NCBI GenBank assembly: GCA_046563655.1
Contig: CM102283.1
Location: 3,224,001-3,288,000, forward strand
Origin: Yuukianura sp. NJ FZ-2021
Taxonomy: Eukaryota
Direction of reading: 5' to 3'
DNA: 64,000 nucleotides
Position numbers and translations under genes: made by a program. Numbering within the stretch: the stretch's first letter is position 1; every line of letters starts with the position of its first letter. Shown here piece by piece: positions 1 through 64,000 of this stretch. The notes below the pieces were generated by a model. That model was not told where the DNA came from, ran no database searches, and saw only the letters and a list, made by a program, of their open reading frames with translations.

Positions 1-401
1 CTAAATCATAAAAATCAATTTAGCATTTTGCAAACTAAATACAGATTGTGCATGCTTAGTGAAAGGTCAAGTGGAGGTCACGGTTAGTTTCGAAGCAACA
101 AGTTACATGATACACTGTAGCAGAGACAGGGAGGAGTTGACATAAAGTTGTTGTTAGGAGATCCCGTATTGCACCGCACCGACCAAACAAGGATTTTATC
201 CAGAAAAGGAAGAGGGAGGGGAGGAAGAGACGACGAGACGAGGATCTTCAGTGTTTGAGTGACATTGGACAGAGGAGGTACATCTTAGCTCCAGTTGACA
301 ACAACTGTCATCGACATTTCATCATCATCCACTTGTTCGTGAGTCATCAACCGATAACCGGGCACTTATCTTATCACCACCGCGCACTTAGAAACAGGAA
401 G

Positions 402-2890
402 ATGGACACGGTGTCCAATGGGTAAGGCTTTCGTTGATCTTATTGGTTTAAAAAACGTCAGTCATTCGTTTGTGGCAACTGCTCTGCACTTCTGTGGTTA
501 ATTCTGCGGAGATTAATTGGAAAACATCCTTCCAGAACCACAATTTCTTTAGATTAGTAACGTATAACTCATGTTACTCGATTAATCAAAAACCTTTCTA
601 TTAATAAAACCATAGAAAAAATCTTGGGTGTTAAAAACGATTTGACTATGGACGGTACATGCGTGTAGGATTACTTAAATTATAACTATTTAAGTACTAT
701 GTCTTTCAGAGAATTTTCCCCAGTTAATTGACACTTCTGATTTTTTTGTTTAAGGGGCTTGGCGGCCATTACGACGGAAGTAAAAGTAAAGACGACACCT
801 AATACTGCCAAGGCAAAGCCGAAACCGAATCCAGTGTCTACCGCCGGTGCTGCCGTTAAGAAACCGGCTCCAGAGGGCGCGATGCCTAGCCCCGTTGGGC
901 CCAAATCTAAGAGAAGTGCTAAAAGAGTTGCAAGAGTGTTTTTCCGGAAAGAAATAGACCAAGATGTAAGATCGTTTACGTTTTATAATTTGGGTCGAAG
1001 TAAGGATTAACGACCGTCATTCTACCCGCACAGTGTAGCCACTCTGACCATCTTGTGTGGCTGCAATATGCAGCTACACCTAGGGGTTACATTTGTAACC
1101 GCTCTAACTTAAAAGAAACCTAGCGTAACGTGGCAACAAAAGTAGCCGTATAGTGTAGCCATCCATTATAGCCACGAAGTGGCTGCAATGACTGTCGTTA
1201 ATCCTTACCCCAACCGTAAATTCGAATTCATTCCAATGCGTGGTTGTCAACTTCTCTATGTTAATTCCGTAGGTCCTGACTGATTATATGAAGAACTTGA
1301 ATTTGTCTGATGCTGGTCCTGGTGGGGATGATGGTCCCGGTAGTCCTGGTGCTGGGCCTGTCGGTTCATTTGATGACATGAACTTGAAGCCAGAACTGCT
1401 CCAAGGAATTAAAAGTAAAAAACTTACGGAACCAGCTGAGTGTCAAAAGAATGTCATCATGCCAATGATCCAGGGACGTGACGTAATCTGTCAAGCTCAA
1501 TCTGGGAAGGGGAAGACTGCTGCCTTTGTTATTTCGATTCTACAGCGCTTGGACCCGAAAGATCCAATGTGCAAGGCTTTGGTGCTAGCTCCGACACGAG
1601 AGTTAGCTGAGCAAGTAATTAATCAATTCTTGAAGAAATCTATGTCGTTTTACTGGTGAAATGAATATAAACTCAACTCTTTTTTTTTCAGATTCTAGCA
1701 GAGTTTGAGGTCATTGGCAAGTACATGAATGTCAAATGTCTTCCTTGCATTGGAGGGAGGAAATGGTCTTACAAGAAGAATCTTCGGCATGCTGCAACTG
1801 GTAATTTCCAGATTGCTGTTGGAACTATTGGACGAATTGCTCATCTGCTGGATCCTCGTCAAGGCGAGGACGACCACGGTATCCCAAGACCAGGGGGTAT
1901 GAATGGAGATTCGATTAAGATGTTCGTGATTGACGAAGCAGATAAGATGCTAATGGAACGCTCATTTCGGAACGACTTGAAATTCGTGAGTATTGAGTTT
2001 GAACAACTTATTAGCAAAAGGTTTCATATCTAAGTGAACTCGTTTTCCAGATTCTTAAAACTATCAGTGCCACTGCACAGTTGATCGTGACTTCTGCTAC
2101 TATGCCAAGCGTGGCTTTTGATCACTGCAACGATGTCATGCGTAAACCATTTAAGTTCCTACTTCGAAATGAGCAGTTGACTCTGGATGGAATTCAGCAA
2201 TTCTACATTAAAGTTGGGAATGAAGAGGGAAAGTTGGCCACACTCAATGAATTGTATCCATATCTCAAACATGTTCCCGGCATTGTCTTCTGTAACACTC
2301 GGGACAGAGCGGAGCGTGTGGCAAAGCAAATGAAGGCTCGAGAGCATAATATCGAAGGCATCGTAAGTTAAAACTCAATTACCGCCTTACTCTTTAGCAG
2401 TTTAGTATGTTTTTTTTAAACCTTGCATTTGAACATGTTTGTGAATATAATAGACGGGAACTATGGAACAAGAGATACGGAATAATACATTCAAGAATTT
2501 CAAGGAAGAACAAATTCCAGTTTTGATTGCGTCTGATCTATTGGGTCGTGGGATTGATGTTGACCATGTCAAATGTGTTGTCAACTTTGATTTGCCAGAT
2601 ATAACTAATCCTCAACGTGTGACAGCAAAGGAGGAGTATATGCACCGGTAAGCTTGTAAAATTACTGATAACTTTACATATTTGGTAATGTTCTAACTAA
2701 ACCTGAAATATTTAGAATCGGCAGAGCTGGACGTTACGGCAAGAAAGGAGTTGCACTCTCGTTTGTAACTGATAGGGAAGTAAACATTAAAAAAATCGAG
2801 ATCCTGGAGGAGTTCTATCAAACGCAAATTCCAGAACTTCGTGCCACCATTGGAGACTTGATGAATGGGCTCAAATCTACCCAGAAGTAG
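402..2890 (+). CDS. Divergent eIF4A-like DEAD-box RNA helicase, copy 1 (exons 402-421, 755-965, 1273-1614, 1692-1985, 2051-2362, 2454-2647, 2716-2890)
   Basis: Phase-consistent GT-AG exons give [44 protein letters not shown] and HRIGRAGRYG. The first two exons are less certain. Confidence 0.88.
1003..1206. mobile_element. MITE of about 200 bp in a helicase intron
   Basis: TIRs aggattaacgaccgtcatt / aatgactgtcgttaatcct, flanked by TA, with internal gtagccac/gtggct repeats. A related copy lies at 38357-39156. Confidence 0.7.
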
Positions 2891-3597
2891 TGTTGAAATG
2901 ATTCAGATTCAACTCCAGCTAATCTACCATGTTGCAGTTAATTACAATCGCAAACTTCGTCAGAAGTTATATCCAGGTTATGTGCCTCTTCTACGGTAAA
3001 TTGCCGTAGGAAATTATAACTGTGGTTATAATTATAGGAATTATAATTTATGATTAAAATTATGGGAATTATAATTATGAGCTTATGTTTCTACAAATTG
3101 TACTTTACAATTTACAAATTATCAACTTAATTAAGCAAGGGAGATTCAGAAGTGCCTTGTCGTTTCCTTCTCAGTCCCACCTTATTCTTGTCATTAATTA
3201 AATTAAAGAATGGCATGATTAATTTGTGTAATTGACTTTAAACTAATTACAATTGCCAATTCCTTGACCTAGGTCATTTCAACTTTAATTTGAGTAGTTG
3301 TGTTGCCCATATCTGCAGACGTAGGTGCACATTGTGTGTGTTGGAGCTTTTTGGCTAACCGATTTGCGCATGCGTGTAAGAAATGCAATCAGACGCTCAA
3401 AAGAGAACAAAAGAAAAAAGTGATGACGAGACGGGAGGGAGATGGATATTTGTTTCGATCTTTCATTCTTCCATCAGACATCTGACGGAGAGGACTGGTT
3501 TTGAATCGTCCAGAATTCGAATTTCTTCATCGATAAGCCACTGTCAATTACTAATTACTGATTAGTAGATTGTTTTCAGTTGAATTCACGACCTGAC

Positions 3598-6024
3598 ATG
3601 GACTGGAGAAACGCCAACCCGGAGGCGGACAGAGAAAAGGATGAGGAGATGGAGGATCTCATCAAAACTATCGTTGACGACGAAGTGGACGACAAGGAGA
3701 CGTCGATGGACATGTCAGTATTGTAACTATAAGTAATAACGTATAATCATAGAGTTTTAGTGCATTTATGGTTTATGTTTTAGACGGGACGATGATGAGC
3801 CGGAGAACAACGCAATGAGTGAGAGCAACGATGAGGGAGACGAAGTCGATCCTGAAGTGGTTGAGAAAATGTCGGAGCTCTTGTCCCATTTTGGGTCGAA
3901 GTCGAGCACTGAAGCTTCGGATTCGGATTCAAGCGAATCTAATACCGTAGTTGACCCGAATGAAGTTCAAGACGTCTACAGGTAATTGACTTATTAGTTA
4001 GATAAAGCACGGCAGTTACGTGTTTCAAGTAAATACGTAATAAGAACGTTACAGCTGACTGTCTTTTGTACGTTTTTCAGCTCATCAGAAGAGGAGAACG
4101 ACGGGGAAACGGATGTTGTTGAAATAGATAACACCAATGCCTCAGATGGAACGGACATCACTACTGATAATACTGGCAACACGACCGATGTCACTGTTCA
4201 GAAGAGTGAGACACCGAAACCAAGGTTTGACCGTACTAATAACGTTTGTTTGTGATTAACAAGCTAATTAGTTGAACCATACTTGCAAGTAGTTTGTTTT
4301 TGTTTACTAGTACGAGTACCAAGGTTCCAGTTGTAACGACCGCTCCGAGACCTCTCATGGCAATCCGGCGTAACTGGGGGCTATTTCCGTGGGAACGAGA
4401 AAACTTCACGAAGTTTACCAGGAAGAAGTTAGATGAGGTATTTACTTAACTTTTTGTGACAAAATTGAGTTCATGATTCTAATAATGATGTGGATTATTT
4501 AGGCCGGAAAGGCTTACCGGAAGACTATACCATCATCACGCATTCCAATCCCGATCGTCGAAAGTTTCGAAGGAATGAACTTGAAACCGGAGATACTTCG
4601 TGGAATAGCAGATCGTCAGCTGACTACTCCTGCAACCTGGCAAGAGCATGTCATCATGCCAATGATTTTGGGCCGTGACGTCATTTGTCAAGCTCAGTCT
4701 GGATTGGGCAAGACAGTTGCCTTTACTTTGCCAATTCTTCAACGCATGGACGTCAACGACCCAAATGGAAAGGCTCTCATCTTGGCTCCAACTCGAGAGT
4801 TGGCTCAGCAGGTAACATTAGTAGATTAATTAGTTAATCAACTTGATTAATTGAATAATTTGATTGATTATTCGACTTGATTCACTTATTAACCTAACTT
4901 GCAGATTCTGCGTGAAGTCAGAATCCTCGGAAAGCACTTGGGAGTCAAGTGTGTTGCATGTATTGGCAGCGTTTCAGCGATGGACGTGAACAAAATCCGC
5001 CTTGAGCAGCCGTACAACATCATCGTTGGAACTGTCGGTAGAGTTTGGAAACTGATGCGAAACCGTGACATACTTGGAAGTACTATCAAAACAGTTGTGA
5101 TTGACGAGGCCGATAAAATGCTAACTGAGAGATCGTTCATCTGGAAGTTGCAATGGGTATGCTAGTTTGAAAAACATTGAAAATGTTACGATCAGCTGAC
5201 TTTGGTTTTTATAGATGTTCGAGAGGATCTCTGCCACTGCCCAGTTCATCGCAGCGTCAGCCACGATTCCTGACGATGCTCTCGAGCGCTGCAAACAACT
5301 AATGTACGATCCATTTGAACTCTTGGTAGACAAGGAATTGCTGACGCTGGACGGAATTTCACAATTTTACGTCCGAGTTAAGCCGGGAGAGTCAAAGCTC
5401 GATTTGCTAGAGAAATGGATTCCGCATATCCAGAGCGTCCAGGGCCTCACGTTCTGTAATCGACGTGATACTGCTGAAGTGGTCGCCAACACTCTGCGTT
5501 CTCGTGGACACAAGGCTGAATTGTTGGTAAGTCCAAAGACACTATGAACAGAACAGTAAACTTTGAAAAGTTTTTTTTAGAACATTGACTAACTTTTTGT
5601 TACTTCAGATCGGATCAATGGAACAGCAGAAACGGGTGAAGCAGTTAGGCGACTTCGCTGCCCGGGAAATTCCAACTCTAATCACGTCAGACCTCATTGG
5701 CAGAGGAATTGACGACGAGCACGTCAAGCTGGTCGTCAACTACGACATTCCCACGCACGACAGACAAATTTACATCCATCGGTAACCATCACTAATACTA
5801 AAATGTTCACCTAAAGTATAAGTTTTTGATTAATTGATTTTTAACAATTCATGTTTTTGTGTAGCATTGGGAGAGCAGGGCGCCAGGGAAACAAGGGAGT
5901 GGCCATCACGCTCATTGCCAATGATAGAGAGTTCGAGGGCATGCGACTGCTTGAGGTTTACTACCAAATGAAAATTACGGAGCTTAAAGACGACATCCAG
6001 GAAGTACTGAAGCTCGTCCAGTGA
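3598..6024 (+). CDS. Divergent eIF4A-like DEAD-box helicase, copy 2, with long acidic N-terminus (exons approx 3598-3717, 3784-3981, 4081-4224, 4311-4437, 4503-4811, 4905-5156, 5215-5526, 5609-5781, 5865-6024)
   Basis: [29 protein letters not shown] and [10 protein letters not shown] motifs. Core intron positions match copy 1. Confidence 0.85.
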
Positions 6025-6180
6025 GTACTGCCAACATGTACTGCCAAGTATCCAACCAAAACAACTAACTTTAGTTCTCTTTCTCAGCTCTTTATCATGT
6101 CAGGTTTCAATTGTTTACAAAATCAAAGTTAGGTTGCACTAGTTACGTATTTTAGGTTATATTCTTTCTTAGAAAAGCAA

Positions 6181-6337
6181 GGGTACCAGAATGGGTACCT
6201 GAGAGAGAAGGATATTCTTGGGGGTACCTTAGAAAGTAAAGGTATCTGAAGGTGTACCTCGGAAATGTATGGGTATCCGAAGGGGTACCTTAGAACGGCA
6301 GGGGTATCTGAAACGGTACCTTAGAAATGTAAGGGTA
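6181..6337. repeat. Degenerate GGTACC/GGTATC minisatellite, continuing at 7435-7452
   Basis: Repeated gggtacc..gaa units, interrupted by the foldback element. Confidence 0.6.
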
Positions 6338-7434
6338 CCGCCTGCTCACCTGCCAACTTTAAAAACTTTTTTTCCCTCCCTCCCCTCCCACCCCCAATTC
6401 TGATTTTAGCCAAGCGGCAGCTACGCTCCGCGAGACTACTGGCACTTTTCGAGCTCCGTCGCCAAATTCGACTTTTCTAACCTAAACTAAAGTAAATTCA
6501 ATTCAAACCAATGTAATAATTAACCCACTATAATTAATTAATGTTTAAATTAACCTAACATAGTTAATTAGTGTAATAACTTATCCTAAAATAAATTTAA
6601 TTATAAATTATTATGAATTGACCTAAAATTAAAACAAACTAACCTTTTTTGAACTAATTTTGAACTTTTTTTTTTTAATTTTGAACTTTTCCCAAAATTT
6701 TGAACTTTTTTCAAAAATTTTAACTTTTCCCAAAATTTTGAACTTTTTTAAAAATTTTGAACTTTTTCCAAAATTTTGAACTTTTTCAAAATTTTGAACT
6801 TTTTCAAAATTTTGAACTTTTCCCAAAATTTTGAACTTTTCCCAAAATTTTGAACTTTTTTCAAAATTTTGAAAAAAAAAGTTCAAAACTTTGAAAAAGT
6901 TCAAAACTTTTGAAAAAAGTTAAAAATTTTGAAAAAAAGTTCAAAATTTTCGGAAGAGTTAAAAACTTTGAAAAAGTTCAAAACTTTTGAAAAAGTTCAA
7001 AATTTTGGGAAGAGTTCAAAATTTTGAAAAAGTTCAAAATTTTGGGAAAAGTTCAAAATTTTGGGAAAAGTTCAAAACTTTGAAAAAGTTCAAAACTTTT
7101 GAAAAAATTCAAAATTAGTTCAAAAAAGGTTAGTTTGTTCTAATTTTAGGTCAATTCATAATAATTTATAATTAAATTTACTTTAGGATAAGTAATTACG
7201 CTAATTAACTAGGTTAGGTTAATTTAAACATTAATTAATTATAGTGGGTTAATTATTACATTGGTTTGAATTGAATTTACTTTAGTTTAGGTTAGAAAAG
7301 TCGAATTTGGCGACGGAGCTCGAAAAGTGTCAGTAGTCTCGCGGAGCGTAGCTGCCGCTTGGCTAAAATCAGAATTGGGGGTGGGAGGGGAGGGAGGGAA
7401 AAAAAGTTTTTAAAGTTGGCAGTTGAGCAGGCGG
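6338..7434. mobile_element. Foldback (near-fully palindromic) non-autonomous DNA transposon, about 1.1 kb
   Basis: Arms of about 320 bp are near-perfect inverted repeats (ccgcctgctcacctgccaac ... gttggcagttgagcaggcgg). The internal tandem aaaattttgaactttt array flips orientation near 6870. TA on both flanks. Confidence 0.9.
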
Positions 7435-7850
7435 TACCTGAAGGGATACCTCCAAAACACTTTGTTATGTTTATGTTAGGTGTTCCTAGTTTTTAGGAAG
7501 GAAAGGCTGGATTAAATGTTTCATAAGGTAAAATTCATTTATTTAGTTGAGTTGTGGGGAAATAATTAAACGTTTAAGTTTTTACCTTAAATAAATTAGA
7601 TAAAACAAATAATTAGTAATTAATAGATGAATTATTATTAAACTGTTTTAGGAGTTGGAGATTCCAATTGGCAATTTTTTTTTAATAATTTGGAATTTTC
7701 GAAGAATAGACTTCATAGCGACAAGAAGTTAATTTGTTGATGCAGTAAAAACATAATCATGGTGACAAAAACTTTGATTTTGAAAAATTTAAGTTTTTTG
7801 AATAGTTTTTAACTGAAAATGCTTCTTTTAGATGAAGCCTCAAAAGCAGT

Positions 7851-8717
7851 ATGTTCTACGCCTTTAACCTTCTCTTATTGTGCACCGTGACGTTGACCTT
7901 AGCCAATCACTACACGGAAACTCAGCCCAGAAGTGATTGGTTCCAGCGATTGCTTCTGCGCAGCACAGCGAAGAAAACTGTCAAGCGATCAATCGCTGCT
8001 GCCCAACAGCAGCGTCAGCATCACATCCAATCAGTAATGGATGAACCTGTTATACAAGACATTCCAAAGCAGCCATCACTTTTGACAGCTGTAGCTCCGC
8101 CCCCTTCCGAAATTGGCGCCATTTCAAAATTCTATTTTGAACATAACCAACCCAACTCAGACTACGGTGATGCTGGAAAACTTGAAGTTAACGTCATTCC
8201 GGTGCTGCCAGTACATCACAGTACCGATGTTGCCAGTATCCCAGTGCACCAACATACGGATGCTGCCAGTATGCCAGTACACCAGCATTCTAAAGGACAT
8301 TTCCAGCATCTTCCAGAGCAGCATCACAAAGGACATTTCCAGCGTGAAGAACAGAATTTTTTGAAGTCGCTGAAGAGTCAGAAAGAAGATGCTCGCATTG
8401 ATGTAAAAAAAACGTGAAATTTTTAATGCTAAAATTTTGAAATTGAGCAAATTTTGAAAACTTTTTTTTGAAAGTTGCTGTATTACGACACTGGCATGAC
8501 TGTGGACCAGCCAGAGGCGGAGCAATTGACTGGACCTGACACTAGCGGGAGTTTTAACCTAGACAACGAAAGTGGTGGAGATGACAGTGGCATTGTTCCT
8601 CCAGATGACTACAGCTGCGCGGGAAAATCATTTGAAAACATCCACTTCTGCGTAGTTTTCTGCACACAAATTTTGATTTTGTTGGTCGTTTGTAGAAGTT
8701 TGTACCAATTTTCTTAA
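7851..8717 (+). CDS. Putative secreted protein of unknown function (main exon 7851-8412, next exon from 8475; 3' end uncertain)
   Basis: Signal-peptide-like MFYAFNLLLLCTVTLTLA, dibasic KR site, internal repeats PVHQHTDAAS and KGHFQ. Confidence 0.5.
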
Positions 8718-8768
8718 ATTCTTGTGTCCAGCAAGTATACGACTGTCCAGTTTTCTTAAATTTCTGCT

Positions 8769-11700
8769 TCACTTGAGTCTACGACTGCGCAGTATCTTTG
8801 GTTTTTGAATACTGCGAAGTGGTTTGGTTTTGTTTTGAAAAATTTGGCGGGGCAAAATGACTCCATCGACTTCTGACTGAATTTGAATGCATTCCCGCTG
8901 TTCAAAGTAGTACGGAGTGACGATACGACACAAAATTCGTTTTCGACAGGCCGTGTCACAGTCTGCTTTCAATGAAATTTCACTTGCCTTGTAATAGTTT
9001 CTGAAAATGAAACAAAAAGTTGCTTAAAACTCAGAAAGTTTTTCAAGTTTGAAAAACTTTGTCTAAAATGTTCAAAAAGTTTTGAAAAAAAAGTACGGTT
9101 ATGCATATATTTTTGAATGTTTTACCTGTAGTATTTTTTGAACGTGGCTTCGTCAGCTGACATGCGATGAACGAAGTTGTCCAGGGATGCTGGCAGCACA
9201 TTTGGAATGTCGTAGGCCTCAGTAGCTTTGTAGAGTCGAAACCAAGATGGCGCCTGTGCGGGGTTGGCATTGGCTTGTCGTAAGTCGTAGATCCAAGTTT
9301 CGTGGTCAATGACTCCAGAAGTGGCTATGTCCACTTGGTACACTTTGTATCCTGGTCGGAGTAGGATATAATATATTATATAAATTCGTATATTTATATA
9401 TATTAATATTATATTCTGGATTACCAGGATTCAAGTTGACAAATGGAGTAAGAGACGCCCCGATCCAAATGGGACTGATTGGTTTGCTTTTTTCTTGGGA
9501 ATGGTAGTGGATTTGGAATTCGTCGTAGTGCGTATGCGCGTAGAATTGAGAGGTGACTGTTCCACTGAATCTGTTGATGATGTGGTAGAAGTTTCTGGAC
9601 CAACTGGACCAGCAATCGTCGAGACTTGGCGGTAAGTGACCTAGGATGTGAACTTTGACCTCTTGAACTTCAGCGTCGCGCAGTTCTTGAACTAGCCAGC
9701 GAAGTTGACCTCCGGGGTCACGGTGTTCATAAACTTGCCAACTGCAAAGCACAAGTTGCATGGTCATTATGTCGTCAATGTGGTTATGTAATCATGTAAT
9801 GTAGTTATGCTTACAAGTTGAGAGTGTAGCAAACGTTAGTGTTGAGCACAATGACCTTGAAGTTGGAACTTATTTGAACAGCATAAAACCCGCCGTGGAG
9901 GAAAGTGTGATAAGCGGAACGTGGAATCCAGTCTTGCCATTCTCGCAGTGTTAAACTATAGATGTAGTCTGTCGAAAATTCATCCGGAGTTCCAGGAGGG
10001 CTGAATCTGAAAATTTTCAAAAATTTTATAAAAAGTATTGAAATTATAATTTTTAAAATTTTGAATTTTGAAACTTACAAATTGAGTGGATGAACGTCAT
10101 GGTTTCCTAGAACAGGCAGAATTCTTGTATTCGGAAAGTACTGTCGGATGAGATCGGAAGCTGCGTGGATTACTTCAGCATTCTCCTTGGCCGATGTGCT
10201 CCAAACATTGTGTGCTACCATGTCACCAGTCATGTAAATCAGTTCTATATCCTACCATTAATTAAAGTTTGATTAATCTGTGATTAATTGATTAATCATT
10301 GGTGGTACAGAGAAGTGCTGTTTTACTGGATGCTGGACAGAAATGTGCTGGAGAGCATTGTCAAGAGAGTGCAATGGTAAGTCACATTTTCTGTAGTCTC
10401 CGTAGTGTCCAGCAGCATCTTGACCTTTGACCTGTCCATCACTAGCACGACAGCACAGTTCAGTAGCACAAGCAGCGTTGGCTCCTGGTTTATATTCAAG
10501 GTCAAGATGAATGTCAGTCAGTTGCAGAATTTTCATTGTGCTCTGAAAATTAAAAAAACCAAAATTCGAAAAAAAGGTAACATTAGTTAAGAAATTTTGA
10601 ATTTTTTTCAGTCTATAAATACCGACGTAGCTCCACGTCCAGGATTATCGTCGTCGAAAATGATTGAGTTTGAACCAGCAGTTTTTGGAGAAGGAGGCCG
10701 TCGTTGCGGCAGGTCATTGAACCCGGACAGGTCAACATTCCAGTCAGTTAAGTAAGACGCTTTGGAACATCCGAAAGGCTGCAAAACCATTCCGCAGAAC
10801 ATGTTGGCAGAAATGTCAAGTCGGGATGTCAGGATGAAGTACATTGTTGGTCCAAATCGATTGACGAGTCCAGTACAAACTTCTTCAGTGGCGATATTGA
10901 AAAACTTGCAAATAAAAATTGCTTTCGGTGTGAGATCTTCCAAGGTTGCTTTCGTTCTAGCCTGGAATTTCAAAAAAAAATCAATACAAAACGTTTTTAA
11001 TGAAATAACCGCATGCTACGCGCGATTTAGGGACTTCCCGCCCAAGGCGAGTTCGTTCAGTCATACTAATTTTTTAGCCTGATGAATATTTTTTTTTTCA
11101 AAAAGTAATACCTTAGAAAGTTGGAAGGAGTGATGGTGTTTTGAGAAAAACAATATTTTGGAAAATTTCAATTTGTCATAAATGAGGAAGTTACACTTTA
11201 GTGAATTTCTCAGCCTATTTGTCACTTTTTCCAATTGCCTCCTGGAGAAAGTTAGATGGTGTCATGGTCGTTGAAAAAACCATATTTTGGAAATTTTCAA
11301 TTTGTCTTAAATAGTTCATGATGTTACACAAATTTAACTATTTTCCAACGCCCGATGAGGAATTCATGTTGCAGAGAGTTTAAAAAATTTAGAAAAAAAA
11401 ATCCAGAGTAAGCAAATCAATTAATTAGTAACTATGAAATTCCGGAATTAACTCTCGGATATAACTTCTCATTAGTATATAGAAAATTATTCCCGTTTAT
11501 AATTATATTATTATGATAAACGTACCTGGAGCAGCAAGTAGCCAAGTCCCACTCGACAGGCATGACAAACAGCAAAGGATCCAACTGATTTTGATCCCCA
11601 CTGGAACAGTTGACGAAGTGGCCCGATGTCCGGCAGAAACGAGAAATTCGGAGTCGGGATAAGGTGAAGTGTTCCATCCGGACTGTAAGATGGTCGTCGT

Positions 11701-12167
11701 TGAGTCATGAACACTGTCATGGAGTCGTTGAGTTGTCGTATCTCCAAGTCCAGCATTTCATCTGATTCCAGCACATCGTGGTCCAGGTTCTCTTCAAACG
11801 GTGCGTTGACCACCACGGTGTCCAGGCCAATGTCGCCAGAGAATTTAAACGGCCTTGACCTTATTGAGTCAAAGTGTCCAGATAACCGTCGTCGCTGAGA
11901 TCGAACTGGTGGAAACAGCGATGACGTGTCAACTGCAGGGCTTGAATTTTGAACTGCTGCATTTGCGGTGTCTTTTCGCCACTGCCATCTTGTCCGAGAA
12001 GTTTCAGTACCACGACAGTCAAAACCTGTTTCAAAAGAAAACAAAAAGTTAGAAACTTCAAAATTTCGTAAACTATAAAATGAAATGGTAGTGTGACGCT
12101 TACGTGTGATGAACAGAATATAACTAATTAGGAATGGAACTAACCAATTACGAGCATAAATTCTCAT
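8769..12167 (-). CDS. SMPD1: Acid sphingomyelinase-like phosphodiesterase (saposin-B plus metallophosphoesterase), about 9 exons
   Basis: Saposin cysteines (CHAC..., ICKFF...EVCTG, FCG), LTDIHLD, GDYRKCD, TGDMVAH, LGNHD, LGHLPP, FYAHTHYD, NLNPG, and a Cys-rich tail. Confidence 0.9.
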
Positions 12168-12632
12168 ATTTGCTTAAGTAGTTGCACTAAAAACCAATTA
12201 CAAAAAAAAACTAAACTTATATGTGCAAATGATATTGAAATGGGAAAAAAATTCGTTATTTTTTTTTGGCAACATTGCAAAAGCTTACACTGCATCACGT
12301 AGCGGTTGACCTTTGTGTTTTATTGAGAACTGAAAGGTCAACATCTTTTTTGTTAAAATAATCCAAGCGACACCTTGTAACAAGTTAATCATTAGTCGGA
12401 AAAATCTGAATTCATTGCACTTTTATGCCAAAAAACAGAAATTATAAATGATAATCCAAGGTTGAATCTAACAAACGACCTTGACCTAAATCATCTCTGC
12501 ATAATCGCGTCCTCAATCTTACCGTTAACATAAATTCTATCTGTACCGGCCTATCTATTGGTACCCCTTGTACTAAAAAAGCGGTACGGCAAAATTTCGA
12601 AATTTCGAAAAACTTTCTGAAATGCTTCCGTT

Positions 12633-14684
12633 TTAGAAAAAGTCGGCAGCCTTCCTTCGTGAAGCAGCGTCAGCATCCGGTTTGGCGGGAAGACTGAGAA
12701 GCCCATCGGTTGTTAGGGTTGGCGGACGATTGGATCTGTTTGAGCCACCGGAACTGGAGCTAGGTGTCTTGGCTTTGTTTGCCAACCCTGACAACGGAGT
12801 GCCCGAGGGTGTCCGGAGTCCACTTCTGGACGAAGATCCACCAGGAGTTCTGGAACCATCACGTTTTGGAGTGTATGAATTCCTAAGAGCTTCATCTGAC
12901 GAGCCAATGCGAGAACCGAAGTGTGATTTGGCGAATTTCTGAGCGGCAGGAGTCATGGAATTCAGCTTTTCGATCCCGCGTTTGAGCCCACTCGGTGAAG
13001 GTCTATAAATCAAAATCAAATAAACGTCAGAAAGTCGTTCTTGGAATTGGGAAATGTTTTTTTTAACTTACGTTGTCAAGTGTGATCTGGCTGCTTGCAT
13101 AGCCTTTAACTTCTTGTCGCGATAGCGGTGACTCACTTTTTCAGCCAATTCGATTGCCAGTTTCTCACGTTTTGACTGTTCAAATATTTTGTACGGTTTT
13201 GTAGAAGAAGCAGAAGGAATCGGTGTATCTCCAGCGTCCAGTCGAAATGGCGTTCCCTCTATCTCTCCCCAGGTCATAAACGGTGATTCTCCAGGTCCTG
13301 CGCCTATAATAACCAAAAATACAGCAATCAGCTGATTATTTAAACTTATTTCTTGAATTTCCGTGATTAGCGAATCAATTACCAGGAGTTGGTGATGGAG
13401 TTCGAACATAAGAGAATCCGTTGACCTTCGGCGTGGAACTTTCAATCTCCTTTCCATCGACACCGATTTTTCCTTCGCTTGGTTTGAATAGCTTGACTAG
13501 CGGTCCTGGTGTTTCCTGCGATCCACTTGCTGAAGAAGAATCTTCTTTAAACGGAGTTTTCTTGAATCGAGTATTGGCAAAAACGACTCCAGCTTGTTTC
13601 TTGGCCAGTTCCACTTCTTCGGCAGCTGATAAAGGGACTCCTAGACAGAACAAAAAACGTTAGGAACAAGAATTATATCAAACGATGAGAGTATGAGACG
13701 CAGGTCATGTCAACGTACCGTCAGGAACATACATGACATAGTTCTTGGTCTTGTAGCCCCAGGTTTCGACGTCCAGTGGACGCTTATACTCTGCTGCTTG
13801 TTCCTCGATCGTCGGTACAACTGTATTCGAAAGCTGCTTCTGAGCAGCTGATGCTTCTGTGTCATACAACCAAGAATACTGAAAAACAAAAAAAAATTCA
13901 CAAACTTTAAGAAAATTATGTTAATCAGTCGAAATTTTAGAATAAATACCGAAGAAATTTCAAAATACAGGAGAAATACTGGAATTACCTTCACTCTGTG
14001 CTTTCGTTCTGCCTCTTCCATGAAATCCTGAAAGCTCTGGTTGTCTTCACTTGTATACGTATTGAGATAATCGTTTAGACTCATATCACTAGGATCGTTA
14101 GACTTGGCTTTCTTCTTAGAAGATACTGAAGCACTATCATCATCAGCAGTTGGAGGTTCTTCCATCGGTAGATGTGTAGGACTTCCTGATACTGATGAAC
14201 CTGGTGTGGCTGTAGCTTTTCCTTGTATGTCAATTGGAGTTTCAAAGGTACTGGGAGTCTCCAGTGTGTTTCCGGACTTTGTACTGCGTGGAGTCCTCTT
14301 TCCGAAGCTGTACTTGGAATACAATTCACGCAGCATATGGATGTCGTTGGTCGCAAGGGCATTGAGATATGCATTCTGAGCGTTCAGTTTCTCCAAATCT
14401 GGAAAGTAGTCTCGTTCAATAATCTTTTCCAGGTGCTGCAAATTGAACCAAATCATTAATTGACTAATCCAGAAAGTAGCTTTACATAAGTAAATCAAAT
14501 CAATCGTTAATCAACTTACCACGGCGTACTTATCTTCTTCCAGAACAATTCGTTTCTTTTTCTTAGGAATCGATGAAGGAGTTTTGAATTCCACAAGGGC
14601 TGTGCTCGTACTCTTCCCAATCTCTGCTAACTCCTTCATCGCTGGCGAAGACAAGGTACTCGTAGGAGTAATCGGTAACTCCAT
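12633..14684 (-). CDS. ESS2: Splicing factor ESS2/DGCR14 (Es2)
   Basis: LEKIIERDYFPDLEKL, YLNTYTSEDNQSF, VNGFSYVRTPSP, SPFMTWGEIEGTPFRLD, MTPAAQK, LRNSYTP, and C-terminal AADFF. Confidence 0.92.
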
Positions 14685-15558
14685 TGATGAATCAATTGAT
14701 TAACTAATTCAAATTAACTAATTAATCACAAATTAATCAACAAAAACATTTCTTTTTGAATTTGAAAAGTGAAAAGTTTTCGCATTTAATTTAGTGAACT
14801 TCCAATTTTAATTTTCATTTCAAATGAAAAATTTTCCCACGCTTACTTTTCGAATTGTGCAGATAGCGTCGTGTCACTCTTATGAGCACGAAATTTTGCA
14901 AAATCAACTGGAAATTGAAAATTTTGAACTTTCCGTTTATTTTTTTTTTTTAAATGTTCTACTTTCACAAAAAGTTGTAACATAGTTAAAATATACTATA
15001 TTTAAATCAAAAGGCGAAAAATCTATATAAAATTAAACCCAAACACATACCTACCTTACTAATTAAGCTTCCACAACAGGTTGTTCAATTGGATTTAACG
15101 TTTTGTAAGCAGGTTAATTACTTTCTTCACTCATTTTCCACAAATTTTGACATCCAAATGCCGAACTTACGAAAAAATCAAAGAACATTACTCTTCATGA
15201 TCATAAAAAGTGAAGAAAGTGTGTTAAATGAAAAGCAACTTCAGAAGGAATTTCGCACCTCAAACAAAAAACTACTGAAGAAATTTTCAAAAAAAACCGG
15301 TTACGCGTGCTGTTTAACTTTCAATTCATCAATGCGTCGTTACACTGAAATTAAAAATTTAAAATAATTAACTTAACTTTCTGTTTTTAAAGCGGATTGG
15401 TCATAAAAATTAAAATTCTGGTGACTGTATTTCCACGATTTTGTCATTTCACTTTCAGTTTCAATTGTGAATTTGGGCCTCATAAAACTCCAAGTTTTAG
15501 TCTCTTAAATTTTTTCAATTCAAAACACAAGACATTTTTCAAAAACGGTTTTTAAAAA

Positions 15559-16191
15559 ATGAAGTTTTTGAAACAAGCGGGCTTCGTTATTTTGGCTGCA
15601 ATTTCAATTTTAACCACTCATGGCGGTGTTGCCAAAAATCTTAGAAGAGAACAGGCGCCTCGTCACGCTTTCCGAAACAACCGGGATCGATTCCGACCAG
15701 CACTTGAACCGAAACACTCCGAATTCGGTTCGGTTCAACAGCAGCACGCAAGTACTCAGCCAGTTGTAGTTGAGAAGCAAGATGACGAAAAAGTTCAAAC
15801 GAGTGGAGAAGAGCAAGCAGCAACAGAAGCACCGCAATGGCGACCTGTCGCTCAAGCGTGGTTCGATTTTTCAGCGTTCCAGCTCATTTTGCTTCCAGCT
15901 CTCCTCGTAACGCTGGGATTTTTTATACTTGCGGGCTTGTTCACTCTTTTTTTTTCTTTGCGCTCGAAATACCTGGCAAATCGGGGCTATTATGGCAACT
16001 ATGTTGGCTACAACGGGCTTTTCGGCAACAACGATGGCTACTTTGGCAACAATGCTGGATTTTTTGGCACTGGGGTGGGAGAATTTTACTTGGGCAAAAG
16101 TGGTACAGGCATCATGAATGCACTTACGAAAAAAGTTCTGGACGGAATTGACGCATTAAACGAAGAAATTCAACAACAAAAGGTTGACTAA
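15559..16191 (+). CDS. Intronless orphan protein: signal peptide, TM helix, Gly/Tyr-rich tail
   Basis: 210-aa ORF with hydrophobic N-terminus, LILLPALLVTLGFFILAG, GYYG/GYFG repeats and LTKKVLDGI. AATAAA lies downstream. Confidence 0.7.
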   Translation: MKFLKQAGFVILAAISILTTHGGVAKNLRREQAPRHAFRNNRDRFRPALEPKHSEFGSVQQQHASTQPVVVEKQDDEKVQTSGEEQAATEAPQWRPVAQAWFDFSAFQLILLPALLVTLGFFILAGLFTLFFSLRSKYLANRGYYGNYVGYNGLFGNNDGYFGNNAGFFGTGVGEFYLGKSGTGIMNALTKKVLDGIDALNEEIQQQKVD

Positions 16192-16995
16192 ATCAAAACG
16201 AAGTCGGCAAGTTTAACTTCAAGTGCCAGGTATGAACAGAGACAAATAAAAATAAAAACATAAAATAAAAGAACTGGAAAGAAATTGGCATGAAATTAAA
16301 AGTTTTGATTACAGACTTCGTCGGAAGTAAAAACAAAATTTTCAGCCAACAATCAATTGTCGGGATTGCCGATGCATCGGGGACTGATTTGGGAGCATTT
16401 TAAAATTAAGTTATTTTCTTGTTATTTTTTTAAATGTCAATGCAGAATTCATTGTTAAAATTTTATTTTGTATGCTTCGTGTTGTTTTTGTTTTAGATAC
16501 GGTTCGAATGTGTTTCGAATGCTAAAATATTGTCGAAAAATTGTTCAAAACTTTTGTTTTCAAATTTCAGAAGCTTTCACTGCAATTTCGCTTAGTTCAA
16601 CTTTTTAAGTTGTGGTCCACTTTCAAAGCTAATTGCAACTTGGTTTTTGTTTTACCTTGCAGCCAAATAAACACACCAAATGTAAACTCGATTTGAAACG
16701 ATCAATGTTGATCAAACCGGTTTCACTTTCAAATTTAGTTTGCAATTTTGAACTTTCACATTCACCCAGTTTTTTCCTGTATTTTGCACACATTTTCCCA
16801 TGTAGAAAAAATTACACAGACAATGTAAAAATTTAAGTCTTGGAAAATCTCAGTTTTAAACTCGTCTTTTCTCTAAACTCGACAATAGTTCACTACTGCA
16901 AGTGACCAAGGTGTGACCTAAACCAAAATTTTTAGTTTAAATTTCGCAACTTCTTCGATCTTCCAACTTCCGAATTTCCTAAATTATTTATCAAA

Positions 16996-17691
16996 ATGTA
17001 TACTAGATTCACCATATTTTTCATAGTAGTGTTTCAAATTTTACTCCAACCATCCTATGCCGAAGTGGAGACAAGTTCCAAAGAAATGGCTGGAAAATCC
17101 TTACCCCATTTGGACTTGGCGCTGAAATCCTTAAGTGGAGTAGTGACCCCGCGTGACCCCTTGACCTCCCATGACCTTCCGACGTCCCGTGAGCCTAAGA
17201 AGCTCGAAAAGAAACAATCTGACCGTAGACATGACTATGGCGAACATTCAAACGTCGAAAGCGTCAGCACATCCAGCAGCGACGATGAAGGTCACGAGAG
17301 TAGTAGCACCGGAATCAAAGAAAAGTCGGAGGGCGGAGTCAAAGAGGGATTCGCTCTGGGCTTTCCAGTGCTTTTCCTTCCAGCCCTCCTACTGGCTCTG
17401 CTGTACGTCATCTGGGCTGGATCCTACTCGTCATACAACTACCACAACAACTATCCAGGCTCTTATGGCATCAAAGGTGGATCGGCTGTTGGGTTTGGTC
17501 ACTATGGTAACGGTGGTCAAGGTCACGGTCACGGTGGTCCAGGTCACGGTGGCCACGGTCCATCGTGGAGAAAGACTGACAGGGTAGGTGGCAAGGTCAA
17601 TGTCACTCAGCAAGTGGACCAACTCACACCACAAGTTTTGAGCAGCATTCACAAAGTAAAGACACGAACACTGTTCATAAAAAAATATTAA
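16996..17691 (+). CDS. Intronless orphan protein, probable distant paralog of 15559-16191
   Basis: 231-aa ORF with signal peptide, VLFLPALLLALLYVIWAG, Gly/His/Tyr-rich tail and LTPQVLSSI. Confidence 0.7.
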   Translation: MYTRFTIFFIVVFQILLQPSYAEVETSSKEMAGKSLPHLDLALKSLSGVVTPRDPLTSHDLPTSREPKKLEKKQSDRRHDYGEHSNVESVSTSSSDDEGHESSSTGIKEKSEGGVKEGFALGFPVLFLPALLLALLYVIWAGSYSSYNYHNNYPGSYGIKGGSAVGFGHYGNGGQGHGHGGPGHGGHGPSWRKTDRVGGKVNVTQQVDQLTPQVLSSIHKVKTRTLFIKKY

Positions 17692-18333
17692 ACTTTTTCA
17701 AAAATTATATTTGATTTTTGTTTTGAAAATTTTTTTTTCAGTTACCACTTCCATCCAAACTGCGGAGTGCGTAAAAATTGCGTCCAAAACCTTGTTCCAG
17801 ATTCTTCTTCTGAAAAAAACACTCAAAAAATGTTACTCAAAGCTACTTTTTACAAATTATTAATTTATAAATTTTAATTATTTTACAATTACAAATTTCC
17901 TTTTTCAACAATTTATTCCCATAATTTTTTTTTGAAACATTTTTTTTGTTCTCTTATTTTTTTAATATTACTTAAAAAAAAACTTATTTTCTGCCTAAAA
18001 AGGGCCACTGCTGCTTTTAAACTGAAATTCAAAATTTCAAACTTCGAAATTTGAACAAAAACAGAGAAAAGAAGAAACACTAATTTTTGAAGGCGAGCAA
18101 AGAACAAAAAACACAAAAGTTAAACTAAAACAAAAACTTTAGACCTTTCCGTTTTCATTTTCAGACCACAATGTGATTTTCAACTTTTCACAATTGAAAC
18201 TTTTTTTTTCAAAATTGTACAATTTCAAAAATTATTTTTCTATGATTCAAATTATATTAGACCAAAATTCGTTTTCATTCTTTTTGTGTGGATGAGGTTA
18301 TGGCCAGTAAATCGACTTTTGTTTGGTGGCTTT

Positions 18334-21300
18334 TTAGTCAAGGTCGTCCGTAAACGATGGTCCTTTGGGCGGAGTGGGTTTCGACTCAGAACCAGGCGGT
18401 GGGCCTCCGGCCCCACCAAACGGCCCACCAGCCCCACCAAATGGTCCGCCGGCCCCACCAAATCCACCCATACCGCCTCCGAATCCTCCGGGCATTCCCA
18501 TTCCTCCGCCAACCCCCATCTTCTCTTGCATCAACTTCATGAGTTTCATGACCTTCGGATTATTTTGGTACTTGATGAAATTCATTGGATTGCTCGTGAT
18601 GTCCGCAAAGGCATTAGCGACCTCTGTAAAAATTTAAAAATTTTCAAAATATTTCCAAAATTTTCAAAATCTGAAACCAGTGTTCACTAGGGTCACTCAC
18701 CAGGGTCACTAAACAGTTTCAAAACTTCTGGATCTCCAAGAAGTTTGTCGAGTCCAGGAATTCCTGCTCCTCTGCCACCAGCCCCACCGGGCATTCCAAA
18801 GTTCCCGCCATCATCATCATCGTCATCGTCGTCCATCGTTGGTGGATTGGCTTTAGCTTGAGCATGAGCACGCATGCGTTCCTGTGCCAATCGCTTCCGG
18901 CGCTTCAAATCCTTCTCCTCATCATGACGAGCTTTCCGAACCTGCCATTCCTCAACCTTCCGGGCCTAAAAACAGAAAAAAAAAACGAAAATCAGTTTAG
19001 AAAAAAATGAAAAGTCCGAAAACCAGTTCAGAAGATTCCAAAAATACAACAAACAAAAAGTTACAGAAATCCTGCATTCCGATCCCGAGCTCTGAATTCA
19101 CTTTTTAATTTCAAACTCAAGATTCTTTTTTGATATCAAAATTCATTTTCGAAATCTTTCATGTCATCTTTCATAAAAAAATCTTCACATCTCATCTCTA
19201 GTTCACCGTTTTCGGAAGCTAAGACTTTGATCTAAGAAGTTAAGACATTCGGTGTGACTCGGAACACACTCGGAAATGGAAAAGTGGACCACGGAACCAT
19301 TTCCAAAGTGACACCGTGGAACCTCCTAAACCAAAATCCCAAAAATTCTGAAATCACGTCGCCCGGGTATGTTTCTTTAGATTTGCCTTCTAGCCTTCCT
19401 CTTTTTCGAAATGAGCCAAAAATATGTCGTTGGCCAACTGACAACTCCAAGCATTTCATTTCCCTCTCCGAAGTGACGAAGACGACAGACGAGACGGTGG
19501 GACGGAGCGGAGCAGTGCACTCCGAATTCAGATCTCAGCCTCCGACATCCAAAAAAGAACAACGAAACTATTTGAGTCCACTCCATCCAACATATCTCAC
19601 AGTCCACAACTTCCCCACACAAATTCTACACTTCAGAACCTGTGAAGTGCATGTAGTTTCTCTCTGTCAACTTCCAGAATTTGGGACACCGTTTTCATGA
19701 CGAAAATTTCCAGGAATTTTTAAATTTTCAAACTCCCGGCTCCACTTCGAGTGATTTGTGCCAACGAAATGAGAACTCTCTGGGTTCTAATCCTCTTTGG
19801 ATCACTCATCATTCATCATTGCTTCACGACAACCTCAGGTAAACTAAACTTTAGTTAAAGTTAATTCTTAGTTAAAGTTAACCTAGTTTTTAAAAGTTGC
19901 CGTTTTTCAAGTTATCTCAAGCTGAGATATTCTGAATTCCCAATGTTGCCATTTTTCGTTATCTCAAGGTTGCTTTTTTTCTTTGATTTTACAATGTTGC
20001 CGTTTTTGTTATCATCCCAAATTTAGATATTCCGAATTTCCAACGTTGCCAATTTTTTTTATATCCGCCATTGCTCTACATTTGAATCTCTTTAAAAAGG
20101 GCAAAGATGCAAAAAAAAGTTTCATTTTTGCACTTTCGGAATTTTTATCTGCTTGTTGCAGTTTTCACTCTTCTGCTTTTCATCTCTATCTCCAATTTTT
20201 TAAGTTCAAGTTGAGGTCTTGACGTGCAGAAAAGTAATAAAAGCATACCATAAGCCGGTCAATGGCAACCGAAAATCCATACCACATGCCCAAAAAACTA
20301 AAAAATTTTGATTGAAAATTTGAACAATACTTAAACTCCCCTTAAGCAAACCATTTCCATTAAAACGTCAAATGTACAAGACAATACAGTGCATTCGGAA
20401 AGTTGTGAAGACGGTAGTGATGCTGGAGGAAGATAGTAAAGTGTTGTAAAGATATTTATGGCATGTTAGCTCATTCCATGCCCTTTGCAAAACTCCAATA
20501 GAATCCTTGGTTCTGAACTTAAAATAGAGATCCATTTGAACAAAAATAAACTGTCAAGGAATACGTTTTTAGTTTCGGCATTAGGAAAGCTGAGCTCCAC
20601 AAAAGTCAGCCCACAGGGCACCTGTACCAAAACGCCTAACCTAATTTTAACACAAACTAAAGCAATGGAACAAATCTTTGAACAGCATCCTTTCTCCCCC
20701 GGCTTACAATATTGGATACTTGCCAATTGGGACTCTCGCTGTTTCAAATTTTTTTTTTTTAAATTCCAACTCCAGCACCTAGATTTCAAAGTCCAAAATT
20801 TCAATTCCAAAGTTCCAAATATTAAATTAACTAGCAAGAAAAATTTTTTCCGATGTCCACAAATGATATTAGAATTTAGGATAATTGAGAAATTGGGGCC
20901 CCAGCACGCCTAGCTCCATAAAACTGGTAATATATAAAATCGTTTCTTTGTTCATATTTGACCGGCCACTTGACTTCCACCATGGACGGCACTTTTGAGA
21001 TTATGACCATCCAAAAAATGTTGAATCCGAAAAATCGGAATTTTGAAAATTTTGACCTTTGACCTCATTTTTGCCAAGGTGAAGCAGTTCCTACGACCAA
21101 AGAAGCTCAACCGTCCTATTCCGACTGCAAACCTTATGTAGACGCCGCTCTCAAGGGGGATATTCCCACCGAAGCTCCGCCCCCTGCTGACCCCGCTGAC
21201 CTCAATGAAGTAGCTGACGAAACCTCTGATTCTGATGAAGATGCTCACAAATCCACCGCAGACGAACACCACGACGACTCTTCCTCTGAAGAAGACGAAC

Positions 21301-24300
21301 CGCACAAAGGTTATACATTTTTAATTTCAAACTTTCCCCCCTCTTTTGTTTAAAATTCAAAGTTTTCCCACCGCTTTTGTTCAAAATTCAAAGTTTTCCC
21401 ACCACTGTTGTTTAAATTTCTTAGTTCACACTAAATATTTAATTCCTTAAGCCCCTGCTCAATCCTCTGAAGAAGATGATACGGAAGAACCTGAAATCAA
21501 CGGGCTAGAAGTAGACGAAGACGAAGAAGATGAAAAGGCTGCCGTAGCGGATCAAGCGTCTTCCGAGGAAGATGTTGCCCCACCGCAGCCACCACCGACT
21601 CCACCAAAAGTAAAACAACAACCACCGCCAGTTCAACAGAAGCCCAAAGCTGAAGAAGGTAAGGTACGCTCAATCAATCAACATCCGCTTGAGCCACTTT
21701 CCAGCCAAAACTTAAATAATTTTGGTGGGAACTTCAAAAATTTAAATTTTGGTGGGAACTAATTGTTCAGAGCCTTCCGAAGAAGACGACTCAGAGTCAG
21801 ACGAAGGAGATGGTGGGCAAGGAGCTGAGTCGAATCCGGCTCCAGCGACTGCTCAACCAAACAGAGCCGCTCACCATTCTGTGGCCAAAGACGCTCACGA
21901 ATCCGCTCCACCTCGATCCGCTCCATCACCTCCACCACCCGAAACCAACAAACATAAAAAGAATTCGAATCCAGCCAAAGGTTTTCAAAAATTTTAGAAT
22001 TAACGCAACTTTCAGATTTCCAACTTAGATTTTTTTTTAAATCTTGAAAATTCTGTTTTTTTTTCTCAAAGAAACAAAAGCAGAAGTGAAGGCAGAGCCA
22101 GTCCCGGAACCAGAATCGGAGGAATCGGTAGAAGAAATCATCGTCAAAAAAACCGAAAAACCAAAAGAAAAGCCCAAAAAAGTTGCAGATGAAGATGACG
22201 ATGATTCTGCCGAAGATGTAAAAAACCCACCAAAATCCGAATCCAAAAAATCCGAAACAGAATCCAAAAAACCGGCACCAAAATCCAAAAAGGTAGAAGA
22301 CGATGACGATTCAGAAGAAGAACATACTAAACCTAAGAAAAGCGGAAAGTCCAAAAAAGTAGAAAGCGAGGAAGATGACGATGACGATGCATCGCCCGAA
22401 GAAATCAAAACCAAACATAAGAAATCTCAGAAAAAACCAGCAAAAGAATCGGCAGAAGAAGATGATGATGATTCCGACGAGCAAGTAAAAGCAAAGAAAA
22501 CGGAAAAAACTAAATCGAAAGAAAAAGAAGGAAAGGTGAAGGTCAAAACTCCTGCTAAAAAAGATGAAAGTGACGAAGATGACGATGACGATGACATTGT
22601 ACATGTCCAAAAAGACTACGAACCGAGATCCAGAGACAACTTAAATCGGATTTTGGGGTTGGACGACACGACTGATTTGAAACAAAAGAACAATTTGCTG
22701 GACAAAGTGACACAACAGACTCTCAAGGAACTCAAAAGCATTTACGAGTATGCAATCAAACCACTGGAAACGTTGTACAAGTACCGTGATTTGAGTAACA
22801 GACACTTCGGAGGTAACATTTTTCAACAAATTTCAGAAAGCAATATTTTTCCAAAAAACTTCATAATTTTCATAATTTTGAAATTTCATATTTCCACAGA
22901 TCCAGAAATATTTTCTAAACCGATGGTTGTGTTCATGGGACCATGGTCAGGCGGAAAGTCAACAATCATCAACTGGCTGCTCGGAATACAAGATGACGAG
23001 CATGCTTTGAGGACAGGTATTGAAATCACACAACTTACCATGACCTTTGACCTCTGATGACCTTTGACCTCTGTTGACCTTTTAGGTGCTGACCCATCCC
23101 CAGCTCAATTCAACATTCTAATTCACGGAAACGAAGAGGAGGTTCTGGACGGAACTCAGCTGGCAGCAGACTGGACATTCTCCGGTTTGCAAAAGTTCGG
23201 ACAATCTTTTCTGGACAGACTCCGTGGACGGAAGTTGCCTAACAGGCTGTTGGAGAAGGTAAGTTCTCTTTGGTCAACTGAATCCATAATCCACAATACT
23301 GAATCCATAATCCACAATACTGAATCCATAATCCACAATACCGAATCCATAATCCACACGAATCCAGAAGGTCAAAGGTCAAGGTCACCCGTCCAGGCAG
23401 ACACTGAAGCTGGAGGAAGTCTACCTGATCGGTTCCTGTCTGAATGAGTTATTTTAAACAAATTCTCCAGTAGCCTGTTAGGCGGACTTCCTGCCAGAAA
23501 ATCATCAAAATTTAAAACTGGACAAACAAGGAGGAAATCCAAAATGGAATGGAAAATTTTGAAAAACTATGAAATTTTTTTTTTGAAATAAGTCTTTTGA
23601 CCTCAGGTCAACTTAGTTGAAATCCCGGGAATTCTTGAGATTCGAAAACAAGTTGAGCGGTCATTTCCCTTCAACGACGCCTGCCAATGGTTCATTGACC
23701 GCGCAGACGTACTTTTCCTGGTCTACGATCCTGCCAAACTGGACATTGGACCAGAAACAGAAGCCATCTTGGATCAACTCAAGGTAAACTATTCTGAAAA
23801 TTCAAAATTTCGAAAAGTCTCAAAATTTGAAAAATCTTCTAGGGCCGTGAAAGCCAAGTTAGAATTGTTCTGAACAAGGCCGATACAGTGAAACCCGACG
23901 AATTGCTCCGAGTTCAGGCAACGCTCATTTGGAACATCAGTCCTCTCATGGCCAGCGCTGAACCACCAGTTCTGTAAGTCTTTCAAAAAGTTGAAAAACC
24001 GCATTTTCAAAAAAAAAAAATCAAATTTTTCAAAAAAAAAAAAAAAATCAAAAAACGCGAAAAATCTTATATCTAACAATGTTAGGTACGTCGCCTCTCT
24101 GTGGGATCATCCGCTACAACCCGAAGCCCCTGCCTCTTTGCTCAATGCTCACGAAACGCTGTTTCTAAAAGACATTAGCGACGCGACGCTTAAGCGCGTC
24201 GAAACCAGAATCGCTGCTGCTAGACGCTTCGCCGTTCGCGTTAGAAACCACGCCAAAATGTGTGACTGCTACCTCAACACCTACAACAACCACAGATCCT

Positions 24301-36222: not shown

Positions 36223-37287
36223 TTCTAAAAACGTTTTAAGTTTTCAAAAATTCCTAAAAGTCTGCTAGCTGTTTTCAGAATTCTGAAACTTTGAGTGCAA
36301 ATGGACTAAATTTCGATTGTTTTATAAAGGCTTTTCTTTTTGCTCAAATTAAAATCGTCGGTCACTAATCCCCAGACCGAACAGATTATAAGTGTCAATC
36401 AATTTTTTTGGTTGTCAAAACCAAAATCTCGAGTGCACAAGTGTTGCATTTTTCCAGAATTTACTTTTTTTCAAGTTGATTATTCAGAAGTTATTCAAAA
36501 TTATTTCCAAATTTTAAAACAAGAGTCGTGAAATCCGTTTTCACCTTGACCTGAGGTACAACCTCCGGACAACTCTGGAGCTACGAATGACCTCTGAAAA
36601 GATAGTTGCCAACACGACACGGCGGTACCTTAATCGGTACTCAATGGGTACTTAAGGTACCTTTTTGTCCAGGGTCAGTAGAATCATACCTTTAAGTAAT
36701 GAAATGAGCATAAAGTCGTTTGAGAACTCGGTGACCTTTGACCTTCTCCTTATGCTATCTATCACACGAAGTTTTTAGTAAAGCAAGTTCTTTAGTTACT
36801 TAAGTTGTCACTTTGATCCATTGAAATTTTAAAACATTGAAATTTTGCAATTTGTCAGATGGTCGGTGTAATTTCCAGAAAAAAATTCAATTTTCATACA
36901 ATTCTGAGTAACTTGTGCTAAAAATTCGTCGTAAAAAGTTGAAGTACTTGGTTTTTCCCAACATGACAAACAGGACTTAACACACCAAACTAACTTAGCA
37001 GGTGAAATGGTCGAAAATAATTTGGTCAAAAAGTGAAAAGCTCAACCGTTACAAATGGTTAGACTACATTTCCTTATGTTTGATCTTTTCACTTTTTGAC
37101 TTTCTGACCACATTGTTTTTTGAAATAGTAGCTACATAAAACCGTTGGATGAATTTGCATGTTACTTTAATCAGAACTAAAAAGTTGTGTAATTTACTAA
37201 CAGATTGAGATTATTTTAGCAAAATTAGTTTCTAAGTCTAAATTCGTATTTTAACTGACCCCGCTCGTGCTACTTGCGTATTGACGT

Positions 37288-38094
37288 TTACTTCAACTCT
37301 TCTATACTCGCCGTGGCAAGGTCACCCATCTTGGGGTATCGTACTTTCCTTTTGTCTAATTCTTCTTGTGCCCATAAAATGAATTTCAGAAGGTAGGCCA
37401 ACTTGGACACACTTTCATCTGAGTTCTGAATTCCTAGGAATGCAGTATTCAGTTCACTGGCAACTTTTTGACGATGAGCAGGAGACAGCAGATCGCCAAA
37501 CGGAGACGTTTCTGGATCTTCAAAGGCCAGAAGAGCCAAAGTTCTGCGAAAAAAAAAATAATTTTACTCGATTAATCTTACATTTGTACTAAAAGTAGTT
37601 TCGACAATTACGATATGGTTGTCGTACCGTTCGAGTTCTTCCAGAACAGCAGCATTCTCGATTCCTTGATCAGACAGATTTTCCTGTGCGAACTTGAGAG
37701 CATCATTAACATTGCGATTACGAATTAGTTCAATCAGATGTTGCTGTTGTAGATGGAAGAAAAGATATCTGTTGTCATCCAAGAGTTCTGGTTGATACGA
37801 ATTAATCATTTCTACGGCTGAACGAATGTCTCCACTCTTGATAAACTCGAGGATTCGAATACGTTGATCCAACGTTTCCAAGTCGATCCCCGTCTCTGTG
37901 CCAGATTCCAATTGAAACTTCTCAGCAGCATCTTTGAATCCTTCAGTGACCAAGTAGTTCATGATTAATTTGTTGACTTCTGCCCTTGGAATCTCCACGT
38001 TCTCAATCTTCTCCATCCATCGTCCTCTGGACGAACTGTCTTCCCGTTCTCGTCCACCGATCAGACGAGGCTCAGATGGTCCACTGCTGGACAT
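37288..38094 (-). CDS. GID8: GID8/TWA1, CTLH E3 ligase subunit (two coding exons)
   Basis: Lis[79 protein letters not shown]. Confidence 0.93.
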
Positions 38095-38356
38095 TGTCTG
38101 AAAAAAATTAAAACATACGCTAATCAAAACGGATCCAGCATTGCCTTTATTTGAAATACTGTTCAACCCTTACCTTCCGTTTTATTAAAACACAACTTAA
38201 GGTGGCTCCCGATATTGGTTCTAATCGTAATAATTAATTATTAATCGCAATTGCTAATTGATTTACTAATTTGAAACCTCAGAACTTCTCTGAAGTAACA
38301 GGAAAACACACAAACAAATTGAAATGATAAACAGAACAGATGACTCGGTTGGAGTA

Positions 38357-39156
38357 AGGCTTAACGAACGTAATTGTAACCGGACGGTTTTGCCACTCCG
38401 CAATTAATGGGTGGCTACACTTCCGGCAACTTATGGCACTTGATATTAGGGTAGGTTAAAGTGGCTACATTAGTTGCCACTTAGGTGTAGCCACCCATTG
38501 TAGCCACTGAAATTGGCGGACTACGAAAACGTAGAGGGGGAAAATGTCCTCACCTTAACGTTGAGGTTGCTCAAAATTGGATTACAAATTTTTTACTTTC
38601 AGCATAACTTTAGCAGGTAATTGTACAAGCCTGGACGCTTAAATTTAATCAACATTTAGAGTGGTATTTAATTCCACTAAAAGAGTTTCTGTAACATCTA
38701 CAAGGTGCAAAGACTTCACTGTTTTTCACATCATTAAACAATAAGGATCCATAATATAGTTTGTGTTCGTATGCTACATACTTAATAGCAGGCATGTGAC
38801 TGGGACGTTCGTGTATCACATATATGCTTTTAATGATGCAGTTACAAACATGAACTATATTATGAAATCCTAATTGCTTAATGACTTGAAAGACAGTGAA
38901 ATCTTTGCACCTTGTAGATGTTACAGAAACTCTTTTAGTGGAATTAAATATCACTCTAAATGTTGATTAAATTAAAAGCGTCCAGGTTTGTATAATTATC
39001 AGCTCAAGTTACGCTGAAAGTATAAACTTCGTAGCCCAATTTTGAACAACCTCAACATTAAGCTGACGACATTTTTGAACTTTGTTTTTCGTAATATTAA
39101 ATTGAGCAATTAGCGAGTGGCTATACTGGGCGTCTCCAATGACGCTCATTATTCCT
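38357..39156. mobile_element. Degenerate GTAGCCAC-family MITE interrupted by a second MITE
   Basis: Ends aggcttaacgaacgtaattg / caatgacgctcattattcct resemble the 1003-1206 TIRs. gtggctac/gtagccac repeats occur at 38411-38508 and 39117. Confidence 0.55.
38522..39093. mobile_element. Palindromic MITE with inverted arms of about 200 bp
   Basis: tttaatcaacatttagagtggtatttaattccactaaaagagtttctgtaacatctacaaggtgcaaaga is mirrored at about 38902-38971. The outer arms are diverged. Confidence 0.85.
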
Positions 39157-39474
39157 TACCTCAACCGATGCCTATCTTTGTCAACAATGGGCAACCAGAA
39201 GTCGGCACTTTCATAGTCGCTCACTTACATTGAGATGTAAAGGCCGCTGGTACAGTTGGTAGTTAATTAGCAAGTAAATTTTGATTAACTCAATTAACAA
39301 ATTAGCACGCTGCTTCATTTCTGCGTACGTTTATTTAGAAAAAATATACCAAGTGACTTTGTCATCATTGACCGGAATCGAGTATACTACGAATCTTCCT
39401 TCCCTTTTTTGATTTGATTCTAAATAGTTGAAGTTGGAATAAAGGTCAAACGTGACGCGTTTTTAGGAAAATAT

Positions 39475-42400
39475 TTAAGAGAAATCTTCTACTTTGTCCA
39501 GTGAGGCACATTTGCATGAGCAGCCAGTGACAGGACATTCGAGTTGCAATCTAAAAACAAAAACCTCAATTTAAAAAATGTCCAATTGAAAAGTTTTGGA
39601 AAAACTTGCGCTTATGGAAGTTTAAGAGAAACAAACTTACGCAAACCATCGTTTGAGATGAATAGTGTGTCCACCATGTCTACAAGACTGACACCATGAG
39701 AACCATGACAACGCTATTGGAGAACTTCCTGGCCACTCCAGCTCCTTCAACACTTCTGGCCCTTTGCCAAGTACTGTTCCCATGCTCAGGAGACAAATGC
39801 AACAGCGCGGAAGTGGTTTTCTACAGTTTGGACAGCACGTCAGCTAAAACCAAAAAAAAAAATGTTCAAAATTTTTCAAATTTTTGAAATCAAAAAGTTA
39901 AAACTTTTTCTGTTTTGTATTTTTCGTACCTTTGTTTTGGCATTGGCAGTGGCTGGGGCAAACCGTGAAAAAAGTTGAGCATTTCTGGACATACTGCCAA
40001 TTCCCGCTTGTGACAAAACACTTTTTCCGCAAAACCCACAAGATATTGTCACTTCCGGTGGCGGAATGAGTGACGGATTGTGTGTATTCTTCACAATGTC
40101 AAACTCAGTCCTCGCTTCCCAAAGTTTCCAGCAGTTTAGCAGTTCCCTGTAAAATCCAGCACATCAAAATACTGCCAGTATCACCAAATACTTCCAGCTT
40201 TTAACTGATTCTTGAAAACATTCACCTGTAACAATGTATCCACATGCTAAGTTGAGGAGTAGAAGGGATGTCATGTGCCAGTGTCCTAATTGCCAGTACT
40301 GATAATGTCTGAATATCTCCAGTTTCGTCCAAGTATTTCTGAAGTACTGGCAGCACATGGGCAGTCATTCCAGTCAGCAGCACTCCAAACAGGTCCCCTG
40401 TCTCTGTTAGTTCTTTAGTCAAAATGTCAATGTATGCCACAAGCTTCGCATCCGGCAGAAAAGAACAAGCAAATCCAACACGGTCTGCCACGGTCAGGCC
40501 TTGGTTGAACTGAAATTTCAAAAATTCAAAATTTTGAATTATAAGAAGAATTTTTTTTGAAAGTTTCATACCAAGATTTTTTCGAATGAACCGTCAGTGT
40601 CCGTGAGGAATGCAAAGATGGCGCGAATGTAGGGATCTTCCAGATGAGCTCCATTCATCAACGCTTGTTCTCTCCATAGTGAGTTCTTGTCATCCGTAAA
40701 TCCAGCGATTGCCATAGCAACAATTGAGTATCCAGACTCACTTAGAACGGTAATCGCTTGTCTCAGTTTGAGATGAAACAGTAAATTGGCAGCATGTCGA
40801 GTTGGTGTAGTTGGATACAGCTCAGCTCCCTCTTCACACCAACCACACAACTGCTGGATGAAAATCCGTTCTTCACTTCTGTAATTAAAAAAAAATAAGT
40901 GAAAATAAAATTTTGAAAATTTTTCAAAAATTTTGAATTGTTCGTTACCGATATGACTTGCCGATACTATGAGAATCAAATGAACTGTTATGGACCATAT
41001 CAGACTTGAGAGTTGACGACTGCACGACTCCTGCTGTGGTTGTTGGCTCCATTTTTAAAACAGTTCTTACTCCAGGGAACTTTATGCTTGAGTTGCAAAT
41101 GGACATGACACGGTACTTTTCTTTCTCAGTTAGAATTCGGCAGTAGTCGAGCCACTCCCACAAATGCTTCAGAACTGGATCCTCTGCTACTAACTTTGCA
41201 TTGTCTTTCAGTGTAGGCTAAAAGAAAGAAAAAGAAGACCTTTTTGAAAAATAAGAACTTTTTCGTATTTCAGAAGTTGAAAATGATTTTCTTCTACCTG
41301 CAAACCGTACTTTGCCAAAGCACGGTCCCTGATTTTCACTGAAACGTCGTCAAGAACGCGATACGGTTCGTCATTTTTGTCAACGTACCGAATCAATTTC
41401 TTGCCACTGGACCAACCCAACTACAAAAAACAAAAATCAGACATCATAAATCACAAATCAGGCATCAGAAGTCAGATAAATTGATTGGAAAAAATACTTT
41501 GAAAATGACTTACTTTTGAAAGTGGAGACCAATTCACGGTAATCCGTTCGTAGACGGTGGAGTTCCAGATGACACCGTTGATGTAAGCAGTGGTGAGTAG
41601 ATTTTCGTCAGTAGGATGCCAAGCAAACGAGGATATGAAAGTTCCTGGACGATGTGTCGTAGGGGCAATTGAAACGGCAGGGGTCAACCGTCGTTCAAGC
41701 ACGGCCGGTTCTAGACCGTCTTCACTCGAAAGTGTAGCGTGATGAACGTCGTGCAGTTGAACATAGTCGCTCTCTTTTTCTAAACACGCTAACAGTCCAG
41801 ACCTGAAAACGACAAAACGACGAAGTTATGTCACTCATTTTTTGAAGTTAAAATTATGAAAATTCGTTATTTTTGTACCTGGTAGGACACCATCCGATTT
41901 TGGAAATCGGTCGGGAATGATTGAGAACCACAAAAGGTTTGTCGAAATTTCTGACATCCCAGACACAAACTTGGTTTTCAGCAAATGAAGCAACTTTGAA
42001 GTTGGTGTCAAGTGATATGCCGTTGACAGCCTTTGTAGCAGCAGTCCGCTCTAACTTAGCTTGTGAATCTAAAAAAACACAAGTTAGGATACTTGCCAAG
42101 TATTTCTAGGCTTATGTACATACCTCTTAGATCGAAAACCTTGAGATGCTTGGAATTCATTCCGACAAGAAGTGTTTTTGGTTGTAACCAGGCAACGGAA
42201 TGAGCTGTTTCGGAATTTCCCAGTTCAACTGTAGGTCGCAGTGCGTCTGAATGAAATCCGTTTACACATTTGCTACTGCTCGTGATATCCCAAACGGCAA
42301 CGGCATATTCTGACCTTCCTTTTTCAAAACATGCGGCCAAGTAGTGTGAAGTGAACTTGTTCCAGCACAGGGAGTTGATCTGTCGTTGCGTTTTTGGCAC

Positions 42401-42840
42401 TGAAGAGAAAAAAATAGTGTATCGAAATTTTGAAACCAATTGTTACAATGTAACTGATTTACCGAACTCTTTGCTGATAATTGTTGATCCAAACGACGTC
42501 AGAACGACGTTTCCATTTCCCAGACCAACGGCGATCATACCGTCTGCGTCGTTACCGGGATAAGCATCGACGACTTTTGGATACTGAAGCTCGTTCAGCT
42601 TTGACAACAAGGAGGCCGACTTCGTAGGAGATATCTTCATCGCAGCTAAACAAATTTATAACAAAAGTTACAGTTTAACTATGTAATCGTAAGTTTGATT
42701 AACTTAATTTCAATTAGTTTGAGTAGATTACTTGGAAGTTGAGGATCTTCTGAATTGATATCGTCGATTCGGTACAAGTTGATTTCCTGGGCCCATGTCA
42801 GCAGCTGATTCGGCTTTCCCGGAAACCACTGCAGATCCAT
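39475..42840 (-). CDS. MIOS: GATOR2 subunit MIOS (WD40 plus C-terminal zinc finger/RING); the start codon may lie further upstream
   Basis: LLVGMNSKHLKVFDLR, VWDVRNFDKP, WCPTR, VADRVGFAC, GDIQT, ISCGFCGKS, CPNCRKPLPRCC, CQSCRHGGH, CPVTGCSCKC. Confidence 0.9.
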
Positions 42841-43544
42841 CCTGAATACGTCGAGACTAAATTCCTTCAACTGAAAGTTTTTAATTAGTAATTGAGAAAT
42901 TAAGAACTTTGGAATTTCAATTTTAAAATCATTTTTTCTCAAATTCAATTTAATTTAAAAAGTTTCCCGCTGTTTATATTTCGGTTGGCCAATCAGAAAG
43001 AAGCATTTCTTAATCTGGCCAATAGAGGGCGAGTGGTCACCACGTTTAAAATTCAAACTAAAAATTAAATTGTGTTTTGCAAAATGGTCGTATATTAATT
43101 AATAGCTAAAATAGTAAGTTAGTTAAGTAATTATAGAAAAGTTATTTATGTTTGATAAATTAGTGATGATTTTGGATTATTTAGTGATTCCTGCAGATGG
43201 TTTCCTGCCTTGATTTCAATTCGTTTGTAATTCACAACTTTCACTTTTTATGAAAAACGGATTGACTTTTTCTTCCTAGCTGTTATGCTTTTATCTTTCC
43301 ACAACTTATTGTTTAGTCCAATTTTTTTTTCAAAAAGTCACTTTTTGTGTTGAAAATGTTGTTGTTAAGAATATTTAATGTATTTATTCTACCCCTTGTT
43401 TCATTTTGGAACGTTTCCGCTACGAATTCAACATCGAGTGCTGTTAAAATCACAAAAAATGCAACTTTGACCGAACAATCGATGGTGGAAGATGTCTGCC
43501 GAACGCAATTTCTTGCTTGTACAAGTAAATTAACATTTTACATA

Positions 43545-43620
43545 ACCTAATATTAACATAGTCTACTATTAACATAGTCTAATATTATGAAAACCTAATA
43601 TTAGCATAGCCTAATATTAC
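43545..43620. repeat. Short degenerate tandem repeat
   Basis: Repeated ctaatattaacatagt-like units. Confidence 0.6.
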
Positions 43621-44034
43621 TCTCCTTTGTACTCAATTACAGCTGCAATCATTGTCCAAGACACAAAACTTTCTTACATCGATCGCTGCAAAGGTCATCT
43701 GAGATGTACTGACGACTACTTCCAGTGCAAAATCAGCGATACAGATACATCAATACCTCAATTTTACGATTTTTAGCAAAAATGGAAAGGAAAATTTAGC
43801 AGGTCGTTCCACAGCTGATTCTGAGCTTTGGTAACCATAGCGACGCCAAAATTCAAGTGTTTATAGAAAATACCAAACAAAAATTTAAATAAAGTGTTCA
43901 AAAATTCCTGAGAAAAACTACGCGTAGGTTTTGAATTAGTTGAATACATATAATTCATTTTATATAATTTATTTTACATTAATTGTATAATTTTCAATAC
44001 ATATTTTGTAATACTTGACCTTTGACCTATTGAC

Positions 44035-46331
44035 ATGAACTCTCCACCGATGCTGCTGCCGGACGCTAGCAGAAGCTTTTTCTACATTCCCGGAGAGGAT
44101 AACATTGACACAATTCAAAACACTTTGGAAGTAAGGTTTCTTTTACTTTTAAAACGTTGACCTTTGACCTTGGAAAAAGTTGACCTCTGACCTCTGAATG
44201 TCAAAGGTCATGCAACCGGTTTTCAAGCATCTTGGATTTGGAGACTTGCGGCAAGCTCGTCTGGTTTGCCGTTCTTGGAACGACGTTGTTTGCACCGGAG
44301 CGAGATTCTGGGACTTAAGTGTCATGACCATCCGCGGTGACCCTGACCTCGCCTTGACCTTTCTGCGAACTCGCGAATTTCAAAACTGGAAACACTTCAA
44401 GTTTGTTGCACCACTTCTGGACAGCTCGTCACAAATTCAAACTTCTTTCTGGACAGCACTAGGTCGAAACATCGCTTCTTTGACGCTGCTATCACATTCG
44501 CTGTCCCCAGTCGAGTTCCTGCAAGTGCTCAGCGCATGCTCGAACTTAAAGTCATTGACCTTCAGTTGTCGCAACATCTACAGAGGTCACGGTCAGCCAG
44601 AAACCGTGAAACAGCTGACCAGCGTCATGCGATTGGTCGACAACGTCCAGTGTTACCGTAGCGACAACTTGCTGGGTCAGCTGACCTACCTCAAAATACT
44701 GGATTCCAATCTGGTCCCGCCAGGAGTGCTGCGTGACCTTCTCCAGCTGACCTACAAGGTAACGCACTTATGTCTCCACGACACCAACATGGCGACCGTT
44801 CCACTGTGGCAGGTTGGCGACATCGTGAGGTATGTCGCCGACAGACGATCGGTCGTCAAGAAGCTGGAGCTGACCGGTTCGCACATTTTCCCTGAATATG
44901 TCGAAGCTTTATCAAAAATTGCTGACCTCCGGTTGACCTCTTTGCATTTGCGATTCGCCAAAGTGACGGATTTCGTTTTGCTAACGTTGTTCAAACAGCA
45001 GAAAAACTTGGTCGAGCTGGACCTATCTTTTACACAGTGTTCGCAGCGATGCTTCCTGCATCTCCAGTGCTCTTTTGCCAAACTCAAGCGATTGATTCTG
45101 CGCGGATTCAGTTCAAACATTACCTCATTTGCATTTTTGGCACGCATGCCCAACCTGGAAGATCTTGATCTGTCTGGAACTTTTTCAACGAGCATGAGCT
45201 GGGAACACCTCATCGATTCACTCTTGCCGCTAAGATTTAAAAAACTCAAAAGTTTAAACTTCAGTTTCAACTTGGGACTTGGCGTTTTTCCGCGCGCCAA
45301 ACTTTTCACGTCGCTCGTTTCAAGTGTGAACCACATCACGTGCCTCAATTTAAGCCAAAACACGTTCGTCAAGGATTCAATTGTACACAATATTTGGCGT
45401 CATCTGACCCATCTGAAAGTCGTATTTCTAGAATATCTCAGTGGAATGTCTACAGAAGGAATTTCAGGTTTTCAAAATTTGAATTTTCAAAGATTTTCAA
45501 AATTTGATATTCCAAGATTTTTCAAAATTTTGATTTCTTGCTGTTTTTTTAGGAATCCGACACTCTCAAATGCAGACTTTCTTGGCAAATGGAACTTTGG
45601 ACAAAATTAATCCCGCGTTGCTCCGAATTCAAAATTCTGGAGGCTCATACATCGGTTTATGTCCAGGTAAGGAATTTTCAAAATTTGAATGTTCAAACTT
45701 TCGAAAAACAACATTTTTTGAAAAACTTTTTCAGACATTGAAACTCTGTCGCTCGCTTACAATTCTCGGTTGAACGATTTTATCATTCCTTTCGGCATCA
45801 CCGATTTGGAAAATTTGAAAAAACTGAAACTCACTTGCTGCTCACAGGTTTGCTTCTATTGAAAAATCTTCTTCAAACTTTTCAAAATTTCGAAAAATTC
45901 CTGACTTTTTTTCAGATCAGTGCAAAATACTTGCTTGATCTGATCACTTACTGTGGAAAACTTGAGTATTTGGATGTTAGTGGAACACAAATTTCTGGAG
46001 AATGGGCCGAGTGGGCCAAAAAGCAAATCCGAAAATTCGGAGAATCGTTTTCAGCGATTATCTAAATCTAACAATCAGCCAAGCAGCGATTGTGGCTGCG
46101 CAGCAAGAAATTTTGGATATGCCGTCAACTCCTGCAGAACAAGAAAACGAAACTGCGCATGCGCAGAACGGCATGGCTGAAAAAGACGCTGAAGAATTGG
46201 CACTGGACATTTTATCTAAAAGATTTGACTCTGACACGGAAGGTCAAGGGCTAAGTGAGAACATGGCACGCGGTGACCGCGCCCGGAAACAGTCATTGTC
46301 AAAGAAACCAGTTTCCAAAAAAGTGAAATGA
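44035..46331 (+). CDS. F-box/LRR protein (exons approx 44035-44130, 44207-45467, 45553-45666, 45735-45847, 45917-end; possible 1-nt frameshift at 46018-46022)
   Basis: F-box LEVMQPVFKHLGFGDLRQARLVCRSWNDV, plus many LxxLxL repeats (LVELDLSFT, LEDLDLSGT, LEYLDVSGT). Confidence 0.8.
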
Positions 46332-46586
46332 TTTTGAAAAAAAAAAAGTTTCCAAAAAAAAAATCAAAAAGTTTTCAAAATTTTAAGTTTCGAGGTAACA
46401 GGAATATTTTTGCTTTATTTAATTTATTTTCCCGCCAGTTTTATTTTCAAATAAAAACGTTTTCGACTCATTTCTAGAAAAACAGGGTGGTCTAGAGTTA
46501 TTGGGCGAAGAAGTCACGTGAATGCGTGAATTGTGACGTGAATGCGTGTATAGTCACGTGAGTGCTTGATTTGCGTGTAGACGTGT

Positions 46587-47622
46587 TTATTTGCGTGTGT
46601 GGTGTCGAAACGTAGGTGACGTGTAAGTAGACGTGGGTGTTCTTGGAGAGTATCCGTATGTGTCACGTGACACTGGTTGGTACTTGTATCCTGGTGCGTG
46701 GATTCGAAGTGACGGCTCTTCCGACGAGTATTTTTGTGGCATTTCGTCAAATGTGCTGCGCGGGAAATATTCAGCACTTTGTTGACGGCGTCGTGAAGCA
46801 GCTGAATTGTCGTCATTGGCTCGCATGTCTTCAGTTCCTGCCAAAAATTTAAAATTTTTAAACTTCCCGCTGTTTGAAATTTAAATTCCCGCGTTATCAC
46901 ACATTCCATTTGTTTAAAAGTTAAGAAAAACGAAAGGAATGAATAAGTCAAACCTTTGTTCTTTGTTTAGTTTGACTGTGTTTTAGAGTTGTGCCAACTT
47001 TTGGTGATCTTGGCAAGATTTCAAAAAAGTTGGACTTTTTTCAAAAACTTTGTCGAAAATGAACATTCTGTGAAACTGTGCATTCTCTCATCAATCAGCA
47101 ATGTGTACTTGGCTAAAGTAAGTAAGTAAGGCTTAAAAAAAACGGAACCTTGAAAAACTTTTTTTTTCTGAACTTTTTGTTTGTTTCTGTGAAATTTTTT
47201 CGTTGACAGAATCAGCATGACTCAATTTCCGGTTTTGTTTTATAAACATTTCTTTTAAATTTTGAAATTTTTCTTGGACTGAATCCATTTTTTCGTTGAC
47301 AAAAAAATTTTTTTTCCGCAGGAAGACATACTTGCACTTTCACAACTTCCGCATTTTAGCTCAGTTTAAAAATAACTTTTACGAAATTCCAAAATCCGAC
47401 GTAATAAAAAAATCTCCCTTTAGCATCTCTGCTGCTTGTTTATGAATTACCAAATCAAAATTTTGACAAAAAATGATGTCATTTTTTCAAAAAAAAAATT
47501 GAAAATAGTTTGAAGTTACCTTTGAGTGCTCGAACGTAAGAAGTCCAGAATTTGGCTTTTCTCTGAACAGGTTCGTTCATGCTGATCATGTTAAAGTGGG
47601 CTTTGAAAGTTGAGCTGGACAT
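46587..47622 (-). CDS. Mf: Myofilin, thick-filament protein (exons 47622-47520 and 46837-46587)
   Basis: The spliced product FKAHFNMISMNEPVQRKAKFWTSYVRALKGTEDMRA...GYKYQPVSRDTYGYSPR matches insect myofilin motifs as I recall them. Exon 1 is absent from the ORF track. Confidence 0.85.
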
Positions 47623-49379
47623 TTTAAAGTTTTGTTTTGCTAAAATATAGTTCAAAATTTCAATTTCGAAATAAAAAAAAAAAGTTTGATTATATTTTGC
47701 ATTTTTTTTTTAGAAACGACACTTACAACTTTTAGCTTCTCACTCCGGAATTATCTGAACTTCAAAAAATCTTATTCACTTATTTCAAAATTTCGGGAAA
47801 CGGCTTCCTTTTTTTTTTTTGTTCAATGAAAGTGATGGGTTTTTAAAAAGAGTCTAAAATTTTGAACTGGAAACAAAAATTTCAAACTACTTTTTTCAAA
47901 AAACTTTTCTTCCTTGTTCCTTGTCGGAAACTGAGGCTGAGGAGCGGCTTCCGTTTTCTTTTTATTTTAAATTCCATGTCATGGGCAAAGCCATTTGCAA
48001 AAAAGCATTAGGATTCGCTTTTTTAAAAAGTTGGCAGTTGTTCAAACAGCACTTTTTGTTCAAACAAAAACCAGGAGCATTTCCAAGTTTAGGTGCCATT
48101 GCACATTCCATGAGCATCGGAGCGTTACGTCATTTCGCTTCGAGGCTCCTGCTGAAAAGTGCCGCTGCGTCTTCTGTGGCAATTAATTCCAAAATTTAAC
48201 AAATTACATAACTCAAACTTAAAAAAAAACCAAAAAAATTCAAAAAATCTTTTTTGAAGAATTTTTCATTCCGAGATGCTTCTCACCTACATTTTTGCAC
48301 TTCCAAAGTTTTAAAATTCTTAAACATTTAAATTTTGAAAAACGACTAATTGATTTTGGTAATTAGCGCCTATTCTATGTGGGTTTTAGTGTAAATCATT
48401 TTTGTCAAACTTGTGACGCAGATTCAGATCATGTCGAACGCCATAAACAAAATTTTGTTGTGCCAAAACGTGTCCATTCATTTTCTAAATGTTCGTTTTC
48501 TCAATTTTCATTTTCAAAATGTTTTTCTAAATTTAGTTTTTTCGATGCCTCACTCTGTGGAACAGATGCTTTAAGAAGTGACTTTAATCGCTTCCACCAC
48601 ACCTTCTGTTTAAAAAATCTTGTTCTAAAAATCCTGTTCTAAAAAAGTTGAACAGAAGGTTTAGGACAAGCAAATGCTTTGAAACCGAGGTCACTCAGCC
48701 ACTCGAACATCAAAGGCAACTGCCAAACTTTTATTCAAGGAAATTCTCAAGTAGAACAAAAAACAACGTGCCTAATACTTCAACAGCTTAAAAAAAAACA
48801 AGGTTTTTAAAAATACATGAAATACAAAATTCAACTTTTTTTTTATCTGAAACAACTGACTTTGAAAAGCTTTAGTTTTAACCTCTAAGGCTATTTGTAT
48901 CAAACTTAATTTTTTTTTGCTTAAAAAAAAGAAGAAAGTAGAAAATTTCGTATAAAATGGAACTTTTGACTTTGAAATTTGGTTGTGATGTTTTTGAAAA
49001 ATCTGTTTTTCTAAAAAATCGGTTTTCCATAATTCCATAATCGGTTATCGGTAAATCCATATTTGTCTAAGTTGTTTTTTGTCGTGTTTTTAGAAAGTGG
49101 GTTGCCGCATCTACATTTTAATTAACTTTTCAATAAATTTTGTTAAGACAGACGTGGCCAATCGATGTGATTGGTCATTTTTAGTGAAGAATCGATGTGA
49201 TTGGTCCATTTTAGTCGTTTATAGTCTCAAGCTACATTTTAGAACAAAACTAAAATCTATTTGTCACTTCACTTTTAGTATCTTCCAGAAACTGGGTTGA
49301 AGTAAAGCCACTTTGAAGTAATCTTTTGAATACTTGGCTTCGTTTTTTGAAATCAAAACCAAAACTAAAATTTGGAGCC

Positions 49380-50645
49380 ATGTCAGAGGTCAAGGTGACC
49401 AACATTTTCATCACGGGGGGAAACAGGGGCATTGGCCTTGGATTGGTCAAAGCCATGCTGGAACAGTTTCAACCAGTACATTTGTTTGTAACTTACCGAG
49501 ACGAAAGTAATTCACAGGTATTTCAACAAAAACATATTTTTTTTTTGAAAAGTTAAAAATTATGAAACAAGAAACTAAAACTGTGCTGGATTTGAAATTT
49601 TGAATTTACAGGAACTGCTGAACTTGGCGAAAGTATATATTAATTTGCATCCGCTTGAGTTTGGTACTAATAATTTTATTTCTAGTAATTCTATTTTGGA
49701 ATAATTTTATTGAAATGAATGTTGTTGTTTTTTAAATTGTTTTCAAAAATTGATTTTGATTGATTTTTGCAATAAGATGTGACTGACTATGCCGCGCTGC
49801 CAGCGATTGTGGAAAAAGTTGAAAGTGTGACAGATGGAGCTGGACTTAATTTGTTAATTAACAATTCTGGAGTGCTGTTGCGTGAATTTCAAGGAGTTCG
49901 TGACGTCACTCGGGATGACCTCGTGACCAACTTGGAGGTCAACACAATTGCTCCAATCATGCTGACCCAAGTAAAGCTACAAAATGTCAATTTTTTTGAA
50001 AAACTGATTTTGTTTTGAAATTTTGAATAAAATTTTTTGGCTATTTCTTATGGTTTTGACCTCTGTGACCTTTGACCTCGGTAACCTTTAGGTTTTTCTG
50101 CCACTGTTGGAAAAGGCTGCAAAAGAAAATGCAGACCAAGATGGAATTGAACGCGCAGTGGTCGTCAATGTGTCATCTATACTTTCATCCCTGGCTGGGG
50201 ATTTTCCTGGCTGGCCGGTATTGATTTCCTACCGTGTCTCAAAGGTCAATCAACAACTTTCAAAATTTTCAAAAAAAATAATTTTTTTTTTGTTTTTGAA
50301 ATTTTCCAAAATGAAATTTTGTAAACTGGGTCTGTTTCGTGTTTTAGGCTGCACAAAACATGGCAACTAAATGTATCGGTATGGATCTTATCCAAAGTGG
50401 AATTACTTCCATTATGATTCACCCTGGGTATTTTTTTCTATTTTTTAGAAAATTTGCAATTTTTTTTTCAAAATTTTCATGTAAAAATTTTATTTTTTAG
50501 ATGGGTAAAAACTGAAATGGGAACTGACGCAGCTCCAATGACGGTTGAAGACAGTGCCGCCGCAATAATGGAATTATTAAAAGGAGTTACTGCAGAATCC
50601 AACGGGAAATTCTTGAACTACGACGGTACTGAAATCCCATGGTGA
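49380..50645 (+). CDS. Short-chain dehydrogenase/reductase (C-factor/sniffer-like), copy 1
   Basis: ITGGNRGIGLG, LLINNSG, VNVSS, YRVSK, IHPGWVKTEMG, GKFLNYDGTEIPW. Confidence 0.9.
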
Positions 50646-51460
50646 AGTGAAGCGTTAATTAACTCAAGTTAATTGACAATTTAAAAGTAGTTGAACCGAA
50701 ATTAGTTAATTTGTGTCCAATGTTAATTAATTCCACTGAAAAATTTCACCAACTGGCTAACATTCCGAAGTTTGTGTCAATAGTAAATAATTTTAGCACA
50801 ACTATTGTCTTCAAAAGTGCAAGAGCGGTGTGGGGTATTGTGAGACACCAAAACTTCTTGCGGGAAAATTGAACAAAAGTTTAAATTTTTACGTTTCTTA
50901 CATTTACATAACGGTTTTTGTTTTATCCTTTCAAAAATGAAACACGAAATGAAGCGTTTTTAAAAAATAGAACAATTGAGTTGAAAAACTTTTTAGTTTC
51001 AGTTTTTTTTTTCATTTGTATCAAACAAAAAGTGAACGTAGAATAAAGTTGGCTGGAAAATTGACTTTTTATCGTGAAATTTCATTTGTGATGTAAACAC
51101 TTTTGAAAAAAATGTTTTTCTTTACTCTCAGTAAATCCAGACTATGAAGTTCATCTGCTACAACTACTTTTTGGTGTGTTAAAAACCAAATTATGTTTTG
51201 CTTTTACAATAAATTGTGACTAGAGAGAGTCAAAGTGTGATTGGTCATTTTTTGTTCTTTTAGTCATTTATTATAGTCTCAACTGATTTTTTTTAGTACC
51301 AATCCAAAAACTGTACTTGTCACTTCATTTTTAGTATCTCTCAGAAGCACGGTTGATGTAAAGCTACTTCCAACACTTCACACTTCACTTACTTCACGTG
51401 CCGTCAAGGTCATTTTGAATACTTGTTTCGTTTTTTTGAAAACGTGAGTCCATCTGCAAC

Positions 51461-52617
51461 ATGTCAAAGGTCAAGGTCACCAACATTTTCATCACCGGGG
51501 GGAATAGGGGCATTGGCTTTGGGTTGGTCAAGGCCATGCTGGAACAGTTTCAACCAGTACATTTGTTTGCAACTTATCGAAGCGCTAAGAACTCACAGGT
51601 AAAAAAAAAGTTTTTTGAAAACTTGATTGAAACAAAAAGCGAAATTTCTGGATTTGAAATTTTGAATTTTGAATATACAGGAACTGCTGAACTTGGCCAA
51701 AGAAAATGACAATTTACATCTCTTTGAGTTTGGTAATTCTGTAACAATTTTTACTAAAATGGAGACTTTTTTTTTGAAATTTTGTTCAAGATTTTTATCT
51801 TTTTCAGACGTTACGGACTATACCAAGTTGCCAGCGATTGTCCAGAAAGTTGAAAGTGTGACAGGGAGAGCTGGAATTAATTTGTTAATTAACAATTCTG
51901 GAGTTTTGTCGTATAAACTTCCTGGAGTTCGTGACGTCACTCGGGATGACCTTTTGACCCACTTGGAGATTAACACAATCGCTCCAGTCATGCTGACTCA
52001 AGTAAAACACTCAAAATTTTTAGAAAAAAATTTTTTCTTTTGCATGTTTTTGATTTTTGACACTTTTTGTGTTAAACTTTTTTTTAAGGCATTTGTTCCA
52101 CTGTTGGAAAAGGCTGCAAAAGAAAATGCAGACCAAGATGGAATTGAACGCGCAGTGGTCGTTAATGTCTCATCGATAGTGGCATCTCTGGCTGGAGATT
52201 TCTCCGGACTATTTTCCTACCGGGTCGCAAAGGTCAACAACTCTCAAAATTTTCAAAAAAAAATTTTTTTTTAAATCCAAAATAAAATTTTATAAACCGA
52301 GTTTATGTTTCGTGGTTTTAGGCTGGTCTGAATATGGCAACTAAATGCACGAGTATGGATCTTATCAAAAGTGGAATTACTACGATTATCATTCACCCTG
52401 GGTAATCTATTTTTCGCTTTTAAAAAAATTGAAAAAAGACTTTTTTGAAAATTTCGAAATTGGAATTTTCAGATGGGTGAAAACGGATATGGGTGGAAAC
52501 GAAGCTCCACTTACAGTTGATGACAGCGTTTCCGCAATTATGCAAGTCTTAAAAGCAGTCACTGCTGAATCCAATGGGAAATTCTTGAGCTTCGACGGCA
52601 CTGAAATCCCGTGGTGA
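51461..52617 (+). CDS. Short-chain dehydrogenase/reductase (C-factor/sniffer-like), copy 2
   Basis: Same six-exon structure; YRVAK, IHPGWVKTDMG, FDGTEIPW. Confidence 0.9.
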
Positions 52618-53036
52618 ATATACGTGTTAATTAACTAAAGATAATCGACAGTTTAAAATTAGTTCAAGTGAAATTACTTAATTGTCTGTCCAATGCTAAT
52701 TAACCACACTGAAAAATTCTGTCAACTGACCAATAGAAGTTAAGGGTAACATTCCAAATTCTTGGGTCAATAATAAACTCAACCGCAACTATTGTCTTCA
52801 AAACTGTAAGAACTAAATAGGGTATTATGAGACACAAAAACTTTTTGCGGGAAAATTCTAGAAAAATTTAAATTCACACTTTTCCTTTTTTTGAGTTTTT
52901 TTTTTTGTTTGTGTTTGTTGTTTGTTTTTGCTGCAAATTAATAATAAGTGCGTTTTAATTTATTTGAATTTAAATTTAATTAATTAAGATCGTCGTCGTC
53001 TTCTACTTGATTAATTGATTAACTAAGGGAGTTGAC

Positions 53037-53982
53037 ATGTCTGACGACTCGAGTGATGACGACTGCTACGGCCCAACATTACCTCCACATCTTCAAACCA
53101 AAAGGTCTGCTTTTCAGTAACTACTAACCATAAAGGTCATTTAACGTCATAGCTTTCGGTTTCCATAGACGTGTAAGATTAGTTATACCTTCACCTAACG
53201 TTAGGGATTGTTAACTCAACGATAACCATCGATTAATGGTAATTTGGCGCAGCGATTAACGTTTTGCTTCATGTTTCAGGCCCATTGGTCCACAACTCCC
53301 CGCATCTCTGTTAAAACAGAACGATTCTGAAACGAATGGATCCGTGATCTCTACAACATCAACTGATCCTTCAGAGGAACGTCTTTCGTCAACTACTCTG
53401 CTTAAGCGACCTGCAGAACCAGAACGAAATGACGACGATTCAGATTCTGATGGAGACATTGGTCCATACCCTCCAGATGACCCCAGGTCACTTCGCATAC
53501 CGCGTACTCAACTGCTGAAACCAGCTCAATCGTCAACGAAGTTAAAACGAGAAGAATGGATGTTAATTCCACCAAAGAATAAAACAATCTCCGAAGTAGT
53601 TGGTCAACAGGGGCTGACTGCCAGGAAGTTCCTGGGCCGAACTCCAGATGAAGTTGAAGCGGACCCTGCAGATGATCCAGTTGAAAAAGACTTTGTGGAA
53701 GAAGCTAAAGCAGAATTCGAAGCTAAACTGGCTCAAGAGCGGGATGAAAGGATGGATAAGATGCTGCAAGAAGCAAGTGCGGGGAAATCCAAAGAAAGTT
53801 TGTTACATTTACACCAGAAGAGGCGTAAAGTTGCTGACGAAGGGCCCAAGGAGAGGAGACCATTTGATCGTGACGTTGATCTCAAAGTAGGCGGGTTGAG
53901 TGAGGAAGACAAACAAAAGTTTATCAAGAAAACTTCGGAACTGACGAGCCGATTTCATGGAGGAAAGCAAAAATTTTTATAG
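53037..53982 (+). CDS. GPALPP1: GPALPP motifs-containing protein 1 (exons 53037-53104 and 53280-53982)
   Basis: YGPTLPP, IGPQLP, IGPYPP, KREEWMLIPP, ESLLHLH, RRPFDRDVDL, SRF..G..KFL. Confidence 0.85.
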
Positions 53983-54076
53983 TAATTTAACTTTTCTTAA
54001 GTTAGGTTCTTAAATTAAATTTTTTGATTAATCAAGTATCAAGTAAGAGTGCTAACTTTCTACGCATTTCTTGGTT

Positions 54077-55606
54077 TCATGGAATCTCGGCTACGGACGT
54101 ACTGAAATACGGCGACAGATGAGAACCACCCACTCTTGATTTCTGAATCAGCACAGCACTGCAAGTATTCAAGGGATTCAATTAATCAAATCAATCGACC
54201 GTAACAATTAAACAAGCCAAAACTAATTAGTTGTGGTGCTTACTCCATGATGACAAGAGCTGCCATGGCCTCCACAATCGGCACAGCCCTTGGCACAACA
54301 CACGGGTCATGACGACCTTTGGCCTCCAAAATTCCTGGAATACCGTCATAGCTGCTCGTCCCTTGCGGCAATCCTATTGTCGCAGGCGGTTTGAAGGCCA
54401 CGCGGAAGTAAATGTTCTCTCCATTGGAAATCCCACCCTGATTTCAAATCAAACTCAAAGTATTACATACTTGGCAGTATATTTTGGATGTGCTTGACTG
54501 CGGCTGGTTCATCTTACTTGAATCCCTCCAGAAAAGTTCGTGAGGGTCATGAGCCCTTGACTTCCTACACCGAAGGGGTCGTTATGTACTGACCCCTGCA
54601 TTTCACTTCCACTGAACCCACTGCCCAATTCGAAGCCCTTGGATGCTGGAATGGACAGCATCGCATGGGCCAACTTGGCCTCTAACTTGTCAAAACAGGG
54701 CTCCCCGAGTCCTCCAGGCACATTTCTAATAACGCAGGTCACTGTTCCACCAATCGAGTCCTTTGCGTCCTTCATCTCTAAAATTTTCTGGAATGAGGAC
54801 ACAACAGCCAGAAACTCCAATGAAAATTTAATTTTCAAAATTTTGGATTGATTTTACCTTCTTCATGTCCTCCGCGACAGCGGGAATGGGACACCGACAT
54901 TCGTCTGCGTCAACATCACTCCGACTAACTTTGGATAGGAAACTGAGGAAGTTAGTTGCGGACTGTTCGCATTCAAAGTCCATCTTCACTTGTCCTACTG
55001 ACGAAACGAATCCAACAATCTCCAAGTTGTAGTGCGTAGATAACCAAGTTTGGGCAATCGCTCCAGCCGCAACACGTCCAATCGTTTCACGAGCTGAACT
55101 CCTGCCTCCACCAGATTTAGATTTGACTCCATATTTGAGTAGGTACGTCAAATCTGCATGGGATGGTCGTGGGTAGACGTCAGTTTCGGAATAGTCGTGT
55201 TGACGTTGGTCCTGGTTCAACACCTAAACAATTTATGTAAGGTTATGCAGATTACCTATGTAAATGAGATAGTATAGGTGTGGAATTTACTTGCATTCCG
55301 ATTGGACTACCCAGTGTCACATCATTTTCGATGCCGGAGAGGATGACAACCGAGTCCTTCTCGTCTCTCTGAAAGGTCAGATACAGTTGACACGAAATTG
55401 ATCAATTGATGAAGTCAATTGGCAGGGATTGTTCTTACGGGAGTGGTGAGGTCACTTTGTCCAGGTCGTCGTCGATTGAGCTGCTCTTGGATCATTGGTT
55501 GGGTGACTCTGAGTCCCGGTGGACATCCGTCCACGATACATCCAACGGCCTTCCCATGAGACTCTCCGAAAGTGGTGACCCTAAACAGCGAACCAAAGGT
55601 GCTCAT
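54077..55606 (-). CDS. aroC: Chorismate synthase, 385 aa (exons 55606-55439, 55368-55291, 55223-54858, 54787-54518, 54437-54244, 54158-54077)
   Basis: [91 protein letters not shown]. All introns are GT-AG and the exons total 1158 nt in frame. Confidence 0.96.
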
Positions 55607-56618
55607 CTTCTGAATTCAAAATGACACTTAACTAATGAAATGCTTAAGAATAGCTTAATGACGTCTTCCACTTGAGTTAAATTGTTCATCTGCTGGTTGA
55701 TCTTGTGGCTTCTGCGGACACGGAGAGAGAGAAAAGGTGGTTGACTTCAATCGCTGTTTAATCCAAACTTCAAAGGTCACTAATCCCCGTCTGTCCAACA
55801 GATGCAAAATGCAGATGGAATTCTTAATTGTCTTCTAATTACGTCATCAAACAATTGAGTTTGTTATGTTTACGTTTTACTTACGTCGACGTTATGAATC
55901 AGGCTTGTCCTCAGGTAATGTACCAAGCAGTTTTCGACTTTACGACGTTTCCGATATGATTCTAAAATGGCGAGAGCTTGTCGCGCAGGCGTAGCTCTGT
56001 CCTCTGTCTGGTTCATTGTTTTTTCAATTCTGTTCTGCCTTTTGCAATACTTCGGGAAGCAAATGCCATTAAAAGAATTGCCTTATTCAACGTCACCTCA
56101 AACATCGACCAAGCTCGAAATTTTTAGACAAAATTTACAAAAGCAATAAAACGATTAACTTCAACTGTGTTTAAAAGAATTTAAAATGTAATTTAACACA
56201 GAAACGTTATATTTTTTTAGTTTAGTTGTTCACTCAGAACTGCAGAGTTTTTTTTCACGTTATGCACATAATGTAGTTTTGTAATTGGCAAATTGTATGA
56301 CGGTTCAATTGTTTTGCATTGCAAAACTCCCTTTGTTATAAAATTTTCGTCGTGTCGAAATATAAAAAATTTGTTTTTATAAAGTAAAAAATCTTTGCGG
56401 TGTATCAACGGTACTCAAAATCAACTGATTAAAAACCAAGACAGGAATCACAATTTTCGTTTTTCGTCGTTATCTATTGTCCGGTAATTGAATCATTCAG
56501 TTGACAAGCATACCACATCGTCAATTCATAGACAGAGAATAACAAGTCAAGTCATCCAGTCATCGTCATTTAGAAAAGTTATCATTCAGCATCAGCAGGT
56601 CATTTTCAGTATTTCGGT

Positions 56619-59263
56619 ATGTCGGACGTCGACTTCACGGATATTTCGATGGAGCAAAAGGGGAGCATGGTAAGAAACGAGTTAACAACAGCTGAGTTAC
56701 GCCTGAAAGGTGAAAAGTCAACTGATCATTTCATTTTCTTTCATTCTAGCTTCCCGGAAGGCTCAAGATTACAGACACTCAGATCCACTTCAAACCAAAG
56801 TCAGGGAAGAACATTTCGTCCATTTCCGACACGGACATTGAACTGGTCAATTGGATGAGACATGGTAGTCAGTATGCTGTTCGAATCTTCACAAACAATG
56901 GAACCCTCGTTAGATTCACCGGGTTCAAGGAAGCGGACAAAGACAAGTTGAGCAAGGCCCTGTCCAATCGCTTCAACAAAAACTTGGTTGACATGGAAGT
57001 TTGTCTGAAAGGGTGGAATTGGGGAACTGCCAAGTTCAAAGGGTCCGTCCTTAGCTTTGAAGTCGGCAATGCTCATGGATTTGATGTTCCACTGAGCTAT
57101 GTGTCACAGTGTACCACCGGCAAGAACGAGGTTACACTGGAATTTCACCAGGTACAAACCAATCAACCTCCGTTGGGTAATTTTATCCTACTAAAAAACG
57201 TTTTTTAGTAAACGAAAACATTTTTGTTGCAGAATGACGAAGCCAGGGACACAAGTTTGATGGAGCTGAGATTTCACATGCCGTCGAGTGAGAATGCGGG
57301 TGACACGGATCCAGTGGATGCCTTCAAGGATCAAGTTTTAAGCAAGGCCGATGTAATTGGTGCCGTTGGTGATGCCATTGCCATCTTCCGAGAGATTTAC
57401 TGTCTCACACCTCGGTTAGTACGATAATGATATCTCAGTTCAAGATAAAAGATAAAGGATGATCAGGATAAAAGATATGGGATCATCAGGATAGAAGATA
57501 ACTTTTTTTTGTTATACAGAGGTCGATACGACATCAAAGTGTACCAATCCTTCTTCCAGCTCCACGGTAAAACTTTTGACTACAAGATCTCCATGTCGAC
57601 TGCCCTTCGTCTCTTCTTGCTGCCACATATCGATGGTCGTCAGATGTACTTTGTCATCAGTTTGGATCCACCAATCAAACAAGGCCAGACGAGATACCAC
57701 TTCTTGGTTTTTCTCTTCTCGGCAGATGAGGAATGCTCGATCGAATTGCCCTACTCAGAGTAAGATGCGGTTCAGATAAACTGCAAGTTATCAATTAGTT
57801 GAAGATCAATTAATTTTAGATGTCCACATTTTATAGCAAAGAGTTGCAAGCCAAATTTGGCGGCAAGTTGGAGAAGGAGATGAGTGGACCAACTTACCAA
57901 GTTGTTAGCAAAATACTGAAAGTTTTCACGGATCGAAAGCTCACCGGTCCAGGGAAGTTCATCGGGTAAAATCTCTAAAACTTTTTTTTTTCATTTTTCA
58001 AATTTTTTTTTGAAATTCTAAATTTTTTCAAAATTTTAGGACAACAAAACAACCAGCAGTCGGTTGTTCGTACAAAGCAGCGGCCGGGTATTTGTATCCT
58101 CTGGAACGCGGTTTCATGTATGTTCACAAACCACCAATTCATATCCGCATGGAGGAAATCAGTGCTGTCAATTTCGTTCGAAGCGGCGGTGGGACCAAGT
58201 AATGTTCACCTTTCTCAACATTTCTTGTTCCAAATTTTTCAAAAACAAGTTTTAGGTTTTTAAATTTTCAAATTTTCAAATTTCATTCCTTGATTTGCAG
58301 GTCCTTTGACTTTGAGATCGAGCTGAAGTCTGGATTGGTCTACAGTTTCATGAGCATTTTGAAGGAAGAGTATTCCAAACTGCACGATTACATCAACAGC
58401 AAGGGCATTCGTGTCAAGAGCAACCCAGAAAAGATTGTAAGTGTCAGATTGACCTTTGACCTCTTTGACCTTTGACCTGACGTTGAATTTGCAACAGAAA
58501 TTCTTCAAGTGAATTCTTCAAGTTAAACAATTTTTCTTTTTATGAAATAGGACTACGATGGAAGAAGTTACGATGGCAAGGGAGAACCGGATGCTTACTT
58601 GGCTCGTGTCAAGGCTGAAGCTGAAGAGAGGAGTGAAGATGAGGGAGACAGCGAAAGTTCGGAAGACGAAGACTACAATCCAGATGCCGCCAAAGTGTCT
58701 GATGTCTCTGAAGAGTAAGTTTAAATCATTCCTGCGGCAAACTGACATCATGGCAGGATTTTCTGGGCTAAAACGTCTTGTGCTTGTCCAGGTCGGATGA
58801 TGGAGCTACTAGTTCTGCCAGTGGAGGTGGTTCTGGAAGTGACAGTGACAAGGGGAAGAGCAAGAAGAAGAAAGACAAACCGGTGAAGAAGAGCAAATCC
58901 AAGGGCAAAGAGAAGGACAAAGAGTCCAAGAAGGACAAGGACAAGCACAAAGAGAAATCGTCCAGAAGCAGTAAGGACAAACCTGATAAGAAGAAGAAGG
59001 AAACTACGGACAAGGTCAGAAAAGTTCTCTAAATGTTGAACATTTAGGAAATTGTTGAAGTTTGAATCCGCACTTGGGAGTTTTGGGCTTAAAACGTTTA
59101 TGTGATTGTTTAGAAACCGAAGGCGGGAACGAGCAGTTCAAAAGGAAGCAAATCCAAGAAAGAGTCGCCTATGAAGGGAGATGGATACAAGAGCAAGGAG
59201 TTCATTTCTTCGGAAGATGACAGCTCAGATGCTGCTGGAGGAGGAGGAAACGACAGTGACTGA
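56619..59263 (+). CDS. SSRP1: FACT complex subunit SSRP1 (about 10 exons)
   Basis: [75 protein letters not shown], and C-terminal YKSKEFISS. Confidence 0.95.
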
Positions 59264-59363
59264 ACGAAGTTCAAATTAACGACAAGCACATCTTCAGATT
59301 CAATCTCAGCAGTTTCCAGACATTTTTTAATTGTACTTTTCCCTCCACACAACTCCGTGTTTT

Positions 59364-59536
59364 AATTAATTGAATGGCTTAGCGGAAAAAGGGTTAAACT
59401 CGTTTTGAATTTTTGGTTTCTCAGGGCAACCGAAAATTTGGCATTAGAATTAGCCCACTTGTAAACAACTGTTTAAAAATGTTTTAAAAAACGGAAACGA
59501 GTTTAACCCTTTTTCCGCTAAGCCATTCAATTAATT
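59364..59536. mobile_element. Small MITE with perfect TIRs of about 40 bp
   Basis: aattaattgaatggcttagcggaaaaagggttaaactcgttt / aaacgagtttaaccctttttccgctaagccattcaattaatt. Confidence 0.85.
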
Positions 59537-60124
59537 ATTTCTTTGGGAGGAATTTGTCAGTAAATCAATTCATATTTAGGAATAAATTAAATGAATTAAT
59601 TAATAATTAATTAATTTTTAATTGTTACATTTGTTTCAGCACTACTACTTTTTTCTTTATATCGAAGTCGAAGTTTGTCAACATGTCACATTCATGTGGA
59701 TATATTATTTGAATATACCGCATTTTTATACAGGAGAGGTATGCGCCACATCGTTTCATATTTGGCAAATTTCCTTGGTTTTGCTAACTTAAGTTAATTT
59801 TCTTAACCTTGAAAAAGAAATGGAATTTTAATGCAGTCTTAGTTTTAATTGGATAATTTCTTTCATGTTTGCTTGATATGCTTAAATATAAAAGATTTAA
59901 ATATTTAAATATGTTTACTATTGTTATAATAGCATTTAATAAAAAATTACAATCCAGCATACGCACAACTCTACGCCGCATGCACACAAACCATCCTCGC
60001 TTTGCGGCTGAAACTTCATTCAGGTTTTCTCATAAGGAAAATTCCCATTTGGCTTCTACACGTGTAAGTAATTGTTCTAATTTTAATCAATTAATCTAGT
60101 TAATTATCGTAACATTGTGTTCCC

Positions 60125-60254
60125 AACGTTGATAGGATAAGGTCCATCATCGATTTCCGATTCTGTCGATATATCATACGTAGATCAACATTGTTTTTTG
60201 CCCGATTTTAACACATGCCGCGCCGCTATGCTTTTGTTCGTCAACAGAACAGAC
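60125..60254 (+). ncRNA. Candidate H/ACA snoRNA in the RPSA 5'-UTR intron
   Basis: Hairpin acgttgat...atcatacgt, H-box-like AGATCA at 60182, a second possible hairpin, then ACA near 60249. Confidence 0.3.
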
Positions 60255-60324
60255 TAATCTAATTGACAATTGATTGATATTTGCAGGGTTTTCATTCGTT
60301 GCATTAAACGAAAACTGCATCAGG

Positions 60325-61656
<1,332 letters not shown>

Positions 61657-62136
61657 ATCAAGTGACGACAAGGGAGGAGAACATGAACATGTCAACTTAA
61701 ATACAGACTAAATCTTGTTAAACGTTCCGTGTTCACTCTTTTAAGTTACTGAATTATTCCATTGGAATAAAAAGGGATTTATATTTGAAAGAAAGAGTCA
61801 ATTGATCGACCCAGATTACTTGCACTTCCGGTTGACCCAGAATCCAGAAGTATCCCATTCATAAAATAAGCTTAATAAATCATTCTCATCTTAAATAGTA
61901 AGCTTTTAGTTGAGCCTTTAAGCAGTACTTTTTTCTGGAAAACGCTTCGATGACATCCGATGAACCCCTATAATCACATTTTTTTACATTTTTAATGTAT
62001 GAGTTTGCGCAGTTCTGTTTAGACTGTGATGTGTGTCTTCTCTTATGTGTAGTTGATGTATCTCCCTCCTTGGACTCATATTGCTAGGCAACGGTAATCT
62101 CATCTTCATTTCAATTCAGAGGTGGATAGGATAGTA

Positions 62137-62769
62137 CAGAGAAGTTTCTAAAGGCCTGTTTATACCGGACGACTGGATGGATTTTCCATCCACTGGACGG
62201 CAATCCAGTCGTTCATACCAGATTTGCTTTCTCTGGATGGATCATCCAGAGAAAGTTTGGGTGGATTTTTATCCACTGGACTGGATTTCCACTCGTTCAC
62301 ACCGAAAAAATCCATGGATGGAAATTTTTTCCACTGGATTTTCTCGTAATGCTGAGAGATGGGAGAAACGATCCAGACCAAAAGTTGACTCAGTTCAACT
62401 TTTGGTCTGGATCGAAATCCATCCATGGAAAAAATATCCAACGACTTGCTTTCCCTAAAATCTGGTATGAACGAGACAAAATCCATCCACTGGATTGGAC
62501 GTCCAGTGGATGGAAAATCCATCCAGTGGTCCGGTATAAACAGGCCTTAAGTTATAAAAAAGTGCAAAATACAACAAAATGGCAATTGGACCACAGGGGG
62601 GTTGGTCCAATCGCCATTGCAATATCGATCAATTGCCATTTCGAATGTCATTTTGTCGGTTTTGCCAAGTTATTGTGTATATATCTGTGTATATATCTAA
62701 GTTATTTTGTATTCCTCAACTGCCATTTTGTTGTATTTTGCACTTTTTTATAACTTAGAAACTTCTCTG
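62137..62769. mobile_element. Tc1/mariner-type MITE whose left TIR is split by a Harbinger MITE
   Basis: TA-cagagaagtttctaa[insert]gttataaaaaagtgcaaaatacaacaaaatggca ... tgccattttgttgtattttgcacttttttataacttagaaacttctctg-TA. Confidence 0.85.
62152..62547. mobile_element. PIF/Harbinger-type (Tourist-like) MITE
   Basis: TAA target duplication at 62149-62151 and 62548-62550. TIRs aggcctgtttataccggac... of about 48 bp, with internal atccactgga repeats. Confidence 0.88.
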
Positions 62770-63138
62770 TACTCTCGTCTCATCTGTTCCTTTTTTAGTT
62801 GTAGTCTCGTCCAATTGAGACTTGACTAAACAGCCAGCAGTTGTGTTTCTGAATTGGTCCAAGACAAAGTATAAACATAAAACAACGGTAACGGTGGTAC
62901 TCTTATTGGTACTACTACTGCTAAAGGTTAAGCTGATGCTGAGTTTGTCAATTGGTTTTGGTTGACATTGATTTTACCACTTCGATTAGTGCTTGACACG
63001 GACTTCGTGTCGGTGTTTAAGCTATACTACCTATACTGAATTGACGATTTTGAAATCCAGGATTGACTAATCTAAACTTTTAATTAACTTCATAGGACGA
63101 GAAAGGGAAGGAATCAACAGGAAATTCAGGAAGGTACA

Positions 63139-64000: not shown

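Follow-up and report, generated by a model that had tools for sequence, protein, structure and literature searches.

A fungal-type chorismate synthase gene with five introns in an arthropod genome, probably acquired by horizontal transfer

In the textbook view, animals lack the shikimate pathway, and as a consequence aromatic amino acids are essential in their diet and glyphosate is considered harmless to them. A chorismate synthase (CS) gene between two genes of an animal therefore raises the question of where it came from, whether it truly belongs to the genome in which it was read and what it might do there. We addressed this for one such gene in the window, by which we mean the whole stretch of 64,000 nucleotides of DNA that was analysed. 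The explanation that we consider likely is that it is a nuclear arthropod gene of the Aro2-like type, which a fungus, or a close relative of fungi, passed on as genomic DNA by horizontal transfer and which purifying selection has maintained since. A conserved, intron-bearing gene of fungal type would mean that a chorismate-making enzyme is kept in an animal genome, and this in turn raises the question of the source of its substrate.

The gene was rebuilt by joining its coordinates on the minus strand, from 55606 down to 54077. It has six exons, whose coding sequence of 1158 nt specifies 385 amino acids with no internal stop after splicing, and five introns (70, 67, 70, 80 and 85 nt for introns 1 to 5), all five of which begin with GT and end with AG. 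The introns have a GC content of 0.30-0.39, compared with 0.51 in the coding sequence. The original prediction, that six GT-AG exons splice into an uninterrupted CS of 385 amino acids, was thus reproduced in its coordinates, its exon count and its length. The parts of the gene to which we refer are the following.

55439-55606, minus strand: CS exon 1, amino acids 1-56, with the ATG at 55606 and the GESHG motif; PF01264 1-47, E = 1.8e-17.
55291-55368, minus strand: CS exon 2, amino acids 57-82, set by the frame and the GT..AG junctions; aligns with fungal CS.
54858-55223, minus strand: CS exon 3, amino acids 83-204, with the PRPSHAD and GGGRSSARE motifs and the fungal-type insertion; PF01264 75-173, E = 5.7e-28.
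54788-54857, minus strand: CS intron 3, 70 nt, phase 0, at a position that is also an intron site in fungal CS genes.
54518-54787, minus strand: CS exon 4, amino acids 205-294; PF01264 176-258, E = 1.9e-30.
54244-54437, minus strand: CS exon 5, amino acids 295-359, ending in phase 2, with the GRHDPC motif; PF01264 259-323, E = 2.5e-21.
54077-54158, minus strand: CS exon 6, the C-terminal 26 amino acids and the TGA stop; the same junction and phase occur in a second copy of the gene, on contig L001.

Exons 1, 3, 4 and 5 match the Pfam family PF01264 (327 positions) collinearly, each above the cut-off of 27 bits. Against the NCBIfam model TIGR00033 (aroC) the same four exons score 107, 112, 71 and 70 bits, about 360 bits in total where the cut-off is 212, although this total is only approximate, as the exons were scored one by one. 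An open frame that runs through six exons and matches the family completely goes far beyond what chance would give. In the PDB, exon 3 is matched best by 7rca_A (E = 1e-38), followed by 1r52_A (E = 1.3e-33); 7rca and 1r52/1r53 are the relatives with solved structures. Across 84 rows of fungi and representatives, 53 columns reach a conservation of at least 95%, and the window protein keeps all 53, in agreement with the earlier statement that all the family motifs are present. Of the 136 columns invariant in 34 named fungi, it keeps 132, the four that have changed being at amino acids 72 (G to D), 90 (P to Q), 140 (E to Q) and 253 (T to S).

In the CS reaction, 5-enolpyruvylshikimate-3-phosphate (EPSP) loses phosphate with the help of reduced FMN, fungal CS makes its own reduced flavin with NADPH, and the conserved motifs of the family presumably serve to bind FMN or EPSP. 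Judged by its sequence, the window protein would be a cytosolic enzyme, since its N-terminus carries no extension relative to the fungal proteins, and it would convert EPSP to chorismate with reduced FMN, probably reducing its own flavin with NAD(P)H by analogy with fungal Aro2. Because the conserved columns all appear to be under selection, it is the CS reaction itself that is suggested to be in use, and this reaction needs EPSP. EPSP is a charged intermediate and the catalytic columns are preserved; hence EPSP is probably produced inside the cells that contain the enzyme, or next to them. Other acquired genes at different places in the genome could supply it, or else a microbial partner without the last step of the pathway.

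Another way to view the conservation of this gene is that it is kept for a different activity, for instance the reduction of flavin with NAD(P)H, in an animal that synthesises neither EPSP nor chorismate. In some sources the fungal homologues do go by the name 'bifunctional chorismate synthase/riboflavin reductase [NAD(P)H] aro2', and we know of no EPSP synthesis in animals, which also counts in favour of this view. However, selection on the full CS reaction predicts that the family-wide columns are kept as a set, and it is the full set rather than a mere subset that the window protein retains. We therefore regard retention for another activity as improbable, and use in the CS reaction as the better account of the conserved columns.

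To find the relatives of the gene, exon 3 was compared with longer proteins, giving 7861 matches at E <= 0.001 among 8000 candidates scored. In the best 120 of these matches every named organism is a fungus, with the exception of one row labelled Anthurium amnicola (a plant), which was placed inside the Glomeromycota in the careful tree described below. Over approximately amino acids 1-379, the spliced window protein is 62-70% identical to these best 120 matches, and its identity to named fungal enzymes is 61-70%; the closest among the matches listed are from Acaulospora (69.9%) and Calcarisporiella (69.8%), and none exceeds 70%. A profile of 16 fungal CS proteins, run against 1.84 billion representatives, gave 16756 matches, and the identity of the window protein to the 150 representatives listed does not go above 60.6%. 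For 80 bacterial loci taken from genome contigs the median identity is 52% and the maximum 62%, while the closest bacteria, five metagenome-assembled genomes (MAGs) of Desulfobacterota or 'delta proteobacterium', reach 61.5-63%. Identity alone therefore barely separates the fungi (median 66%) from the Desulfobacterota MAGs. The N-terminal motif MSTFG..FRVTT, which had been read as a mark of fungal ancestry, is found in the Desulfobacterota MAG enzymes as well, and we discarded it as evidence of fungal origin for the reason that enzymes of delta-proteobacterial MAGs carry it too. Given a non-specific motif and a poorly separating identity, the case for a fungal origin rests on the tree, an indel and a shared intron position.

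For the trees, 91 of the 150 representatives passed a filter on coverage and length; the top 50 entered a first quick tree, and 13 entered a careful tree together with 34 named fungi, chosen from the best 120 matches to span phyla. The careful maximum-likelihood tree (49 rows, 398 columns, LG+C20+F+G4) groups the window protein with that of L001 (support 100/99) and places the two within a clade of 37 rows (97/91) that also holds all 34 named fungi and the representative P0365. When 14 named bacteria were included in a quick tree, the clade of fungi plus window had an SH-aLRT value of 98, and all 14 bacteria fell outside it, Desulfobacterota just outside. Two of the nearest outgroups, P0366 and P0368, match generic CS clusters that are mainly bacterial and are uninformative on taxon; as these two and P0372, likewise among the nearest outgroups, carry no taxon names, there is room for a donor that was a eukaryote other than a fungus. 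The indel is an insertion ahead of the RCP motif, which in the alignment is present in the window protein, in L001 and in three fungi and is absent from five named bacteria, and it was therefore correctly described as a fungal feature. Clade, outlying bacteria and insertion together also support the description of the enzyme as Aro2-like rather than AroC-like.

Intron sites in other CS genes can be inferred from protein fragments that were called on unspliced contigs, and we did so by comparing exon 3 with proteins of similar length. In 44 of the 240 proteins listed, homology ends exactly at window amino acid 204, the site of intron 3, whereas each of the adjacent positions has 2-6 such ends. 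Fragments ending at amino acid 204 include one 95% identical to Circinella, one 83% identical to Jimgerdemannia and one 88% identical to Phanerochaete, and when they are aligned side by side with spliced relatives, the two part directly after the codon aligned to K204. As read from these fragments (Mucorales, Endogonales-like and Polyporales-like), the position of intron 3 is that of an intron also present in CS genes of Mucoromycota and Basidiomycota. A shared position of this kind fits the transfer of intron-containing fungal genomic DNA and argues against a bacterial source; it also indicates that the transferred DNA would have been genomic, with its introns, and not a processed copy. A further 15 fragments begin at amino acids 83-85, at the site of intron 2, and this is suggestive only of a shared fungal position. 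We dropped intron 2 as a firm shared intron because nine fragments starting at amino acid 81 could be internal-Met starts, from yeast-like sequences. For introns 4 and 5, no fragment among the proteins listed marks their positions.

The predicted transfer from a fungus to an arthropod is thus borne out as regards placement within a fungal clade (97/91 in the maximum-likelihood tree), and has to be widened as regards the position inside it. Branching order within the 37-row clade, its base included, has no resolution in the careful tree, and forcing the 35 fungal rows into a group that excludes the window clade lowers the likelihood by 3.07 lnL (AU test, p = 0.361), so that a placement of the window clade as sister to all sampled fungi is not rejected. 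That this placement is not rejected also speaks for vertical descent, in which an ancestral opisthokont CS would have been retained by this one arthropod lineage while every other animal sampled lost it, and an intron position in common with fungi is likewise compatible with common descent. The relevant passages of PMC6040629 credit the choanozoan ancestor with genes for nine essential amino acids. However, the same passages place the loss of the nine pathways on the animal stem lineage, in which case vertical retention would need very many independent losses. It is opposed too by the finding that the 240 CS matches listed (the best 120 of each search, with many rows nameless) include no animal-named row, and by distance: the median identity of the window protein to fungi (66%) is about that between fungal groups (69%), and a deeper split predicts clearly more distance than this. 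We consider vertical retention very unlikely, and acquisition by horizontal transfer from a fungus, or from a close relative of fungi, as the probable origin of the gene.

Such an origin presupposes that the gene lies in an arthropod genome, and its neighbours in the window are the following.

53037-53982, plus strand: GPALPP1-like gene, exons 53037-53104 and 53280-53982 with an intron of 175 nt; Pfam DUF3752, E = 7.9e-13.
55607-56618, no strand: upstream region between the divergent CS and SSRP1 genes, defined by position only and presumed to be a promoter region.
56619-57160, plus strand: start of the SSRP1 gene, with its ATG at 56619, exon 1, an intron of 79 nt and exon 2 from about 56750; Pfam POB3_N and SSrecog.

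The GPALPP1-like gene is arranged tail to tail with CS, its stop codon ending at 53982 and that of CS beginning at 54077, which leaves a gap of 94 nt. SSRP1 is arranged head to head with CS, and 1012 nt separate its ATG from that of CS. Both distances had been given correctly before, and the remark that the introns of CS are short like those of its neighbours also holds (79 nt in SSRP1, 175 nt in the GPALPP1-like gene). Of 962 candidates compared with the SSRP1 exon, 711 proteins matched at E <= 0.001, and in the best 120 of the 711 all the named organisms are arthropods (springtail, insects and branchiopods), at 50-59% identity. This comparison makes the host an arthropod, and its branch is long: in a tree of 26 SSRP1 rows the window sequence has a branch of 0.51. 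It pairs there with the springtail Orchesella, and we rejected this pairing as a sign of the order to which the host belongs, as it exists only across the midpoint root. Rfam and ARAGORN likewise turned up no features diagnostic of the host. Further open reading frames of the window have an ordinary eukaryotic look, with Pfam matches to VOMI, LisH/CTLH and an F-box/LRR protein. The GC content at third codon positions (GC3) is 0.51 in the CS coding sequence, and seven host exons range from 0.36 to 0.57.

The sequencing runs listed for the stretch are five DNA runs from two studies, with no RNA run among them, and contigs from four of these runs were placed on positions 53200-57300. In run X1, one contig (54044-55614) holds the whole CS gene, a second (55688-57154) extends into exon 2 of SSRP1, and a third of 133 nt overlaps both; depth over CS is 240.8, against 284.1 and 234.1 over the flanks. 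Run X3 has a contig (53908-54763) that spans the junction between the GPALPP1-like gene and CS. In run X4, which comes from the second study, a contig of 434 nt (53774-54207) with 0 differences joins the last exon of the GPALPP1-like gene to exon 6 and intron 5 of CS, and a further contig (55441-55823) consists of CS exon 1 and upstream sequence. Runs X1 to X3 may come from the window's own source sample, in which case X4 would be the sole independent support for the linkage. The CS gene is physically linked to the arthropod genes: contigs of two studies bridge it to both neighbours and its depth in X1 matches that of the flanks, as would be expected from the original prediction that contamination is unlikely.

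Arthropod samples are often contaminated with fungal DNA, and this gene is of fungal type, so that a fungal contig wrongly joined to arthropod sequence during assembly has to be weighed. One observation in X4 points the same way, namely that a contig covering exons 3-5 with the introns retained (54178-55258) has a depth of 87.8 against about 4 in the flanks, a roughly 20-fold excess. Against an artefact stand the contigs of two studies that run across both junctions with 0 differences and the even depth in X1, and also that neither flanking gene is more than about 1 kb away, that the GC3 is host-like and that no listed fungal protein exceeds 70% identity. We thus hold contamination or misassembly to be highly unlikely, and treat the gene as a nuclear gene of the arthropod.

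How the gene has been kept can be examined with the second copy, L001, a metagenome contig of 4920 nt that is the source of the top fragment, P0245. It carries CS exons 3-6, with introns of 69, 62 and 81 nt at positions and phases identical to those in the window, and its protein is 77.7% identical to the window protein over 292 amino acids. Synteny between the window and L001 gave no match beyond the CS region, and the neighbouring open reading frame on L001 (376 amino acids) contains no Pfam domains; the contig could come from a related animal, or from the lineage of the donor. Between the two copies, 301 codons give a pN of 0.165 and a pS of 0.753, and with pS saturated and pN low, dN/dS is well below one. 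Selection measured against L001 need not have acted in animals. Within the window gene, the 12 variants listed comprise one intronic, nine synonymous and two non-synonymous changes, with 21 further variants outside the list. The earlier label 'domesticated' fits with this, in that the conserved columns are all kept, synonymous changes make up nine of the 11 coding variants listed and pN is low relative to pS. That the gene is a relic of a recent transfer, unexpressed and in decay, is extremely unlikely, since the frame is intact over six exons with all its conserved columns and mainly synonymous listed variants, and since the L001 copy, in which synonymous sites are saturated, has the same structure and a low pN. 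Retention under purifying selection after the transfer would account for the state of the gene.

Fungi reach chorismate with three proteins alone, namely DAHP synthase, pentafunctional AROM and CS. In the 64-kb window, no DAHP synthase, AROM/EPSP synthase or downstream enzyme was noticed among the open reading frames of at least 130 amino acids, seven of which were put through Pfam. A complete, host-encoded and fungus-derived chorismate route in this arthropod lineage is possible, though we think it rather doubtful. If it were true, chorismate would be made by the animal itself, as might aromatic amino acids such as tyrosine for use in the cuticle, and glyphosate would have a direct target in it. 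An 'animal that makes chorismate', and its glyphosate sensitivity, are speculation.

Our literature search found no published report of CS in an arthropod or of the transfer of CS into arthropods, and the words 'chorismate' and 'shikimate' are absent from the main text of a compendium of horizontal gene transfer in metazoans, the gene tables of which are in its supplements. The known enzyme most like that of the window is fungal Aro2, with which it has in common a full-length collinear match, the clade, the insertion, the intron-3 position and the lack of a transit peptide. It differs from fungal Aro2 in that its gene sits in an arthropod genome between arthropod genes, in the four fungal-invariant columns and in introns 4 and 5, which are absent at those positions from the fungal fragments examined. 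With bacterial AroC (TIGR00033, PRK05382) it shares the family and the conserved motifs. However, the five bacterial enzymes aligned lack the insertion, the 14 in the tree lie outside the clade, and bacterial genes are without introns.

Shikimate-pathway genes have been claimed for an animal genome before, as Starcevic et al. in 2008 reportedly described them in the sea anemone Nematostella vectensis. The pertinent passages of PMC4237138 give a Tenacibaculum-like bacterium as the origin to which the Nematostella genes were traced, and add that the animal harbours a symbiont from this taxon. The window gene, in contrast, contains spliceosomal introns, is flanked by animal genes and is of fungal type. 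[quoted passage not shown] Like the window gene, it encodes an enzyme of chorismate metabolism that is normally missing in animals and that entered an animal genome by transfer. Chorismate mutase, however, consumes chorismate, whereas the window enzyme is of the chorismate-making type and fungal in type. Thus, the kind of event, the acquisition of microbial metabolic genes by arthropods, is known, and it is the pathway that is unexpected.

In the second-study sequencing run X4, a single contig of 1111 nt spans exons 3-5 of the chorismate synthase gene (window 54178-55258) with introns 3 and 4 retained, at a depth of 87.8 compared with about 3-7 for all flanking contigs of that run. The initial 30 letters of this contig disagree with the window sequence. 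A recently amplified fragment, an enrichment or an amplicon could each give rise to such a peak in depth.

Runs X1-X3, possibly from the source sample, yielded additional contigs of lower depth at 53348-53399, 54831-55023 and 55615-55770, with differences at clustered sites; among these differences are an insertion of 7 nt and a skip of 36 nt in intron 3 of chorismate synthase. Such second contigs suggest divergent haplotypes or pooled individuals. Separately, in the 94-nt spacer between chorismate synthase and the GPALPP1-like gene, contigs of X1 and X2 arriving from both sides continue at 54044-54046 into loose letters that are mutually reverse-complementary. These contig ends suggest that the spacer carries a polymorphic insertion with inverted ends.

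Elsewhere in the window, and on L001, the 4920-nt metagenome contig that carries a second chorismate synthase copy, we recorded the following features:

31721-32950, minus strand: apparent tandem gene copy, with a VOMI-domain exon and a second conserved exon
34806-36037, minus strand: apparent tandem gene copy, with the same two exons
30004-30073, plus strand: weak tRNA match (Rfam, 33 bits against a gathering score of 29)
L001 2289-3419, minus strand: uninterrupted open reading frame of 376 aa, beside the second chorismate synthase copy

The first two look like copies of one gene; the first copy matches Pfam VOMI with an E-value of 1.5e-32, and the second conserved exon, scanned in one copy, gave no Pfam match. 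ARAGORN called no tRNA at 30004-30073. For the L001 reading frame, Pfam returned no domain and comparison with the window returned no match.

Among the best 120 matches of chorismate synthase exon 3 is a protein labelled as that of a plant, Anthurium amnicola (P0026), which the tree places within Glomeromycota beside Gigaspora and Acaulospora, and which is probably a fungal sequence inside a plant transcriptome. Adjoining the fungal-type clade (the fungi, the window and L001), inside a 46-row group with an SH-aLRT of 100, are the chorismate synthases of five metagenome-assembled genomes (L004-L008) assigned to Desulfobacterota or 'delta proteobacterium'. These bacterial enzymes share 58-62% identity with the window protein, two of them compared with fungi gave median identities of 62-64%, and all five are far closer than the sampled cyanobacteria or Bacteroidota.
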